Shown: positions 1 to 64,000 of the stretch, piece after piece | Layout: each line of letters starts with the position of its first letter | Position numbering within the stretch: position 1 is the first letter of the stretch | Source of the DNA: Escherichia virus TH47 | Length of the DNA: 64,000 bases | Sequence record: MT446416.1 | Strand: one strand, 5' to 3' | The notes under the pieces: generated by a model | The model's input: only the letters and a program-made list of their open reading frames with translations | What the model was told of the DNA's origin: nothing | The model's database searches: none | Translations under genes and position numbers: made by a program

Positions 1-76
1 GAGGTCAATATCAGAATTGCACTGATTATTCAGACTTACAAGGTCCGTGTTATACTCTTTTAACTAATCGACCTGA

Positions 77-169
<93 letters not shown>

Positions 170-170
170 T

Positions 171-209
<39 letters not shown>

Positions 210-214
210 AGCAC

Positions 215-330
<116 letters not shown>

Positions 331-333
331 ACA

Positions 334-458
<125 letters not shown>

Positions 459-477
459 GCATACTCGAAGTACCTCT

Positions 478-583
<106 letters not shown>

Positions 584-627
584 AATTGCTTTATAAGCTA
601 CTGAATCGGGAATCACAACCTCCCCAT

Positions 628-923
<296 letters not shown>

Positions 924-924
924 T

Positions 925-962
<38 letters not shown>

Positions 963-1084
963 AGATAAAGATTCAACCTTGTACTCACCAGATTCAATCC
1001 AGTTCTTAATTTGTTCACGATTACCTTTGTGTCGAACATCATACTAATGGATAGCTTCCAGTACTGTTCGATAATCGTTAATGC

Positions 1085-1133
<49 letters not shown>

Positions 1134-1368
1134 AAAATATGCCATATTTGTTTCCTATGAAATGAATGTAGCGTTAATTCCCATTATAAATGCAAATATA
1201 CCAAACAATATCAGACCGATTGGTACAAAGATCATAGATCTATTTCCATGTTTCGATAAAAATCGTTCAAGTATAATTAAACGTATTGATATAGGAACCA
1301 TTATAATAATATACAATATTGAAAGAATTAAAAGTTGCATTTTAATTTCCTATTATCATTTCGTTTTG

Positions 1369-1441
1369 CGACTCTGGAGGAACTCGAATCCCCAACCAAT
1401 TAATTAACAGTTAATCGCACCACCAATTGTGCTACAGAGTC
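1369..1441 (-). tRNA. tRNA-Asn (anticodon GTT)
   Basis: Minus-strand cloverleaf read by hand: 7-bp acceptor GACTCTG/CAGAGTC, D-stem GCAC/GTGC with GG in loop, anticodon stem ATTAA/TTAAT, loop CTGTTAA, T-stem GGGGA/TCCTC, T-loop TTCGAGT; 72 nt plus discriminator. Confidence 0.7.
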
Positions 1442-1449
1442 ATAATTAT

Positions 1450-2154
1450 TTACAAGCCATGTCTTTTCAAAAATCTAGCAAACACATTTTTGGAAGCACC
1501 ATAGCTTTCATATATACTAACTTTTTTCTCACCATTAGTCAAACGTTTTTTTATATCTTCTATGTTATCTTCTAAACGTTTTACGTTTGCAAATTTCTTA
1601 GATGGTATGTTATTTTTGGTTCTATAATTCAGTACTGAACCTGAACTGATATTCATTATTTTAGCAATTTCAGTATCTAACAAACCTTGGTTAATATATT
1701 CTTTTACCTTTTCATAATCAACTGATGTTTCACCACCCTTTGTATTTGACGGAGGCTTGACCATTTTTTGTGAACACTCAACACTACAATATTTTGTATA
1801 TGATTTCACTTTAGTATGTCTACGGGAAAATTCCGTATTACAACAAGCACATACAAATGAATCATATCGTGCTTGTACTCCATTCTTATGTGTTTTATAA
1901 CGATGTTCATCAACATGAAGTATTTGTAAATTAGACAAATCATCATTTGTGAAATCATTATCAATGTGGTCTGCTTCTTCAGACTCAGTTAAATATCTAC
2001 CTTCTTGTACTGCTAATAGATATCTGGCATATTGAGTACTGCTTCTATCAGTTGGAGAATTATAAAGTATTACAGTTCTTCTACCTTCAGGGTTTATCTG
2101 TATATACCCATTCTTCCAATCATTACTATATGGATATTCTAATTTTATTTTCAT
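1450..2154 (-). CDS. HNH homing endonuclease
   Basis: 234 aa; HNH motif ADHIDNDFTNDDLSNLQILHVDEH, Cys-rich zinc-binding segment, C-terminal HTH-like tail; sits inside tRNA cluster. Confidence 0.7.
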   Translation of the reverse strand: MKIKLEYPYSNDWKNGYIQINPEGRRTVILYNSPTDRSSTQYARYLLAVQEGRYLTESEEADHIDNDFTNDDLSNLQILHVDEHRYKTHKNGVQARYDSFVCACCNTEFSRRHTKVKSYTKYCSVECSQKMVKPPSNTKGGETSVDYEKVKEYINQGLLDTEIAKIMNISSGSVLNYRTKNNIPSKKFANVKRLEDNIEDIKKRLTNGEKKVSIYESYGASKNVFARFLKRHGL

Positions 2155-2173
2155 TATTTTATTTCAAAGTTTG

Positions 2174-2478
2174 TGAGCCATCTGTGAGTCGAACACAGTA
2201 CCTAACGATTCGTATAATCTATAGTTTTCACTATAGTACGGACTATATCATCATCCCATAGGGATGCCGGACGCTAATGATGTATTACACAGTAAGATCG
2301 TACTGTACCATCTAGTCTCTGCACCTTCCCAATACGCTTATTGGGCTTGGCTCAGGATTGTCATCACCATTACGTGTTAAGATTTCCCTGAATTCATCCA
2401 GTTTTTCAATCACCATTACTGATGAAAGTCACCATTGTCGATGAGTCGTTTGCTCTAACCACCGTGAGCTAATGGCCC
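2174..2478 (-). tRNA. intron-containing tRNA, anticodon CAT (Met or Ile2-lysidine); exons 2441-2478 and 2174-2210
   Basis: 5' half GGGCCAT-TA-GCTC-ACGGTGGTTA-GAGC-A-AACGA-CTCAT and 3' half AA-TCGTT-AGGTA-CTGTG-TTCGACT-CACAG-ATGGCTC-A give perfect acceptor (7 bp, one GU), D, anticodon and T stems only when a 230-nt insert in the anticodon loop is removed. Confidence 0.65.
2211..2440 (-). ncRNA. group I intron (self-splicing intron candidate) in tRNA anticodon loop
   Basis: 230 nt; 5' exon ends in U, intron ends in G; conserved-core-like elements in order P AATTCAGGGAAA, Q AATCCTGAGCC, R GTGCAGAGACTAGA, S GATATAGTCCG; R/S can pair as P7 (GACTA/TAGTC), P/Q as P4 (CAGG/CCTG). Confidence 0.6.
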
Positions 2479-2507
2479 GATTTGGGTGTTCCTAGTGTTT
2501 CATTATT

Positions 2508-2721
<214 letters not shown>

Positions 2722-2733
2722 AAATTAATTATA

Positions 2734-3126
<393 letters not shown>

Positions 3127-3482
3127 ATCACCAACTTTAATTAAAAAAATGGATGGTTACGCTTTTAAACGCCGCTGTTAATTCAGCTTTATAACCACCC
3201 GTTTTAACTTGCCTTTCGGCTACCTTGACGTGGGGGCGTACAGGCTACTAAAAGCAACTTCTGTAAACATATTTCCACACCTTACCCTTTTAAATAAAAG
3301 TCCATCCGGTTTTCCAGTTTGGTGAAGGACTGTCACCTCTAGTTTAAACCTGCTAGTCAAGTAATAATTGCCTATCGTCCAATTATCAAACCCGTCTAGG
3401 TTAACATTCACCACTTCCTAGAGTGCCAGAGATCTTGTTCTGGATTTCATCGACGTAACTTACACCATATACGTCTGATTGT

Positions 3483-3514
3483 GGAATTCATTATATCAGT
3501 ACTGAACTATTTAG

Positions 3515-3518
<4 letters not shown>
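3483..3518 (-). promoter_or_regulatory. sigma70-like promoter
   Basis: Minus strand TTGACT - 17 nt (AAATAGTTCAGTACTGA) - TATAAT. Confidence 0.55.
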
Positions 3519-3893
<375 letters not shown>

Positions 3894-3895
3894 TA

Positions 3896-4101
<206 letters not shown>

Positions 4102-4105
<4 letters not shown>

Positions 4106-4266
4106 ATTCGTACCAGTAGTTCAATTAAGTACATTTCATATGCTGGATCGTTGATAAGTTTATCATACAGATGTGACTCTGAAATGAATTCCCAATGATA
4201 TTTTCGCCATTTACCAAAACCTGCATATCTAAAATTAATGTCATTCATCCATTCTTCATGTGTCAT
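4102..4266 (-). CDS. small hypothetical protein, MTHEEWM paralog (54 aa)
   Basis: MTHEEWMNDINFRYAGFGKWRKYHWEF...LLVRI; ATGA overlap with both neighbours. Confidence 0.45.
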
Positions 4267-4427
4267 AATCGTACCATTATTTCAATAAAGAACCACGGAT
4301 ATACTTCATGGTTTATAAGTTTATCGTATTCTGCTGGGTCTGATATAATTTCCCAATGATATTTTCGCCAACTACCTATACCCGAATATCTAACATTAAT
4401 GTCATCCATCCATTCTTCATGTGTCAT
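4263..4427 (-). CDS. small hypothetical protein, MTHEEWM paralog (54 aa)
   Basis: MTHEEWMDDINVRYSGIGSWRKYHWEI...IMVRL; near-identical 5' nucleotide sequence to the two downstream copies. Confidence 0.45.
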   Translation of the reverse strand: MTHEEWMDDINVRYSGIGSWRKYHWEIISDPAEYDKLINHEVYPWFFIEIMVRL

Positions 4428-4465
4428 GGTTTTTAACCTTTAATTAAAATTGTCAAAAATGTATT

Positions 4466-5004
<539 letters not shown>

Positions 5005-5024
5005 ATCCTTAATATTATATTTTA

Positions 5025-5096
5025 TAAAGGGCCGGAGAATCGAACTCCGATTGGATTCTTAGAAGGAATCTGTTTTATCCATTAAACTAGCCCCTC
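5025..5096 (-). tRNA. tRNA-Arg (anticodon TCT)
   Basis: Acceptor GAGGGGC/GCCCTTT (two GU), D-stem GTTT/AAAC with GG in loop, anticodon stem GATTC/GAATC, loop CTTCTAA, T-stem CGGAG/CTCCG, T-loop TTCGATT; TGATATAAT element about 11 nt upstream. Confidence 0.7.
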
Positions 5097-5712
5097 AGTA
5101 CTAATAATTATATCACATCTTTGTGGTCTGTCCCAGAAATTGTGATATAAAAGTTGTTATTCTTGTGGTTTAGTTACACCAACACCAATAATGCTTTTAA
5201 TATCAATATGGATATTAGCAAGTTCATTACTGTCAAACGGGTTAGTTTCAGTTACAACAACAGTGGCATCATTAACTAAAACTACTGAACCTTTTACGCG
5301 GTATCCCTGAAGGAGTACTTGAACATTGTCACCAGCGTTTAATGAGTTAATAACTTCTAATAGGGTAGATTCCATTTTATATTCCTTACGGTTAACTATT
5401 TTTACGTTTTTCTGATTCTGGTACAGTTTTCATTTCACCAATACATAGTTCCATGATGAGTACACCTTTATCATTATAACGTACTACATCTTCAATGTCA
5501 AAATGTCTCGCACTATGAACAACTTCAATACATGCATCATCGGGATATGATTCCAATAATGCTACAAGTTCTGCTTTTGTCATTTGCCATCTCTCTGTTA
5601 TTTATCTTTAGTAATTATAGCATAAAAACACATCATGTCAAATGTTTTATCTTTATTTTAAGTGATACACAGTACTGAAAATATAATAAAGAAAAATTTC
5701 CAGTACTGAGTT

Positions 5713-6687
5713 TTATTTAACGTGTTTCCATGATACACCTCTAATAGCTCTACTTATTTGCATTCTATGAACGCCAAACTTTTTTGCTAATGCGTCATAA
5801 CCAAATTCTTTATGTTTTGGTACAAATACTTTTCTACAGTATCTAACTATATCTTCAGTTAATTTGGAATTTGGTTGTTCATCACCTTTAAGATGATAAT
5901 CAGGGTTATTTATTTCTTTATATTCTGTACTTTCTTTTGCAGTCGCCCACATAAGATTGTCTAAATCATTATGTTCTTTATTACCATCTTTATGTATTAC
6001 GTATGGTTTGTTTTCGGGATTTGGTATAAAAGCCATTGCCATTACACGACTTATTTTAAATCCTATATGTTTGAATTCATCACCAACTTTTATTTTTGTT
6101 GCATGATATGGATTTCCATTACTTAGAGTCTGCTTTAATATTTTTCCAGTGCGTTTGCTGAATAAATTTCCATTATCACTAATAGAAAAATCATCCTCAA
6201 ATCCAATTACATCTTTAAATATTTCAGTTTCATTTTCTGGTGGTTCAAATGGTATTCGGTTTTTATAGTAATATGTATTTTTACAAGAAGTTCCGCAAAA
6301 TCCTTTTGACCTACTATCAGAAATTATTATTCTATTAGTACAGTTGATACATTTTGTTTCATATGGTACAAAGGGTTTATAATTTTCGTATTTTATATTA
6401 CTTCTTTCTAACATATGAATTCTAGCATGTTCAGATGCTGACAATATTTCAAGATTTTCTGGGGAATTATTTAATATATTTTCATCTATATGATGTACAT
6501 GTTCATCGGATGATAACCATCTACCTGCTGCAACTGCTGCAACATGTCTGTGATAATATACTCTCCCAGTTTTATGACACATGGGGTGTTCTTTATCCAT
6601 AAAATAAAGATAACCCTTATTAGTGCCGTGTAATTTTAATTGGTTTATTATACATACCAAAGTTCTCCGTAAGTTGTTGTTTCGCAT
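5713..6687 (-). CDS. HNH homing endonuclease (two HNH-like segments)
   Basis: 324 aa; N-terminal HVHHIDENILNNSPENLEILSASEHARIH and C-terminal module homologous to ORF 4466-4990 (FIPNPENKPYVIHKDGNKEHNDLDNLMWAT). Confidence 0.7.
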   Translation of the reverse strand: MRNNNLRRTLVCIINQLKLHGTNKGYLYFMDKEHPMCHKTGRVYYHRHVAAVAAGRWLSSDEHVHHIDENILNNSPENLEILSASEHARIHMLERSNIKYENYKPFVPYETKCINCTNRIIISDSRSKGFCGTSCKNTYYYKNRIPFEPPENETEIFKDVIGFEDDFSISDNGNLFSKRTGKILKQTLSNGNPYHATKIKVGDEFKHIGFKISRVMAMAFIPNPENKPYVIHKDGNKEHNDLDNLMWATAKESTEYKEINNPDYHLKGDEQPNSKLTEDIVRYCRKVFVPKHKEFGYDALAKKFGVHRMQISRAIRGVSWKHVK

Positions 6688-6755
6688 AGAGATATCGGGG
6701 AGTCGAACCCCGCCTTAGAAAATCGGAAGTCTCCAGGAAAACCACTATATACCTC
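6688..6755 (-). tRNA. tRNA-Gly (anticodon TCC)-like, short with poor D-arm
   Basis: Acceptor GAGGTAT/ATATCTC, T-stem CGGGG/CCCCG with loop TTCGACT, anticodon stem GGAGA/TTTTC (two GU) with loop CTTCCGA; only 68 nt; 3' end abuts the ATG of the HNH gene. Confidence 0.35.
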
Positions 6756-6829
6756 AATATGTGCATTTCATCTTTCAATAACTGCATTATATCACAGTTT
6801 TTTGATTTGTCTCAGGTTTATTTATCTTG

Positions 6830-7006
6830 TTATTTTTTATCTCTAATAGCAAGCTCGTAGATGAACCAGTGGTTAGAATCTTCGTCCAAAACCAATGATT
6901 CGAACGTTTTTTTATCGTTCAAAACATCATAATGGCCTTGGCGTATACCAAAACCAAAAGGATTATGTTTGAATTTTAGTTCATCTAACCATTCTTTGTG
7001 TGTCAT
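6830..7006 (-). CDS. small hypothetical protein, MTHEEWM-family paralog (58 aa)
   Basis: Hand-translated MTHKEWLDELKFKHNPFGFGIRQGHYDVLNDKK...; start overlaps stop of ORF 7003-7188 as ATGA. Confidence 0.4.
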   Translation of the reverse strand: MTHKEWLDELKFKHNPFGFGIRQGHYDVLNDKKTFESLVLDEDSNHWFIYELAIRDKK

Positions 7007-7578
7007 CTTATTTTATCCATAACTGCTATACTAAAATATTTACCAAAATCATCACAATTGATAATGTTGTTATAGTACTCAATTGGGTTACGCAATGATA
7101 TATACAATTCAAGCTTAAAATAGTATATATCTGCTGCATTTATATTATAGTGTAGATTAAACCACTCATCAAATGTCTTAGGCTGCATTATATTTATCTT
7201 TATAAAAATCCATGATTTTAGTCAACAGTACTGCAATCGTATAATCTAAATCAGGATAAAGTAAATTGTACTGAAATTCTTCCTCTACACTATAGTTTGT
7301 GGTGCAGTACTGATAGTCTTTATAACCAATGGAAAAATGGTTAGGATACAATGTACAACGAAATCGATATGCTTCATCTGTCATATAATCATTGTATTCA
7401 ACACAGAAGTATAGTGATTTGGCATTTAATTCAATAAGCTCGACAAAACCATCAGGTAATGAATGGTTATAAATGACTGAATCTTCATTAAACCATTCAT
7501 AGTATTTTTCCAAAAAATCACTAATAGATACATCCAGACTTTGTATAGGTGGAGTAATGATAATTTGAACTTCGTTAT

Positions 7579-8127
7579 TCATTTCGACCCCTTACTATAT
7601 TTCACGTATGGGCTATCATACAGATCATAACTTTTTTGTGCACGTTCTTTTCTACGTTCATACATGATTCTATCATACTCCTTGGCTTTCGCATTTGCTT
7701 CATTATACAATTTTAAAATTAGCAAAAATGTATCAAGGTCAGGATAGTTTGCTGGATTGATAGTACTCAGCATAAATCGTTCTTCTTCAGTTCTAGCTAA
7801 GTCAAACTCGTACTTAATAGTTTTATACCCACTCCATTTATATGTATGTGTTACTTTATTAGTAAGTACATTGTATCCAACGAAGTCAGTACTACCATCA
7901 AGTACACGAGTAATCATAATAGATGTACCAATGACAATCTGCACAGAACTCATTTCTGTAGTTTTAAAGTAATATATATTACCACGTCGCAGATTAACTT
8001 CTCGTGTCCCAACATGAACATGCTTAAGAACTTCACTTAATGGTTCTGGTACACCACGAATAGGCATATTAATGCTCCTTTTTAATTCTATACATTTTAA
8101 CAGCACTGGTTTCCCAAAAGTCACCAT
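7579..8127 (-). CDS. hypothetical protein, EE-x-x-F-x-x-S-T-I motif family (divergent)
   Basis: 182-aa ORF containing TEEERFMLSTI. Confidence 0.4.
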   Translation of the reverse strand: MVTFGKPVLLKCIELKRSINMPIRGVPEPLSEVLKHVHVGTREVNLRRGNIYYFKTTEMSSVQIVIGTSIMITRVLDGSTDFVGYNVLTNKVTHTYKWSGYKTIKYEFDLARTEEERFMLSTINPANYPDLDTFLLILKLYNEANAKAKEYDRIMYERRKERAQKSYDLYDSPYVKYSKGSK

Positions 8128-8335
8128 CTAAGTTGCTGAATTTATATATAGTTTCGAGATTTTCACCATCAAACGAAAACAATACAACATCTTCTTGTAC
8201 AGTACCGTTATGTAACATGATATCATAAACTTCATTTCTTACAAATAATTCTTTGGCCTTAGAAATATCAAAATTAATAAATTTCATATATCCTCCTATT
8301 ATCATTATTTGTATTATATCAGAGTTTCATTGCAC

Positions 8336-8728
8336 TTACCAGCATGTTTTCATAACTTCTGTGATGTAAATCATTTTATCTTTTAGTTCATAAGGGATGC
8401 AAATTTCACCTGGGCTTAACGTTGTGTTCTTTTGAAACTCATCCTCTTCGGAATCAGCCAGGTAAAATGGGTGCGTCACAAAGTTATCATCAACTGGACG
8501 ATTATGTGGTTTCATTAATGCATCATGATTGACAAAATAATAAGCATCAATATCAGGACGGAAATACAAACAATCAACCTTAATGCACGGGTGTAACCAT
8601 AAGGACAAAGAATATGTTATTTGGTTACCAATTTGTCTTGGACCAGATGCAATTGTATTGATGTTATTTTTATCTTGTACCATTTCATAAATGAAATCTA
8701 TCATTTCACGTAGTTCAGATTCAGTCAT
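8336..8728 (-). CDS. hypothetical protein, EE-x-x-FQ motif family
   Basis: 130-aa ORF containing SEEDEFQKNTT, closely matching the motif region of ORF 2734-3126. Confidence 0.5.
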   Translation of the reverse strand: MTESELREMIDFIYEMVQDKNNINTIASGPRQIGNQITYSLSLWLHPCIKVDCLYFRPDIDAYYFVNHDALMKPHNRPVDDNFVTHPFYLADSEEDEFQKNTTLSPGEICIPYELKDKMIYITEVMKTCW

Positions 8729-9256
8729 TTTATTTCCTTAAAAAAAATACCCAGTACTAGACTGGGTATAAAGTAATGTTCAATCAGATTTCTTTTCGTA
8801 ATCTGCAAAAACAGTCAGGATTGTTGCACCCAGTGAATCAACTGCTGCTGCACGTTTTTCATCAAGGGATTTCGCTAGTTCTTGAATCTCTTGAAGTTTT
8901 ACTACTAAGTCAATTTTTTGATTACTCATTACTTCTCCTATTGAATGTATTTTAGATGTTAATTTTGATACCAGATAGATCCAGTACTTTACGTATAGTA
9001 GGTTCTGGTTCAGGCTGAACAACCTCTTCAGGCTCTTGTACTGGAATCTTTGTGTTAATATTTAGACCATCTTGAAGAATTTCAGGGATAATTCCATGCT
9101 GCACATCATTGTACATAGACACAACAGTTTCTGCACAAGATAACATTTCACGAACTTTAAACTGATATCCTTGTGGTAAATCTTTGATGATTTCCATAAC
9201 ATCTAATAACTTCGTTTGTACATCAATAAGAATACTGTTTGATTTATCTGCGTCCA

Positions 9257-9763
9257 TTAATCCAACTCCACTACGTTATTTTTTTTCTTTGTATTTACTA
9301 CAGTGGGTGAATCATTTTTTGTCACATCACCTCGTAATTTCTTTTCTAGTGCGATGATACGCTTTAATGTCTTAATTGACGGTCGTTTCTTTGTTAGCTC
9401 GGCTTTTGCTTCAGTATAATACTTTCGGATATATCCATATGCATAATACTTAGAACCAATAAAAATTTCAGCAACGGCTGGCTGGTAACTCATTTCGGCC
9501 CCATCAAGATCCACTGGTGATGCATAAAATACAATATTTGTATTACACGAAGAAATTTTAGCAACCAGTAAGTTAGCTTCAAGTTTATTCAAAATCAACG
9601 TAGTGGTTTCTTCTGCCTCGTCACTGTACTGCATTGCTGACATTAGAAGTTGAAATGACTTGAAGTAATTACTACCACTGATTACCGTATTGAAGATTAA
9701 GCCCAATGTAATCAGTACTAGTGTACCAAGACATATAAACAAAAACCAATATTCAACACTCAT
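9257..9763 (-). CDS. hypothetical membrane protein
   Basis: 168 aa; N-terminal hydrophobic helix WFLFICLGTLVLITLGLIF. Confidence 0.4.
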   Translation of the reverse strand: MSVEYWFLFICLGTLVLITLGLIFNTVISGSNYFKSFQLLMSAMQYSDEAEETTTLILNKLEANLLVAKISSCNTNIVFYASPVDLDGAEMSYQPAVAEIFIGSKYYAYGYIRKYYTEAKAELTKKRPSIKTLKRIIALEKKLRGDVTKNDSPTVVNTKKKNNVVELD

Positions 9764-9784
9764 TAATATATCCTCAGTTTGTAT

Positions 9785-9821
9785 TTTATTAAAAAAGCCC
9801 CATCAACATTGATGAGGCGGG
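9785..9821 (-). terminator. rho-independent terminator candidate
   Basis: Minus strand GC-rich hairpin CCCGCCTCATC...GATGGGGC followed by TTTTTT, directly after stop of ORF 9829-10038. Confidence 0.5.
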
Positions 9822-11000
9822 AAATCAATTACTTACGGTTTGCTTTACGCAGTTCAGAAAGTTCTTCTTGTAGACTTTTCTTCCATGCAATTAGATGAGC
9901 AAAACGGATTGGCCTTGCACCAGTACCGTGGAATACTGCGAGAGCTTCTTCAGCTTGATGAATCTGGAACTGAATGTAGTTCACAGTGCGGTCGAAGTCG
10001 GTGATATCTAGTACTTGTGCCTTAGTTTCTTTAGCCATTTTAATACCCTTTTATTTCTTTTTTATGAAAAACCCTCATCATTGAGGAATGGTTTGCATTT
10101 TTACATCTGCCGATAATATACATTATATCATGCTTTTCAGCGTTGTCCCAAAAAATTAATTATTTTTTAGAACAAATTTCACAACTGGTAACTCTGTTTC
10201 GTTTGATTCGGATTCATTATATCCGTTCTTCGTGAGAACGTCAATAACTTTTTTAGAATCGATTGTAAATTTATCAAGTTCAGTATAACGATAATAATCA
10301 ATGGTCTGACTGAACTCATACTCACCTGGACGCTGACGGCAACATGTTTGTGTTTCTGACATAATTGCATTGATTAGATAATAAGATTCAGTACTATCAT
10401 TGTTTGGTACATAAATCTTACCATCAAAATGAATCACTTCATGCTTATTCATACAGTGAGTTAATCTCCGATTGAAGAATTGAAATAATTTCCTTTTGAA
10501 GACCTGTAATTTCACTGTTCAGTGAGGATAAACGTTTGGTCAATGCCATAAACTGTTTAGCGTCTTCTTTGGAACGGTCGTTACGAACTTTATCGGAACT
10601 CCAGTTAGCATATGATTGCTCATCTTTTTTGTTAAGAATGTCCCAGTCCAAACGGACTAGTTTTCGTTCTTTCTTAAGTTCGCTTAGGCGAGATTTCATT
10701 TCTTCTTTAGTCATTACAAGGTTCCTTTCATAAAGTCAGGGATAACGATTACGATAGAAGGATTATACTCCACATATCCATTCTTTGTCAATAGACTTTT
10801 GATATCAGAAATAACATTATCATGTTGTTCCATATCTTTATCGCAGTGAATTTCCAATTCTTTTAGGAAAGGTTGTTTAACTGAAATTGATTGGGTCAGT
10901 GTTTGAATACGCTGCATCATATCAATTGGATCAGGACTGAACTCATTACCAACATAAAGAGTGCCAGATGCATCCTTTTCAAGTAAGACTTCTAAAATTT

Positions 11001-11831
11001 TCATTTTGTACCCTTTAATGTACCAAAATTACGTAGTGTAAATCCAGGAACTGGAAAATATACATCACAGTCAATGTCAGGATTCATTGTCACTACCTCA
11101 TTACACATTATATCACGAATTCCACTTCCGTCTACGATTTTTTGCATTAAATCGTTCCATTCTTTTCGTTCAATAACATATGTGTTAATCAAACACAAGT
11201 CATGACCACGTTTCGAAATATAACCAAGTACTACATCATTGTGGACAACACGCATAGTAACTTTTCCAATTCGAATTCCTCGTACTGCATTAGTACTAGT
11301 ATCGTCGTAAATCAGTTCTATTCTAAGTGAACCATTAGATATAAGAGTTGTGGTATATTTTGAAACCATATTCTCAATTTCTTGAGTTAAATCGTCTCGG
11401 TTAAGGTACTCAAACACCGAATATGTCAACTCATTTGCATCCAAACATTGGACTGTTGGAAGCTGGGCAACCATATCCAAAGATACAGGTTCTATGTATA
11501 TTTTTTCAATATCAGATGTTTTGACGAATAGATACCCTTCTAGCGTCATTGAACTAACAATTTCTGCATAATAAGAGTACAGATAAAAAACATTCGTCTC
11601 ATTCGAATCAGTTTCTACCCAAACCTCTGCCTGTTTCATCTCATATTGTTGTAGAATTCGTTGTGTAAACCCAATGTAAAATCCAAGATTAACATCGGAT
11701 TGAGTTTCAAACGGTTTAAACATCAAATATGGATATTTGTCAAGATACTCATTGAACTTACGCTGGGTATCTCTATCACAATCAATGATGTACTTTCGGA
11801 ATTCAGAAATGATTACTTTTTCCAATGACAT
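11001..11831 (-). CDS. hypothetical protein
   Basis: 276-aa ORF, no recognisable motif. Confidence 0.4.
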   Translation of the reverse strand: MSLEKVIISEFRKYIIDCDRDTQRKFNEYLDKYPYLMFKPFETQSDVNLGFYIGFTQRILQQYEMKQAEVWVETDSNETNVFYLYSYYAEIVSSMTLEGYLFVKTSDIEKIYIEPVSLDMVAQLPTVQCLDANELTYSVFEYLNRDDLTQEIENMVSKYTTTLISNGSLRIELIYDDTSTNAVRGIRIGKVTMRVVHNDVVLGYISKRGHDLCLINTYVIERKEWNDLMQKIVDGSGIRDIMCNEVVTMNPDIDCDVYFPVPGFTLRNFGTLKGTK

Positions 11832-12017
11832 AATTATTCCTCACGATGCATAAAGTACATAAACATCGCCAACCATATACAGAATCCAACGCAACGAAGA
11901 AACATATCAACTGTTGGATCAGTGCCACCAGTAACTTGGTAAACGATTACTGGAATTAAAGCAATAGCAATAGACACTGTACATAAGATGAATGCAACAA
12001 ACACCTCAAACATAAAC

Positions 12018-12605
12018 TTAATCGTTTCCATTATTATCCTTCAATGTGTAGTGTAGTACATCTAAAAAGTTATACATTGATTCATTACGCATAACCTTGA
12101 TTGTTAAATTACCACAACCCAACATACGTTTGAGGCGACGCTTCACCGCAGTTAAATCATGAGAACTATTTGTGTACAGACCATTAACCTGACCCGGAAC
12201 AGTAGGAACATGAAGAATGTAATCATAATTCATTAGTAAGCGTTGATTATATTTCTTTAATGCTTGCTTGTATTCTGAAATATTTTCAAAGAATGTACAA
12301 TAACGGTCGTAACGATTCATTTTATTCAAAATTGAAATACGAAAAGCGTTACCACTATTCCAATCATCTTCAGTTGGGTTTGGGTTGATATGTGCCATGT
12401 TAGCTGTACTGTACCCACCACTTGTGAAAACTTCAGAATATCCATTCTCAAAAACATACAATGTTGCTTTGTGGCCTCGGAATTCTTTACGGTACTTTGA
12501 CAGTACTTGAATGTGATTACGCTTGGACTTGTACATCTCGTAACCTTCATAATCGCCACTGAATTCACAAATTTTATCAACACCAGCCATTTCGTATATC
12601 CTCAT
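12018..12605 (-). CDS. hypothetical protein
   Basis: 195-aa ORF, no recognisable motif. Confidence 0.4.
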   Translation of the reverse strand: MRIYEMAGVDKICEFSGDYEGYEMYKSKRNHIQVLSKYRKEFRGHKATLYVFENGYSEVFTSGGYSTANMAHINPNPTEDDWNSGNAFRISILNKMNRYDRYCTFFENISEYKQALKKYNQRLLMNYDYILHVPTVPGQVNGLYTNSSHDLTAVKRRLKRMLGCGNLTIKVMRNESMYNFLDVLHYTLKDNNGND

Positions 12606-13122
12606 TTGATTAATATAGGAGTATTATACATACTCCATTTTCATGTGTCAAGCTTTATAATACGGAAGACTTTTCACTAAAGATTCGGACGTATTATTTT
12701 TAACCCATGTACTACCGTTGTCATTGGATACATATCCAGTACCATTAACAAACTTACGCATAATACCAGTAAAAATGTTCGTATACACCATTATTCAGTA
12801 TCCTTCGGTTTAGAATGTAAACCATACTTTTCATCATAACGGTCATAAGTAGTACCATTCGTACTAGCTTTGATGCTTTCGGTACGATTGATTTGTTCAA
12901 TCTTCACACCACGATAACCAATCTCTTCTTTAAATTGTTCCCATGATTCACGTAGACTCATTTTAGTCCCCTTTTGTTATTTCATACACTCACGTAGAAC
13001 AATCTTTTCAACTGAACCACCGAGTACTAGATAGTGAAAATTAGAATCTTTGTTTGCCATATTCAAAAGATCTGCTTTCTGTTGAAGCGTAAAGCGTGAA
13101 GTACTGTTACGTACTGGCATAG

Positions 13123-13566
13123 TTACTCCTTAAAGTAGATATCACGAATTTGCTTAATCATCTCTAACTCTTGAAGTCCTATCATACCGAAGTTTTCTTG
13201 CACTGTCAACTGTTGGAAGTACATTTCCTCTAAATTATTATAAGGAATATCCACTAATGATAAAGGAACACTTTCACCACGGTATAGCAGATCTTCAACG
13301 AAAAGTTTTAAAATCATGATAGAAAATGAATCTTTTTGGATATGAAATTTGTAAAATGTTTGGTTAGTGCTGAGCATTGTATTTGATGGATTGAACCCCA
13401 TTTCAACAAATACTGTATCTTTATCATTATGTTTGAAATATGTACATCTTGAATTCGCAAGAACTTTAGATTTTGGGAAATAAAAATCACCCATCATCTT
13501 CTGTCGTTTCCAGTCCTCATATACAACTGGATGCTTTACCTTCTTCAATTGGTGCAGTACTGTCAT
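13123..13566 (-). CDS. hypothetical protein, EE-x-x-FQ motif family
   Basis: 147 aa; LEEMYFQQLTV. Confidence 0.5.
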   Translation of the reverse strand: MTVLHQLKKVKHPVVYEDWKRQKMMGDFYFPKSKVLANSRCTYFKHNDKDTVFVEMGFNPSNTMLSTNQTFYKFHIQKDSFSIMILKLFVEDLLYRGESVPLSLVDIPYNNLEEMYFQQLTVQENFGMIGLQELEMIKQIRDIYFKE

Positions 13567-13945
13567 AGTTTTTTCCAGTCCAATGAATCGAAATCGATTT
13601 GTTCAGGATTATCAACAGCGACAACTCGTGCATTATGAAGAGTTTCAAAGTAGCCGTTCCACGGTGTTCGTAATGGAACAGTCACATCGCCAACTTTAAC
13701 CAAGAATGAATATTCTGGTGATATTGGGTCAAACCACTCTTTTTGTTTAGCATTTTCTATGATAGTTTCGTGTTCATTTGTATAGCAATTAGATTGCTTC
13801 ATATAAAACACCCAATGCTCTTTTAAGCACTGTAAAGCAGCCACTGCTTCCTCTTTAGAAGACCATTGAATATCAATTGTATTAAGAACGTCATAATAAT
13901 TTTCAGTATCACCTGTAGTGTAATGTACTTCAATGCAGTATTTCA

Positions 13946-14401
13946 TTATTCATCACCTTTTAGTAATTTACAAATTTCAATCATATGATAATAACATGTA
14001 TTCCAAAATTGCCCATTAGTACTACCAACATCATGCACAGTACTTTGTTGGAAAACATATTCATCATTGAACAACTTTTTAATATCATCAATGTAAAATT
14101 CTGGTTTTGAATCATTATTGTATTCAATACTCGTTTCACCATCTGGATCAAGTGAAATTGATGATATATCGTGAATGCCTATCGGATTTGTTGGATAAAT
14201 TCTCAACGTAAGAGGATAGAAGTCTGGATCGGTTTCATATGTATATTCGATTATGTAATTACCATCTCCAGTAATTGATTGATATTTAAATGTAGTTTCA
14301 ATTGAATTTGAGATGTTAAATCCCAGTCTCTTTATCTCATGTAGATGTAATAATATTTTATGTAAAGTTCCTAAAACATGAATCAAATTATCAATTTTCA
14401 T
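13946..14401 (-). CDS. hypothetical protein, EE-x-x-FQ-x-S-T-V motif family
   Basis: 151 aa; NDEYVFQQSTV. Confidence 0.5.
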   Translation of the reverse strand: MKIDNLIHVLGTLHKILLHLHEIKRLGFNISNSIETTFKYQSITGDGNYIIEYTYETDPDFYPLTLRIYPTNPIGIHDISSISLDPDGETSIEYNNDSKPEFYIDDIKKLFNDEYVFQQSTVHDVGSTNGQFWNTCYYHMIEICKLLKGDE

Positions 14402-14940
14402 TTACGGTCCTTTGAAAAGTTCAGTTTAAAAGTTTTACCAAATTCCATTGTAGCTTTACCCAGATTGTTAATATTTTCTTTCAACATTTCTTGCATCTTC
14501 CTAATACTTTCATTCCAGGCTTCTTCTTCTTTGCGGAGGATTGGTCGCAATCGTTCCTGAATATCGTTAAAACGTGTATTGAGTTCAACCAATGATTCAT
14601 ATGTGAAATCTTTCATATCGATGATAGTACTACGTTGAAAGAATTCTTCTTCGGATAAATTACTCAAAATGATTTTATCACTACCAATAGATAATGTCAA
14701 TTCATCATCTTGATTTTTTTTAATTACAATACGTACAGGTGATTTTATAGTAATGTGAACATCATGATTATTAAAAGTTTCAGTTTTGTTTGACGTTCTG
14801 AATTGTAGTCTTCCGGTTAGTGCGTGTACTGGCATTGGTTTCTTTTTACCAGTAATAACATCTTCCCACGAATCAAGGATATTATTAATAATTTTAACAT
14901 AAGGAACTGTCATATATGCACCTATGAAAAATCCACGCAT
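14398..14940 (-). CDS. hypothetical protein, EE-x-x-FQ-x-S-T-I motif family
   Basis: 180 aa; SEEEFFQRSTI. Confidence 0.5.
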   Translation of the reverse strand: MRGFFIGAYMTVPYVKIINNILDSWEDVITGKKKPMPVHALTGRLQFRTSNKTETFNNHDVHITIKSPVRIVIKKNQDDELTLSIGSDKIILSNLSEEEFFQRSTIIDMKDFTYESLVELNTRFNDIQERLRPILRKEEEAWNESIRKMQEMLKENINNLGKATMEFGKTFKLNFSKDRK

Positions 14941-14955
14941 AGCGTGGATCTGTAA

Positions 14956-15435
14956 TTAATCGAGTATAGTAACTTCAATCAAACGAATTTCGATGAATTC
15001 GTTTTCAGTTTCCCATGATGAACCTAATTTCTTATTAAGTTCAGTTTTAACATCACTTTTAAATTTTCCCATAGTATTAGGAATAATTTGTTTGGTTAGT
15101 TTGTCATAACCACAATAAAACATAGGTTTCTCCCTTCGAGATATTAGAACAACAAAATCCTTTGGATATGCAGGTATATTATGCATCACTTCATGAATGC
15201 ACTCAGTACTTGAATCTTGTACTTTGTACATTACATTAAGTTTACCTTTGAAAGTGCTAATCATATCAACAATAATACCTTTACCAGATTTAAGTAAAGT
15301 TCCATTCTTTGTATGAGAACAATAGAATACCTCATCACCAATATTAGGATAGTACAAATTAAATTCTAATTCTTCCTTTGATGACTGACGTTGAAATTTC
15401 ATTACACGTTCAGTATAGGTGGGGTAGTTCTTCAT
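14956..15435 (-). CDS. hypothetical protein
   Basis: ORF 14956-15486 in track; start moved to internal ATG at 15435 to avoid overlap with the methyltransferase stop. Confidence 0.35.
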   Translation of the reverse strand: MKNYPTYTERVMKFQRQSSKEELEFNLYYPNIGDEVFYCSHTKNGTLLKSGKGIIVDMISTFKGKLNVMYKVQDSSTECIHEVMHNIPAYPKDFVVLISRREKPMFYCGYDKLTKQIIPNTMGKFKSDVKTELNKKLGSSWETENEFIEIRLIEVTILD

Positions 15436-15437
15436 GT

Positions 15438-17327
15438 TCAAAAGAATATCTCTCGTAGTAAGTGTGATATAACTGGCATAGTCCATCCATTCCCAAGCAT
15501 TTTATATGCTTGTGTCTTACTAGACACTTTAAAGAAATCTTCAGGAACGCCCTGTAATTTACAACATTCTACTACACTTAAGTGTCTATAGTCAATATTT
15601 CTTTTACCATTCTCTAATAGATATTGACGATTAATCATTGGGTCACGAAACACCAATTGTCGTCTTGATTTATTAAAGTACTGGTTGCAATCACCACCCT
15701 TAAAATAGTTAGCATCTATACAGTACGAAGCGGTCCTGTCAGTGTACCAACCATCTTCAATGATATCTTGAAGTTTAGGGGCATTTGATAATGCAGGTGG
15801 TATAAAAAGCTTATCAGTACTGCACCAGTAGTATCTCTGCCTGAAGTGAGGCGTATAATGCTGGGAATTTATCAGTACTGGTGTCATCTCAAGAACACTA
15901 TTAATATATTGCTTGAAATCTTCTTTCATTTTAACATTCTCGAACAGTACTTTCAAGTCTGGATTGAGACTTTTTATGTGCTCATAAATGTCAACCATTG
16001 TATGAAACAACATTCCACGCGGATCATTTATTCCACCCTGTTTACCTGCAACAGACCAAGATTGACAATTGTGCACAACTATGTTATTTGCGGTATATGT
16101 ATTGTCAACGGCAACTTCAAAATTATATACGGTTTTCCATTCACCTGTCGAAATACTTGTTTTTATACCTTTAACCCATGAATAATTTTCGTCATAAAAA
16201 GCTTCCTCTTTTTTGGGTTTGTCTTTTTTATATGATAAAACATAATACGGTTTTTGGTTTACAATTCGTCCCTCAATAACTTTAGTTTTTTCTGGTTCGG
16301 TAAGGCTTATGTTGGAATGTCTTCCGTAAACGTTCATTATTAATTGTTGGACACCTAATACACAGTCTATTGATGTTGTAGTGAATTTATAACAATTACT
16401 ATCAATATGACCATCTGCATCAAAATATCCATCAAGGAATGCTTTTTGGTTCTGTACACATTCATTGAATAAATCGGGATGAACTTTCTTATTAGATGCA
16501 CCTTTACCCATTTGTTCACAGAATTCAACGAGTTCTTTTGAACATATATAAAATTTATATGATGTTCTTTCTTTGACATAATTATATTTCATGTTCATAC
16601 CTTCAAAACACGAAATCAATTCATCAAATTCATCATGTGCACAACAGATGAAAACTCTATACTGGTAACTATTCTTTCTATTATTACGCTTTACTTTATA
16701 AGTCCATCCGTCACCCATAAAGCGTCCCATAAAATACCAGAATTTTTCATCTTTTGATGATTTACTAGATTCAATTGATTTAACATTACAAAGAAAATGT
16801 TCAGATGTTAATTCGTGTGCCTCAACCCATTCAGGTTCAGTGAAGGATCGTTCAGATTGTCTAATTCTGTTATTCCAGCTAGACGACATTTTTCTAGCAT
16901 AAAATGGATGATTATCAGTGCATTCAATTGGGATATGACCTTGACCAGTTATAATACGGGTTGGTGCTTTTTTAACACCTGTACTCAATACTGGATGATA
17001 TTGTCCAGTATGTGTTAGTACCATGTCACCAACTTGAATGTCTTTAATGTCTTTATGACCTTTATCGGTCATTATCATTGTTCCTTCCGTGAAGCACGGG
17101 AACCCTCCCATGAGAAGGTCAATTTTATCCCACTCAATATCCCATTCTCTCCATTTAGTTACATCACCCAATTGGGTGATATCAGGAAAGTTAGCTTGAG
17201 ATTCAGCTATTGCGTACTTGTCAATTTCGGATGAATAATATTTTTCAACAGGGATACCAGCATCTTTTAATGCCATGTATCCCACACTCATCCCATTAAA
17301 AAGAGATAGTACTCGGATAGGTTTCAT
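15438..17327 (-). CDS. DNA (cytosine-5)-methyltransferase precursor interrupted by an intein
   Basis: 629 aa; exteins (286 aa) carry C5-MTase motifs: motif I-like LSLFNGMSVGYMAL, split motif IV GGFP...CQSWSVAGKQGG, motif VI ENV, C-terminal GNGWTMPV; 343-aa insert between the P and catalytic C. Confidence 0.8.
   Translation of the reverse strand: MKPIRVLSLFNGMSVGYMALKDAGIPVEKYYSSEIDKYAIAESQANFPDITQLGDVTKWREWDIEWDKIDLLMGGFPCFTEGTMIMTDKGHKDIKDIQVGDMVLTHTGQYHPVLSTGVKKAPTRIITGQGHIPIECTDNHPFYARKMSSSWNNRIRQSERSFTEPEWVEAHELTSEHFLCNVKSIESSKSSKDEKFWYFMGRFMGDGWTYKVKRNNRKNSYQYRVFICCAHDEFDELISCFEGMNMKYNYVKERTSYKFYICSKELVEFCEQMGKGASNKKVHPDLFNECVQNQKAFLDGYFDADGHIDSNCYKFTTTSIDCVLGVQQLIMNVYGRHSNISLTEPEKTKVIEGRIVNQKPYYVLSYKKDKPKKEEAFYDENYSWVKGIKTSISTGEWKTVYNFEVAVDNTYTANNIVVHNCQSWSVAGKQGGINDPRGMLFHTMVDIYEHIKSLNPDLKVLFENVKMKEDFKQYINSVLEMTPVLINSQHYTPHFRQRYYWCSTDKLFIPPALSNAPKLQDIIEDGWYTDRTASYCIDANYFKGGDCNQYFNKSRRQLVFRDPMINRQYLLENGKRNIDYRHLSVVECCKLQGVPEDFFKVSSKTQAYKMLGNGWTMPVISHLLREIFF
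16068..17096 (-). other. intein with LAGLIDADG homing endonuclease domain
   Basis: Starts CFTEGTMIMTD, has TxxH block (ECTDNHPF), two LAGLIDADG-like blocks (FWYFMGRFMGDGW, FLDGYFDADGHI), ends NIVVHN followed by +1 Cys; junction codons checked in the nucleotide sequence. Confidence 0.75.
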
Positions 17328-17984
17328 ATAAAATCCTTTTTATATTGTTAAGGTACTATAATATATTATAGCATCTTATTTAGAAATCTCCCAAACTTTT
17401 TTCATCACACCATCGTGATGTGCAGATGATTGCAGATGCCAAAATTGAAGCACTTGCTCGGCCTCCACCGAGTAAGTACTGGCTAATGACACCAATCATA
17501 TTGAAGACTTTATCATACTCAGCAAGGAGTTCGAAATCCTTCTTCCAACATTGATATTCTTCTTCAGTAACATTAAACTCATCACCAAGTTCATTTAAAA
17601 TCTTTTTTAGTACTGCACGATGTTCACTCATCGGATTCCCCATATCGTTCGTCGTAAAAATCATCATCACGGTCCAACGGTTCTTTTGGTTTTTCTGTCA
17701 TATATTTCCTCACATGGTAAATGTATTATCACCATCCATATCTTCATCTGTAGCTTCAGCTAAGGTCTTAATCGTCAATAATTCACGCTTCACGTACAAC
17801 ATGAAGACCTTTTCATAATTACCAAACATCATCTCAGGTGACATGTAATTCTCCGTTACAATGACGATTGGGCGGCCCTGTGACAGCATACGAAACATAG
17901 TACGGTATTTGTCAAAGGTGCGAAATTCATCCATGTTCATCATGTGGCGTTTACGAACTACTTTAGTCATTTTGATACCTTTAG

Positions 17985-18440
17985 TTAATTGAACTCGATT
18001 TCTGGATAATGATTATAGAACATCTCACGTACTGCGTCAAGCTGTTCTTTAAATTTCTCAATGTCATCAAGAGTTAGTACAGTATCACTAACAGTACTCA
18101 ACTGAAAAAGTGTCTCTTCAGTACTGTTTTCTGATAAATCAAATGTACATGATGAATCATCTGATATAATATTATCACATATTTCAAATGTGTCAATATG
18201 AACATCATTGAGTAGATCACCACTATAATCATTATATATGAACACAAAAATGTATGATGGTTTTTTTATCTCAGTTTCTGACTCATAGGCTACCAAATCA
18301 TATGTAACGTAACATTTAAAGTCAGGTGAATCGTATTCCATAGATACAATTCCTATATCACGATATTGATTCGTTTCACTGATTAAATCCGGTATAGGTG
18401 TAATACCAAGTAAATGAAAAAACTGTCCTGGATTTAGCAT
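17985..18440 (-). CDS. hypothetical protein, EE-x-x-FQ-x-S-T-V motif family
   Basis: 151 aa; STEETLFQLSTV. Confidence 0.5.
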   Translation of the reverse strand: MLNPGQFFHLLGITPIPDLISETNQYRDIGIVSMEYDSPDFKCYVTYDLVAYESETEIKKPSYIFVFIYNDYSGDLLNDVHIDTFEICDNIISDDSSCTFDLSENSTEETLFQLSTVSDTVLTLDDIEKFKEQLDAVREMFYNHYPEIEFN

Positions 18441-18889
18441 TTGATTACCTTCGGGTTTTGCTCTGTGATATCAAACATAGATAGAACGAAATCATTTAGC
18501 TTTTCAACACAATTGATTATAGTGCTTAAATCAGAATAACTAACTGTTAAATTTTTAACAAGAGATTCCTGAAAGTATCCTTCTTCAGTTGAGCAATAAC
18601 TCACATTTGAGATAGTCTCATAATGTATATCTTTGCTTGTTTTACATGTTATAATTTCTATTATATCCGATGTTGTGTTATATAATAATATAAATGTTGT
18701 TGTTCGTGAATTCTTATTGTAAAATGCGAGTTCTGTGCTGTCATATGTTTTCTCAATAAGAACATTGTACTCTTCCGAAAATGATGTGGAAATTCTAATT
18801 ATCTCTTCTGGATCAGGAACATAAGAGCCATCAAATTTACAAGACAATGCAATTTCAAAATGATTTTTTATTTCATCAATTTTCATCAT
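18434..18889 (-). CDS. hypothetical protein, EE-x-x-FQ-x-S-L-V motif family
   Basis: 151 aa; STEEGYFQESLV. Confidence 0.5.
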   Translation of the reverse strand: MMKIDEIKNHFEIALSCKFDGSYVPDPEEIIRISTSFSEEYNVLIEKTYDSTELAFYNKNSRTTTFILLYNTTSDIIEIITCKTSKDIHYETISNVSYCSTEEGYFQESLVKNLTVSYSDLSTIINCVEKLNDFVLSMFDITEQNPKVIKC

Positions 18890-19281
18890 AGCTCACCATT
18901 TAATTTGCTATTTACATATTCTAATGCTTTTTTAGCAATGCCAATTTCGGTAACTCCTATTACATTTTTCTCGATTAACGACAATTGAAATAGTTCATCT
19001 TCATCAATATCAATACTATGGGTTCTTGACCAATAATAATTGAAGTCATATGCATATCGTATTGTATTTTCTTTAATATCAAGTACCAATATGACCATAC
19101 CATCGTGTAGGTATGTCAGTGTTTTTCCGTATATATTAAAAATTAACCTATCTGGTGTACCCAATGGAAGATGAATTATATTTTGTGTAGTTCCAACAAT
19201 AACAAAATCATTATCTATATTTTTATTCAAGTCACCTAGAATGTCATATATAGTAGTCATGTTAATCTTGACCCTCAGCAT
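18886..19281 (-). CDS. hypothetical protein, EE-x-x-FQ-x-S-L-I motif family
   Basis: 131 aa; DEDELFQLSLI. Confidence 0.5.
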   Translation of the reverse strand: MLRVKINMTTIYDILGDLNKNIDNDFVIVGTTQNIIHLPLGTPDRLIFNIYGKTLTYLHDGMVILVLDIKENTIRYAYDFNYYWSRTHSIDIDEDELFQLSLIEKNVIGVTEIGIAKKALEYVNSKLNGEL

Positions 19282-19666
19282 TTCTGATGATTCGCATTAC
19301 TTCTCTGGATAGGTCGAATACTTTTTTATAGTACTCAAATGTAACTGAACCAAAATCATTAACAGTACTATCCATGAAGAACGATTCTTCGGTGCAATAC
19401 ACACCTGTAATTGAAACATGCTCTTGATGGAATTTAGCATCTTTCCAGTAACGGAATTCGAAAATAAATTGCCCGTCATGACCAACCCTACAACACTCGG
19501 CACGGTCACTGTCTACACAGCTAATCACAATATCCCTCTCGGAGTCATACCAGATATTTCCAATATTTGTTTCAATAACTGCATAATCAATTTTTGTAGA
19601 ATTGGGAATTAAACCTTTTTTTACCAGTACTAGACTGGTATTATCAATATCCAGAAAACTTACCAT
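19262..19666 (-). CDS. hypothetical protein, EE-x-x-F-x-x-S-T-V motif family
   Basis: 134 aa; CTEESFFMDSTV. Confidence 0.5.
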   Translation of the reverse strand: MVSFLDIDNTSLVLVKKGLIPNSTKIDYAVIETNIGNIWYDSERDIVISCVDSDRAECCRVGHDGQFIFEFRYWKDAKFHQEHVSITGVYCTEESFFMDSTVNDFGSVTFEYYKKVFDLSREVMRIIRNAEGQD

Positions 19667-19667
19667 A

Positions 19668-20078
19668 TCAACTCCCCACTATTACTGTGTTTTTAATTTC
19701 TAACAATTCACTATACATCTTCTTCAATTGTACAATATCTTCATATAAAATACCACCCATATCATCAATCAAAGAACGTTGAAATAGTGATTCATCTGAC
19801 TGTATTGTGTCCAAATCAGAAATTTTCAAAACTGTATCTGGGTTTAGTGTGTTTACAATAAGTTTGTTTGTGTATGGTACGTATGTGATCTTGATATTCA
19901 TTTCTGAATCAAGGGCATACAACCTCAAAACTGACAAATCACCACAAAGTTGGATTTTTGGTTCATCAAACTCATCAGACCACCACATAGTACTAGTCAT
20001 ATAATTGACGTGTTGGTTCAAATGTGATATATCCAAATCGAAATAATATTTTAGTTCATTGTGTAAATCTAAACTCAT
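19668..20078 (-). CDS. hypothetical protein, EE-x-x-FQ-x-S-L-I motif family
   Basis: 136 aa; SDESLFQRSLI. Confidence 0.5.
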   Translation of the reverse strand: MSLDLHNELKYYFDLDISHLNQHVNYMTSTMWWSDEFDEPKIQLCGDLSVLRLYALDSEMNIKITYVPYTNKLIVNTLNPDTVLKISDLDTIQSDESLFQRSLIDDMGGILYEDIVQLKKMYSELLEIKNTVIVGS

Positions 20079-20133
20079 AAATTTATCCTCTATGCATCAT
20101 TATCTTACATTGTAGGATAAACCCACGATAATG

Positions 20134-20529
20134 TCAAGATGTGAATTGCTTATACCAGTGATACAATTCTTTTAATTCTTCAGTACTGAATAGAACATCT
20201 TCAATCGTTGTTTGTTGGAAGTGGTAATCTTCGTTTAAGTACATTGAAATATTTTTATATACTTTTCGATTACATTTTCCAAGAAACGATGTTCTTTTGG
20301 ATGTGTATTCAATAAATGTTAACTTATCTAATTCTATATCCAATGACAATTTAGTACAGTATTCAGTATCATCTACGTACATAAGTTTATTTGAATAACA
20401 ATCAACTGTGATATATTCTTTATGTGAGAATTGATATATACCATTAAATTTTTTACCATTTGTACTTCTGAATTTTTCAAGGTAATAAGATAGTGGTTTA
20501 GATATTGTACTACCAATAGTATTATTCAT
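20134..20529 (-). CDS. hypothetical protein, EE-x-x-FQ-x-T-T-I motif family
   Basis: 131 aa; NEDYHFQQTTI. Confidence 0.5.
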   Translation of the reverse strand: MNNTIGSTISKPLSYYLEKFRSTNGKKFNGIYQFSHKEYITVDCYSNKLMYVDDTEYCTKLSLDIELDKLTFIEYTSKRTSFLGKCNRKVYKNISMYLNEDYHFQQTTIEDVLFSTEELKELYHWYKQFTS

Positions 20530-20691
20530 AGAACCTCAAAATTTAGACAAGAAAAATGCCCCGAAGATCGGGGCAGTACGAAAAAGATTTTGTACAAAAA
20601 AGGGGAATAATACAATCAAATAAAATGATAACGTATCATTATTATGTAAGGGAGGAAAGTAACATGATAATGTTAACCATTGCTGGTATAA

Positions 20692-21243
20692 TTATTTATC
20701 ATTTAATTCTTTTAATTGAGCTTGTATATCACCAGAAAGTTTGCGGATTTTCTTGAAACAGTACACGCTATCATCAAGTTCAAGTTCTAGACCGTGAGTG
20801 ATTGCATAAAGCATTTCAGCAAGCACTAGATCCTGACGCATCCAGTTACCATTCTTATAGGTTGTCATTACACAATACGGACAGTGGCTGTTTCCGGTTT
20901 GTTTACCCAGGAATACAGATTGGATTGTATCATGCTTGAAACCTACAAAAGATTGGTTGATCTTATTGATTTCAGCTACAACGTCCATTTGTGCACCAGT
21001 GTTAATTGCAAACACTTCATCACCGTTCTCGGTTTTGTTGATGTTTAGTTCAATATCACTACCAAGTTTACGAACAGCCAATGTATAAAGTAGGATTTCA
21101 TACATATCATAATTAGTTGTTTCGCCATTTGGTGCAGTTACATCGAGACTAACACCATGCATTTTTACTTCAGTACTGAATCCATCTTTATCTGCTAGAA
21201 AATCAGTGATTTGTTCAGTTAGGATTTTAATTTGGTCAATCAT
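20692..21243 (-). CDS. hypothetical protein
   Basis: 183-aa ORF; no recognisable motif. Confidence 0.4.
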   Translation of the reverse strand: MIDQIKILTEQITDFLADKDGFSTEVKMHGVSLDVTAPNGETTNYDMYEILLYTLAVRKLGSDIELNINKTENGDEVFAINTGAQMDVVAEINKINQSFVGFKHDTIQSVFLGKQTGNSHCPYCVMTTYKNGNWMRQDLVLAEMLYAITHGLELELDDSVYCFKKIRKLSGDIQAQLKELNDK

Positions 21244-21261
21244 TATTCATATCCTTATGTT

Positions 21262-21284
21262 GGAAAAGCCCCCATTACGGAGGC
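21262..21284 (-). terminator. rho-independent terminator candidate
   Basis: Minus strand hairpin GCCTCC-GTAAT-GGGGGC followed by TTTT, just after stop of ORF 21297-21725. Confidence 0.4.
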
Positions 21285-21296
21285 TTTTTAATCTAA

Positions 21297-21725
21297 TTAT
21301 AGGGAAGCTTCGTATTCAGCTACAATGTCAACCATCTCATTGACAAAGTTGATGTGGTCATGAGTTACTGTGCGGAAATCATAAACCAGTGATTGTTGGA
21401 AGAATACGTCTTCAGCCAGATTACCTTCAAAGTTCAGGTCGATGTTTTCTTCATCGTTGGTCGGAGCAACTTTGATATTTAGTTGATTTTCATCAACAAC
21501 CAATTTCACAACACAACCCAATGCAATCGCCAGTACATAAGCAGGTTTCTTCGCCGCTTCAGAACGGAATGGAGCACGTAGAGCACAAATGGTGCTGCTA
21601 ATCTCATCATTCTGTTCTTTATATTTAACGTTAATCATCAGTTCTTCAATTTTGACGCTCTCGATTACACGACCAGTTTCAGCAGCGAAGAAAGAGTGGT
21701 TACGGATAGTTTGTTCGATATTCAT
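21297..21725 (-). CDS. hypothetical protein, EE-x-x-FQ-x-S-L-V motif family
   Basis: 142 aa; AEDVFFQQSLV. Confidence 0.5.
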   Translation of the reverse strand: MNIEQTIRNHSFFAAETGRVIESVKIEELMINVKYKEQNDEISSTICALRAPFRSEAAKKPAYVLAIALGCVVKLVVDENQLNIKVAPTNDEENIDLNFEGNLAEDVFFQQSLVYDFRTVTHDHINFVNEMVDIVAEYEASL

Positions 21726-23322
21726 GTGTTATTCCTTATATAGATTGCTAAAGTTACGAAGATTACGGTTTGCTTTAAACTGTTTTAAATCACCAAATCT
21801 ATCATCAACGATAAAAGTGGCAGCCTGTTTTGATTGGCATATTGTACAAATCAACATACCCTGTATTGTATACTCGGTTGAACAATTTGTACAGTACTTT
21901 TTTTCATAAAGTTCAGTACTCATAAAACCTTCACATCACTACGTTTATCTCTTTCTTCTTTCTTTACCTCATCGGAGCGGGTATCTTCTAATTGTAACAC
22001 AACTTCTTTCAGAATGTCAACATCAATCATTGCTTCTTTGTATTGAAAGTCGTTTACGCCGAAAATATACTTCAATGCAACCCATACACGTTTGTACCAT
22101 TTTAAGAAAGGATTCAAACGCATACTCACCAGACATTGACCAAGTTTATCATCTCCATGTTCTTGTGTCAAGTCAAATTGTGAAATGTGAACACAATGTT
22201 CCGTATTATCGCCACAACTACAACGTACTATAAATTCTTTGCTGTCTTTGCTCATACTGGATAAGCCTTCATAAATTGTTTTAGAACTCCAAACTTAGAA
22301 GCACTGTAATCATACTGATAACTTAGCTCACGTTTATCATTCATTCGATAAACCATATGATTGTTTGGATAACCAATTCTAACAGGTTTGATAGGATTTG
22401 CAAGCAAAATTGCCCATTCTTTTACAGGAAAAACGTTTTCAGATAACATCTTCACATCTTTACTGTAATACTTCATTGCTTGGGTACAGTGCTTGTAATC
22501 TTCTGCACTCAGTTCTTCACACACAACACTGTGCGTTTCAGTACTGGATACCCATGTCTCTTCTTCATAATATAAGTCAATTACATCTTCTACGGTATAG
22601 CTATCAGGTAGATCATAATATACCCAATTACTAAAACCAGAGCTTACACCAACTCGAATTCGATAGTACTTCATATTTTTTTATCATCCGATTTTACGTA
22701 ATAGTAACATACAATGCAGTGAATTACAAGAAGAATAATTTCTAATACATTCAGTGCCACGACATGCCCTTGTGGGACCGTAAGTGCCAATAACAACATT
22801 ATAGTAGGTATTACGAATATTGTCCATGTTTTTTTCATTTTATTTCCTTAATGTAGGCAAATGGTAAAAATACAACCTCTACACCAGGGAATGTTGTTGC
22901 AAGTGCATCAACTATAGACTTGTTTTTGTTACATTGCCAAACTTTTGTAACTTTGTGCTGAAATACTTTACCATCTTTTACTAGCCAATACATTTGCATC
23001 TTAACAGTACAGTTATCAGATGGTATTAGTAAATCCTCTATATCATATGAATTAAAGATTCTCTCGTTCATACAATCTCCTAGTGAAAAAAGCCAGATTC
23101 TTTCTTATATACTCGGCGACACAATCAGTAGTCTGTGTATTTGTGAATGCAACAACTTCATTCGATACACCATTCCCATTACACAATGGACAAATCCCCA
23201 TATACTTAGGTGTTGGAACTGTATCTAGTTTATATTTCCCTGAAGATATCATGTATTGTTGTGGTAATACATCCAAAGAAATAATATAATCATCATCGAA
23301 TTGCTTACAACATACCCAACAT

Positions 23323-23814
23323 TTACTCATTGTGGTTCTCCTTCAAAACAATTCTTATATCTTCGAATGTTTGAACAAACCAGTCATGCTCATCAGATAC
23401 ATCAACCACCTTCCCACCATAAACATAGTAATGATAGAAGGGTAACTTACTTTTCCTCAATCGTTCAGCAAGTTCTGGGTTTTGAAATATCTTAGCACAT
23501 ATTGCATCCTGGATACAAGAAATGCATTCGGGTGTCATTTCAATACGGTCGTGCATATACTTGTTCGCCGCTGCTTTTGCAGCAGCACCCGACACTTTTC
23601 TAAGATCATCATGTTTCTGGCCTGTTAAAAACCAAAAATAAAAAGTTTCTACCGATGGGAACCAACCGTATGGTTCTAAGGTAAAACTATGTGACGAAAA
23701 GTTAGATAGATCCCTACCTAACTTAGTTTTAGCTTTACTATAGATATTAATGTGTCTGTATCCGTCATCAGTAGGGTCAATATAGTTAAATGACTCTTCA
23801 GGAAATTCAAACAT
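23323..23814 (-). CDS. hypothetical protein
   Basis: 163-aa ORF. Confidence 0.35.
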   Translation of the reverse strand: MFEFPEESFNYIDPTDDGYRHINIYSKAKTKLGRDLSNFSSHSFTLEPYGWFPSVETFYFWFLTGQKHDDLRKVSGAAAKAAANKYMHDRIEMTPECISCIQDAICAKIFQNPELAERLRKSKLPFYHYYVYGGKVVDVSDEHDWFVQTFEDIRIVLKENHNE

Positions 23815-25375
23815 AATTACTCTTCTTCACCAGATGGTGTACCACGCAGTTTATCAAAATCAACCCAAATACCATGCTGGTTTTTGAAGCGACATTTCTC
23901 ATAGTACCAGCTATAGTCGGTTTCAACACCCTGAGAAATTGAACGAACACTACAGTCATACATATTGTATAAATGTGTACGTACAATGAATGTTCCTATA
24001 AGAAGAACAAACACAACAATCCCAGTACAGATCTTTGGATGATCCATAATTAGGTCCAACACAGAACTGGTTTCAGTACTATCAATTTTACTACGACCGA
24101 TAGCAACAACTTTCAGTACTGCTAATGATACCAGTAATGAAATAACAAGAACACTCAAATAAATTAGCATATTTAGACTCCTACCCCAAAACGTAAAAGG
24201 ATGTTATTAACAAACACAAAATCAAATGGAGACTTTGGTTCAGATACCGAGTACTGAAAAGTTTCAGTGGCAAAATTTTCCCTATTATGCCATGTTGATG
24301 AATCGATTAGTAATTGTTTATCACCAATTGACGTTGAATGTAATGGGACGTGTGCTGATGAATTTATAGAATACGCATTTAGTTTTCCTTGTTCATCAAA
24401 TGTAACACAAAGGTAATATCTCTTCTTAACATCAGGATAACGCTCTTTAATATACGAATATATTGATTCATTCAAATCATCATCATCCCTTGTCTTAGCA
24501 CCGAGAACTTGAGCAAAAGACAAACTACGTTTCGGTTGGATCGTTCCTGGTCTTTTTAGAATGAATTCTTTTGTTAAGTAAAAGTTATTGTGTTTTACCT
24601 CAATATTAACAGTTTTAAAGTTTGTGATTTTATCATATACGTTCCTAAAAACTGTTATATCCCATGAACTAATTTCTTGCATCGTTACCGTAACTAGTTC
24701 TTCTAGTTCTTGGATAAATGGCAAATCGTCTTGATCAAATCTAATCACAGTTTTCATATACCTTTTTTAAATTCATAATTTCAAGAAGACTATATTCTTT
24801 TTCACTAATCAAATCTTCAGTGAGTGCTTCTGGTTCGGTGTTACAATACAACTTCCCATTAATGATAACATAACCATTGCTAAGATACAACGCACTCATT
24901 ATCTGTTGTCCTTCTTTTGCATTGACTGCTATACCAGCATTTGTTACAACAAGCCCATTGTTTGCAAATGCTGATGTTAGTTCTGACCATTCAACTGATA
25001 TTAAATCACGATAGTCTTTTGATACTTTTATATTAACAATACAAGCAACTCTTGTAATAGATGGAGTACTAATCGTATACATCTGTGGGTGTTGGTAGTT
25101 TGAGTTATATGTTTGTGGTGTATTAACAGCAGTTCCTGAATTCGGAGTTGTTGGCATAATTACTTGATCCATATTTGGAACAGCCGTTCTTAGTGATGCA
25201 ATACGCCCAGTTTCATCCAATTTCAAAACTAAACGATGAGTTTTATCCTCAGAGTGATACGGGAATAGACCACCGGAATTCATATTTTGAAGCATTTTAA
25301 TTAATTCATAAGTATTTTTTAAAAACATAATAAATCCTATAGAAAATGAGAGTACAATGTACTCCCAGATTTAGA

Positions 25376-25930
25376 TTATAGTTTAATTACTTCTTGGATA
25401 CCAGTATCCATTGCTTTCTTAGTGCGTGTATCAGAAACTACTGTACATAAATGTTCAATATTTTCACTTGGGAATGTGTTAGTATCAAGAATTTTGGAGT
25501 TCCAGAAACCTTTACGGAACTTAGCATAATCAGTACACTGGTCAATTTTCATTTTCTGAAGATTGTTGAACTGTGTACGTCCTGACTCGATAGTTACCAT
25601 AAGTTCTTGATAAATCTTAGGATCGAGATTAGGAACCTGTTGTTGAATCTGTGACATCACAAACTTCTGGTCAACACCTTCACGACCTTTAAAGTATGTT
25701 TCGATGGTTTCTTTCAATGCATCCTTATACTTATCAGAAACTTGTACTTTTTCTTGAATGACAAGAGTGTATTTACTTAGTTGGCTTTCTGATGCATCAT
25801 AGTACTTTTTAATATTACCTTCAAATTCAACAGCACGGTCATGTGCATCTACATACATACTAACTGAACCAATTGCCATAAGACCGAATACAACAACAAC
25901 ACCAATCAATGCAATAATTTTACCATTCAT
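25376..25930 (-). CDS. membrane-anchored protein, possibly LemA-like
   Basis: 184 aa; N-terminal TM helix; C-terminal R..FN...F...FW...FP pattern resembles LemA; weak. Confidence 0.35.
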   Translation of the reverse strand: MNGKIIALIGVVVVFGLMAIGSVSMYVDAHDRAVEFEGNIKKYYDASESQLSKYTLVIQEKVQVSDKYKDALKETIETYFKGREGVDQKFVMSQIQQQVPNLDPKIYQELMVTIESGRTQFNNLQKMKIDQCTDYAKFRKGFWNSKILDTNTFPSENIEHLCTVVSDTRTKKAMDTGIQEVIKL

Positions 25931-27021
25931 AACTTGTTATCCCTCATATAAAGGCCAATGAAAATAGATACAATCAGTAACAAAATAGAAGCACCGATGA
26001 GAACATCTTTACGTGGTTCCATTTTTACAGACAAGTACTCGAACTCTTTGTTAGAGAGTCTTTCAAACTTTGTGTCAATATTATGCACTTCTTTGGTCAG
26101 TAAGTCAAGAGTTAATTTTTCATTTAATGCATCCATTCGCATCTTAGCATGTAGTTCTTCATTCTTCATACCTTGTGCAAATGATGTGCTATCAAATTTA
26201 ACGATCTTCCCATCAGCATCAATACCAAAGAACATGATAACATCATTCTTCTTACCACCACGCCACGATGCGAGTGTTGCTTCCACAAAATCTACGTTTT
26301 TATAATCATAAACCAAAACTTGGATGTTTACTTGTTTACGTGCACCCATAGTTTTTAGTTCTTCACGCAGATACTCATCATAACCATCTACATTATAATT
26401 AGTAGTGTTGATTACATGGTGTGTTTTATAATAGTCTACCACACTTGGGTATTCTGGTAAAGTACTAAGATATTTCTCATCATACATTTCATGTAATTCA
26501 CCAGGACTAAACAATGAGTTTTTATCAGCGAACAGATAGTTAATATAAGAACTTTCTGCGGCGGCATAATCCCCAATGTTAACCTGTTGCCAGCGGGGAG
26601 GGGTCATTGTACCCTGGCGGTTTACTCGCTCAATCTCAAACTTCCCTACAGTACTTTTTACATACCAGTCAACTTCGTATGAATAATCAAATACCTTATA
26701 GGACTCACATTCACGATGGGATTTCCCCTTACTATCATAACGAGTTCTGCATTTCTCGTGCCACGTGTAATGCTTACATGAGCTTGATTGTGTACAAAAC
26801 TCCTTGTGATTATATTTGGATGTTACCTGCCCATTTAGAATCTCTACATCGTACAATTGGCTGTAGTTGATTGCATATGAGATACCAAGCACAAGAGCAG
26901 CACCAACTATACAACAACCAATATGAATCAACAGTTCTTTAGTACTGATATGCTTATCATACATGTATTTCATAACAAATACAACGATAAGTGAAGGAAT
27001 CAACAGAATAATAAAATTCAT
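25927..27021 (-). CDS. hypothetical membrane protein (TM helices at both ends)
   Basis: 364 aa; hydrophobic N-terminal ~50 aa and C-terminal ~20 aa, Cys-rich central region; start overlaps stop of 25376-25930 gene. Confidence 0.4.
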   Translation of the reverse strand: MNFIILLIPSLIVVFVMKYMYDKHISTKELLIHIGCCIVGAALVLGISYAINYSQLYDVEILNGQVTSKYNHKEFCTQSSSCKHYTWHEKCRTRYDSKGKSHRECESYKVFDYSYEVDWYVKSTVGKFEIERVNRQGTMTPPRWQQVNIGDYAAAESSYINYLFADKNSLFSPGELHEMYDEKYLSTLPEYPSVVDYYKTHHVINTTNYNVDGYDEYLREELKTMGARKQVNIQVLVYDYKNVDFVEATLASWRGGKKNDVIMFFGIDADGKIVKFDSTSFAQGMKNEELHAKMRMDALNEKLTLDLLTKEVHNIDTKFERLSNKEFEYLSVKMEPRKDVLIGASILLLIVSIFIGLYMRDNKL

Positions 27022-27024
27022 GTA

Positions 27025-27714
27025 TTAGTCCAGTTTAAGTTTATTGAGACAATAGGAGATTTGGATAGCTTCACGTGCTGCATCATACAGAGGGTGATGT
27101 AATTCCAAACCATTAATACCACATTTTTCTACATACTTCACGAATTTAGCTAACTGCACTGACACAATCTCATCCATTTCGGTGCGAGCTTCTTCATTCA
27201 ATAAACGCTTCAGGGTTCGTGCGTTTTCAGGAGCATCATATTTCCACAAATCACCAACATTCAATAGTTTTAAGTGATTAGCTTGTAAAATACTACAGTC
27301 GAAGTTGCAGCCATTTCCCCAAATTGAATGTTCAACCTCTTTACCATAACAATCAAAACGGATATCTTTCCAGAAATCGACAATAGCATTAGAAGTAAAG
27401 ATTTGTTTGGATTTACCATTAGGACCGTACAATTCTGGTGCAACAAGTGCCATAGTACTGGCAACTTCAGCATATGCATTAGGATATTCCTTCTGACATG
27501 TATTCATCCAGAAATCCATTGCACCTGCATCTGATTTCAGCCCAGCGTTGACTTGTGCTTGGTATGGTAACTTAACATATACAAATTGTCTGATATCATG
27601 TTCAGGTTTACTTGGAACAACTACTGCTGCATAATTTGGAATAATAATATCATAACCAGAGTTTTCAGGAGTACCGAGAGCTTCGATATCAACACTAACA
27701 TGACGGCGTTTCAT
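27025..27714 (-). CDS. dexA: DnaQ-like 3'-5' exonuclease (T4 DexA-like)
   Basis: 229 aa; Exo I-like VDIEALGT (D-x-E) and Exo III-like HHPLYDA; size matches T4 DexA. Confidence 0.55.
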   Translation of the reverse strand: MKRRHVSVDIEALGTPENSGYDIIIPNYAAVVVPSKPEHDIRQFVYVKLPYQAQVNAGLKSDAGAMDFWMNTCQKEYPNAYAEVASTMALVAPELYGPNGKSKQIFTSNAIVDFWKDIRFDCYGKEVEHSIWGNGCNFDCSILQANHLKLLNVGDLWKYDAPENARTLKRLLNEEARTEMDEIVSVQLAKFVKYVEKCGINGLELHHPLYDAAREAIQISYCLNKLKLD

Positions 27715-27795
27715 ATTTCGTTCCTTATCTGTATATTAAAAAAGAGTGCGTTTCAATAAGAACATTATATTGAAAACGCACTCTTGTGTCAACTA

Positions 27796-28938
27796 TTACT
27801 TGTTAGCTTTTTCAGCAATTTCACGAAGAGTATCTTCGAGTTCATGAGAGAGTTTTGCGATTTCAATCTTAGCACGCTCACGCTCTTCTTTACCTTTCTT
27901 CTCTTCAATCAGTACTGCTTCGATACTATCGATCATTGTTTTATGTACATTACGCAATGTTTTAATATCCACGATACCACGATTATTTGCTTTAGCAGCA
28001 TCCAACATGTTAGTTGCTACCATTTTAGAGTTTACTTCGAGTAAACGGTTAGTTTCATTGTCAATCAGATTACCCAACTCATTGTCTTTACGTTGACGTT
28101 CGGAAATCAACTGTTCAGCCAATTGTGATTTCCATGCTGGAATAACAACTGATTTCAAATCCTCAAACTTAGAAACAGTGTTGAGGTTTACTTTCTTCAT
28201 ACTCATCAGGCGAGGACCACTCAGTTCACACATCATGATAAGACGACGAATCTTATCTTCCTGCTTAGAAAGAGCTTCACAAATCATCTTTTGCTCCTGG
28301 ATTGCAAAAGAATCAACGTCAGGGTTCGCTTGCATTGCTACCAATTCAGCATCTTGTGCTTTGGTAACTTCTTCCAACTCAACTAACGTATCACGCAGTT
28401 CAAAGAGATAGTTTTTGTTTTCGTTGTAAGCAGTGTCTAGCCATGCACATTCCCCATGCTGGCGGTTAATACCAACCTGAAGAGTGTTCATGATTTCATC
28501 AATTTGTTCTTTACTGTTTTTGTACTGATCGCCAACTTTCTGTTTAGCATTAACAAAGAGTTTTTTGACCCAGCCTACGATTGATTTATCATCCTGTAGA
28601 CTATCAATATCAACTGCACGTGTCAATGTCAAGATAGTAGTAATAGACTTACCGAATTCGGTATTATCATCAGTGACGTTAACTTTTGACATGATTTCAT
28701 CAGCCAAACGTCCTACACCTGCCCCAGCAGTGGTTCCGATGGTATTAATATTCTGCACAGTTAAAGCCATACTGTTACCTTTGGTATCTTTCAGTACTGG
28801 AAGTGACTTGGACTGTTGTTCGAAGATATCAGTTGCGTCAATTGTGTGTGCTGCTGTTTTGGTAGTACGTTTGGCAGTTTTGGTTGCTTTGGCTTGTTTA
28901 ACTGTTGCTTTTTTCGGATTGATTTCTTTCTCGGACAT
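27796..28938 (-). CDS. hypothetical coiled-coil protein
   Basis: ORF to 29013 uses TTG in track; likely ATG start at 28938 preceded by GAGGA; helical with charged C-terminus. Confidence 0.4.
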   Translation of the reverse strand: MSEKEINPKKATVKQAKATKTAKRTTKTAAHTIDATDIFEQQSKSLPVLKDTKGNSMALTVQNINTIGTTAGAGVGRLADEIMSKVNVTDDNTEFGKSITTILTLTRAVDIDSLQDDKSIVGWVKKLFVNAKQKVGDQYKNSKEQIDEIMNTLQVGINRQHGECAWLDTAYNENKNYLFELRDTLVELEEVTKAQDAELVAMQANPDVDSFAIQEQKMICEALSKQEDKIRRLIMMCELSGPRLMSMKKVNLNTVSKFEDLKSVVIPAWKSQLAEQLISERQRKDNELGNLIDNETNRLLEVNSKMVATNMLDAAKANNRGIVDIKTLRNVHKTMIDSIEAVLIEEKKGKEERERAKIEIAKLSHELEDTLREIAEKANK

Positions 28939-29020
28939 TGTGTATTCCTCAGTTAATTTAAGATAGTGTTGCTCAGTGATAAACATTCTACAGGCAACAC
29001 TCAGTACTGTCAACTACTTT

Positions 29021-30148
29021 TTACTCTTTATTTCCATACGCCAGGTTACGAATGATATTGGCAGTATCTTCATCAACTGCTTTACCAGTTTGAGCTTGCA
29101 AACGGCCTATGATCAATGGGATAGTGATAGTTTGAATATCAATCATTCGGCTCATATCAATCTGATACTGCTTACTAACACCAACAATACTAGTTTCAGT
29201 CATTGCTGTTGAAATCCCCATTTTCATAATACGTTCAAGCGTCAGTTCATATTCAAATGGATCTTCCAAACGACGAATTGCATATTCACACCCAATCTTA
29301 CCATACTCAAGTTCATTTTTGATTTCACGAACTTCATCACGAATTTCAGTGAATAAAGTCGTAATACCACTAAACTTATTCGTATCGTACTTCACTGCTT
29401 CATTCAATGCTTTCATTACTTTTGGTAAATCAGTTGGCTGTACTTTGATATCAGCTTTCCCAAACAACTTCTGTGTAAATGTAGGCTTCAAAGGGAATAA
29501 CTTTTCCAGTGCTGTTGTAAGGTTACCCATTAATAAACGGATATAATCACTATGCTGCTGTAATGCTGCGTTTAAATCCAACTGACGCTCGGAGATCTTC
29601 TGAATCTTCACACCAACTTCTTGTGCACATACTGGTAGGTTTACATACCAATCCAGAACCTTCACCGGATCTTTTTTAATTGTATCTGGAAAATCCATCC
29701 AACGTTCAATGTCAGCAACCATATCACATTCAGGGTCGATAGGTTTCTTCTTAAGAACAATCGGAGCCGGAACTTCTGGTGAAGTAGCTACTGCTGCCAT
29801 GTTTGGACGAAGTTTACCTTCCTTCCAGTCTCGGTACTCCTTCTCTAACGGAGGAATTGGGAGATCTGGAACGATTCTCACATTTGAGAAATGAATTTTA
29901 TCTTTCATTAAATCCATTACCTTCAAACGGCGATTATCAAAATAGATCTCGTCAAGTGAAAGTGAACGTGTGTCGAAATGTGGATTTCCCAGTGAATCGT
30001 ATGTTCTGTCCACAACAATGGTATACATATATTTTCGATTCGATGAACGGTCATACTGTTTTAACAGTGAGTTAAGAACGTAGTTGAAGTTAAATTCTTT
30101 GATTTCGACTTCTTTACCGTTGTCAATGAAAAAATATTTTCCTTTCAT
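29021..30148 (-). CDS. hypothetical protein
   Basis: 375-aa ORF. Confidence 0.4.
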   Translation of the reverse strand: MKGKYFFIDNGKEVEIKEFNFNYVLNSLLKQYDRSSNRKYMYTIVVDRTYDSLGNPHFDTRSLSLDEIYFDNRRLKVMDLMKDKIHFSNVRIVPDLPIPPLEKEYRDWKEGKLRPNMAAVATSPEVPAPIVLKKKPIDPECDMVADIERWMDFPDTIKKDPVKVLDWYVNLPVCAQEVGVKIQKISERQLDLNAALQQHSDYIRLLMGNLTTALEKLFPLKPTFTQKLFGKADIKVQPTDLPKVMKALNEAVKYDTNKFSGITTLFTEIRDEVREIKNELEYGKIGCEYAIRRLEDPFEYELTLERIMKMGISTAMTETSIVGVSKQYQIDMSRMIDIQTITIPLIIGRLQAQTGKAVDEDTANIIRNLAYGNKE

Positions 30149-30247
30149 TACTGACCTCTTAATTAATTAAAATTGATACGATACGTACATTCTACATACA
30201 CACGATGTATTTGTCAAACCATTTTTTAAAAGAAAAAAGGACGCACC

Positions 30248-31066
30248 TTAGTGCATCCTTTTGTTACTCTTGTCCTTGTACCACACAAATGTTTTTACTG
30301 GTGGGTACTTTTCATTCTTCGGTGGCTCCGGCATATCATACACAGTTGCATTTCTGAATTTCAAAATGTATGAATCCATTAAACGAATTATACAATAGTT
30401 CATGCACTTTTGTGCACGTTCTTTCCAAAAATGTTTATATGGTTCTGGACACCCAAGATAATCCAATTTGTACATACCCATAGCAGCTTGCATAAAGCGT
30501 TGGGCAGAGAACTTACGCTTGTCTACCTTACTAGCTCGATGCTGGTCACATGTCCAACTAGAGATACCAGGGAGATGACAGAATAAATCAAAACTCACCA
30601 TACTATCAAAGTACTTGTTATGACCGTTCAACTCTCCATAAAATACCGCTTCGGAAACAGTTTCATATAGTGAGTAATTTGTATGTATATGTTCATTGTC
30701 AAATATAGCTTTTAGATCTTTGTAAGTTTCTGGTACTGGTGGCTCTGGTAAAACTTCACCGAACGTCTCTAAGCACCAAATCTTCCACAAGCCTTTCGTA
30801 AATTTTACTTCAAGTTCTTTATCGCTGTCAATATAAAAAGTTTTCTCATTGATAAAAACTTTTCGTGCCATGTATGCTTTGAATACCGCATCAGGGTCGA
30901 TATCTTCACGTTTGATATCGTCCCATCCTTTACCGATTCGAGAAATTTCGAATCGTCTCATATACATCCTACATGCCAAATCTTTAGTTGTACTACGATG
31001 ATACTTGTCGTCTTGATGAAGTTTGGTAGTCTCATGGAGAGATTTAAGCATGTTTAAAATTCTCAT
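30248..31066 (-). CDS. hypothetical protein
   Basis: 272-aa ORF. Confidence 0.35.
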   Translation of the reverse strand: MRILNMLKSLHETTKLHQDDKYHRSTTKDLACRMYMRRFEISRIGKGWDDIKREDIDPDAVFKAYMARKVFINEKTFYIDSDKELEVKFTKGLWKIWCLETFGEVLPEPPVPETYKDLKAIFDNEHIHTNYSLYETVSEAVFYGELNGHNKYFDSMVSFDLFCHLPGISSWTCDQHRASKVDKRKFSAQRFMQAAMGMYKLDYLGCPEPYKHFWKERAQKCMNYCIIRLMDSYILKFRNATVYDMPEPPKNEKYPPVKTFVWYKDKSNKRMH

Positions 31067-31743
31067 CGTAACACCAAATACTTCCCATCTTTACCTACTA
31101 CATACTGATTACCGCTACGTAGGACGCTATAACTTTCACCTAGTACCGAACTTAAGCGAGATGTATCTACCTGCGTATCGTTCGATAGAAGCTGTTTTAC
31201 GTATGCTTCTGACACAAATCCACTACCAGTACTGTAATGTAGTTTACCATATGCAGTGTTTAGTGCAAGCATGTGACCTTCTTTAACAACAGATACACCA
31301 GCAAAGTCTAAAAATTCACTGATGGATTTAGGAATACCCAAATCGATACGTTGTTGAATTTCATCAAAATCAACATCAATCGGATCATTCACACCATAAA
31401 GCTGAATCTTCCAGCCAGGATTTGGGCAAATGTTTTCAATAGTTTTGATAAGACGAAGTAGGTTTTCTGGAAATTCCGCATCACGTTCCATTTCAACGAA
31501 TACCTGATAACGACCATCCAGGTTAGGTGTTTCAGCAGCTTCAGTATCAACTGCATCAATTGGAGACTTCTCAATAAAAGATGACAGGTCATATGCAGCA
31601 TCAAAGTTGTTTAGTACTTGAAACATAACAACGATATTACTATCTTCAATCTTAGGAGTATATTCATCTACACTAATAATAGGATGAATCAAATCCTTTA
31701 GTACTTGTGGACGTAAACCTTGTTCATTTAGTTTCTTTTTCAT
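31063..31743 (-). CDS. hypothetical protein
   Basis: 226-aa ORF; does not match T4 gp45. Confidence 0.4.
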   Translation of the reverse strand: MKKKLNEQGLRPQVLKDLIHPIISVDEYTPKIEDSNIVVMFQVLNNFDAAYDLSSFIEKSPIDAVDTEAAETPNLDGRYQVFVEMERDAEFPENLLRLIKTIENICPNPGWKIQLYGVNDPIDVDFDEIQQRIDLGIPKSISEFLDFAGVSVVKEGHMLALNTAYGKLHYSTGSGFVSEAYVKQLLSNDTQVDTSRLSSVLGESYSVLRSGNQYVVGKDGKYLVLR

Positions 31744-32306
31744 TGCATACCACCTTGTTGTACATCATCAGATACTTCTACATCTAAATCAACATCTTCA
31801 CCAGTAATTGGATCATCTGATGGTTCTTGTGCATTCATAGGATTACTATTGAATTCTGAAGCCATTAGTTTGTATTCATCAAAACTTTCAGGGTTAATTA
31901 AGTTTCTGGGAATTTGTACACGAACCAATAGAACTGGAATTCGTTCATTTTTTGGAATGCGAACAGAACCAGATTGCGTAGCCACACTCTTCATATCAGC
32001 TTGGCGGTTAGGTTCTTGAATAGGTGTAATTTCATAATCTGCTTTCACATACACCTTAGTTCCGTGCTTCTCAAGAATTGAGAATGCTGTAGGATCAGGA
32101 AAATTCTCACGATAGTATTTGAACGTCACAGTACACCAGTACTTACTAACAATCGGACCTTCTACAAGTTCACCTTCGATGATACCATGATATGCATACA
32201 AATCATTATCATCAAAATATTTTTCAACAGCCAGAAGTATATCTAGCATACCGCTGTTATCATACAACTGCTGGACTGCATTATCTGTATAATCTAAATC
32301 ATCCAT
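31740..32306 (-). CDS. hypothetical protein with acidic C-terminal tail
   Basis: 188-aa ORF; C-terminus DVDLDVEVSDDVQQGG. Confidence 0.4.
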   Translation of the reverse strand: MDDLDYTDNAVQQLYDNSGMLDILLAVEKYFDDNDLYAYHGIIEGELVEGPIVSKYWCTVTFKYYRENFPDPTAFSILEKHGTKVYVKADYEITPIQEPNRQADMKSVATQSGSVRIPKNERIPVLLVRVQIPRNLINPESFDEYKLMASEFNSNPMNAQEPSDDPITGEDVDLDVEVSDDVQQGGMQ

Positions 32307-32405
32307 GTTTTATATTATCCTTAAAAAACTAGCACATATAATACTATTTACTACTTTTAAAAAACAATAAAAGGGGATTAAATAATCCCCATTGTTTTTA
32401 CTATA

Positions 32406-33032
32406 TTATTGGTAATATTTCGACAGTACTGAATAGATTTTTAAACGTAGTTCATCCCAGTTGTTAACATAGTCATACCCATAACCATTTTTATACATAT
32501 GATTGTGGGACGCTCGCATCATAACTGATGGGATACCCAATTCCATTGATGTTTCAATATTATTGATATAATCATCAATCATCAGTTTTACGTCATATCG
32601 TTCTTTTAATTCTACTAGTGCTTCATGCTTAGATTCATTCATTTCAACAATGATGATTTCATCAAAACATGTCTCACCAAATACATGCATAAGATTAGTA
32701 TTGCGAAGTACCTCGCTATAACCTTTCTTACCACACTTAGTCAGTACTATGAATTTTTCCTTGTAAAAACGATCACGCAGTTCATGCATAATACTTACAG
32801 TGTTAGTTTCTACAGGTTTTAGTAATCCAAACATATACGAACGTTGATTGAATTCAGTAATGATCTCTTGAACTTTTTCTCGTGAAACACCAAACCATTC
32901 AGATAAATCGTATGCGAGTGGGTATGGTGTTGTTGGGTTGATATCATATTGGAGTTTTGCGTATTCTCCTAATGAACCAATGTGATCTAGTAGTACTTCA
33001 TCACAGTCGAATACAATACAACGGTCTTTCAT
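32406..33032 (-). CDS. HAD-superfamily phosphatase, 5'(3')-deoxyribonucleotidase-like
   Basis: 208 aa; N-terminal HAD motif I FDCDEVL (DxDxV). Confidence 0.5.
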   Translation of the reverse strand: MKDRCIVFDCDEVLLDHIGSLGEYAKLQYDINPTTPYPLAYDLSEWFGVSREKVQEIITEFNQRSYMFGLLKPVETNTVSIMHELRDRFYKEKFIVLTKCGKKGYSEVLRNTNLMHVFGETCFDEIIIVEMNESKHEALVELKERYDVKLMIDDYINNIETSMELGIPSVMMRASHNHMYKNGYGYDYVNNWDELRLKIYSVLSKYYQ

Positions 33033-33985
33033 TACATGTTCCCCGAACAGATTAGGTCAATCTCACACAGTAATGCACTGAGATTCATTTCACGGTCAGA
33101 CACAGTAGCTTGTTTAACAACAGCGTCACGAATCTTAACCTTAATTTTCATTAGAGTAATTTCATCAGTACTGAACATTTCTGCATTACGATACAAATAA
33201 GAGAAGAATGCATCCATCTCATCATCAGGAATGTTTTGTACAATCTGCTCACGCATTTGACGAATGTTACCAGCTTTTAGTGCATCAATGATGGCAGTAC
33301 GATACCCAGCAGAGTTTTCAATACTGTCTTCTAGTTTTACAAGTTTACCATCTACTACTGAACTCTGCAATACGTTTAGCGTTTTGCGGAAATCAGGATA
33401 TGAAGCATTGATGTATTTTTGTACTTGTTCAATACTTTCATCAGTACTTAGATCTACTCCTTCTGCCAATAGTACGTTGTAGATGCGTGACATGAATTGT
33501 TCCATATCATGCTTCTCAATGGTGATGACCTGGACACGAGAGATAATAGGTTTCTGAATCTTATGTGGTTCATTACTGGTGAGAATGAAACGAGCATTTT
33601 CATGGTAATCTTCCATGACACGTTTCAAGCTACCCTGTGCTTTGTGGTTCATTTGTTCCATTTCTTCCAGAACAAATACACGATAACGACCAAAACATGA
33701 TAGTTTTGCTGCTGCATCAATTTTGTCACGAACAGCATCGATACCTTCATCTGACATATTCAGTGTTGTTACATCACTAGGGTCAAGGTGTCCGTTAGCT
33801 TCCAGACCATTCAGTAGTACTTTGATTGCTGAAGTTTTGCCTGTCCCTGCTGGTCCAAAAAATCCAATATGTGGGATATCACCAGTACGAATCCATTCTT
33901 CCATCTTCTGACGTAGGGCTTCGTTCTTAGATACATAATCTTCCATAGTTTGTGGGCGGTATTTTTCAGTCCATAATGTAGTCAT
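33032..33985 (-). CDS. 44: clamp loader ATPase subunit (T4 gp44-like, RFC family)
   Basis: 317 aa; EKYRP box, Walker A GPAGTGKT, SRV/SRC-like motif, YPDFRKT matching T4 gp44 FPDFRKT. Confidence 0.8.
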   Translation of the reverse strand: MTTLWTEKYRPQTMEDYVSKNEALRQKMEEWIRTGDIPHIGFFGPAGTGKTSAIKVLLNGLEANGHLDPSDVTTLNMSDEGIDAVRDKIDAAAKLSCFGRYRVFVLEEMEQMNHKAQGSLKRVMEDYHENARFILTSNEPHKIQKPIISRVQVITIEKHDMEQFMSRIYNVLLAEGVDLSTDESIEQVQKYINASYPDFRKTLNVLQSSVVDGKLVKLEDSIENSAGYRTAIIDALKAGNIRQMREQIVQNIPDDEMDAFFSYLYRNAEMFSTDEITLMKIKVKIRDAVVKQATVSDREMNLSALLCEIDLICSGNM

Positions 33986-34337
33986 GTTTTATTTCCTTGT
34001 ATATTAGGTGTTTATGAAATCCAATCTGCATAATCATACAACAATGCAGTGAATAAGTCTTCTGTCATTTCAAGTTGATTAAACAAAAAATTAAATGAGT
34101 TTGCTTTGTTCTTCACTCCCATTGCTTCGGCCTGGGCTGATACGATAAGTAAGTACTTAAACATATCATGAGAAACTTCATATACGTACTTCGTGTTAGT
34201 TCTATCTTCAAACATAAATCGTCCATTTTTAGAAACTAACGTAACGTCAGAAAAACTATATTTTCCATCATCAGTTATCATGTATTTTCATCCAAATAAA
34301 AAGCCCAGATAATATATCCGAGCTTTAGATTTATGTT

Positions 34338-34664
34338 TTAACGACCAAATGTTTGAGCAGAGATGCGTGGATCAGTGTCAGACACCAAACTTACTGCTGC
34401 TGGATAATCCACGAGATTCATTTTAATACCATCAATCTCAATAGTTCTCGACCAACGACCGTGGTCAATTAGAATCCATTGTCCTTCTTTGATATCGGTA
34501 ATGTCTTCACCAACAGAATATACTTTAGCCCAACGGCAACGAATACCACGTATCTTACCATCATCACTTGTCAGTACAATACCACCTGCGGTTTTACGCT
34601 CACCATGTTCTAGTTCAGTTACAATAACTTTACCTTTACAAGCTGTCATTACTTTATTGGTCAT
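34338..34664 (-). CDS. GroES-like co-chaperonin (T4 gp31-like)
   Basis: 108 aa; KGKVIV...ERKTAGGIVL resembles GroES mobile-loop region. Confidence 0.55.
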   Translation of the reverse strand: MTNKVMTACKGKVIVTELEHGERKTAGGIVLTSDDGKIRGIRCRWAKVYSVGEDITDIKEGQWILIDHGRWSRTIEIDGIKMNLVDYPAAVSLVSDTDPRISAQTFGR

Positions 34665-35866
34665 GAATTACTCCTGATCTTTAGTTTTTGCTCGGCGTGG
34701 AGCTTTCTTCTCTTCAGATACTTCAACTTCTGGTTCTTGTGGTTGAACTTCAAAGCTTTCATCATCCCATACTTCTTCAGTACTATATTCAGTACTGTGA
34801 TGTTGGTGTTCAGGAATGAAATCAGGAATTTGCATTTCACGTTCTTTTTCTTGGATTAGTTCTTCACGGGTTTTAATGACCGTACCACCTGAACCAATCT
34901 TATCACCACGAGCATTTAGGTTTGCATTACCTAGTGCTACTTGGTGCTGGTTTTGATACTTTAGCATATCCATATCAATGGTGGTTCCACGATAAGTTGT
35001 GTGTTTTGACATATAAAAATCCTTTTTCTATGTGAGTGATATAATGCCTCAAACAACATTATATCACATGTTTTTCTACCATTTCAAAAATTCATTTACA
35101 TCTAGTTTATACTTCAAAGAATCAACCATATGCAAATCAATCAGGAACAAACAATACGAAGCCACTGAACTGCCACGTCCAAGACCCCAAAAAATATTGT
35201 GCTCTTCCATATAATCAACTAACCAGATCATACATCTTAAAAGCTTAGTCATGTTGTAATGTTCAAACAAATCAATCTCATACATTACACGTTCACGGGC
35301 TTCATCCGATGTACATTTCTGTAAAAAGTACTCACGCAAGTTGATATTATCGTACACTGGATCATAACGCCATAGCTCATGGTTTTTATCATGTTCTATT
35401 GTATAATCCAGCATACGCTGTTCTAAACCAAATTTTTTACAATTATCGTTAAATTTCAATCGTTCCGGTTCATCAATCTCCTGTAGCTGTAAGTACTGAA
35501 TATCTGCACCACAGTTGATTGCATACACGACTGCATTAAGGTTACATTTTACATCACCATTGGGACTTATAAATCTGTTTCCTTGTACTTTCATTTTTCT
35601 TCTTCTGATCCTCTTCGTTATCAGTTAAGTAAGAGTTCATGTCAAATACACATGGGTCTTGCTCGTCATAGGAGGTTTTTTCTTTTTGTCCCTGACGAAT
35701 CTCTAATTCAGCATAGCACTGATTCAGAACGGTTTGCATGTTACCAACAATCATATCACTCATACCTGCTGCACGAGCAGACGTAATACGCATCGATTGT
35801 TCGTTAATTTTCAATTGTAACTCTTTCTCGGTCATGGTTGATGGATCAAAAAATGGATTGAACATA

Positions 35867-38263
35867 TCATCCTCCTAAATTGCTGTTTTGTAATGAAATC
35901 AAAAATGTATCATGAACGTAGTTTTCGAATTCATGTGCAAAGAATCCAAATTCAACTCCTGTGATTTCAAACTCAACACCAACCATCTTACCATGTTCAT
36001 TGTTCTGAAGTAAAGTGTTAAAGAATGCTTCACCCTTCCCTGGTGCACAGTATGCAACTGGAATGATTGGCATGAATTTCTTTTCAACACCATTTTCTTC
36101 GTATGGGTGATTCATGAAGCGAGGAACAGTGTCAAGCATCTCAACAGAAATTCCAGGTATAGCATCTACATACAAACCACGGTTTTGTAAATCAGTTGGG
36201 TCTTTCACAAGGTTAGTTGTGTCTTCGCCAATTGCTGCAAAAATATTTTGACGCAAGCCAAATATTTCACCGAGTGTCCCGTTATCAATTTGCGTGTAAC
36301 TTCTTGGATTCTTAGAAACCGACACCAATGAACCTGCGGGTAAAACTTCACGGTATAATATATCATACTGCAAGTTACCTTGGTTGTCAAGTGCTGACAT
36401 TACTTTATAGTTGCCCATTACCATTCTAAATTTTCCATCAGGAATAGTTGCACCAGTTTGGTTTATGATATTTTCCCTAAGTACTTTTTTAATATCACTC
36501 AACGTAGTGTAAGTATAGTTCTGACTCAAAAAGTTTTCTTTTAATAGAATACGTGGTACTTTTTGTAATCCGTATCTATCATCTGATTGTCGATGGAAAG
36601 CTTGTTTTGTAAATGATGGTGTACTAATACACTTAAACCATTCACGTTCAAAATAAACAGAAGGTACAATATGTGCACTTAAGTAGTTTTGACCAAAACC
36701 ACGTACAATTTTCAGTTTAAATAACTTGGACGCAACACCACCTTCAGTGTCATATGCTTTGATGTTGAATTCTAATTTTATATCATCATTTGCACTGAAA
36801 TCTAAACTTTTTGCATATGCAGTTCCAACCAAGAACCCATCTGCTGTGAGGTCCAAACCATATTTGCGAATATCATCAGGTCCACCATCTAATACATAAG
36901 ATACCTGATTAGTACTGGTAGTTTGTATTTGTGGATAAGTACTGTGACCGAAATATTCACCCACATGAATACTACCTAAATCACTATCAGTTGTGAAGTC
37001 TATTGAGTTTTCTTCTTCTGCGTTCACTAGAACACGGAACATCTTCTCTACACCTATAATATTCTCACCTAAGCTTGAATCATAATATCCTAAATCAATC
37101 CAATCTGAACTTTTAAACACTGGCTTTGTTTCACCTAGATCATATTCACCAGCGATTACATATGGATATACAACGTTATCTTTCAACTGATACAAATGAT
37201 TAGGTAAAGGTTTATCGCCATCAGCGTATATACCATCTACATTGTCTGGACATACCCACATTTGATATGCTTTAAAACGTTGGTTTATAGCGAAGCGATC
37301 AGTATCATAACTATATGTACTCAAAATATCAACAATTTCAACTTTAAAATATGCATCACATGCATCAGAGTCATATAGGAATGTTTGCAGAAATTGTCCA
37401 TTTGGGTTGAAAACCAATCCTGAATCAAGTAACTCACCAGAGCTAGTTTGAATATTAACCTTAATTTCTTTATTAATACCAAATACAGGCCATATATTAT
37501 CAATAGGACGTAGGATTGCATAATCATCCGTGATGTGGCGAGTGGGGACTTCTGCTGGGGTCATATCTAGTAGACGATACGCAGGATAAAATACTCTAGG
37601 AGATAGATCAGTTGATGTATCAGTTCCTAAAATAAATGGGCGGCGACGTCCAAATCCCTGTACAAATAAAGTACTATTAGAACCATATTCAATATCACCA
37701 ATACAATATAATTTATCATCATCACCGATTTCGATTCCAGGAGTAACCCATACTTCCTGACTATCATATTCAATTGTTACTTCATCTGAACCAATTTCAC
37801 CACTAGGAGAAATGTTACCATAGTACATAACATTTACTGCTTGAAGATAGAAGTTAATCTGTTCAGAGTTGTTAAATGTACCATCATCTTTACAATACAA
37901 TTTAATAAAATAAACATCTTCGGTATTAGTGCTTGCCGATAGATCAAATTGAGTTTTATCAATTTTACATTTGTGCTTACCATTAATCAACTTGTTACCA
38001 GTAATACCTGATGATATAGGTATTAGATTAGATTCATCATTACCAACATACACTGCGTAGTGATCTTCTGGTTGAAATACTGCACCGGAACTGTCCAAAC
38101 CCTGAATAGTTAGAATCATCTCTAAGTATTCGTTTTCATTAAGTATGTAACTATCATCCGTTGTGGTTTCTTTATTGATACTCAAACGCACAAGAATGTC
38201 TTGTCCTTCTTGTATATATCGAGCATCGGCTTTTATATCCCATCTAGGGGTAAAAGTTGTCAT
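35867..38263 (-). CDS. large hypothetical protein (about 800 aa)
   Basis: Long ORF; likely ATG at 38263 preceded by GGAGA; no catalytic motif recognised. Confidence 0.45.
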   Translation of the reverse strand: MTTFTPRWDIKADARYIQEGQDILVRLSINKETTTDDSYILNENEYLEMILTIQGLDSSGAVFQPEDHYAVYVGNDESNLIPISSGITGNKLINGKHKCKIDKTQFDLSASTNTEDVYFIKLYCKDDGTFNNSEQINFYLQAVNVMYYGNISPSGEIGSDEVTIEYDSQEVWVTPGIEIGDDDKLYCIGDIEYGSNSTLFVQGFGRRRPFILGTDTSTDLSPRVFYPAYRLLDMTPAEVPTRHITDDYAILRPIDNIWPVFGINKEIKVNIQTSSGELLDSGLVFNPNGQFLQTFLYDSDACDAYFKVEIVDILSTYSYDTDRFAINQRFKAYQMWVCPDNVDGIYADGDKPLPNHLYQLKDNVVYPYVIAGEYDLGETKPVFKSSDWIDLGYYDSSLGENIIGVEKMFRVLVNAEEENSIDFTTDSDLGSIHVGEYFGHSTYPQIQTTSTNQVSYVLDGGPDDIRKYGLDLTADGFLVGTAYAKSLDFSANDDIKLEFNIKAYDTEGGVASKLFKLKIVRGFGQNYLSAHIVPSVYFEREWFKCISTPSFTKQAFHRQSDDRYGLQKVPRILLKENFLSQNYTYTTLSDIKKVLRENIINQTGATIPDGKFRMVMGNYKVMSALDNQGNLQYDILYREVLPAGSLVSVSKNPRSYTQIDNGTLGEIFGLRQNIFAAIGEDTTNLVKDPTDLQNRGLYVDAIPGISVEMLDTVPRFMNHPYEENGVEKKFMPIIPVAYCAPGKGEAFFNTLLQNNEHGKMVGVEFEITGVEFGFFAHEFENYVHDTFLISLQNSNLGG

Positions 38264-38351
38264 TATAATTCTCCATAGCCAAGCTACCATTATCTATAGA
38301 TTATTTATATAAAGGACAAGGAAGACCCATAAAGGTCTTCCCTGTTTATAA

Positions 38352-39764
38352 TCAATCTTCAGTTTTTGGCGTGAAGTCAATCTTACGTAGTTCTTTCAAC
38401 TCATCTTTATAGATGTTCCAAATCAAATCATGATTCGACAGGAGATTGTTATATTCATCCATTAAATCCAAGTTATGTTGAATATCAGCTAGTACTGATT
38501 GATAATTGTCTTGTGTCCAACGATATGATGGGAAGTTTACGATGCTTTGGATATTCTCATCGGTTGCTTCGATTTCAGTGTTTAATGATTTAACAAACTC
38601 AACCATTTCTGAACGGTTAGCAAAACCCTTAACCTTAGCAATCATATCATTATCAAAACATTCTTTGATTAGAATCTTATAACGTACTTCAGCAGCACAA
38701 TCATCAAGTTTCTTCTCATAGCGTTTCACATAGTATTTGAAACGGAATTCAACAAAGTCCTTAATCAAATCCATAGTGTTGTCGTAGACTTTAACCTTAC
38801 CATTCTCACCTAGAACAGTTAGGATTTGTGTCATTTTCTTATGAATACCAAAGTATTCAATTACGTCTTTCTCCACCCATTTAGCAGATGTTCCGCGTGG
38901 TAATTTGATTGTAATATCAATAACATCAGTACTATCATTATCATAATCACGAATATCACCATCATCGGTCATCTTAATGAGTTTCTCGATGAATTTCTCA
39001 ATACTGTAGTTGGGTGGTAGACCTGTTACTTTAACAGTACTTGCATCAATTACTTGTGCTTTACCATAGAACTCATATTTGTTTTCATCAAGCTTAGTTA
39101 CAATATCACTTGCACCACATGAAACATAGTATGGAGTCATTTCTTTTAATGGTTTTTTATCAATAGCACGAATACAGTTATCAATAATATCTTCAATCTT
39201 ATGTGGCAGAATTGTACTCTTATAACCTACTGACATACTATCATTACCAAACAAAGATAGTGGGATGATAGGTAAAAAGAAACTTGGTTCCATTGTAGTA
39301 CCATCATAGTTCTCTTTCATTGGAATAATGTCAGCGTCACGTAGTACTAACATTTCAGTACTTTTATTCTTTTTGACATAAGTATAACGAGCAGAAGCTG
39401 GAGTACTGTTTACTTGTGTACCAAAACCACCACGTTTACCAATGAGTGGGTAGTTGTTTACCACTGGTGATGCTAGGTTCTGGAGAGTACCAGATGCAGA
39501 TGTATCACCGTGTAGATAGATACCATCACTAATCATTTTACCAGCACATGATACAGTTTTGATTTCACCATTAACTTTTGAGAGGGTGAAGATTGCTTTA
39601 CGCTGTGAACTCTTAAGGCCATCAATCCCAGGGATTGCACGGTCTAATGTGTACATTGAATATTCTAGTGATGTGGTATTCACATAATCAGAACTGTTAT
39701 AATCTAGTAGAGTTAGTGTTTGGTTATCGATGCTTTGATTTTCGGTTTTTTTACTTTTAGCCAT
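38352..39764 (-). CDS. 52: DNA topoisomerase II medium subunit (T4 gp52-like, GyrA-like)
   Basis: 470 aa; N-terminal region with catalytic-Tyr neighbourhood typical of type IIA topoisomerase cleavage subunit; adjacent to gp39-like gene. Confidence 0.75.
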   Translation of the reverse strand: MAKSKKTENQSIDNQTLTLLDYNSSDYVNTTSLEYSMYTLDRAIPGIDGLKSSQRKAIFTLSKVNGEIKTVSCAGKMISDGIYLHGDTSASGTLQNLASPVVNNYPLIGKRGGFGTQVNSTPASARYTYVKKNKSTEMLVLRDADIIPMKENYDGTTMEPSFFLPIIPLSLFGNDSMSVGYKSTILPHKIEDIIDNCIRAIDKKPLKEMTPYYVSCGASDIVTKLDENKYEFYGKAQVIDASTVKVTGLPPNYSIEKFIEKLIKMTDDGDIRDYDNDSTDVIDITIKLPRGTSAKWVEKDVIEYFGIHKKMTQILTVLGENGKVKVYDNTMDLIKDFVEFRFKYYVKRYEKKLDDCAAEVRYKILIKECFDNDMIAKVKGFANRSEMVEFVKSLNTEIEATDENIQSIVNFPSYRWTQDNYQSVLADIQHNLDLMDEYNNLLSNHDLIWNIYKDELKELRKIDFTPKTED

Positions 39765-39814
39765 TCCATTGTCTCTTTGTAAAAGGGGAACACCATGTTC
39801 CCCATTAATCTATA

Positions 39815-41779
39815 TTATTCCATCCAGTTCTTACGATCATCAGCACGTTTCTTGTTGAAAATCAAATCAAGAGTTTCACCAAGGCGACCATCATCAGTAA
39901 TCGCTACTGCAACACTGTTAGTGAATGCATCACGGAAGTTTGCTTTTTCTAAAGTACCCAACCCTTTCGCACGGGTTGCTTTCCAACCTTTCCAATCATC
40001 TGGATTGTATTCATGCACGTCATGACCATAATAGTATTTGGATTCTTTACCTTTCTCTAAAATGATGAATGGTGTTTTGAATACATATACAAATGGATTC
40101 TCAGGGTCTTGGAACAGTTCAGGCCAGAATTTGTATAGGAAGTTACACACTAGAGCACCAATGTTCTTTCCATCCTCATCTTCGTCTGCACAGATATAAA
40201 GCTTACCATAGTTAAGGTCTGCTCGTTCCGCTTTTACACCAGGAATCAGGTTGATACTTGCCATTATATCATGCAATGCCATTGAATCCATTAATTCTTT
40301 GGTTTTCTCATTACCACTGACGTTCATAATCTTACCACGCAATGGTAGGATTCCATGAACTTTAGGGTCACGAGCACTTGCCATGTTTGAAATAGCAGAA
40401 TCACCCTCAGCAATTAGTAGGATGCAGGTGGAACGATCTGTACCAGTACTGTCAAGTAGTTTTGCAACTTTACCTTTCAGTAGTTTCTTGGCTAGGCGAC
40501 GATCTTCTTCTGCATCTTTCTTGTTGGTACGAGCAGCACAGCGTTCAAAAATCTCATCAATCCACTCTTTGTTCTTCTTGACTAATTCATCAAACCACTC
40601 GGAATTCATCGCTTGTTGAATTGGACGAATAACGTTTTCGTTGGTTAGTTTTGATTTAATCTGTGAGTTGAATGATGGTGCTTTCATCGTTGTTACGTTA
40701 TAAATCAACAGACCTTCTTCAATATCAGAACGGTTAGGTTTCATCTTACGTTTCTTTGATTCTTTCTCTAGTGCAGTTCCTACTCCTAATGAGAAGAATT
40801 TCTTGAATGTATCAAGATGTGTACCACCATCAAATGCTGGGGCATTGTTAACCAAACCATGCATATGGAAGTTATTGTTCATACCCGATACTGCATTAGG
40901 AACAATGTAGAAAGTACTGTTAAAGTTGAATGATTCATCTTTAACGTTCAATTGCATCAGTTTAGATGCGTTGAATAGTGCTTTTTCGGTAGTTCCTTTA
41001 ATTGCAATACGCTTACCGTTAAGGAAAATCTTATAGGTAGGGTTAGCAGCAGACATTTCTTTCAAAATACTGTATAGCAATTCGGTTGGTAGTTTACGGT
41101 TCGGAAATACCTCTGAACTCAAAGTGAAGCGAATTGTTGTTCCAGTCTTATCTGCTTGAACCTTACGAATAGTTGGTTCATGTACATGAAGTTCAGGAAA
41201 CATAATAGTTCCTTCTTCGAACTTCTGATTGAACTTATAAAAACCGTCATATCCGTCATTGCTACTTTGTGTTTTATACGGGCGACCTTGGCGATGGATT
41301 TCAAGTTCAGCTTTAGAACTTACAATCATTGCAACTGAACCACCCAAACCATTCTGACCGATTGTTTCATCACGCTTCGAATCATCAAAGTTACGACCAG
41401 TTTTAGTTTCAGTCATTACCATTGTACATAGGTTTTTCTGATACTCAGGAACATAGTCAATTGGAATACCACGACCATTATCACTGATCTCAAAGGATAA
41501 CTCTTCTTCATTGAAATCAACTTTTAGTACTGGCTCTTTTGTACCAGCTTTTTTAAATTCATCTAAGCTGTTATCGATAATTTCACGAGTAGCAGTTAGA
41601 ATTGCAGGAACCCACTCAACGTTTTTAACTTCATATCCAGACTCACCAAAGATCAGTACTTGACTTTCGTGAACAGAACGTGAACCCAGATACATCTCAG
41701 TACGCAAGCGAGCATGTTGATAATCGTTTAGACGTTGTACATCATGTTCCTGAAGAACAGCACTTTCTTTCTTAGCCAT
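39815..41779 (-). CDS. 39: DNA topoisomerase II large subunit (T4 gp39 plus gp60 region fused; GyrB-like ATPase and Toprim)
   Basis: 654 aa; GHKL ATPase motifs (ELSFEISDNGRGIP, GLGG) and Toprim-like segment (LLIAEGDSA); length matches fused 39/60. Confidence 0.85.
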   Translation of the reverse strand: MAKKESAVLQEHDVQRLNDYQHARLRTEMYLGSRSVHESQVLIFGESGYEVKNVEWVPAILTATREIIDNSLDEFKKAGTKEPVLKVDFNEEELSFEISDNGRGIPIDYVPEYQKNLCTMVMTETKTGRNFDDSKRDETIGQNGLGGSVAMIVSSKAELEIHRQGRPYKTQSSNDGYDGFYKFNQKFEEGTIMFPELHVHEPTIRKVQADKTGTTIRFTLSSEVFPNRKLPTELLYSILKEMSAANPTYKIFLNGKRIAIKGTTEKALFNASKLMQLNVKDESFNFNSTFYIVPNAVSGMNNNFHMHGLVNNAPAFDGGTHLDTFKKFFSLGVGTALEKESKKRKMKPNRSDIEEGLLIYNVTTMKAPSFNSQIKSKLTNENVIRPIQQAMNSEWFDELVKKNKEWIDEIFERCAARTNKKDAEEDRRLAKKLLKGKVAKLLDSTGTDRSTCILLIAEGDSAISNMASARDPKVHGILPLRGKIMNVSGNEKTKELMDSMALHDIMASINLIPGVKAERADLNYGKLYICADEDEDGKNIGALVCNFLYKFWPELFQDPENPFVYVFKTPFIILEKGKESKYYYGHDVHEYNPDDWKGWKATRAKGLGTLEKANFRDAFTNSVAVAITDDGRLGETLDLIFNKKRADDRKNWME

Positions 41780-41878
41780 TTGAATTCCTTTTTAATGTCT
41801 CTTTGTCATGTAACATTGTATCATCAATGCTTTGTTTGTCTCAAAAAAATATCGGGACATTAAATGTCCCGACAATTA

Positions 41879-42672
41879 TTATTTTACCAGAAGTAATTGT
41901 AATTCAGCACTAGGACTAAATTCATCATCACTCCAGTACTTGTGAACCTTCTCTGGACTAGCCTTAGCCAGTACTTCACCACCACCAACAATGTAGACTT
42001 GGTGTGAACCAATCAAACGGGTCCAGAATTTAATTGCATCATCAGTGTGAAGACTGTCGCTTAGTACTTTAATACCATGAGCAACCATATCCATAAAGAT
42101 ATTATAGATGATACCTTTAGTGCCAGTTTTGGAGGCCGTAGCAGCAATCTCAAACACTTGTGGTACACCTACTACCGCATCATTAGACAAATGTCCACTA
42201 ACGATAGCAAGCTGTTTACCAGCCTTATCATAGGCAATAAACCCAGTACCATTCTTATTCATAAACACATCATAATCTTTGTGTTCTGCGAACTTGACCA
42301 TGTTGTGCTTACCTGTCATCTCGGCAGTTTTGTCAACGAACTCGTCACGGTCTTGGCCTTGGAAACTATCGAAACGTTGTGGCATTTCTTCCAATTTCTC
42401 TTTATGTTCTTCTTCACATGAATCCATTATATCACTAGTTCTGTCTTCTGTATCAGCTAATTCTGCATCTTGTACAATATCAACCAAACCACGCATACTA
42501 GATTCTTTTACCTTATTAGGGAGTTTTGAACCTTTCTTAAGATTTCCCTCTTTTTCGTCAGCGGCATTCCACTCTTTAGCTGCACTTTGTGAAATCCCTG
42601 CTTTTTTGGCGAATTCAGGATTATGGGCAGCCGCAGCGAAGAATTTCGCTTGGCTTTTACTTTTACTTGGCA

Positions 42673-42673
<1 letters not shown>
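41879..42673 (-). CDS. hypothetical protein
   Basis: 264-aa ORF with Lys/Ala-rich N-terminus. Confidence 0.4.
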
Positions 42674-44818
<2,145 letters not shown>

Positions 44819-44858
44819 AGATATCTAATCTTGGAGTTTTTTAGGTTATATACTGTTA

Positions 44859-45918
<1,060 letters not shown>

Positions 45919-46205
45919 GTAATAAAAGCTCCGATATGGTTTTAATGTTCAATTCGATAGTAATTATAGCTAAGAACTAATGTTCTGTCAAGCACTATCA
46001 TTATGTTTTTTAATTGCTTCACAGATTGCTTGAACTTGCACTAGATAAGTTTTAGCAAACTCTGCTTGAGTACGCACACGTGGATTTGGTGCGTCTTTGA
46101 TCATAAGTTCTAAGTCATAAACTACTTTATCGAAAACACCCTTGTCTTCAATAATACGATCATAAAAGGTTTTGTCAGTCATGTCAAGAACTCCATGTGG
46201 TTAAA

Positions 46206-46796
46206 TTATAATTTTACGTAAGAAACTACAGCAGCATCAGTTACAGAAGGTACGTTTAAGTACACATTCTCGTACTCAATGAAATCAACAGTGGTAGTAG
46301 ATAGTGCATCTTTAACACGTTGGATTGTTTTCTGTACAGAAATTTCTTCATTCTCAATTGCGTTAGTACCATTACCTTTAAGTGATTCGTTTAACAATTC
46401 TTGAATAACTTCTGCTGCTTTAGCAGTTTTAAGATCAACAGTGGTTAGTGCAGCTTGTTCTTCAACACTTAGAGTGCTTAGGAATGGCTCGTAGCTGATA
46501 TAACCCACATTGATGGTTGCACCAGTTGGAATAGTTGCTGCTGTGCCTGGGGTAGCAAATTCAACAGTACAATACACTGGGACAGAATAAGTTGATAGTA
46601 GACGTGTAACTTGTAGGTAACGTAGTAGTGCTACAGACTTGTCAATTGTTTGTTGGTCGGTTGGTGCAGTTGTTGGGGAAGATGAATCATAATCTTCATA
46701 CATATAATAAGGAATATTATCTAGATTTGTCCCTGCAACTTCAATTTTGAATACTTGTAGTAAATTGTTCATTGTATATTCTTCTCCATAATACAA
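46206..46796 (-). CDS. hypothetical protein
   Basis: 196-aa ORF, Thr/Ala/Val-rich. Confidence 0.35.
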   Translation of the reverse strand: MYYGEEYTMNNLLQVFKIEVAGTNLDNIPYYMYEDYDSSSPTTAPTDQQTIDKSVALLRYLQVTRLLSTYSVPVYCTVEFATPGTAATIPTGATINVGYISYEPFLSTLSVEEQAALTTVDLKTAKAAEVIQELLNESLKGNGTNAIENEEISVQKTIQRVKDALSTTTVDFIEYENVYLNVPSVTDAAVVSYVKL

Positions 46797-46855
46797 AACA
46801 CTTTTGATTATTTATTGTTAAGAATCAAAATTATTTGTGTATATCATATAGTCTA

Positions 46856-48199
46856 TTAGAATCGTGCATTCTGACGCAACATAACATTGTAACGCGGTCG
46901 TGTCATAGCAGTGTATAGGATTCTGCATTTTGTATCGTTAGTTCCGATACGCTCAATAAAATCAGTATCAAACCAGATGTTATCGAATGTACTTCCTTGT
47001 GATTTGTGAACAGTTGTTGCATAAGGATAGTTGATAATATGTAATTTGTTTTTAATCACATAGTAATCTTGCCACATATATGGTTTCTTTGTCAATGGAT
47101 TGATTTCTTTTTTCTCAATATTTTTAACTAGTTCATCGAGTTTAGCTTCCATTGCAATTCTCGTTTCTGGTCCTACACCTAAGATGTAGCTACCATTTGG
47201 TAAACGGAATTGCCAACAATCAATACCCATGAAACTTTCGGTTTTCACATCAGGACATTGGATGATTTGCTGAACCACATATGGACTGTTCTCAGTGATG
47301 CTTTCAAAGACAATCGGTTCACCTTTTGTGAATTCCTCTGGTACTTCAAACAATTGGCTACGAATGTAGATGTTAGCCAAGTTCACACGGTAGTTGGTGT
47401 ATGCCAAGATTTTATTTTCATTAACAAAATCAAATATCTTCTTAGCTGAACCTTTGTTCTCCATAATGAATTCACGGTAAACTTCCAAGAAAAGATCTTC
47501 ATCTTCAATTGGTGTAATAGTACTCAGACCATGTGTCTGGTGCATAATATCAAACGGGTTCTTGGAAGTACCTATACACTCGCGGATTGCAGTTGCAATT
47601 GCAAGTATAGGGTTATCCAACGCTTGACGTAAAACTTCTGTTAATTCATATTGTACTGGAACATCAAAAGCAGGGGAAAGCTTAGTTTCTCCTATTGTGC
47701 CTTCTGATTCAACTGGAGGCAACTGACAGCGATCACCGATGAATAAAACCGCTCGGCGAACACGCCACAATTGATCCTGAATGTGTTGAAACAGTTCTTC
47801 TGAAATCATACTACATTCATCGACAATTAGAATATCAACATTAGTATTACTAACTTTACTTTGTGGGTCATGCTTCAGTACTTGACGATTCTTTTCATAT
47901 ACTAGTTTTAAACCTAGAAATGAGTGAATAGTACTAACCTGTGCATCTTCTTTAGTTAACCCAGCATTGTTGATTAGCATATTGCGAATAACAGAGTTTG
48001 CCTTGTGTGTTGGCGATGTTACTGCAATATTGTAATTTTTACACAGTGCTTTAACAATCTCAGCAGTAGTGAAAGTTTTACCTGTACCCGCTGGTGCTGA
48101 CAGTACAGATATAGTTTTACCTGCATAATTATAAACACGATCTACAAAATTATCAAAAATTTCTTGTTGCTTATCCGTAAGCTTGATTTTACTCATCAT
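46856..48199 (-). CDS. dda: SF1B DNA helicase (T4 Dda-like)
   Basis: 447 aa; Walker A APAGTGKT, DExx-like ILIVDECSM, C-terminal motifs as in Dda/RecD. Confidence 0.8.
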   Translation of the reverse strand: MMSKIKLTDKQQEIFDNFVDRVYNYAGKTISVLSAPAGTGKTFTTAEIVKALCKNYNIAVTSPTHKANSVIRNMLINNAGLTKEDAQVSTIHSFLGLKLVYEKNRQVLKHDPQSKVSNTNVDILIVDECSMISEELFQHIQDQLWRVRRAVLFIGDRCQLPPVESEGTIGETKLSPAFDVPVQYELTEVLRQALDNPILAIATAIRECIGTSKNPFDIMHQTHGLSTITPIEDEDLFLEVYREFIMENKGSAKKIFDFVNENKILAYTNYRVNLANIYIRSQLFEVPEEFTKGEPIVFESITENSPYVVQQIIQCPDVKTESFMGIDCWQFRLPNGSYILGVGPETRIAMEAKLDELVKNIEKKEINPLTKKPYMWQDYYVIKNKLHIINYPYATTVHKSQGSTFDNIWFDTDFIERIGTNDTKCRILYTAMTRPRYNVMLRQNARF

Positions 48200-48221
48200 T
48201 CCCTCGACTGATTATTACACT

Positions 48222-49530
<1,309 letters not shown>

Positions 49531-49607
49531 TTATTACTTTAACTCCATATAAACTATCAAAAAAACGTAAATTTGGGTAAATACTTTATAAAAATAACAA
49601 TAAGATT

Positions 49608-51061
<1,454 letters not shown>

Positions 51062-51063
51062 AA

Positions 51064-52468
<1,405 letters not shown>

Positions 52469-52719
52469 TCATTATAGCACAGTTCTGGTGTTTGTCCTAA
52501 ATTTTATTCGGCTGGTACAAACATGACAATGTGTGCCTGAACGACTCTAGTACCATCTACCAGTACAAGGCCATTGGGACAAACATCAGATACTGCACCA
52601 GTTACCTTAAATCCACCAGTTAGGTAGAAGTCATAGATAACATTACGCTCAATTGTAAAAATATCACTCATATAAATTCCATAAGAAAAGGGATTCATAG
52701 AATCCCTGTTAGTTTTATT

Positions 52720-53844
52720 TTATAGTTTAAATGGAGAGAATGTATCTCCTTGGATATCATTCACAATACCACCAATGATATAAGAACTGATTTCAGTTTC
52801 TTGTGGTGCTACCTGTACAGAACTACCACTTACCCAGTGTTCAGTCCACGGTAGTGGGTTACTCTTGGATACAGTATATGGACATTTGATACCAAGTGCC
52901 GTCATACGCTTAGAACCAATCCAGCGGACATACTGTTTAAGAATTTCAGAGTTCAATCCAATAATAGAACCATCTTTAAAGAGGAAATCTGCCCATGCTT
53001 CTTCTTGGCGAATAGCAGACATAAACATTTCCAGTACTTCATCATAGCACTCTTCGGCAATTTTTACCATATCTGGATCTTCTTTCTTTAGAAGACGTAA
53101 AATCATTTGTGTTGCTGCTAGATGAAGGTTTTCATCACGACAAATTAGACGGATAATCTTTGCATTACCTTCCATGAGGTTGTTCTCTGCAAATGCCCAT
53201 GAACAAGCAAAACTAGCATAGAAACGAACACCTTCAAGAATGTTAATACTATTCAAACATAACCATAGTTTTTTCTTTAGGTCATACATATTAATTTCAA
53301 TAGTTTTACCATTAACAGTATGAGTGCCTTCACCCAATGCACGATACAATGTTCCGAGTTCATCAAGGTCATCATAGTATTTTGAAACATCAGCAGCACA
53401 ATCAGTGATTTCTGGAATGTCCAACATAGTATCAAAAACTTCAGATGGATTAGGATAAATGTTACGAATAATATGTGTATATGATTTACTATGAATAGCA
53501 CCTTCAAAGAACGCCCATGTTTCAATAAAGTTTTCAAGTTCAGGTAGAGATGCATATGGTAGTAGCATTAGGTTAGGACCACGACCTTGAACTGAATCAA
53601 GAAGGATTTGACGTTTTAAGTTTGATGTAAAGATATGCTTCTCAGAATCATTGAGGTTAGCAAAATCAATTTTATCTTTAGATACGTCAACTTCACCTGG
53701 TGTCCAGAAGAAACTTTTCTGTTGTTCTGTTAGTTTCTCAAGTGTAGAGTATTTGTTACTTTCAAAGCGTTGGATATCAACACTTTCATCAAAAAACATA
53801 TTCTTTTCTAGGTGAGACTTCTCATTAATTTTGAAAACTGACAT
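52720..53844 (-). CDS. nrdB: ribonucleotide reductase class Ia beta subunit
   Basis: 374 aa; ferritin-like R2 with diiron/tyrosyl-radical region, immediately downstream of nrdA. Confidence 0.8.
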   Translation of the reverse strand: MSVFKINEKSHLEKNMFFDESVDIQRFESNKYSTLEKLTEQQKSFFWTPGEVDVSKDKIDFANLNDSEKHIFTSNLKRQILLDSVQGRGPNLMLLPYASLPELENFIETWAFFEGAIHSKSYTHIIRNIYPNPSEVFDTMLDIPEITDCAADVSKYYDDLDELGTLYRALGEGTHTVNGKTIEINMYDLKKKLWLCLNSINILEGVRFYASFACSWAFAENNLMEGNAKIIRLICRDENLHLAATQMILRLLKKEDPDMVKIAEECYDEVLEMFMSAIRQEEAWADFLFKDGSIIGLNSEILKQYVRWIGSKRMTALGIKCPYTVSKSNPLPWTEHWVSGSSVQVAPQETEISSYIIGGIVNDIQGDTFSPFKL

Positions 53845-53872
53845 ATATATTCCTTTATATTTGGAAAGATTA

Positions 53873-53890
53873 ATCCCGCCGAAGCGGGAT
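53873..53890 (-). promoter_or_regulatory. stable tetraloop hairpin in nrdA-nrdB intergenic region
   Basis: Minus strand ATCCCGC-TTCG-GCGGGAT, 7-bp stem with UUCG loop, no strong T-run. Confidence 0.3.
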
Positions 53891-53896
53891 CTTTAA

Positions 53897-56215
53897 TTAG
53901 ATCTTACAACTATCACAATCACCTTCATCTAAGTCAGGTAGTGTAGGCAACACAAACTGTCCTGATTCTGGTTTTGCAGCTTCTTTTAGTACTTTCTCAA
54001 CATCCACTTCATCAGAACCATCATTAGTATTATGATAATACAGATTTTTCAAACCAACTTTGTATGCATACATTAGTTCAGTTAGTAGTGTTGACATTGG
54101 CAACTTACCATCAGGGAAGTGTGCTGGATTGTAACTGGTATTCACACTAATACTTTGGTCAATGTATTTCTGAAGAACACCACAGATTTGTAGATAACCG
54201 ATGTTATCTTTCTGATCCCATAGTAAATCATATTTGTTTTTCAACTTATTGATTTCAGGAACGACTTGTTTAAGAATACCATCTTTAGATAGTTTCTTAG
54301 TTACAAGTGAACGAGGTTTCTCAATACCATTAGTACTGTTACTGATTTGTGCACTAGTTTCTGCTGGCATCAGTGCCATAGTTGTTGCGTTACGAATACC
54401 ATATTGTTTGATATCCTGACGCAATGTTTCCCAATCTTGTTTTAGTTCAGGAGATACCAACGCATCAATATCTTCTTTATAGGTATCAATTGGTAGAATA
54501 CCTTTAGCATATTTTAGTGTATCAAAACCTTCACACTTACCTTTCTCTTTAGCAAGCTGTACAGAAGATTTAATTAGATAATAAGACCATGCTTCAGCCC
54601 ACTCGTTAACTGTTTCCAATGCAGCTTCATTGTAACGTAAACCACGTTTAGCAAGGAAGTATGCAAAGTTAATGATACCAACACCTAATGGGCGATACAT
54701 TTTCGTTGCACGGTCAGCATGAACTACTGGGTAGTCTTGATAATCCAATAAAGAATCAAGAGCACGTACAGAAAGATCACATGCAGTTTCCATATCTTCT
54801 GGACGATCAAAGTTGCCCCAGTTGATTGCACTCAAAGTACATAGACTAATCAAACCTTCACCAGTATTAATATCATCAAATGGCACAGATGGTAGTGCGA
54901 TTTCTTGACACAAGTTGGATTGTTCAATTGGTGCAATTGATTCAATAAAGGTTGAGTGTGTGTTTGCATGGTCAATGTTTTGAATATAGATACGACCAGT
55001 TTCTGCACGCTCAGTCATTAGAGTACTGAATACTTCAACAGCAGATACCGATTTTTTACGAATGCTTGGATCAGCTTCATACTTCTTGTACAGCTTTTCA
55101 AATTCTTTTTGGTTAGAACAGAATGCTTCATATAGCCCAGGAACTTCATTAGGACTAAAGAATGTAATATTCTTGCCATCAACTAAACGTTGATATAGTG
55201 TTTTGTTCACTTGGAAACAATAGTCAAGTTGTCGAACACGGTTGAACTCAGTACCTTTGTTATTTTTTAGTACTACAAGATTGTCAAATTCCAAATGCCA
55301 CAATGGGAAGTGGACGGTTGCTGCACCACCACGTACACCACCTTGAGAGCAGCTTTTAACGGTCTTAGCAGTTGATGCAATGAAAGGAATCAAACCAGTG
55401 TGTACTGCATCACCCGAACGAATCTCGGAGTCCAGAGCACGAATGCGGCCCATATTGATACCAAGTCCAGCTTTACGGGAAATATAACGTAGGATAGCGT
55501 GGTTAGAAGAACCAATACTATCTAGACTATCTCCAACGTTTAGTACTACACAAGAACTAAACTGACGTGTATTAGTACGTAGACCAGCCATGATAGGAGT
55601 CGGGAGACTGATATCAAAGTTACTAACAGCATCATAAAACTTCTTAACATAAGACATACGTACAGAGCGATCATACTCCATAAAGATGATTGCTGCAATG
55701 GTCATATATGCCATTTGTGGAGTTTCGTAGATTTTCTTAGTTACGCGATTCTTATATAGATACTTTCCTTCCCACTGACGCATAGCAACATAAGTGAATT
55801 TATCATCACGTTTATGTTTAATGTAACGTCCAAGCTCTTCAATTTCTTGAAGTGTGTATTTCTCAAGAATTTCTGGATCATAGATTTTTGTATCTACCAT
55901 TTCTTGTAGATGTGCAGTGTACTTGATAGGGTCATAGTCACCATACACTTGCTTACGGATACTATAATTTAGTAAGCGACCAGCAACGTATTGGTAGTTT
56001 GGTGTATCTTCAGAAATAAGTTCTGCTGCTGATTTAATCAGAATATCATGAATAGTATTTGTTTCAATACCTTCAAAGAATTGAAGTTGTGCACGAATTT
56101 CAATTTCGGAAACAGATACACCACTCAGCCCTTCGGCAGCAAAAAATAAAATTTGATGGATCTTATCCAAAGATAACGGTTCTTTTTTTCCATTACGCTT
56201 GGTTACGTTAATCAT
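53897..56215 (-). CDS. nrdA: ribonucleotide reductase class Ia alpha subunit
   Basis: 772 aa; N-terminal ATP-cone (VTKRNGKKEPLSLDKI), catalytic core, C-terminal Cys pair (CDSCKI). Confidence 0.9.
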   Translation of the reverse strand: MINVTKRNGKKEPLSLDKIHQILFFAAEGLSGVSVSEIEIRAQLQFFEGIETNTIHDILIKSAAELISEDTPNYQYVAGRLLNYSIRKQVYGDYDPIKYTAHLQEMVDTKIYDPEILEKYTLQEIEELGRYIKHKRDDKFTYVAMRQWEGKYLYKNRVTKKIYETPQMAYMTIAAIIFMEYDRSVRMSYVKKFYDAVSNFDISLPTPIMAGLRTNTRQFSSCVVLNVGDSLDSIGSSNHAILRYISRKAGLGINMGRIRALDSEIRSGDAVHTGLIPFIASTAKTVKSCSQGGVRGGAATVHFPLWHLEFDNLVVLKNNKGTEFNRVRQLDYCFQVNKTLYQRLVDGKNITFFSPNEVPGLYEAFCSNQKEFEKLYKKYEADPSIRKKSVSAVEVFSTLMTERAETGRIYIQNIDHANTHSTFIESIAPIEQSNLCQEIALPSVPFDDINTGEGLISLCTLSAINWGNFDRPEDMETACDLSVRALDSLLDYQDYPVVHADRATKMYRPLGVGIINFAYFLAKRGLRYNEAALETVNEWAEAWSYYLIKSSVQLAKEKGKCEGFDTLKYAKGILPIDTYKEDIDALVSPELKQDWETLRQDIKQYGIRNATTMALMPAETSAQISNSTNGIEKPRSLVTKKLSKDGILKQVVPEINKLKNKYDLLWDQKDNIGYLQICGVLQKYIDQSISVNTSYNPAHFPDGKLPMSTLLTELMYAYKVGLKNLYYHNTNDGSDEVDVEKVLKEAAKPESGQFVLPTLPDLDEGDCDSCKI

Positions 56216-56257
56216 GTGTCATCCTTGTTATTTTGTTTATACAGTTCTTAAATTTTG

Positions 56258-56280
56258 TGGAAGAAAAAGGCGGGACGCCT
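56258..56280 (-). terminator. rho-independent terminator candidate
   Basis: Hairpin AGGCG-GGA-CGCCT followed on minus strand by TTTTCTT, after stop of ORF 56282-56863 and upstream of nrdA. Confidence 0.45.
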
Positions 56281-56891
56281 TTTAAGGTTTGTCCCACCCA
56301 CGATATACAAATTCTATGTGGTATCCTGAATTTAAATAATCCGCATTAACTATGTCAAATTGCATATTTCCAGTACTTGAATCATAAACTGGATTACTAA
56401 ACAGAATAGATAAAATTGCATCAGTACGATTTGTGTTATTCGACTGTGCAATCATTGTTGAAGAACCAGCAGCAACAATTTGCACTGTACCTGATTCTAA
56501 AATAGTCTCATTGCTATTATACGCGATGTAGTCGATGAATACACGACTTTCACTTTCAATAATAACTTCAACACTCTCTTGGTTTTGTGGAATGTCTACT
56601 TCAAATGGACGGTTGATGATTTTGGATACCGTTCTCCACGGTGAGAATTCGGTAATTATTTCCACGTTCTCTTTACCAGAGTTTGGAACAGTTTCCCATG
56701 TACGCCCAGCAACTAAGCTTGCAGGGTCTGATGAGGAAGGTAGGCCGATGAATACACGACCCACATCAGTACTGAATCCTATCTGGCCTTTTTCCAACGC
56801 GTCTGGTAAGTCACGTTGCTTACCAGTTCTTACTTGCTGTAACGCAATTTGTTGTTGTGCCATAAAAACTATCTCCTATAGTATTATAGGA

Positions 56892-57431
56892 TTATTTAGC
56901 GTTTTCTTTAACTTCAGCAATACGCTCATTGATTAGTTGAGATACAACAGAGCTATCAACGGAAGAAAGAATTGATTCAGGAACTAGGGATTTCAAGTGT
57001 TTTACATAGTTTGCAACACTTTTTAGTTCTTTGGTTTTTAGTGCTTCTTTGATAATATCCAAATCTTCTTTTGAAGCTTCAACACGTTCAATAACAACAA
57101 CGTCTTCTTCTTCAACAACAGGTGCTAGTTCTTCAGCGATTACTTGTACTTCTTCAGATACTTTAATTTGTTCTTCAGTATCTACTACATATGATTCGAT
57201 TACTTCTGGTGCAACATTACGAGATACTTCGTCAACACTAATATCTTCAGCAATTTTCTCTTTGATTACTTCTACTGGTTTTGCACCGCGAGATTTATAA
57301 TCTTTAATATTAACTAAAAGTTTATTTGAAAGTTGTAGTTTGTCAATTTCTTCATCACTTAGTTTGATTACTTCATCTAAGGAGTAGCCTTTACTTTCTA
57401 GTGCACGAATTGTATATAGGTCTTGTTTCAT
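56892..57431 (-). CDS. hypothetical acidic protein
   Basis: Track ORF 56892-57536 overlaps upstream gene by 100 nt; internal ATG at 57431 avoids overlap. Confidence 0.35.
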   Translation of the reverse strand: MKQDLYTIRALESKGYSLDEVIKLSDEEIDKLQLSNKLLVNIKDYKSRGAKPVEVIKEKIAEDISVDEVSRNVAPEVIESYVVDTEEQIKVSEEVQVIAEELAPVVEEEDVVVIERVEASKEDLDIIKEALKTKELKSVANYVKHLKSLVPESILSSVDSSVVSQLINERIAEVKENAK

Positions 57432-57435
57432 TTGT

Positions 57436-58155
57436 TTATGCTGTTCCATTTGATTCAATTTCTCCACGTAAAATATAGTATTGTTCAACTCTACCAATCC
57501 ACATATCAACCGCATCTTTGAAGTCTTGTCCTTCAATAACGAATTCTTGATATTGTAAATTGTTAGGATCTTTTCTTACACAGATGAAAATTACACCACG
57601 CTCAATATTTGTTCCAAACATTTGATTATGCGATAGTGCATATGCAGCGATTTGCATACGGTAATTTTCGATATGTTCCCATGTCTTTAATTTACGGGAA
57701 TTCTTATAGTCCATGATAGAAGGAATCCCATCATGAACCCCAACTAAGTCAGTTGTCCCAGCCCATAATCCTTCATAGAATAAGGGAACTTCCTGACCCC
57801 ACACTTCATTGATTCTAGGCCATGCTTCTTCTTGAATTTTGTCAGCCATTCTACGGGCCAGAACTCGTATCGGCATACCACCTTGGTGGTCAGGCTTTCC
57901 ATCCAGACGATATTCTAAGTTCTCGTGCATAAAAGTACCAACAGTACATGCTTCTAATGTAATCTCATTAGCTTTCTCTTCACCAACAAATTCTCTCCAT
58001 TTTTTCAACCCCTCATTGTCAGAGGTGGCACTAAGAATTGTTGTTACTGACGGCAGATTCCCTGTTGGAGTTGAATAAAGGCGACCTTCGGGGCCGCCTT
58101 CAATTCTTTTGTAATCAACGTATGTATATCTGCTAACAATTGGTGGTGTGTACAT
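57436..58155 (-). CDS. putative PD-(D/E)xK family nuclease
   Basis: 239 aa; DLVGVHD...IMDYKNSRK arrangement resembles PD-(D/E)xK nuclease core. Confidence 0.4.
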   Translation of the reverse strand: MYTPPIVSRYTYVDYKRIEGGPEGRLYSTPTGNLPSVTTILSATSDNEGLKKWREFVGEEKANEITLEACTVGTFMHENLEYRLDGKPDHQGGMPIRVLARRMADKIQEEAWPRINEVWGQEVPLFYEGLWAGTTDLVGVHDGIPSIMDYKNSRKLKTWEHIENYRMQIAAYALSHNQMFGTNIERGVIFICVRKDPNNLQYQEFVIEGQDFKDAVDMWIGRVEQYYILRGEIESNGTA

Positions 58156-58547
58156 CCGTGTACTCCTAATTATAGCATCGTATTTTTGTTTGTCTCAGTT
58201 TTTATTGCTTATTTGCTGCAACAGCAGCTTTTGTTGCCCAATCTTCAACTTGGTCTTCAGAGTTCTGTTCAACTTCACCAGTACTTTCTGAATCATTACC
58301 AGTAAATGTTACAACATCCGAATTCGCATCTTGCACAAATGGCAAAGAGTTTAGAATATCCATCATAACATTATAAGGAACATCAATGTTGGTTCGCTTT
58401 TTGATTTCAGCGATTAAAGATTGTAGGTTCACTTCTTCGCGACCCGATGATACTAAAGACAACGCAATAGTAGTAATCATATTGCGTATGTCTTTACCAG
58501 GAGCCTCTTCTGTAAGATCTTGAAATCTCATTTAGATTCATCCTTAA

Positions 58548-59204
58548 TTATTTTTTAACGTATCCTAGTACACGTTTAACTTTCTTCTCGTTCTCAGATA
58601 GCCAAGTTTTCATTTCTTCTTTGTTTTTGAAGAATTTAGTACCTACAGTACCGCGAATACTTTCCATCTTAATACCAATTTGAGTTGGTTTTACAGATTC
58701 TTTCATTTCACGCTCAGTTGGGACTGGCTCAGAAATAATATCTTCTTCGAAATCAGCATCAGCACCCATGTCGAAAGTTGGGGTGTCAGCCGCAATGTCG
58801 ATATCAACATCTTCACTACCAATATCAGAAACTGCTGGGCCATCTGTGATATCACCAGTTAGTTTTAGAGTTTCAGTACTGATTTTGTCTTTAACATCCA
58901 TTAGAGTAGTAACTGCATGTTGAAGTAGGTGACGAACGCTATCACTAAAGTTCTGTGCAGCATCAAGACCCTGTTCCGCTTTGATACGGTCAAGTAGTGG
59001 GCCTAGAACGTCAACGCCCATGTTGTTGATTACTTCAGACTGACGTTGTAGTTTGTCAACGATTTCACCTTTAACAGAGAGAACGATTTCAGCTTTCTCA
59101 ATATTAGATTCGTTCAATTTGATGAACTTCATTGCTTCAACACGTGAAGCAGATTCCATTAGTTTTTTGTAGTTAGACATTTGAATTTCCTTATAAAATA
59201 TCAC
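58548..59204 (-). CDS. hypothetical protein
   Basis: 218-aa ORF. Confidence 0.35.
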   Translation of the reverse strand: MIFYKEIQMSNYKKLMESASRVEAMKFIKLNESNIEKAEIVLSVKGEIVDKLQRQSEVINNMGVDVLGPLLDRIKAEQGLDAAQNFSDSVRHLLQHAVTTLMDVKDKISTETLKLTGDITDGPAVSDIGSEDVDIDIAADTPTFDMGADADFEEDIISEPVPTEREMKESVKPTQIGIKMESIRGTVGTKFFKNKEEMKTWLSENEKKVKRVLGYVKK

Positions 59205-59213
59205 TAAATTTAT

Positions 59214-59891
59214 TTACTTTATATAACCTTCACTCTTTAGAAAGTTCAGTACACGCTCTTTGAGTTTGTATGCTTCAGCTTTCTTTTCAGCGATGATGAT
59301 ATCTAAATCTTTTGCTTCATCGTACTTCGACTCATTCAGAACACGTTGACGTTTCTGTGCAGCTTTCAATGCTTCGGTAATTACATTAGTATATTGTAAA
59401 CCGGAACTGATGATACCAAGAACTTTTGCATCTGTCAACATTCTTCCTTCGTTGAGAAGGTTTACTAGTGTTAGTGCAGCTTCATACATCATAATATTAT
59501 TCATGATAACTTGAGAACTATGATTACATTTAACACTGTATACTTTTGTTGATTTAGTACCTTGAATTTTTTCTTCTACTAAACTCCAGTTAGTTTTAGG
59601 TTTAGCAGGTGCACGTTGTACAACAGGTTGTGCTGGTTGGTGACCAAGCATGTGTTCATTGTATGGGGCGTGGAATGGGACAACATGTGGATGTGTCTGT
59701 TCTGGATCAACACCATAATTCATACCAGCTTCATTTAATGATGTCAATATGTCGGTCATTGCACCGATATCACCACCTGACTTGTAAGGAACACCAGACG
59801 CATTATGGGTTGCACCAGCTTCAATGTCATTCAAACCGCTTAACAAATCAGCCATCTGATTAACTGATTGTTGATCGTACTCGTAATTCAT
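59214..59891 (-). CDS. hypothetical protein
   Basis: 225-aa ORF. Confidence 0.35.
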   Translation of the reverse strand: MNYEYDQQSVNQMADLLSGLNDIEAGATHNASGVPYKSGGDIGAMTDILTSLNEAGMNYGVDPEQTHPHVVPFHAPYNEHMLGHQPAQPVVQRAPAKPKTNWSLVEEKIQGTKSTKVYSVKCNHSSQVIMNNIMMYEAALTLVNLLNEGRMLTDAKVLGIISSGLQYTNVITEALKAAQKRQRVLNESKYDEAKDLDIIIAEKKAEAYKLKERVLNFLKSEGYIK

Positions 59892-60105
59892 TTATTACTC
59901 CTAACAGTTGAATACTCTTCAGTACCGTCATCTTTCTCAACAATATTTAGGACTCCACGAGATACCATTTTATCCGCTAGTTCCTGATAGTATTCGTTTA
60001 CTTTTTCAACTGGCACGGAACCTCGTGCCTTAATTTTCTGTAATAGTCTATATTCTTCGTTGGAAACCATAGTGTTGTGACCATGAACATTAGGTACAGT
60101 TCTCA

Positions 60106-61068
60106 TTATCGGCCTCGCATACGGTGACAGAAATCAATGATTTGATCTACCATCTCATCATTCTCTTGTTGTGCAGAGTTTGCCATTACACTTTCATCAC
60201 CATAGATATCATCTTCTTTTTCGATATCAGCGATAGCATGAATCATTTCACCCATACCTGGTGCGTGTTGTGTTAGTGGAGATGGTGAATTTGGATTACC
60301 GTCTGGTTCCATACCAGGCTCACCCATCACTTCACTGTTAATTTCTTGTGGAGATTTCTCTTCACGAATTGTAGTACTTTGATTTTGATTGTCAACTGGA
60401 GTTACATCACTCAAAGGAAAAACATTCAATTCGTTTGGCTTAGTGCCACTTTTAGTTACTACCAAAGATTGCTGTGGGTTTTGACCAGCATCGATACCAA
60501 CAACAGGTTCAATTGAATCAGTCCCACTTTGATTCCCAGGAACGCTAACTTTAATGTTATTAGCATTACGTTGTAGTTCTGCTTGTTTAAGTTTTGCTTG
60601 GGTTTGTGGATTAACTTGCTGTTGTTGCTGGGACACATTCATCTTAGCAATCTGTGTAGATTTCAATTGGTTTTCAGGATTTTCCAAGTTAGAGGATAAA
60701 TCTTCAAACACAATAGTTTTTAATTCTTGAATACTCAACTTAGAAACATCAGAGTATGTGAAGTTACTTTTGTATGCTTCAACTAAGTCTTTCATTGTCA
60801 TAGAATCAACTGTCTTATGCCAATCAGAACTTTCAACAATATGTTTAGTTACATTGTCAGTACTGAAGTATGAGAAACTTTCACTCAGTTGTGCTTTGTA
60901 CTTTTGTAAAATTTGAAAAATTTCACGGTTATCTGAATTATCCATAGCGGCATTTAGTGTGATGAAATCACCTGCATCCATATTATCCAGAACAACAGAA
61001 ACATCAACATTCAAATTATGTGCGTCAGCAAACTTCTGTAGCTCCGCTGCTGTTTGATTTATATCCAT
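60106..61068 (-). CDS. hypothetical protein with Gln/Asn-rich central region
   Basis: 320-aa ORF. Confidence 0.4.
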   Translation of the reverse strand: MDINQTAAELQKFADAHNLNVDVSVVLDNMDAGDFITLNAAMDNSDNREIFQILQKYKAQLSESFSYFSTDNVTKHIVESSDWHKTVDSMTMKDLVEAYKSNFTYSDVSKLSIQELKTIVFEDLSSNLENPENQLKSTQIAKMNVSQQQQQVNPQTQAKLKQAELQRNANNIKVSVPGNQSGTDSIEPVVGIDAGQNPQQSLVVTKSGTKPNELNVFPLSDVTPVDNQNQSTTIREEKSPQEINSEVMGEPGMEPDGNPNSPSPLTQHAPGMGEMIHAIADIEKEDDIYGDESVMANSAQQENDEMVDQIIDFCHRMRGR

Positions 61069-61959
61069 AATTACTCCATATAAAATAAAAAAGACCTCTG
61101 TCTTGCTTTATGATATTTATCACAATTAAGAAAAGGTCTGTTTGCTGATGCTAATATTTGTATCATTACCTGTTGTGATAAATTTTGTAATTCTTTTACC
61201 ATTTAATTCTGTAGGTAAAACTAATGGTATTCCATTCAAACGCAAATCAACATCCATTGGTATTGCGAATTTGAAAGTACTAAGAGTACATTTACCCCAT
61301 GAAACTGGAAGATTATAGAAAGATGCGTTGTTATCTTTATATAGATCTATTTCAGTTTTTACTACACTTACCATCATGGGATAATCATGTACCATAATAG
61401 CCTCCAACAATCTCGACAAATTCATAGCACCGGTGAACTTAGAATCGATGATTGTTGGAGTTGTACCATCACCTATATCTACAACAGTATTAATTGTGTA
61501 GAAAGTATATGGTTTCATTCATTATCCTTATTTTTAGTCTCAACAACTTTATATCCAAAGAAATTTGTAGGAGGCATTCTTCGAAGTAATGGGTAATTTA
61601 ATCCAGTACTAACCGATGCTACTGCACCTGCTGATGTAGCACCAGTAGAAGCATTTTCTTTTAGTTTAGTTTTCTTCTTCATATCAATTCCCTTTATTAC
61701 GTTTTTCGTCAAGTGCTATGTTCTCCAAGCCCTTCTGAAACTTTTTATAATCTCGATTCTTAATACTAAGAAATAAACGTTTCTTCAAATCTTCAGCATC
61801 AGTTTGGTTAAATTCATCTTCGATACTCTCCAATAAATGAATAACAGAGTTGATTGCATGATCTGCACGATTACCAAAACTCTGTAACGTATCTTTCTCT
61901 GGTGTATAGTCAACTATACTATCAAGTAGATTCTTTTTATTGGATTTACTAGACATTCA

Positions 61960-63480
61960 TTATTTCCTTTGATTTAACCATTGCTTCATTGCATTTACAC
62001 GATCAGTACCAATGTGAGGCTGTTGAGGCTGGGATTCAGTTTGTGTAGAAGTGATTGGATCACTATCTGTATTTAGTGTTACGCTTTCAACACTTGATGT
62101 AGTGCTTGGTTTAGGAGCACCAGACAGCGTATGACGCAATGTTTGCATCGTACTTGGTGGCATTGCCATATTACCACCACCAACCTTAGAGACACCACTA
62201 TGACGGAATCCTGACCCATCAGTTTCTAGTTGTTGGATTGTTGTTGCATGATCTAAAACACGAAGTGAATCAATATCGTAAGACATACGCAAACGTGAAC
62301 CAACTGCACTACTGTTACGTGTTTTCTGGAAGTCGAACCAAAGTTCACCAGTTTCTTTACGTGCTTCAATGTAGATTACGTTATCCGCAGTATAGATTTT
62401 AGAAATACCACCAGCAATCTGACTTTGACTTTTCTTGTCTTCATCCATACCACTACGGTTAAACTGTGACGCAGTGAATACGGTCAAATCCATTTTGGTT
62501 GCTAGTGCACGCAATTCTTCAGATACAAATTTATCTTTTGTAAATGTATTAGATTTATCATTAGGACCAAGACGATTTGATGTTAATAGGTCAAGGTAGT
62601 CCACACAAACATAATCTAATTTGACTTCCATTTTAATTTGCAATTCACGAAGATAACTTTCAATATCATCAGTGGTTGTTACGGATTCTGGTAAACGTTT
62701 AATACGCAATATACCACTATCCTTGCCTTCCATTTGAACTCGTAGACCAATCTTTTCAGCTTCGTTCTTAACGTTACTTAGCTTAGATTCAGTCATCATA
62801 CCATAGATACGAACGGCTACCAACTCTTCTGCTAGTTCTAGTGAAATGTATGCACCATTCATACCAGCCTTAGCAAAGTTAACTGCTAAGTTCTGTAGTA
62901 CTACTGATTTACCACCACCAGACGCTGCTGCAAAGATTTCAAGTTCACGGCGACCAAAACCACCGAATAGTTTATAGTCAAGGGTTTCCCATCCACTCTT
63001 GAATGAACCTTGCATAGTGCTCAATGAACGAATGGTATCTTCTGGATTTTCAAAGATATCAAGACCCAACTCATTCTGTACAGATACTAACATAGCTTCA
63101 CGAATGAGTTCTTCGATGCCACCATATTTTTTCTGATGTACTAATTCCATACCTTTCTCTACTGCTAGAGCTAGAGCTTTGTGACGGCAAAACTCACTAC
63201 AGGTATCCAGTACTGCCTGTTTATGAAGTTCTTGTACTTCATACTGATCATACTGATAACCACCTTTCACTTCGATATCTTTCAGTGTAGGGGATGAACT
63301 ATATTTTGCTGCATAATCATGAACGTACTGAATACTTTCATGAAATGTTTTATCAAAATATTCTGGCTTTAGAATATTTTTACAACGTACAAATAAATCT
63401 GGATTACTGAAAACTTGGGATAGTAAGTATTGTTGTGCATTAATCCCATACTGTTTGACGTCCACTGTGCTTTGAATCAT
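61960..63480 (-). CDS. 41: replicative DnaB-family helicase (T4 gp41-like)
   Basis: 506 aa; Walker A AAASGGGKS, RecA-like core, downstream of primase as in T4. Confidence 0.85.
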   Translation of the reverse strand: MIQSTVDVKQYGINAQQYLLSQVFSNPDLFVRCKNILKPEYFDKTFHESIQYVHDYAAKYSSSPTLKDIEVKGGYQYDQYEVQELHKQAVLDTCSEFCRHKALALAVEKGMELVHQKKYGGIEELIREAMLVSVQNELGLDIFENPEDTIRSLSTMQGSFKSGWETLDYKLFGGFGRRELEIFAAASGGGKSVVLQNLAVNFAKAGMNGAYISLELAEELVAVRIYGMMTESKLSNVKNEAEKIGLRVQMEGKDSGILRIKRLPESVTTTDDIESYLRELQIKMEVKLDYVCVDYLDLLTSNRLGPNDKSNTFTKDKFVSEELRALATKMDLTVFTASQFNRSGMDEDKKSQSQIAGGISKIYTADNVIYIEARKETGELWFDFQKTRNSSAVGSRLRMSYDIDSLRVLDHATTIQQLETDGSGFRHSGVSKVGGGNMAMPPSTMQTLRHTLSGAPKPSTTSSVESVTLNTDSDPITSTQTESQPQQPHIGTDRVNAMKQWLNQRK

Positions 63481-63506
63481 TTATGTTCCCTCATTTATAT
63501 CCTGTG

Positions 63507-64000
63507 TTACATCCACTTATCCGTTTGTGCTTTAATATAGAAAGGCTCGTCAACTATACTATCATGTATCAGTTGTAAACAAAATAATCTTCCAAATCTA
63601 GCACATGCTTCGTCAAAATCTTTAATGTGACGTATAGTACTTCCAACACGTACTGCCCCAAAATCTGGGAAAGAAACACTAAATCCATATTCGAGTGCTT
63701 GTTCGATTGTTTGTAATCCATCCTTATCACGGTCTGGTACGATAACAATCTTTTTACCTTTTTCTTGTGCAGCTTTAAGTACATCTATTTGTACTGCTGA
63801 CAATTTAAAGTTATTTGCAGAAACACCACCCATTAGTGCTGCATCCATTGGACCTTCACAAACTAATATAGTTTTAATTCGTTCATCTTGTAACAGATCA
63901 TAATTATATAGAATATTAGTACTGACCTGATTAATAAAACGATAGGTACTTCCTGGGTCTTTAAGTTTGTGTCTAGCAGTATATCCGATAATTTTACCGT
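63507..64000 (-). CDS. 61: DNA primase (T4 gp61-like), C-terminal part; gene runs off window end
   Basis: Reading frame stays open upstream of the track ORF to the window edge; Toprim motif ILVCEGPMDAA and DRDKDG. Confidence 0.7.
   Translation of the reverse strand, partial: GKIIGYTARHKLKDPGSTYRFINQVSTNILYNYDLLQDERIKTILVCEGPMDAALMGGVSANNFKLSAVQIDVLKAAQEKGKKIVIVPDRDKDGLQTIEQALEYGFSVSFPDFGAVRVGSTIRHIKDFDEACARFGRLFCLQLIHDSIVDEPFYIKAQTDKWM

Follow-up and report, generated by a model that had tools for sequence, protein, structure and literature searches.

Group I introns in the anticodon loop are well known in bacterial tRNAs. The pre-tRNA-Ile(CAU) of Azoarcus sp. BH72 contains such an intron (PMC13168695). 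In phages, according to a 2014 review, all introns then known were located in protein-coding genes although phages carry many tRNA genes, a restriction attributed to a preference of homing endonucleases for conserved protein genes (PMC3984707). The phage introns of subgroup IA2, such as those of Staphylococcus phage Twort orf142, Vibrio phage terminase and cyanophage psbA, interrupt mRNAs (terminase, tail, psbA, DNA polymerase). The cyanophage psbA intron and F-CphI are an example of collaborative homing (Zeng et al. 2009, as reviewed in PMC3984707). No report of a group I intron splitting a tRNA gene that belongs to a virus was found in the literature, including that published after 2014, and together with the review this agrees with the original prediction that such an intron would be unusual in a phage tRNA gene. 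The arrangement described below is known in bacteria, and a phage tRNA gene is a notable new host context for it.

The window, the whole stretch of 64,000 nucleotides analysed here (MT446416.1), belongs to a jumbo coliphage of about 350 kb, Asteriusvirus-like and 99% identical to phage Turkey5. It very probably contains a tRNA(CAU) gene of the Ile2 type with an IA-type group I intron inserted between nucleotides 36 and 37. This intron is 230 nt long, lacks an ORF, and would splice itself and behave as a near-neutral mobile element. The coordinates of all features are collected in Table 1.

Table 1. Features of the split tRNA(CAU) locus, positions numbered along the window.
Feature	Position	Strand	Description
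tRNA exon 1	2441..2478	-	nt 1-36: acceptor 5′ strand, D arm, anticodon stem 5′ strand, C32 U33 C34 A35 U36; same junction in the intron-less WPEC5 allele
tRNA exon 2	2174..2210	-	nt 37-73: A37 A38, anticodon stem 3′ strand, variable loop, T arm, acceptor 3′ strand, discriminator A; then CAA
Group I intron	2211..2440	-	230 nt, ORF-less, IA-type; RF00028 match; omega-G at 2211
P1	2429..2444	-	exon U33-U36 and intron C1 (2444..2440) with guide GGUGA (2433..2429); U36·G wobble at the 5′ splice site
P2	2410..2425	-	hairpin UCAUCA-GUAA-UGGUGA, GNRA loop; both-side changes at 6/6 pairs in the family; C-G to A-U, window versus Klebsiella copies
P3	2267..2401	-	2401..2395 with 2273..2267, enclosing P4, P5 and P6-P6a; helices 3-7: 82.6-100% of cells paired
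P4	2392..2387 / 2356..2351	-	inside P3
P5	2382..2376 / 2367..2361	-	inside P3
P6-P6a	2350..2324	-	inside P3
P7	2241..2317	-	pseudoknot helix GACUA/UAGUC, 2317..2313 with 2245..2241; R and S elements in the Rfam alignment; invariant in 6/6 seed sequences
P7-P3′ hairpin	2279..2312	-	extra hairpin, P7.1/P7.1a-like, conserved GUAAUA internal loop; helices 8-9: 96-100% paired, both-side changes at 9/9 pairs
P8	2253..2265	-	hairpin AUCCC-UAU-GGGAU; C-G to U-A, window versus Klebsiella copies
P9.0 and P9	2212..2239	-	P9.0 (GUA/UAC) and P9 (7 bp, GAAA loop), directly before omega-G; three compensatory changes, window versus Klebsiella copies
HNH endonuclease gene	1450..2154	-	free-standing, 234 aa; phrog_14913, E 2.6e-56; lies between tRNA-Asn and the split tRNA, its start 20 nt downstream of exon 2
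Promoter-like site	2728..2756	-	TGGACA-17-TATAAT, upstream of tRNA-Ser; 11 of 12 consensus matches, consensus match alone

The two exons, of 38 and 37 nt on the minus strand, give a clean 75-nt tRNA when joined (GGGCCATTAGCTCACGGTGGTTAGAGCAAACGACTCAT followed by AATCGTTAGGTACTGTGTTCGACTCACAGATGGCTCA). The spliced exons were recognized by ARAGORN as a canonical tRNA with anticodon CAT and folded into a cloverleaf with RNAfold, and the predicted split of an anticodon-CAT tRNA by a 230-nt insert was exact to the nucleotide. The cloverleaf itself had been called perfect, which was slightly generous since the acceptor stem has a single wobble pair, G2·U71, and CCA is not encoded, exon 2 being followed by CAA. 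The insert lies in the anticodon loop after a U (U36) and ends in G (2211), also as predicted. Insertion between nucleotides 36 and 37 is unambiguous because phage WPEC5 carries a syntenic intron-less allele with the identical junction (AACGACTCAT/AATCGTT, the slash marking the junction). The uninterrupted allele in related jumbo phages has the same anticodon arm as the split gene, and the T stem of the exons shows a compensatory change among alleles (CTGTG/CACAG versus CGGTG/CACCG), which was counted as support for what would be selection on the exons.

The split gene was not called by ARAGORN in default mode. The intron mode detected the 230-nt intron but shifted it and called tRNA-Arg(ACG), so an intron-aware search recovered the insert with wrong placement and anticodon. 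The same misplacement occurred in IMG/VR contigs, where two tRNA(CAT) genes were called tRNA-Gln(CTG); these calls were rejected because explicit splicing gives tRNA(CAT). None of the four intron-bearing GenBank records examined for their annotation lists the gene.

A scan with the Rfam group I model RF00028 gave a significant match of 100.5 bits (gathering score 50, E 7.5e-25, model positions 1-253), and our own covariance model (R1) matched at full length with 293.9 bits, its sole match within the window. The intron has a P1 with U·G at the 5′ splice site, core helices from P3 to P8 with the P3/P7 pseudoknot among them, and an omega-G at its end that was found in all homologs examined; a group I intron in the anticodon loop, as first proposed, is thus confirmed. 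The four blocks originally read as P-, Q-, R- and S-like core elements in canonical order were aligned by the Rfam model as the 5′ strand of P4, the 3′ strand of P4 with P6, J6/7 with the 5′ strand of P7, and J8/7 with the 3′ strand of P7, which bears out that reading. The 5′ boundary of the Rfam alignment (2532..2405), with P1 and P2 stretched over exon 1 and upstream sequence, was rejected as a forced fit, since the hand-defined P1 and P2 co-vary. For P1, the guide changes together with the exon (UCAU/GUGA in the tRNA versus CGAU/GUCG in the Vibrio terminase gene), and the splice-site U·G is present in 25 of 27 family members.

The explicit structure from P1 to P9.0 holds in all six seed copies. 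Among 27 related introns, 95.7% of cells are paired, compared with 33-43% in slid controls, with both-side changes at 54 of 62 pairs and observed values reached by none of 500 shuffles; these pair counts lean towards the structure because the 27-intron alignment was fitted to the same structural model. P7, the helix in which group I introns bind guanosine, never varies, and covariation is therefore neither for nor against it. Between the window intron and that of Klebsiella phage Muenster there are 24 differences, with 8 double compensatory, 1 wobble-compatible, 7 unpaired and none disruptive, a pattern that was counted as support and suggests selection on the fold. P10, the pairing of the guide with exon 2, is weak by eye, which counts against the preferred explanation. 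A chance origin is excluded because of the covariance score, the intron-less WPEC5 allele with the identical junction, and the covariation.

The same data bear on whether splicing has lost efficiency, the split gene being a decaying relic and the tRNA non-functional in this phage. The Turkey5 intron has one mismatch in P9, and the window and Turkey5 tRNA copies differ from other alleles in G2·U71, a D loop shorter by 1 nt, and CAA for CCA. G2·U71 and the missing encoded CCA, unlike the Klebsiella and intron-less copies, could signal early decay. However, the catalytic-core elements are all intact within a full-length model match, substitutions relative to the Klebsiella copies are compensatory rather than disruptive, and the T stem has its own compensatory change. 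In addition, E. coli can add CCA after transcription, and T4 tRNAs whose genes lack CCA mature in this host, which was also counted against decay. A relic was considered highly improbable.

Judged from its fold, the intron is of IA type (IA1 or IA2) and not of the IC3 type usual in bacterial and plastid tRNAs, as in Anabaena tRNA-Leu. A two-part hairpin of 34 nt lies between the 5′ strand of P7 and the 3′ strand of P3, whereas in the IC3 examples of Table 5 in PMC13011429 (...agagact) the P7 5′ strand runs directly into the P3′ strand, an arrangement not found in the window intron. The hairpin, of P7.1 type with GUAAUA, is common to the window, Vibrio phage terminase and cyanophage psbA introns. 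All three Twort introns match our model end to end, but their sequence in this segment differs from the window's. Direct nucleotide similarity was found to the Vibrio phage R16F terminase intron, also of 230 nt and 80% identical over 170 nt, and a 21-mer scan of IMG/VR returned protein-gene introns alone. Core-column identities and a neighbour-joining tree, computed to choose between an origin from bacterial tRNA introns and one from phage protein-gene introns, were set aside: the identities are all 66-74%, the tree has no support values, and the Vibrio sequences in the seed bias the model. The phage IA2 protein-gene introns resemble the window intron in their ORF-less state and helix set; they differ in that the host gene here is a tRNA, with the P1 guide retargeted to the anticodon-loop UCAU.

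Origin from the bacterial IC3 tRNA lineage (Azoarcus-like) was rejected, given the P7-P3′ hairpin and nearest relatives that are IA phage introns. The self-splicing Azoarcus intron resembles the window's in its position in the anticodon loop directly 3′ of CAU, in a P1 that pairs CAU with a GUG guide through U·G, and in the lack of an ORF; it differs in being IC3, about 205 nt, GC-rich, devoid of the P7-P3′ hairpin and located in a bacterial gene. Nearer in type are the bacterial tRNA-Ile2(CAU) IA introns (survey of PMC13011429 and 14 Pseudomonadota genomes), which share the tRNA type, the 36/37 site, the guide and the junction (CTCAT/CGA...GGTGAC) and are likewise ORF-less, of IA class, with 236-279 nt. 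These introns sit in chromosomal genes, whereas the window's is in a phage tRNA array. Their P7-P3′ hairpin is of another sequence type (GTGAGGAGCC...GATAAGCA), that of the window (...GTAATAC...) being the phage protein-gene type, and with our model they score 105-141 bits versus 192-194 for the phage tRNA introns L139 and L097, both outside the seed.

The CAT anticodon of the original prediction stands, and the isotype can be refined: from its identity elements, the tRNA is most likely of the Ile2 type, a decoder of the rare isoleucine codon AUA, and not tRNA-Met. Ile2 tRNAs are distinguished by G3/A3-C70/T70, C4-G69 and C5-G68 without A11-T24, and C4-G69/C5-G68 are required by E. coli TilS (PMC1635315). 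The window tRNA has G3-C70, C4-G69 and C5-G68, and the fMet D-stem signature A11-T24 is absent, C11-G24 being found instead. When the spliced exons of the Klebsiella phages were used as query, standing in for those of the window, the best E. coli match was an annotated tRNA-Ile in 5426 of 5426 genomes (82.9% over the full length), and one best-match copy that was fetched has a CAT anticodon. AUA usage in this 35% GC phage is only modestly raised, at 9.8 per 1000 codons and 13% of Ile codons, which counts against the preferred explanation.

In GenBank records of relatives, the intron-less gene is labelled tRNA-Met, and an elongator tRNA-Met in place of tRNA-Ile2 was considered unlikely. This label is given to CAT genes by default in ARAGORN and GenBank records; moreover, the rules by which TilS recognizes its tRNA evolve along with the enzyme and do not hold universally (PMC1635315). 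Against a tRNA-Met stand the three discriminator pairs and the Klebsiella-phage copy, whose acceptor stem is shared throughout with the E. coli tRNA-Ile(CAT), as is most of its D and anticodon arms. The anticodon stem CGA/UCG beside the loop also fits Ile2, a tRNA-Met sequence serving for contrast.

A transcript of Ser, split Ile2, HNH and Asn genes may possibly start at the promoter-like site, and no terminator-like site was found in the window sequence downstream of it before tRNA-Asn. Once the tRNA cluster is transcribed, the intron would fold into P1-P9, and the guide GGUGA would pair with the exon UCAU, setting U36 in the U·G wobble. Free guanosine or GTP bound in P7 would attack after U36; the terminal G (2211) would then take the place of the guanosine, and the freed 3′-OH of U36 would attack the 3′ splice site. 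Exon joining by this predicted self-splicing would restore the seven-membered anticodon loop CUCAUAA, with ...GACTCATAATCG... as the ligated junction in the spliced RNA (as cDNA). The ends would then be processed and CCA added, after which conversion of C34 to lysidine by host TilS would let the tRNA read AUA.

Co-option of the intron to gate or protect the tRNA, by delaying the AUA decoder until GTP-dependent splicing or by hiding the loop from host anticodon nucleases, was considered improbable. The intron does sit in the exact loop attacked by known tRNA-directed defences, and among relatives the anticodon stem of this tRNA varies exceptionally, but many close relatives lack the intron and the mature tRNA would be exposed after splicing. 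The preferred reading is that of a selfish, phenotypically near-neutral element, which would pass from one jumbo phage to another during co-infection, through recombination at the tRNA gene.

As seen in GenBank sequences, the window intron is not unique to one phage: the same locus is split in at least seven jumbo phages. Its 36/37 junction is shared by 14 Pseudomonadota chromosomes and at least three IMG/VR viral contigs, L051 and L144 being identical in intron and exons. A T-loop pattern scan matched at least 120 loci, and the number of other phage tRNA introns taken from it is a lower bound. The intron shows presence/absence polymorphism within both phage genera, Asteriusvirus and Alcyoneusvirus, and at least five tRNA(CAT) alleles exist at this locus.

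The gene following exon 2 in the window was identified as an HNH endonuclease with PHROGs, while its 234-aa ORF had no Pfam match. In Turkey5, the protein is 93.6% identical and the gene lies at the same 20 nt from exon 2. Klebsiella phages RaK2 and K64-1 have a 70.6% homolog in the same slot, next to a tRNA(CAT) that is intron-less and strongly diverged in its stems. All four combinations of intron and HNH presence exist, and both elements would therefore move independently at one locus. A NUMOD3-HNH gene beyond tRNA-Asn was rejected as an intron partner because it is common to phages with and without the intron.

An intron without an endonuclease ORF immediately beside a free-standing HNH gene, with presence/absence polymorphism of both, is the configuration of cyanophage psbA and F-CphI; the window differs in that the target would be a tRNA and not a protein gene, and the association is incomplete. 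It is possible, if on balance not probable, that intron and HNH gene practise collaborative (trans) homing, in which the HNH would cut the intron-less tRNA(CAU) alleles of co-infecting phages, either at the insertion site or close to it. A carrier would be immune by virtue of its intron or of a diverged tRNA sequence, and repair of the rival genome would copy in the intron, the HNH gene or both. Besides the adjacency of the HNH gene, the occupied slot in RaK2 and K64-1, the independent combinations and the number of alleles, the exons themselves point this way: the T stem of exon 2 resembles that of the Klebsiella phages, while exon 1 and the acceptor stem resemble those of the E. coli phages, the pattern that a co-conversion tract would leave. 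The concept is also established for cyanophage psbA and T4-like phages (PMC3984707). On the other hand, five Klebsiella phages have the intron and lack this HNH, and the exon mosaic, drawn from only a few informative positions, may reflect ancestral polymorphism. This tRNA cluster is moreover rich in free-standing endonucleases throughout, and the adjacency may be coincidence. That the split tRNA and the HNH gene form a homing system aimed at the tRNA gene, spreading the intron across Asteriusvirus and Alcyoneusvirus, is slightly less probable still.

The locus overturns the generalization that phage group I introns are confined to protein-coding genes (the view of PMC3984707), and shows a phage-type IA ribozyme whose guide has been redirected to the anticodon loop of a tRNA. 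Since the split gene is missed by standard finders and absent from the four records examined, phage tRNA repertoires are under-counted, here probably by an AUA decoder. The junction shared with Pseudomonadota chromosomes would tie bacterial tRNA introns and phage introns into one exchanging pool. As a natural experiment, the locus offers alleles with and without the intron and with and without the HNH in two genera of phages that infect E. coli and Klebsiella, and these cultivable jumbo phages are a tractable system for intron homing, co-conversion and endonuclease-driven competition. If true, the homing pair would be the first tRNA-targeted case and a device of phage-versus-phage competition, with self-immunity provided by the intron (in RaK2, by a re-coded tRNA body), and it would account for the hypervariability of the tRNA(CAU) alleles found here.

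A tRNA gene (anticodon CAT) split by a 230-nt group I intron was predicted at 2174-2478, and this was confirmed. After joining the two halves, ARAGORN called a canonical 75-nt tRNA with anticodon CAT and RNAfold returned a cloverleaf. The Rfam group I intron model RF00028 matched at the insert with 100.5 bits (gathering score 50, E 7.5e-25), and Rfam found no other group I intron in the 64-kb window. The P, Q, R, S-like blocks quoted in the original prediction correspond to strands of P4, P6 and P7 in the RF00028 alignment. The joined-tRNA calls, the RF00028 match and the block alignment thus bear out the prediction at the stated coordinates. The cloverleaf had been described as perfect; it is canonical, with a G2.U71 wobble as its sole blemish. 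CAA, not an encoded CCA, directly follows the gene. Both G2.U71 and CAA (2476-2477 and 2171-2176, minus strand) are found in the window and Turkey5 copies, while the Klebsiella and intron-less alleles encode CCA; its loss coincides with an HNH gene inserted just downstream. Default ARAGORN on the window missed the split tRNA, though four other tRNAs were called. The tRNA-Ser(GCT) at 2632-2721 (minus strand) is an ARAGORN call absent from the Rfam window matches at the gathering threshold, and its homologues in related loci score 58.9 bits.

Split tRNA gene and intron helices, in window coordinates
Feature	Position	Strand	Basis
tRNA exon 1, 38 nt	2478..2441	minus	joined-halves tRNA call
Insert, 230 nt	2440..2211	minus	between tRNA halves
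tRNA exon 2, 37 nt	2210..2174	minus	joined-halves tRNA call
P1, UCAU↓C with GGUGA	2444..2440 with 2433..2429	minus	six-copy structure
P2, GNRA loop	2425..2410	minus	six-copy structure
P3	2401..2395 with 2273..2267	minus	six-copy structure
P4	2392..2387 with 2356..2351	minus	six-copy structure
P5	2382..2376 with 2367..2361	minus	six-copy structure
P6/P6a	2350..2324	minus	six-copy structure
P7, GACUA/UAGUC	2317..2313 with 2245..2241	minus	six-copy structure
Two-part hairpin between P7 and P3'	2312..2279	minus	six-copy structure
P8	2265..2253	minus	six-copy structure
P9.0 and P9, GAAA loop	2239..2212	minus	six-copy structure
omega-G	2211	minus	six-copy structure

Escherichia phage Turkey5, a 351-kb jumbo phage, is 99.1% identical to the window. 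Five Klebsiella jumbo phage records (Muenster, KP13-7, RCIP0023, phiKp_21 and OU509535) contain a segment about 90% identical to intron plus exons; Muenster and phiKp_21, the two whose taxonomy was read, belong to Alcyoneusvirus. The split tRNA is unannotated in all four intron-bearing records read (Turkey5, Muenster, phiKp_21 and OU509535, the last being without any annotation). In other Asteriusvirus-like coliphages, the match to the window stops at the last base of exon 1, and an uninterrupted 'tRNA-Met(CAT)' occupies the syntenic position between tRNA-Ser and tRNA-Asn. The intron-less allele of WPEC5 has the same anticodon arm as the split tRNA, AACGACTCAT↓AATCGTT. Since the bases flanking each intron boundary differ, the insertion site cannot slide; it is between tRNA nucleotides 36 and 37.

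The 'Met' label is the default given to CAT anticodons. Among CAT tRNA genes, G3/C70 is an Ile indicator, and C4-G69/C5-G68 are needed by E. coli TilS (PMC1635315). In the window tRNA, G3-C70, C4-G69 and C5-G68 are all present, and the D-stem signature of fMet is missing. The whole acceptor stem is common to the Klebsiella-phage exons and E. coli tRNA-Ile(CAT), which was the best match of these exons in 5426 of 5426 E. coli genomes (82.9%, full length). From the acceptor-stem pairs, the missing fMet signature and the E. coli match, the split gene is very probably a tRNA-Ile2, the lysidine-dependent AUA decoder. In the 28 long ORFs of the window, AUA makes up 13.4% of Ile codons (9.8 per 1000 codons) at 35% GC, a plausible, not compelling, demand for such a decoder.

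The seed alignment comprised the window and Turkey5 introns, two from Klebsiella phages and the two nearest relatives from outside tRNA genes, all full length. An explicit structure was written on it, and all helices pair in all six copies. The P1 guide varies along with the exon (UCAU/GUGA in the tRNA, CGAU/GUCG in a Vibrio phage terminase gene), and the U.G at the splice site is retained despite these changes. The covariance model built from this seed, run on the collected loci, gave a single match within the window and matched 27 introns over their full length, the three Twort orf142 introns among them. In the 27-intron alignment, which is itself fitted to the model, standard pairs fill 95.7% of cells (33-43% when the partners are shifted by 1-3 columns), both sides change in 54 of 62 pairs, and the observed pairing values were reached by none of 500 shuffles; the splice-site U.G is present in 25 introns. 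Comparison of the window intron with that of Klebsiella phage Muenster was an independent and stricter test. At 24 differing positions, eight helix pairs are altered on both sides and still pair, one changes to a wobble and none is disrupted, with seven differences in unpaired columns. Selection has acted on the intron fold in these phages.

The tRNA cluster of the window contains many endonuclease genes. A free-standing HNH gene (234 aa) begins 20 nt past exon 2 and separates the split tRNA from tRNA-Asn, whereas in phage vB_Ec-M-J just 4 nt lie between the two tRNA genes; the HNH gene matched phrog_14913 (E 2.6e-56), and a Pfam search gave no match. Klebsiella phages RaK2 and K64-1 have a homolog (70.6%) at the equivalent position, in RaK2 directly 3' of an intron-less, strongly diverged tRNA(CAT) (L159 1404-1481) that is absent from the record annotation and was found by ARAGORN. 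The intron and the HNH gene are found in all four possible combinations of presence and absence. At least five distinct tRNA(CAT) alleles occur at the locus, one differing from that of WPEC5 mainly by a swapped anticodon stem (GCCCC/GGGGT for AACGA/TCGTT) and others throughout; hypervariability at the syntenic locus can be observed in vB_Ec-M-J (L004 1583-1661), EJP2 (L014 1584-1657), ph0011 (L013 2335-2409) and RaK2. It suggests selection to escape a sequence-specific nuclease, which might act on DNA or on the tRNA. The window exon 1 and acceptor stem are like the intron-less coliphage allele and the T stem (CTGTG/CACAG) matches the Klebsiella phages, a mosaic of few sites that would fit a short 3'-side co-conversion tract. 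Taken together, the HNH adjacency, the RaK2/K64-1 slot, the allele combinations and the exon mosaic suggest that exchange at the tRNA gene is driven by an endonuclease. Collaborative homing, described for cyanophage psbA (PMC3984707), would here join HNH and intron with the tRNA gene as candidate target; it is a rather doubtful reading, and five Klebsiella phages that carry the intron without this HNH argue against it.

Elsewhere in the tRNA region, a hotspot of homing-endonuclease genes, two further free-standing endonuclease genes (NUMOD4 + HNH_3) flank tRNA-Arg(TCT) (4466-4990 and 5713-6687, minus strand; 174 and 324 aa). Three tandem, abutting 54-aa ORFs (3941-4105, 4102-4266 and 4263-4427, minus strand), each starting with MTHEEWM, look like a small gene family tandemly triplicated within the cluster, and Turkey5 has three 165-nt hypothetical genes annotated in the same arrangement. 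In Yersinia phage fHe-Yen9-04 (L160 861-933), an annotated suppressor tRNA (tRNA-Sup-CTA) precedes a truncated homolog of the HNH gene of the window by about 570 nt. A near-consensus promoter-like site is present upstream of tRNA-Ser, and consensus matching found no terminator-like site between it and tRNA-Asn; these consensus matches would be compatible with one transcript from tRNA-Ser through tRNA-Asn.

The closest BLAST relatives of the intron outside jumbo phages are ORF-less introns of phage protein genes: a Vibrio phage terminase intron, likewise of 230 nt (80% identity over 170 nt), Staphylococcus Twort/K-group introns, a cyanophage psbA intron, and introns in Aeromonas and Vibrio terminase genes and in DNA polymerase genes. 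Vibrio phage vB_VpaM_R16F (L005 1779-3814; also L006) has four ORF-less group I introns in its terminase large-subunit gene, which the annotation divides into five CDSs, each named 'terminase large subunit', and one of the four is the closest non-tRNA relative of the window intron. In the window intron, a hairpin separates the 5' strand of P7 from the 3' strand of P3; such a hairpin is the hallmark of subgroup IA and is not known from IC3. P7 runs straight into P3' in the IC3 tRNA introns of a bacterial survey, where 81% of 333 tRNA introns are IC and IA is largely limited to Patescibacteria and a few others (PMC13011429).

IMG/VR was scanned for a P7' block followed by a T-loop, giving at least 120 loci. 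Among the matches listed, screened with ARAGORN and Rfam, at least four further viral-contig tRNA genes are split by group I introns, within tRNA arrays. By explicit splicing, L051 and L139 have tRNA(CAT) split at 36/37 with the junction CTCAT↓CGA...GGTGAC as in the window, L084 (168-393) has tRNA-Asn(GTT) split at 35/36, and L097 (5691-5930) tRNA-Thr(TGT) split at 36/37. A second, shorter group I intron lies 2 kb away in L097 (7679-7880), in a gene without assigned identity. L051 and L139 encode phage-family proteins. The L084 and L097 contigs gave no decisive matches, and in intron position and isotype they are similar to cases described from Patescibacteria; their viral status is therefore that assigned by IMG/VR, and they could be phages of Patescibacteria-type hosts or misclassified bacterial DNA.

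A second search, using a pattern specific to the intron junction, found three viral contigs (L051 and L144 do not differ in intron or exon sequence) and 14 genomes of Pseudomonadota, among them Variovorax, Xylophilus, Thermomonas and Luteimonas, and all copies splice to Ile2-like tRNA(CAT) genes. The P7-P3' hairpin occurs as two sequence types. The first, ...GTAATAC...TTAGCGTCC, is found in the window, the Klebsiella copies, L139, L097 and the phage protein-gene introns, and the second, GTGAGGAGCC...GATAAGCA...GAGCGCCC, in all 14 bacterial copies, L051/L144 and L084. Thus, two IA sub-lineages share the tRNA(CAU) site; each may have been retargeted to it independently, or modules may have been exchanged. 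The survey records an IA1 intron at position 36/37 of Ile2 from a Bacteroidota genome and also refers to IA introns in tRNA-Ile2 genes of Pseudomonadota (PMC13011429). With the Pseudomonadota copies, these entries indicate that site and class are already known in bacteria.

Group I introns have long been known from tRNA anticodon loops, and the Azoarcus tRNA-Ile(CAU) intron has the same insertion site as the window intron. That Azoarcus system is confirmed (PMC13168695), and a 2026 catalogue of bacterial tRNA introns includes IA-type introns at Ile2 36/37 (PMC13011429). According to a 2014 review, every phage intron observed to date was in a protein-coding gene, despite the many phage tRNA genes (PMC3984707), and a 2025 phage intron survey and a phage annotation guide still discuss phage introns in terms of protein genes. 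The literature searched, of partial coverage, gave no account of a split tRNA in a phage; together with the 2014 review, this backs the view in the original prediction that such introns are unusual in phage tRNA genes. The new aspect of the split tRNA is its host, a phage.

Follow-up and report, generated by a model that had tools for sequence, protein, structure and literature searches.

Among enzymes of DNA metabolism, inteins typically sit at the catalytic nucleophile. In the solved inteins PI-SceI (VMA1), TliVMA, PI-PfuI, and PI-PkoII, a two-motif LAGLIDADG domain interrupts the Hint fold, the residues Cys1, TxxH, His-Asn, and Cys+1 are present, and the host is a nucleic-acid enzyme that carries the insertion in its most conserved active-site motif. 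The predicted intein reported here is encoded in a 64,000-nt stretch of the genome of Escherichia virus TH47 (MT446416.1, hereafter the window) and has all of these features. However, it shares just 10-18% sequence identity with the solved inteins, and its host is a predicted C5-cytosine methyltransferase (C5-MTase), whereas theirs are an ATPase, a polymerase, or an RNR. With 343 aa it is also smaller than PI-SceI and has no obvious extra DNA-recognition region.

In phages, terminase inteins are known from Rak2-like phages (PMC5259590), and methylase inteins have been described as DNMT-1/2 in actinophages and mycobacteriophages (Kelley et al., 2016; PMC5050341) and as the Dorothy_75 family (Gosselin et al., 2023; PMC9957025). 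In mycobacteriophages, the hosts are methylases of the N6/N4 type (PF01555 class; PMC5050341), often helicase-fused, and the methylase class of the Dorothy_75 family is unstated in PMC9957025. Similar to the intein of the window, these actinophage and mycobacteriophage inteins carry LAGLIDADG domains, occupy orphan phage DNA methylases, and are patchily distributed, with signs of transfer among divergent methylases; their homology to it is detectable (~28% identity, E ~1e-33). Unlike them, the intein of the window lies in a C5-MTase, at the catalytic Pro-Cys. The junction of Pacc40 gp60, one of the matches to the intein of the window, reads ...QMHV/C...VVKN/CPLQF (slashes mark splice junctions), lies at another site, and has Lys rather than His before the terminal Asn. 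Inteins of phage N6/N4 methylases are published already, and many public phage genomes contain unannotated inteins at the Pro-Cys (P/C) site. Searches of the open-access literature turned up no described C5-MTase intein, and InBase or supplementary tables could still hold one. Literature co-mentions of intein and methyltransferase mostly concern intein purification tags.

The TH47 gene belongs to an Asteriusvirus-like jumbo coliphage of the 121Q/PBECO4 group. Our results make it highly probable that a class-1 LAGLIDADG intein invaded the C5-MTase gene of this phage between Pro77 and the catalytic Cys, and that it splices and homes. The precursor and its extein features are as follows:

15438..17327, minus strand: precursor ORF (N-extein, intein, C-extein, and stop), 629 aa, 73.3 kDa, ATG start
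17097..17327, minus strand: N-extein, aa 1-77 (PF00145 stretch 4-78; DNMT3 and M.HhaI alignments)
17280-17300, minus strand: C5-MTase motif I, FNGMSVG, in the N-extein
17097-17108, minus strand: first half of motif IV, GGFP, aa 74-77, in the N-extein
15438..16067, minus strand: C-extein, aa 421-629 and stop (PF00145; M.HaeIII 70-206 aligned to 420-547)
16044-16067, minus strand: second half of motif IV, CQSWSVAG, in the C-extein, beginning with catalytic Cys421 (the +1 residue)
15933-15947, minus strand: motif VI, ENV, in the C-extein
15825-15842, minus strand: motif VIII, RQRYYW, in the C-extein
15543-15587, minus strand: motif IX, in the C-extein
15483-15497, minus strand: motif X, GNGW, in the C-extein

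The product of this gene is predicted to be a DNMT3-like C5-cytosine DNA methyltransferase. The Pfam DNA_methylase model (PF00145) matched it with 113.5 bits in two stretches, 4-78 and 421-629, and the NCBIfam dcm superfamily model, which scored just under its cut-off (100.0 vs. 100.65), matched in three stretches around the intein. The C5-MTase motifs I, IV (PC), VI (ENV), VIII, IX, and X were all found in order, and motif IV is whole only without the intein. In the ORF, GGFP (74-77) is followed by the 343-aa insert CFTEGT...NIVVHN (78-420) and then by CQSWSVAGKQGG (from 421). Because both flanking residues are Cys, the catalytic position is ambiguous in the alignments: with Pfam and M.HhaI, the 'PC' cysteine falls on Cys1 of the intein (residue 78), whereas residue 70 of M.HaeIII (1dct) aligns to 420, which sets its catalytic Cys71 opposite Cys421. 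The intein-less alleles and the intein chemistry (HN/C) settle this in favor of Cys421. The initial annotation had proposed an insertion that splits the Pro-Cys of motif IV, with the catalytic Cys as +1 residue, and the M.HaeIII alignment and intein-less alleles bear this out. The intein length of 343 aa, the TxxH block, the two LAGLIDADG-like motifs, the terminal HN, and the predicted spliced length of 286 aa that it gave are likewise correct on the ORF translation.

The insert consists of a splicing domain split by an endonuclease domain:

16068..17096, minus strand: intein, 343 aa, 39.9 kDa, residues 78-420 (absent exactly from intein-less alleles; Hint_2, LAGLIDADG_3, and Intein_splicing matches; AlphaFold/Foldseek)
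16767..17096, minus strand: N-terminal splicing (Hint) subdomain, intein ~1-110, boundary approximate (Hint_2 at 77-158; all-beta to residue ~105 in the model)
17094-17096, minus strand: block A Cys1, in the N-terminal splicing subdomain
within 16899-16925, minus strand: block B TDNH (TxxH), intein 60-63, in the N-terminal splicing subdomain
16212..16766, minus strand: LAGLIDADG homing-endonuclease domain, intein ~111-295, boundaries approximate (LAGLIDADG_3; model fold; conserved residues; dN/dS)
16704-16736, minus strand: LAGLIDADG motif 1, YFMGRFMGDGW, intein 121-131, with D129
16407-16442, minus strand: LAGLIDADG motif 2, AFLDGYFDADGH, intein 219-230, with D228
within 16482-16496, minus strand: conserved Lys K203 of the endonuclease
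16068..16211, minus strand: C-terminal splicing subdomain, intein ~296-343 (Intein_splicing match to residue 420; N343 and H342 conserved)
16089-16133, minus strand: block F, TVYNFEVAVDNTYTA, in the C-terminal splicing subdomain
16068-16088, minus strand: block G, NNIVVHN, followed by Cys421, in the C-terminal splicing subdomain

Within the insert, the Pfam models Hint_2 (39.4 bits, cut-off 28.4) and LAGLIDADG_3 (PF14528; 30.7 bits, cut-off 22.5) were both above their cut-offs, and together with the split PF00145 match these scores are far beyond what chance would be expected to give. The AlphaFold2 model of the intein (pLDDT 90.3, pTM 0.88) shows the endonuclease as two alpha-beta-beta-alpha-beta-beta-alpha halves. 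Its best Foldseek match was the TliVMA intein (7qsu; E = 8e-18, TM 0.72), with further matches to PI-SceI, PI-PfuI, and PI-PkoII; the solved inteins spanned E values from 8e-18 to 1e-10, and the core of the model matched I-DmoI (E ~2e-8, target-normalised TM 0.63-0.70). Residue conservation was assessed in two alignments, one of the intein of the window with 10 distant metagenomic relatives and one of 10 phage inteins. C1, T60, H63, D129, G130, K203, D228, G229, and N343 were invariant in the former. Among the phage inteins, C1, H63, G130, and D228 were invariant, T60, K203, and G229 were conserved in at least 90%, and D129 fell below 90%. Invariant N343 is preceded by His in most relatives; some have Phe, Tyr, or Lys there. 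Block F carries Asn (VYNF) at a position that is Asp in many inteins, and this Asn is near-invariant in the clade of P/C-site inteins. The domain models, conserved residues, and predicted fold agree with the initial annotation of an intein with a LAGLIDADG endonuclease, and indicate that the 343 aa form a canonical class-1 intein that carries a monomeric two-motif LAGLIDADG endonuclease. A group I intron was rejected owing to the continuous reading frame, the Hint domain, and the lack of an Rfam intron match at this position. Bacterial intein-like (BIL) domains are Hint domains without a homing endonuclease in variable regions of non-conserved proteins; this identity was also rejected, because the insert has an endonuclease and an Asn-Cys junction and lies in the most conserved motif of its host. 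No second copy or relative of the intein was found by tblastn in the whole window.

Among 36 related phage records, 4 carry the intein and 32 lack exactly these 1029 nt, the latter comprising 30 uninterrupted 861-nt genes and 2 broken genes. The intein-less alleles of WPEC5, 121Q, Turkey3, and others encode 286 aa with a contiguous GGFP/CQAWS, and in the aligned alleles the insert is precisely the 343 aa between GGFP and CQ(A or S)WS. The four intein-bearing alleles are orthologous to the gene of the window and occupied at the identical site, with intein aa identities to the window of 95% (JNE01), 76% (A4), 53% (ph0011), and 54% (UE-S1). In ph0011 and UE-S1 the endonuclease module is strongly diverged, with 56% nucleotide identity vs. 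71-74% in the splicing parts. Since only these 4 of the 36 records have the intein, the element is not sweeping through the Asteriusvirus-type group. No phage record searched was more than 94.4% identical to the window in the flanks, and an exact-protein look-up of the allele of the window in public assemblies gave no match. Another insertion was ruled out in SD-6_S16 (Salmonella phages, partial methyltransferase match), where frameshifts split the gene and no insert is present.

Similar inteins were also found well beyond this phage group. In a profile search of a clustered database, 42 of 51 matches carried PF00145, and at least 29, counted by a crude pattern, showed a P/C...N/C junction. 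Related inteins with 23-38% identity occupy the same P/C site in many phage, metagenomic, and a few bacterial C5-MTases, suggesting that this insertion site is old and widespread. Examples are Lactobacillus phage Nyseid gp072, Erwinia phage Y3 gp050, Propionibacterium phage B22 gp50, Mannheimia phage 587AP2 gp35 (a gene broken 3' of the intein), P1-like Dmt (OP279344, RCS47), and Pseudomonas phage Lana gp070. These inteins share the pattern xxP/C...HN/C(Q, K, or T)xxS and the same two domains, with 23-31% full-length identity to that of the window, whereas their exteins belong to unrelated C5-MTase subfamilies in unrelated phages. None of these genes is annotated as containing an intein in the records examined. 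Related inteins also occur in NrdD and in N6/N4 methylases. The 343 aa might be read as an integral, non-mobile accessory domain of the methyltransferase family, such as a DNA-targeting module, a reading that has the continuous reading frame in its favor and nothing more. It is refuted by the 32 of 36 close relatives in which precisely this stretch is missing and motif IV is contiguous. The initial annotation had named homologs with the 343 aa as a conserved integral domain as a finding that would refute it, and these relatives show the opposite. Unrelated C5-MTases with homologous inserts at this dipeptide and the related inteins in NrdD and N6/N4 methylases also speak against an integral domain, and we regard it as hardly credible.

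By analogy with the conserved chemistry of inteins, the 73-kDa precursor would undergo an N-S acyl shift at Cys1 of the intein, and the N-extein would then pass by transesterification to Cys421, which is both the +1 residue and the catalytic nucleophile of the methyltransferase. Cyclisation of Asn343, aided by His342, and an S-N shift would release a methyltransferase of 33 kDa, its catalytic loop GGFPCQSWS intact, along with the free 40-kDa intein. Before splicing, 343 residues would hold the catalytic loop apart from the remaining fold, and the enzyme would therefore be expected to methylate only once spliced, as the initial annotation also proposed. The dN/dS of the intein was 0.08 in the window-JNE01 and window-A4 pairs, the latter being a rough value at a saturated dS (~2); it was 0.09-0.10 in the endonuclease middle and 0.06-0.07 in the exteins of intein-bearing alleles. 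These values indicate that methyltransferase and endonuclease are both kept by purifying selection, which in turn implies that splicing works. It is conceivable that the insert does not splice, so that the methyltransferase is inactivated or the fusion has another role, and that the intein features are relics. Splicing here is predicted from sequence, and the Asn of block F in place of the common Asp would suit such a loss. However, C1, T60, H63, H342, N343, and C+1 are all conserved, the low extein dN/dS is unexpected for a permanently broken enzyme, and the ORF is intact in all five intein-bearing phages (the window, JNE01, A4, ph0011, and UE-S1); a non-splicing insert is therefore very improbable.

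Homing would take place when phages with and without the intein infect the same cell. The endonuclease is predicted to cleave alleles that lack the intein where motif IV is encoded, approximately ...GGATTCCCA / TGTCAAGCCTGG..., and repair off the intein-containing allele would copy the intein and, with it, extein sequence from its flanks. The gene of the window carries what may be the signature of such an event, a JNE01-like patch centered on the intein in WPEC5/121Q-like surroundings:

15886..17121, minus strand: JNE01-like recombinant patch, presumed co-conversion tract (intein, ~25 nt of N-extein, and ~182 nt of C-extein)

The nucleotide identity between the window and JNE01 is 94.4% in the intein and 83.4% in the exteins, and the extein background of the window is that of the intein-less WPEC5/121Q lineage, unlike the intein alleles of JNE01, A4, ph0011, and UE-S1. 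The patch spans ~1.24 kb, reaching 25 nt upstream and 182 nt downstream of the intein, and JNE01-like sequence abuts the intein at both junctions. Of the sites at which JNE01 and WPEC5 differ, 36 are JNE01-like and 9 WPEC5-like within the tract, vs. 3 and 82 downstream (Fisher p = 3.8e-20). The gene 3' of the patch (15441-15861) is 93-100% identical to intein-less WPEC5, and the N-extein upstream of -25 is a more complex mosaic with 11 JNE01-like and 16 WPEC5-like sites. This is the pattern expected from homing co-conversion, and the element looks recently mobile. Purifying selection on the endonuclease and the co-conversion tract thus lend indirect support to the claim of the initial annotation that the element is active.

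The mosaic could instead come from ordinary homologous recombination during co-infection by jumbo phages, in which the intein was included by chance, with a resident intein that still splices and an endonuclease that is dead, late in the homing cycle. Extein mosaicism is general in this gene family, as the affinities of the ph0011 and A4 alleles switch along the gene, and the intein occurs in only 4 of 36 records. Decayed inteins also exist: relative P0004 has a 264-aa intein without LAGLIDADG motif 1 and with the acidic residues of motif 2 lost, and P0009 lacks half of the endonuclease domain. However, the lineage of the window has kept the two catalytic Asp residues and the conserved Lys, its endonuclease region shows the low dN/dS given above, and the patch is centered on the intein and JNE01-like up to both junctions. 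We therefore consider a dead endonuclease unlikely and prefer an element that splices and homes.

A more speculative reading, to which we give little credence at present, is that the P/C-site inteins may be an ancient, undescribed allele family specific to C5-MTases, in which splicing is conditionally controlled and a selfish element serves as a post-translational timer of DNA modification in infection. In such a family the catalytic cysteine of the enzyme would double as the splicing nucleophile. Conditional splicing in response to redox state, temperature, or DNA binding is a property of some other inteins, and the same triggers might act here. Cys1 and Cys+1 are adjacent thiols; splicing could therefore be conditional, and with it self-methylation and protection against restriction.

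The culturable jumbo phages of E. coli offer natural pairs with the intein (JNE01, A4, ph0011, UE-S1, and the phage of the window) and without it (121Q, PBECO4, WPEC5, and others). Together with the visible co-conversion tract, these pairs make a tractable system for homing in phage co-infections, and they could also show whether splicing gates an anti-restriction methylase. The predicted endonuclease target encodes GGxPCQxxS; as this motif is common to many C5-MTase genes, the endonuclease could prove useful as a meganuclease scaffold. In C5-cytosine methyltransferases, the catalytic Pro-Cys of motif IV would join the list of intein homing sites, occupied in many unrelated phages and some bacteria and unannotated as such in the records examined. 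In addition, we observed annotation faults in these records: interrupted methyltransferases are called 'hypothetical', and methylases are mislabelled NrdD, apparently via shared intein similarity.

The methyltransferase gene, in which the initial annotation placed an intein with a LAGLIDADG endonuclease at the catalytic Pro-Cys, has the following layout:

15438-17327, minus strand: precursor ORF, ATG start, 629 aa
16068-17096, minus strand: insert (intein), 343 aa, protein residues 78-420

Translation confirmed the ORF, the residue order and the 343-aa middle, and the finding proved real and its interpretation correct. The precursor reads ...DLLMGGFP | CFTEGTMIMT ... TANNIVVHN | CQSWSVAGKQGG..., and the outer parts (exteins) together comprise 286 aa. 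The Pfam family PF00145 (C5-cytosine methylase) matched residues 4-78 and 421-629 with 113.5 bits, and the gap contained Hint_2 (39.4 bits, cut-off 28.4), LAGLIDADG_3 (30.7 bits, cut-off 22.5), and the C-terminal end of Intein_splicing, terminating at residue 420. Because a Pro precedes the Cys in the precursor and the spliced form alike, alignment places the catalytic Cys ambiguously: in a PDB sequence search, M.HaeIII 70-206 aligned with residues 420-547, pairing its catalytic Cys71 with Cys421, and the N-terminal alignments of M.HhaI and the Pfam model run to residue 78, the intein Cys1. The intein-less alleles and intein chemistry settle this in favor of Cys421. In the PDB search, animal DNMT3A/3B/3C catalytic domains (E ~1e-18) were nearer to the exteins than M.HaeIII (7e-11) or M.HhaI (1e-9), and the motif I sequence LSLF(N/D)G... 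is common to DNMT3A/3B/3C and the exteins.

By every defining feature at the sequence level, the insert is a predicted class-1 intein with a monomeric LAGLIDADG endonuclease. In an alignment with ten distant metagenome relatives (29-39% identity), the invariant residues were Cys1; Thr60 and His63 of the block B TxxH; Gly124, Arg125, Asp129, and Gly130 of LAGLIDADG motif 1; Lys203; Gly223, Asp228, and Gly229 of motif 2; and the terminal Asn343. The TxxH block, the two LAGLIDADG motifs and the terminal HN named in the initial annotation are present. Conservation was similar when ten phage inteins were aligned, but with D129 below 90%. Block F has Asn (VYNF) in place of the common Asp, and this is near-invariant within the clade. 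An AlphaFold2 model built from the first alignment (mean pLDDT 90.3, pTM 0.88) starts with an N-terminal part made only of beta structure, continues through two alpha-beta-beta-alpha-beta-beta-alpha halves, and ends in a C-terminal part rich in beta structure. The predicted fold resembles those of known inteins: the best Foldseek match in the PDB was the TliVMA intein 7qsu (E = 8e-18, TM 0.72), followed by PI-SceI, PI-PfuI, and PI-PkoII, and the central domain matched dozens of I-DmoI structures (E ~2e-8, target-normalized TM 0.63-0.70).

A megablast of 14900-17900 against GenBank phages matched 36 records, all from 121Q/PBECO4-group jumbo phages (Asteriusvirus where classified) of E. coli or Salmonella, with a top flank identity of 94.4% in WPEC5 and fEgEco12. 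Most of them matched in two pieces spanning 1029 nt less than the query. In WPEC5, 121Q, and Turkey3 the encoded methyltransferase has 286 aa, and its Pro is directly joined to Cys (GGFP|CQAWSVAG). With the intein-less gene as query, 30 records contained the uninterrupted 861-nt gene, 2 Salmonella phage records a frameshifted copy without the insert, and 4 (JNE01, A4, ph0011, and UE-S1) the insert at the same position. The alternative that the 343 aa are a conserved integral domain, which the initial annotation gave as a refuting outcome, was rejected, since 32 of the 36 close relatives encode a contiguous motif IV without them; this clearly favors a mobile insertion. In the two Salmonella phages, SD-6_S16 (sequence record L015, 2256-3052) and SD-1_S14, two overlapping CDSs take the place of the orthologous gene, and the match begins only at nucleotide 310-340; either the gene is a pseudogene with frameshifts or the assembly is of low quality.

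The window and JNE01 inteins share 94.4% nucleotide identity, while their exteins share only 83.4%, and the exteins nearest to those of the window are the intein-less ones of 121Q and WPEC5 (90-91%). Of the sites differing between JNE01 and WPEC5, numbered from the insertion point, those from -25 to +182 agree in the window with JNE01 in 36 cases and with WPEC5 in 9; between +183 and the stop codon, the counts are 3 and 82 (Fisher p = 3.8e-20). Sites upstream of -25 are a mixture of 11 JNE01-like and 16 WPEC5-like ones. The allele in the window is thus WPEC5/121Q-like and carries a donor-like patch around the intein:

~15886-17121: donor-like patch of ~1.24 kb with JNE01-like sites, centered on the intein

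Such a patch would be the expected result of co-conversion, in which a homing endonuclease cuts the empty allele and repair proceeds from the occupied one. Ordinary recombination could also have produced it, and mosaic structure is likewise found in other alleles of the gene. The inteins of ph0011 (sequence record L003, 1667-2686) and UE-S1 (L009) share 71-74% nucleotide identity with the window in their splicing parts, and their endonuclease middle is far more divergent (56.7%, dN/dS 0.43), suggesting that this module was replaced or diverged rapidly. P0004, a metagenomic orthologous methyltransferase of 551 aa, carries at the same position an intein of 264 aa (residues 78-341) that has neither motif 1 nor the corresponding half-domain and whose motif 2 is without its acidic residues (LCGLFSSKC); it is thus a decaying intein. 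Half of the endonuclease is likewise absent from the intein of the related protein P0009. Empty, occupied-active and occupied-decaying alleles therefore appear to coexist, consistent with the prediction of the homing-cycle model.

Pairwise Nei-Gojobori estimates of dN/dS for the whole intein were 0.08 for the window against JNE01 (dS 0.25) and 0.08 against A4, with dS saturated. The endonuclease-containing middle gave 0.09-0.10 in the same two comparisons, and the exteins 0.06-0.07 (window-JNE01, A4-ph0011, and ph0011-UE-S1). These values indicate that methyltransferase and endonuclease are both maintained by selection. Since the methyltransferase is kept although 343 residues interrupt its catalytic loop, the insert is presumably removed, implying that splicing is functional.

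In enzymes of DNA metabolism, inteins at catalytic residues are the rule, and the mechanism of the window intein is canonical and would not surprise a specialist. Sequence comparison and structure prediction show the architecture, catalytic residues, insertion point, presence/absence polymorphism, purifying selection and recombinant patch. From established intein chemistry, an N-S shift at Cys78 would be followed by transesterification onto Cys421, cyclization of Asn420, and an S-N shift restoring GGFPCQSWS, and the unspliced precursor would be inactive. As in LAGLIDADG biology generally, the endonuclease would cut the empty allele around CCA|TGT, with homing in co-infection. Conditional redox or temperature control of splicing via the Cys1/Cys+1 pair is speculative.

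Inteins have been published in N6/N4-type DNA methylases of mycobacteriophages (PMC5050341) and in an actinophage methylase family whose enzyme class the paper does not name (PMC9957025); in Rak2-like jumbo phages they were noted only in the terminase (PMC5259590). We found no open-access paper on inteins of C5-cytosine methyltransferases or of the Pro-Cys motif, and earlier cataloguing, e.g., in InBase or survey supplements, is possible. The C5-methyltransferase as intein host and the P|C site are apparently undescribed, yet abundant in public sequence. What is useful here is the new host site and how broadly it is occupied, together with the natural intein-plus/intein-minus coliphage pairs and their visible co-conversion tract.

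An intein-only search found 12 proteins, and an intein-profile search 51 at E <= 1e-8, 42 of them with PF00145 plus Hint. A crude junction pattern, xxP|C...(H/F/Y)N|C(Q/T)xxS, was recovered in at least 29 of these, and 5 further proteins were mis-starts of this pattern at GGSPCF. Full-length relatives (23-33% identity) also lie inside other phage methyltransferase genes (tblastn, GenBank phages), with junctions read directly from sequence:

Lactobacillus phage Nyseid: FGFP|C...VHN|CQDIS
Erwinia phage Y3: GSPP|C...VHN|CKGFS
Propionibacterium phage B22: GGSP|C...VHN|CQDLS
Mannheimia phage 587AP2: GGTP|C...VHN|CQS
P1-like Dmt, three records: GGTP|C...VHN|CQAFS
Pseudomonas phage Lana: FSPD|C...VHN|CTHFS

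The P|C site thus appears to be old and widespread. None of the records inspected carried an intein annotation. More distant relatives occupy different sites, RV|C...KN|CGY in lactococcal-phage NrdD and HV|C...KN|CPLQ in mycobacteriophage helicase-N6/N4-methylase fusions. The bifunctional P1-like Dmt (1014 aa) has a 341-aa intein in its C5 half in Escherichia phage P1 isolate OP279344 (sequence record L013, 2501-3523), RCS47, and vB_EcoM-Ro157c2YLVW; as only these three P1-like phages matched (five records counting RefSeq/GenBank duplicates), the intein is probably polymorphic there too. In Mannheimia phage vB_MhS_587AP2 (gp35/gp34; L005, 1264-3100), the methyltransferase is broken right after the intein (CQSDKGG...stop), and a second CDS that overlaps the first encodes motifs IX and X; probably the gene has decayed or carries a frameshift. 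Pacc40 gp60 (Mycobacterium phage, L016) and many cluster-F mycobacteriophage helicase/N6-N4 methylases are labeled 'anaerobic ribonucleoside reductase large subunit' in RefSeq and 'DNA methylase' or 'helicase' in GenBank. What they share is the intein: phrog_26446, named NrdD, matches the intein region at 7e-39, and the RefSeq label looks like annotation carried over by intein similarity.

The window context (1-5100 and 25900-63500) includes clustered tRNA genes for Thr, Asn, Ser, and Arg, and one for Met that contains an intron. After the cluster comes a minus-strand block of DNA-metabolism genes, which encode a TelA-like protein, topoisomerase II A/B-like subunits, a Dda/PIF1-like helicase, both the large and the small subunit of class I RNR, and a DnaB-like helicase, none of them intein-bearing in this window. 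A second mobile element, independent of the intein, lies in the tRNA-Met gene:

2174-2478, minus strand: tRNA-Met(CAT) gene split by a group I intron (5' exon 2441-2478, intron 2211-2440, 3' exon 2174-2210; Rfam, ARAGORN)
1450-2154, minus strand: free-standing HNH-type endonuclease ORF, 234 aa, starting 20 nt downstream of the tRNA

The 230-nt intron (RF00028, 100.5 bits, gathering score 50) lies between nucleotides 36 and 37, in the anticodon loop of tRNA-Met(CAU). ARAGORN missed the gene in the unspliced window, as annotations of related records missed the intron, and recovered a 76-nt tRNA-Met(CAT) from the joined exons. No published account of group I introns interrupting tRNA genes of phages was found; a bacterial survey did not cover phages (PMC13011429). 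The intron is missing from most relatives, including WPEC5, whose annotated tRNA-Met is uninterrupted (...GACTCAT|AATCGTT...), and occurs unannotated, at ~90-95% identity, in Escherichia phage Turkey5 and the Klebsiella Alcyoneusvirus phages Muenster, KP13-7, and RCIP0023. It may be less expected than the methyltransferase intein.

Follow-up and report, generated by a model that had tools for sequence, protein, structure and literature searches.

The DNA analysed here, a window of 64,000 nucleotides from the record MT446416.1 of Escherichia virus TH47, stems from an Asteriusvirus-like jumbo coliphage. Its minus strand carries two overlapping open reading frames for proteins of 364 and 184 amino acids (p364 and p184), and the question arises which families these proteins belong to and what role they may play during infection. 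Public records mostly label the pair as 'hypothetical' or, probably wrongly, as 'virion structural protein'. An earlier note on this DNA had described a LemA-like protein with a larger membrane partner, had named TPM/DUF2207-like domains as ones to look for, and had suggested that the pair might serve in takeover of the host envelope or in exclusion.

Gene organization and expression signals

The two overlapping genes that the earlier note had described were both found, and they share an ATGA tetranucleotide (Table 1). A Shine-Dalgarno-like motif, GAGGGA, is located about 10 nt 5' of the ATG of p184. The overlap may mediate translational coupling of p184 to p364. Because both reading frames match PHROG families, have hundreds of homologues and exhibit low dN/dS values, p364 and p184 are real genes and not chance ORFs.

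In TH47, the pair is preceded by the gene of a putative exoribonuclease, exo229, and the three genes would form an operon that extends from a host-sigma70 consensus promoter to an intrinsic terminator. Perfect matches to the sigma70 consensus occur seven times in the 64-kb window, every one of them on the coding strand, compared with a chance expectation of 0.25. The match in front of exo229 is a candidate promoter. The location of the operon between a perfect promoter match and a terminator-like hairpin suggests that p364 and p184 of this phage are expressed from early infection onwards. Scans for early promoters 5' of the copies of the pair in Vi01 and VPG01 gave nothing above chance. The exonuclease gene accompanies the pair in just 14 of 80 viral loci; it would be co-transcribed with the pair in TH47, but it is outside the conserved unit.

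Table 1. Features of the p364-p184 locus, with positions in the 64-kb window
Feature	Position	Strand	Basis
Promoter match of the sigma70 type, perfect, TTGACA-17 nt-TATAAT, 5' of the putative exo229-p364-p184 operon	27764..27792	-	12/12 consensus match
exo229, gene of an Rv2179c-like 3'-5' exoribonuclease, operon gene 1	27025..27714	-	Pfam PF16473 E=3.4e-9; phrog_255 E=2.4e-32
p364, membrane protein with three TM helices, a beta-rich domain that contains Cys, and a TPM-fold domain	25927..27021	-	ORF; phrog_2087 E=1e-134; AF2; Foldseek
p364, N-terminal TM hairpin, residues 3-21 and 30-48	26878..27015	-	hydropathy; AF2 helices 2-20, 27-54
p364, beta-rich domain, residues ~57-160, with Cys 76, 82, 91, 105	26542..26853	-	AF2 strands
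p364, TPM-fold alpha/beta domain, residues ~200-335	26017..26424	-	Foldseek; boundaries inferred from AF2 secondary structure
p364, near-invariant motif W253-x-G-G256-K-K-N-D260	26242-26259	-	within the TPM-fold domain
p364, C-terminal TM helix, residues 340-358; a short basic tail comes after it	25948..26004	-	hydropathy; AF2 helix 338-361
ATGA, overlap of the p364 stop codon TGA and the p184 start codon ATG	25927..25930	-	sequence reading
p184, N-terminally anchored, divergent LemA-superfamily protein	25376..25930	-	ORF; phrog_1383 E=2e-65; family profiles
p184, TM anchor, residues 5-23	25862..25918	-	hydropathy score 2.78
p184, LemA-like helical domain, residues ~30-160, with the Cys132/Cys162 pair	25451..25843	-	2ETD alignment register; AF2
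Terminator-like hairpin and T-run, 9 nt past the p184 stop codon	25347..25367	-	pattern match only: 9-bp stem, 4 GC pairs, T-rich tail

p184 as a distant relative of LemA

The proposed N-terminal anchor of p184 was recovered as a single transmembrane (TM) segment in the hydropathy analysis, and exactly one TM segment is present in 137 of 140 members of the p184 family. The AF2 model of the protein is all-helical and of moderate confidence (pLDDT 72.5).

The likeness to LemA was not apparent in the protein itself. Direct scans of p184 and p364 against Pfam, NCBIfam and PADLOC yielded nothing meaningful; NCBIfam gave no matches for either protein, and the Pfam family LemA (PF04011) was absent for p184 even at E<=1, so that its gathering threshold was not reached. 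Among the relatives of p184, LemA was the sole Pfam family that recurred, and it was matched individually by 23 of 140 and by 8 of 43 relatives (best E=2.9e-6). A profile of the 140 relatives (A3) matched the LemA crystal structure 2ETD with E=4.7e-8, the runner-up being at E=0.25, and the alignment of residues 30-160 of the query with residues 9-156 of the chain comprised nearly the whole soluble domain. A control profile that contained only cassette-encoded phage proteins (A4) matched 2ETD alone (E=9.2e-5; runner-up 0.096). The profile of close homologues (A1) did not find LemA among the PDB sequences, and broader profiles were needed. In a Foldseek search of the PDB with the p184 model, of which the pLDDT is only 72.5, 2ETD occupied rank 21 and was not significant (E=1.3, prob 0.72); among the helical matches, however, it had the best RMSD (6.6 A), target TM-score (0.48) and identity (18%). 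As p184 alone lacks a Pfam LemA match, its LemA-like pattern is detectable only through family profiles, and it is at this level of sequence comparison that p184 is identified as a divergent LemA-superfamily protein.

p184 and the LemA family (PF04011, including MamQ and the Thermotoga maritima protein TM0961, the source of 2ETD) have a common helical-domain architecture, with a short N-terminus, one TM anchor and a helical domain that spans about 160 aa in a protein of about 185-200 aa. The C-terminal Y...F-P signature region of LemA is kept in the p184 family, in which Y135 and P154 are near-invariant. In addition, an extracytoplasmic orientation is predicted both for p184 and for LemA/MamQ, and the partner gene encodes a TPM domain, as for LemA. 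Unlike the LemA family, p184 stays below every Pfam and NCBIfam threshold and belongs to a large clade of its own (PHROG 1383, 752 cluster representatives), about one third of the members of which have the clade-specific pair Cys132-Cys162. Further differences are that its gene sits 3' of the TPM-like gene and that the carriers are almost exclusively virulent phages. The 'LemA' of Pseudomonas papers is an old name of GacS and is unrelated.

The TPM fold of p364

TM segments at both ends of p364 had been proposed, and they are present, but as three helices rather than two, with a hairpin of two helices at the N-terminus and one helix at the C-terminus. The AF2 model of p364 is confident (pLDDT 92.2, pTM 0.80). 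It contains strands at residues 57-75, 85-95, 101-111, 115-123, 126-130 and 152-160 of the beta-rich domain, for which a Foldseek search against solved structures gave no convincing match, and alternating helices and strands over residues 203-333.

The best PDB matches of p364 in Foldseek were all TPM domains, namely 3PVH (prob 0.97), 8C7I, 9H70, 2KPT, 2KW7, 5ANP and 7TBR. Their E-values were about 1e-2, with none at or below 1e-3, and the target TM-scores were 0.44-0.55 for six of them and 0.25 for 8C7I. A further match was a phage protein in BFVD, the UniProt name of which is 'TPM domain-containing protein' (E=1.3e-19, TM 0.62/0.70), and phage proteins of COG1512 also matched. The Pfam family TPM (PF04536) was absent for p364 at E<=1, below its gathering threshold, and the profile of the p364 family (A2) had no matches among the PDB sequences. 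Nevertheless, TPM_phosphatase was the top Pfam family among the relatives of p364, albeit with weak matches in only 4 of 54 (best E=1.6e-3). The TPM fold consists of a four-stranded central beta-sheet with flanking amphipathic helices, and the family is defined by its fold because the sequences are variable (bioRxiv 10.1101/2024.10.28.620569). On the evidence of the structural model, the C-terminal alpha/beta domain of p364 is a TPM fold. Of the two families named for the partner, TPM was thus found, though by structure and not by a direct Pfam match, whereas DUF2207 (PF09972) was absent both in p364 (E<=1) and in 54 relatives (E<=0.05). As the p184 family profiles match 2ETD, TM segments are present and p364 has structural matches to TPM domains, the guess of a LemA and TPM pair was right at the level of superfamily and fold.

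p364 was compared with the TPM domain proteins (PF04536/COG1512) TLP18.3, Psb32, LMTP1, MOLO-1, BA41/BA42 and YgcG of E. coli. Like characterised TPM proteins, it has a TM anchor after the TPM domain, which is predicted to be extracytoplasmic. It differs from them by an N-terminal TM hairpin in place of a signal peptide, a beta-rich, Cys-containing insertion of about 100 aa ahead of the TPM domain, and the family-specific motif W-x-G-G-K-K-N-D, as well as by the missing Pfam match. A divalent-metal site and phosphatase activity have been reported for some TPM members, but they are not universal (bioRxiv 10.1101/2024.10.28.620569).

Cysteines and predicted membrane topology

The centre of p364 had been described as Cys-rich. 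Four Cys residues are indeed clustered between positions 76 and 105, but the protein has only six overall, and the other two (36 and 37) are in TM2. Relatives of p364 contain 2-10 Cys in the central domain, and the median over the complete protein is 7; the central Cys columns are kept in 36-51 of the 54 relatives. The parity of the Cys number in this family (24 even, 30 odd) is uninformative on topology. In contrast to the p364 family, members of the p184 family have either no or two Cys at the same two columns (122 even versus 18 odd), and C132 and C162 are gained or lost jointly. They would be expected to form a disulfide.

The mean number of Lys and Arg residues in the p364 family is 0.06 at the N-terminus, 1.89 in the loop between TM1 and TM2, and 2.87 in the C-terminal tail, and for both families the positive-inside statistics favour an extracytoplasmic position of the soluble domains. 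Together, the charge statistics and the co-varying Cys pair suggest that the soluble domains of p184 and p364 are in the periplasm, a predicted topology that agrees with that of their cellular counterparts: the C-terminal domain of LemA is predicted to be extracytoplasmic (PMC3905215), and characterised TPM proteins are lumenal or extracellular (bioRxiv 10.1101/2024.10.28.620569).

A two-gene cassette of unrelated phages

Homologues of p364 and p184 were found in 485 and 482 phage records, respectively, with an identical host breakdown. Of 50,697 sequenced phage genomes, roughly 480 (about 1%) thus carry the diverged LemA/TPM pair. The carriers belong to unrelated families and include Ackermannviridae, RaK2/121Q-like jumbo phages, some T4-like and T5-like phages, ICP1, and Lak megaphages. 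In 79 of 80 viral loci, a p184-like gene directly follows p364 on the same strand, the lone exception being a truncated contig, and the median intergenic gap in these 79 loci is 16 nt. Adjacent genes on the same strand were also found in 18 of 26 genome loci; cellular bacterial genomes likewise pair LemA-family with TPM-domain genes. Comparisons between lineages give congruent patterns of identity for the two genes, and p364 and p184 are an obligate two-gene cassette that is inherited together.

The pair is under strong purifying selection. Compared with the PBECO4 orthologues, dN/dS is 0.069 for p184 and 0.035 for p364, values that are among the lowest in the neighbourhood. In addition, the pair is kept in the three unrelated lineages that were sampled in detail, i.e. 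RaK2/121Q-like jumbo phages, Ackermannviridae and Aeromonas T4-like phages.

One function that these data bear on is superinfection exclusion, which is close to the exclusion idea of the earlier note and in which a periplasm-facing complex, made early, would prevent a secondary phage from getting its DNA into the cell or from penetrating the cell wall, similar to Imm and Sp of T4. These two are early membrane proteins that mediate superinfection exclusion. The predicted inner-membrane site, the periplasmic domains and the predicted early sigma70 promoter of the TH47 pair correspond to the layout of known exclusion proteins, and the variable genomic contexts are those of accessory genes. Furthermore, the cassette moves horizontally among unrelated phages that have host groups in common; the copy of a Vibrio T5-like phage is closest to those of Aeromonas T4-like phages, and T5 itself lacks the cassette. 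Such transfer within host groups suggests an interaction with host-specific envelope components. However, exclusion genes tend to be sporadic and fast-evolving, and neither the low dN/dS of both genes nor their retention in all three sampled lineages would be usual for them. PADLOC revealed no similarity to known defence or exclusion proteins, with only a noise-level match of p184 to a retron RT (E=0.0036, 14.7 bits) and none for p364, and the pair has a homologous counterpart in cells outside any phage context, which speaks for a broader role at the membrane. The likeness to Imm and Sp is a functional analogy only, based on small, early, inner-membrane or periplasm-facing proteins of large virulent phages; the LemA/TPM pair has no sequence or fold similarity to them and far exceeds them in size, and it differs further by its cellular homologues and its strong conservation. 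Exclusion is the main rival of the role that we propose below, but appears rather unlikely.

Genomic neighbourhood and annotations in public records

Across 40 lineages, no third conserved partner gene was found. Other recurrent clusters near the pair turned out to be merely antisense ORFs within p364 and p184. A TelA-like gene adjoins the pair in the RaK2/121Q-like lineage only (14 of 80 loci) and was counted as a functional hint. TelA, the exonuclease and p375 were rejected as general functional partners, because their co-occurrence is confined to this lineage and these 14 loci.

The neighbourhood is also informative about a role as lysis effector or in the timing of lysis, e.g. as antiholin, in lysis inhibition or as a spanin-like protein. 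A hint of this role is that Vi01_203, the p364 homologue of Vi01, is named 'host lysis protein'; the label could be traced to no evidence. With its TM anchor, helical periplasmic domain and conserved Cys, p184 superficially resembles the general architecture of i-spanins and antiholins, and one relative of p364 has a match to a holin Pfam family at noise level (E=0.046). Yet the families to which the pair is homologous are LemA and TPM, with no holin or spanin family among them, the predicted promoter is of the early host sigma70 type and not of a late type, and no lysis genes were noted among the annotated neighbours in Ecwhy_1, fEgEco12, PBECO4, Vi01, ICP1 and VPG01. Neither a holin nor an endolysin or an outer-membrane lipoprotein is conserved beside the pair across the 40 lineages. 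We consider a lysis function very improbable.

A different label would make p184 a virion structural protein that might be injected together with the DNA. The family phrog_1383 is annotated in this way, and the label is repeated in many records, including Vi01_204, PBECO4 gp436, Ea35-70 and Acinetobacter phages. It could not be traced to a source in the mass spectrometry (MS) literature searched. The protein gp143c of phAPEC6 is 89% identical to p184, but the main text of the phAPEC6 study, including its table of 62 virion proteins identified by MS, does not contain gp143 (PMC7247149). MS data for Erwinia phages derive from crude lysates (PMC6690015). The papers on virion MS of Vi01-like phages do not mention the pair, and they regard membrane proteins with low counts as likely contaminants (PMC10892097, PMC3121705). 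Moreover, p184 has a TM segment as anchor and is obligately paired with a three-TM protein, and its gene is far from structural modules and behind an early-type promoter. The label has probably spread by annotation transfer; we found no support for it and it is probably wrong, and a virion location of p184 is extremely unlikely.

Proposed role of the pair

On balance, and with modest confidence, we favour the view that p364 and p184 correspond to the LemA/TPM pair of bacteria, in a highly diverged form carried by phages, and act as an inner-membrane/periplasmic homeostasis complex. p184 would be a bitopic inner-membrane protein with its LemA-like helical domain in the periplasm, stapled by a Cys132-Cys162 disulfide. 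The N-terminal TM hairpin and the C-terminal TM helix of p364 would hold its beta-rich and TPM-fold domains in the same compartment, and the two proteins would most likely form a heteromeric complex in the inner membrane. This complex may keep the cytoplasmic membrane and periplasm of the host intact and energised while a large virulent phage completes its long infection cycle. With the pair, the phage would possess its own version of a module for membrane homeostasis known from cells, and the pair would be neither a virion part nor a lysis protein.

This function is our best guess, by analogy with poorly understood cellular relatives. MamQ, a member of the LemA family, is required for the formation of the magnetosome membrane (PMC4902198), and in Flavobacterium columnare membrane stress induces a cellular lemA gene and a TPM gene along with an ECF sigma factor (PMC13236525). 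Strong purifying selection and the almost universal retention within entire phage families fit a role in general infection physiology somewhat better than arms-race exclusion. A literature search retrieved no functional study on members of either phage family and none that links LemA or TPM to phages.

A more far-reaching version is that the pair is a minimal, self-sufficient machine that remodels membranes or forms rings and acts early on the host inner membrane. It might generate invaginations or a periplasmic scaffold, which large virulent phages would use for replication, for assembly or for energy supply. To our knowledge, MamQ is the only LemA protein that has been tied to a process, i.e. 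invagination of the magnetosome membrane. The long beta-hairpins of p364 have weak Foldseek matches to the ring/collar of FliF, so that an oligomeric ring is conceivable. We regard remodelling as improbable.

Implications

LemA and TPM proteins are very widespread membrane-associated families, the molecular functions of which are obscure (PMC4902198; bioRxiv 10.1101/2024.10.28.620569). The results call for a relabelling of PHROG 1383 as LemA-like membrane protein and of PHROG 2087 as TPM-fold membrane protein. They also offer a compact two-gene system in tractable models, CBA120/Vi01-like phages and ICP1, for the study of LemA-TPM pairs. If the remodelling version were true, the pair would also open the first practical way to study what two very widespread bacterial families do. 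For the phages themselves, the findings point to an envelope-directed function that is evidently needed by large virulent phages of Gram-negative bacteria.

Two overlapping membrane protein genes

In the region of the gene pair, identity was 98.9% with Escherichia phage Turkey3 and about 81% with PBECO4/121Q, which points to an Asteriusvirus-like jumbo coliphage (350-385 kb) as the source. As proposed in the earlier note, two overlapping genes encode proteins of 364 aa (p364) and 184 aa (p184). The p364 stop codon overlaps the p184 start codon in the tetranucleotide ATGA, and the p184 ATG is preceded by a GAGGGA ribosome-binding motif. Hydropathy analysis yielded one transmembrane (TM) segment for p184 (residues 5-23), in agreement with the proposed N-terminal anchor. 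For p364, TM helices had been proposed at both ends; this was the case, but three segments were predicted (residues 3-21, 30-48, and 340-358), two of them N-terminal. Four of the six cysteines of p364 cluster at residues 76-105. The proteins matched PHROG 1383 (p184, E=2e-65) and PHROG 2087 (p364, E=1e-134), many homologues were found for both, and dN/dS values against the PBECO4 orthologues (0.069 for p184, 0.035 for p364) ranked near the bottom of a set of eleven neighbouring genes. Both ORFs are thus genuine genes.

Features of the gene pair and its neighbourhood
Feature	Position	Strand	Basis
p364	25927-27021	-	ORF, 364 aa; three TM
p184	25376-25930	-	ORF, 184 aa; one TM
p364 TM hairpin	residues 2-20 and 27-54	-	AF2 model
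p364 beta-rich domain	residues 57-160 (26542-26853)	-	AF2 strands; holds four clustered Cys
p364 alpha/beta domain	about residues 200-335	-	AF2 model
p364 C-terminal TM helix	residues 338-361	-	AF2 model
Sigma70-type promoter, perfect TTGACA-17-TATAAT	27764-27792	-	motif match; just upstream of exoribonuclease gene
Hairpin and T-run 3' of p184	25347-25367	-	motif match
Perfect TTGACA-N16-18-TATAAT promoters	362-389, 5473-5501, 5614-5641, 10762-10791, 12623-12651, 27764-27792, 45963-45991	-	motif scan
Exoribonuclease, Rv2179c-like DEDD 3'-5'	27025-27714	-	Pfam E=3.4e-9; phrog_255; upstream of pair
TelA-like 'toxic anion resistance' gene	27796-29013	-	Pfam E=1.8e-37
p375, unknown 375-aa gene	29021-30148	-	phrog_13312
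Small predicted membrane protein, 117 aa	23817-24170	-	phrog_8041; two or three hydrophobic segments
163-aa protein	23323-23814	-	phrog_652; 'NADAR domain-containing' in phage Turkey3

Family profiles relate p184 to LemA

The LemA-like character ascribed to p184 was absent from searches with the single protein, but emerged at the family level. p184 alone did not match Pfam LemA even at E<=1, NCBIfam yielded nothing, and a profile of close homologues (A1) found no LemA chain in the PDB. In GenBank, the orthologue is labelled 'LEMA protein' in some records and 'virion structural protein' in others. An exhaustive HMMER search with A1 yielded 752 cluster representatives, all of about 180-200 aa, 140 of which were aligned to obtain a family profile (A3). 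Individually, 23 of these 140 proteins matched Pfam LemA (best E=2.9e-6), the sole recurrent Pfam family, any other being matched by at most two members. Against the PDB, A3 matched the LemA crystal structure 2ETD over query residues 30-160 (E=4.7e-8; runner-up, E=0.25). As a control for contamination by cellular LemA, a second profile (A4) comprised 43 proteins encoded directly beside a p364-like gene on phage contigs. Again, 2ETD alone was significant (E=9.2e-5; runner-up, 0.096), in the same register, and eight of the 43 proteins weakly matched Pfam LemA. The AF2 model of p184 was all-helical and of moderate confidence (pLDDT 72.5); in a Foldseek search with it, 2ETD ranked 21st (E=1.3), although no other helical match had a better RMSD, TM-score, or identity. 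On the family profiles, p184 is assigned to the LemA superfamily, as part of a distinct, mostly phage-borne family below current Pfam thresholds.

p364 is predicted to contain a TPM fold

The AF2 model of p364 was confident (pLDDT 92.2, pTM 0.80) and consisted of four parts. In a Foldseek search of the PDB, the best matches were TPM proteins, namely AtTLP18.3 (probability 0.97), Psb32, LMTP1, cg2496, PG_0361, BA41, and Rhom172_1776; target TM-scores were 0.44-0.55 in six of the seven and 0.25 for Psb32, at E-values of only about 1e-2. Among predicted viral structures, a UniProt 'TPM domain-containing protein' aligned over ~325 columns (E=1.3e-19, TM-scores 0.62/0.70), and two 'COG1512' phage proteins were also matched. 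TPM_phosphatase was the commonest Pfam match in p364 relatives, although weakly (4 of 54, best E=1.6e-3); TPM proteins are so variable in sequence that the family is recognised by its fold (bioRxiv 10.1101/2024.10.28.620569). A W-x-G-G-K-K-N-D motif at residues 253-260 is near-invariant across the p364 family. A TPM- or DUF2207-like domain had been suggested: the TPM fold was recovered by Foldseek, but Pfam gave no DUF2207 signal in p364 or its relatives.

For the beta-rich domain, Foldseek against the PDB gave no convincing match, only weak similarity to OB-fold proteins and to the FliF MS-ring RBM3/collar (FliF probability about 0.3). Its predicted hairpins are very long, e.g., strand 57-75. 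In most p364 relatives, this region carries the pattern C-x(n)-C-x-C...C-x2-C (5-7 Cys), which could represent a metal site rather than disulfides alone.

The two genes form a widespread cassette

With tblastn, 485 phage records were found to contain a p364 homologue and 482 a p184 homologue, and the two sets were distributed over hosts in nearly the same way. Among the carriers are Vi01-like Ackermannviridae, RaK2/121Q/GAP32-like jumbo phages, Aeromonas T4-like phages, several T5-like phages (the cassette is absent from T5 itself), ICP1, phages of Erwinia, Xanthomonas, Sinorhizobium, and Acinetobacter, and Lak megaphages. The p184-like gene lies directly 3' of the p364-like gene in Vi01, ICP1, and the T5-like VPG01. 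The same was true for 79 of 80 IMG/VR loci (immediately downstream, same strand, median gap 16 nt), the sole exception being a contig ending at that point. When all neighbouring ORFs from 40 lineages were clustered, no third conserved gene was found beside the pair; TelA, exonuclease, and p375 genes accompany it in 14 of the 80 viral loci, exclusively in the RaK2/121Q-like lineage. The identity matrices of p364 and p184 were mutually congruent and cut across phage taxonomy, e.g., the Vibrio T5-like copies resembled those of Aeromonas T4-like phages and ICP1 more closely than those of other T5-like phages. This suggests joint transfer of the two genes among phages with related hosts.

A prokaryotic survey (one genome for each of 185,579 species) revealed only 26 loci, mostly on MAG contigs. 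Many of these non-viral matches (L087-L112), with longer p364-like ORFs, were binned to CPR/Patescibacteria (Saccharibacteria, Kaiserbacteria, Uhrbacteria, Peribacteria, Gracilibacteria, SR1); they could be mis-binned phage contigs, or genuine copies in or on CPR-infecting phages. A phage-type cassette also occurs in the cultured bacterium Achromobacter anxifer LMG 26857 (L090, 5956-7687; 487-kb contig NZ_CAHLAR010000005.1), where the gene directly upstream of it is RecA-like (phrog_97, E=5e-89). Seven further neighbouring ORFs were scanned, none of which matched any PHROG family, and this copy may be chromosomal rather than prophage-borne. In Vibrio phage ICP1 isolate 2017_DRC_55 (L005, 3989-5582), the cassette is part of a gene block, located between legacy gp30 and gp41, that carries no 'previously called GPxx' notes. 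This suggests that the block is missing from, or annotated otherwise in, the reference ICP1 genome, and it may therefore be a variable region. In Escherichia phage CMSTMSU (MH494197.1, 219801-220351) and Salmonella phage 38 (KR296692.1, 1699-3375), tblastn recovered the p184 or p364 homologues in two to three pieces, and the records list truncated proteins, e.g., the 113-aa fragment P0016; such splits probably reflect sequencing frameshifts, not real pseudogenes.

Predicted early expression and periplasmic topology

The motif scan revealed seven perfect promoters in the window, all on the coding strand, compared to 0.25 expected by chance. They therefore look real, and would imply transcription by the host RNA polymerase and hence early expression; these seven likely early promoters could serve to map early transcription units throughout the window. 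Upstream of the Vi01 and VPG01 copies, promoter scans gave nothing above chance. The exoribonuclease gene, variously labelled 'peptidase', 'metallopeptidase', and 'DNA polymerase III subunit epsilon' in public records, shares the predicted promoter and terminator with the pair in the RaK2/121Q-like lineage only. The TelA-like gene and p375 have their own 11/12 sigma70-like promoters (29013-28985 and 30217-30189, respectively). Because the mechanical TelA start, TTG at 29013, overlaps this promoter, the ATG at 28938, used in GenBank (380 aa), is probably the true start. The predicted 117-aa membrane protein is encoded three genes downstream from the pair, by a fairly strongly constrained gene (dN/dS 0.079), and the 163-aa gene is the most constrained of the neighbourhood (0.023); the 'NADAR' protein had no Pfam match.

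For the p364 family, K+R counts averaged 0.06 N-terminally, 1.89 between TM1 and TM2, 0.7 immediately behind TM2, and 2.87 in the C-terminal tail; by the positive-inside rule, the central domains would be periplasmic. Proteins of the p184 family averaged 1.42 K+R in their short N-terminus, with a net acidic region following the TM segment. The p184-family soluble domain contains zero or two cysteines (122 even versus 18 odd, n=140), always in the same two columns where present (C132 and C162 in p184). Such paired presence or absence would be expected of a disulfide, from which we infer an oxidising compartment. The parity in the p364 family was 24 even versus 30 odd. The LemA/MamQ C-terminal domain has been predicted to be extracytoplasmic (PMC3905215), and characterised TPM proteins are lumenal or extracellular (bioRxiv 10.1101/2024.10.28.620569).

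Possible function of the pair

No experimental work on either phage family was found in the literature. According to the GenBank label, p184 would be a virion component. However, gp143 of phAPEC6 (gp143c is 89% identical to p184) is unmentioned in the main text, including the table of 62 MS-identified virion proteins (PMC7247149), Erwinia MS data came from crude lysates (PMC6690015), and the pair goes unnamed in the MS papers on Vi01-like virions (PMC10892097, PMC3121705). In our view, the label is therefore annotation transfer without support, and a virion role is highly improbable.

MamQ has been described as the only LemA-family member tied to a process, magnetosome membrane biogenesis (PMC4902198). 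TPM proteins are extracytoplasmic accessory factors of membrane complexes, e.g., in PSII repair/assembly and for an acetylcholine receptor (bioRxiv 10.1101/2024.10.28.620569), and in F. columnare membrane stress induces a cellular lemA gene and a TPM gene together with an ECF sigma factor (PMC13236525). Based on these cellular relatives, the predicted early expression and periplasm-facing topology, the strong constraint, the family-wide retention, and the adjacent TelA-like gene, we tentatively propose, as the likeliest role, that the pair might form a periplasm-facing inner-membrane complex that would preserve or adjust host envelope function during infection. A superinfection exclusion module appears rather unlikely, and lysis control more doubtful still.

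The LemA label in some GenBank records and the TPM label on a related metagenomic protein in UniProt are already known. We found no previous description of rigorous support for the two assignments, of the two genes as an obligately paired, mobile cassette in about 480 phages, of the additional beta-rich domain and TM hairpin predicted for p364, or of the likely periplasmic topology. The appropriate reference for the phage pair would be the bacterial LemA-TPM pair. As a widespread, well-defined phage module, the cassette could make two long-standing families of 'unknown function' experimentally tractable.
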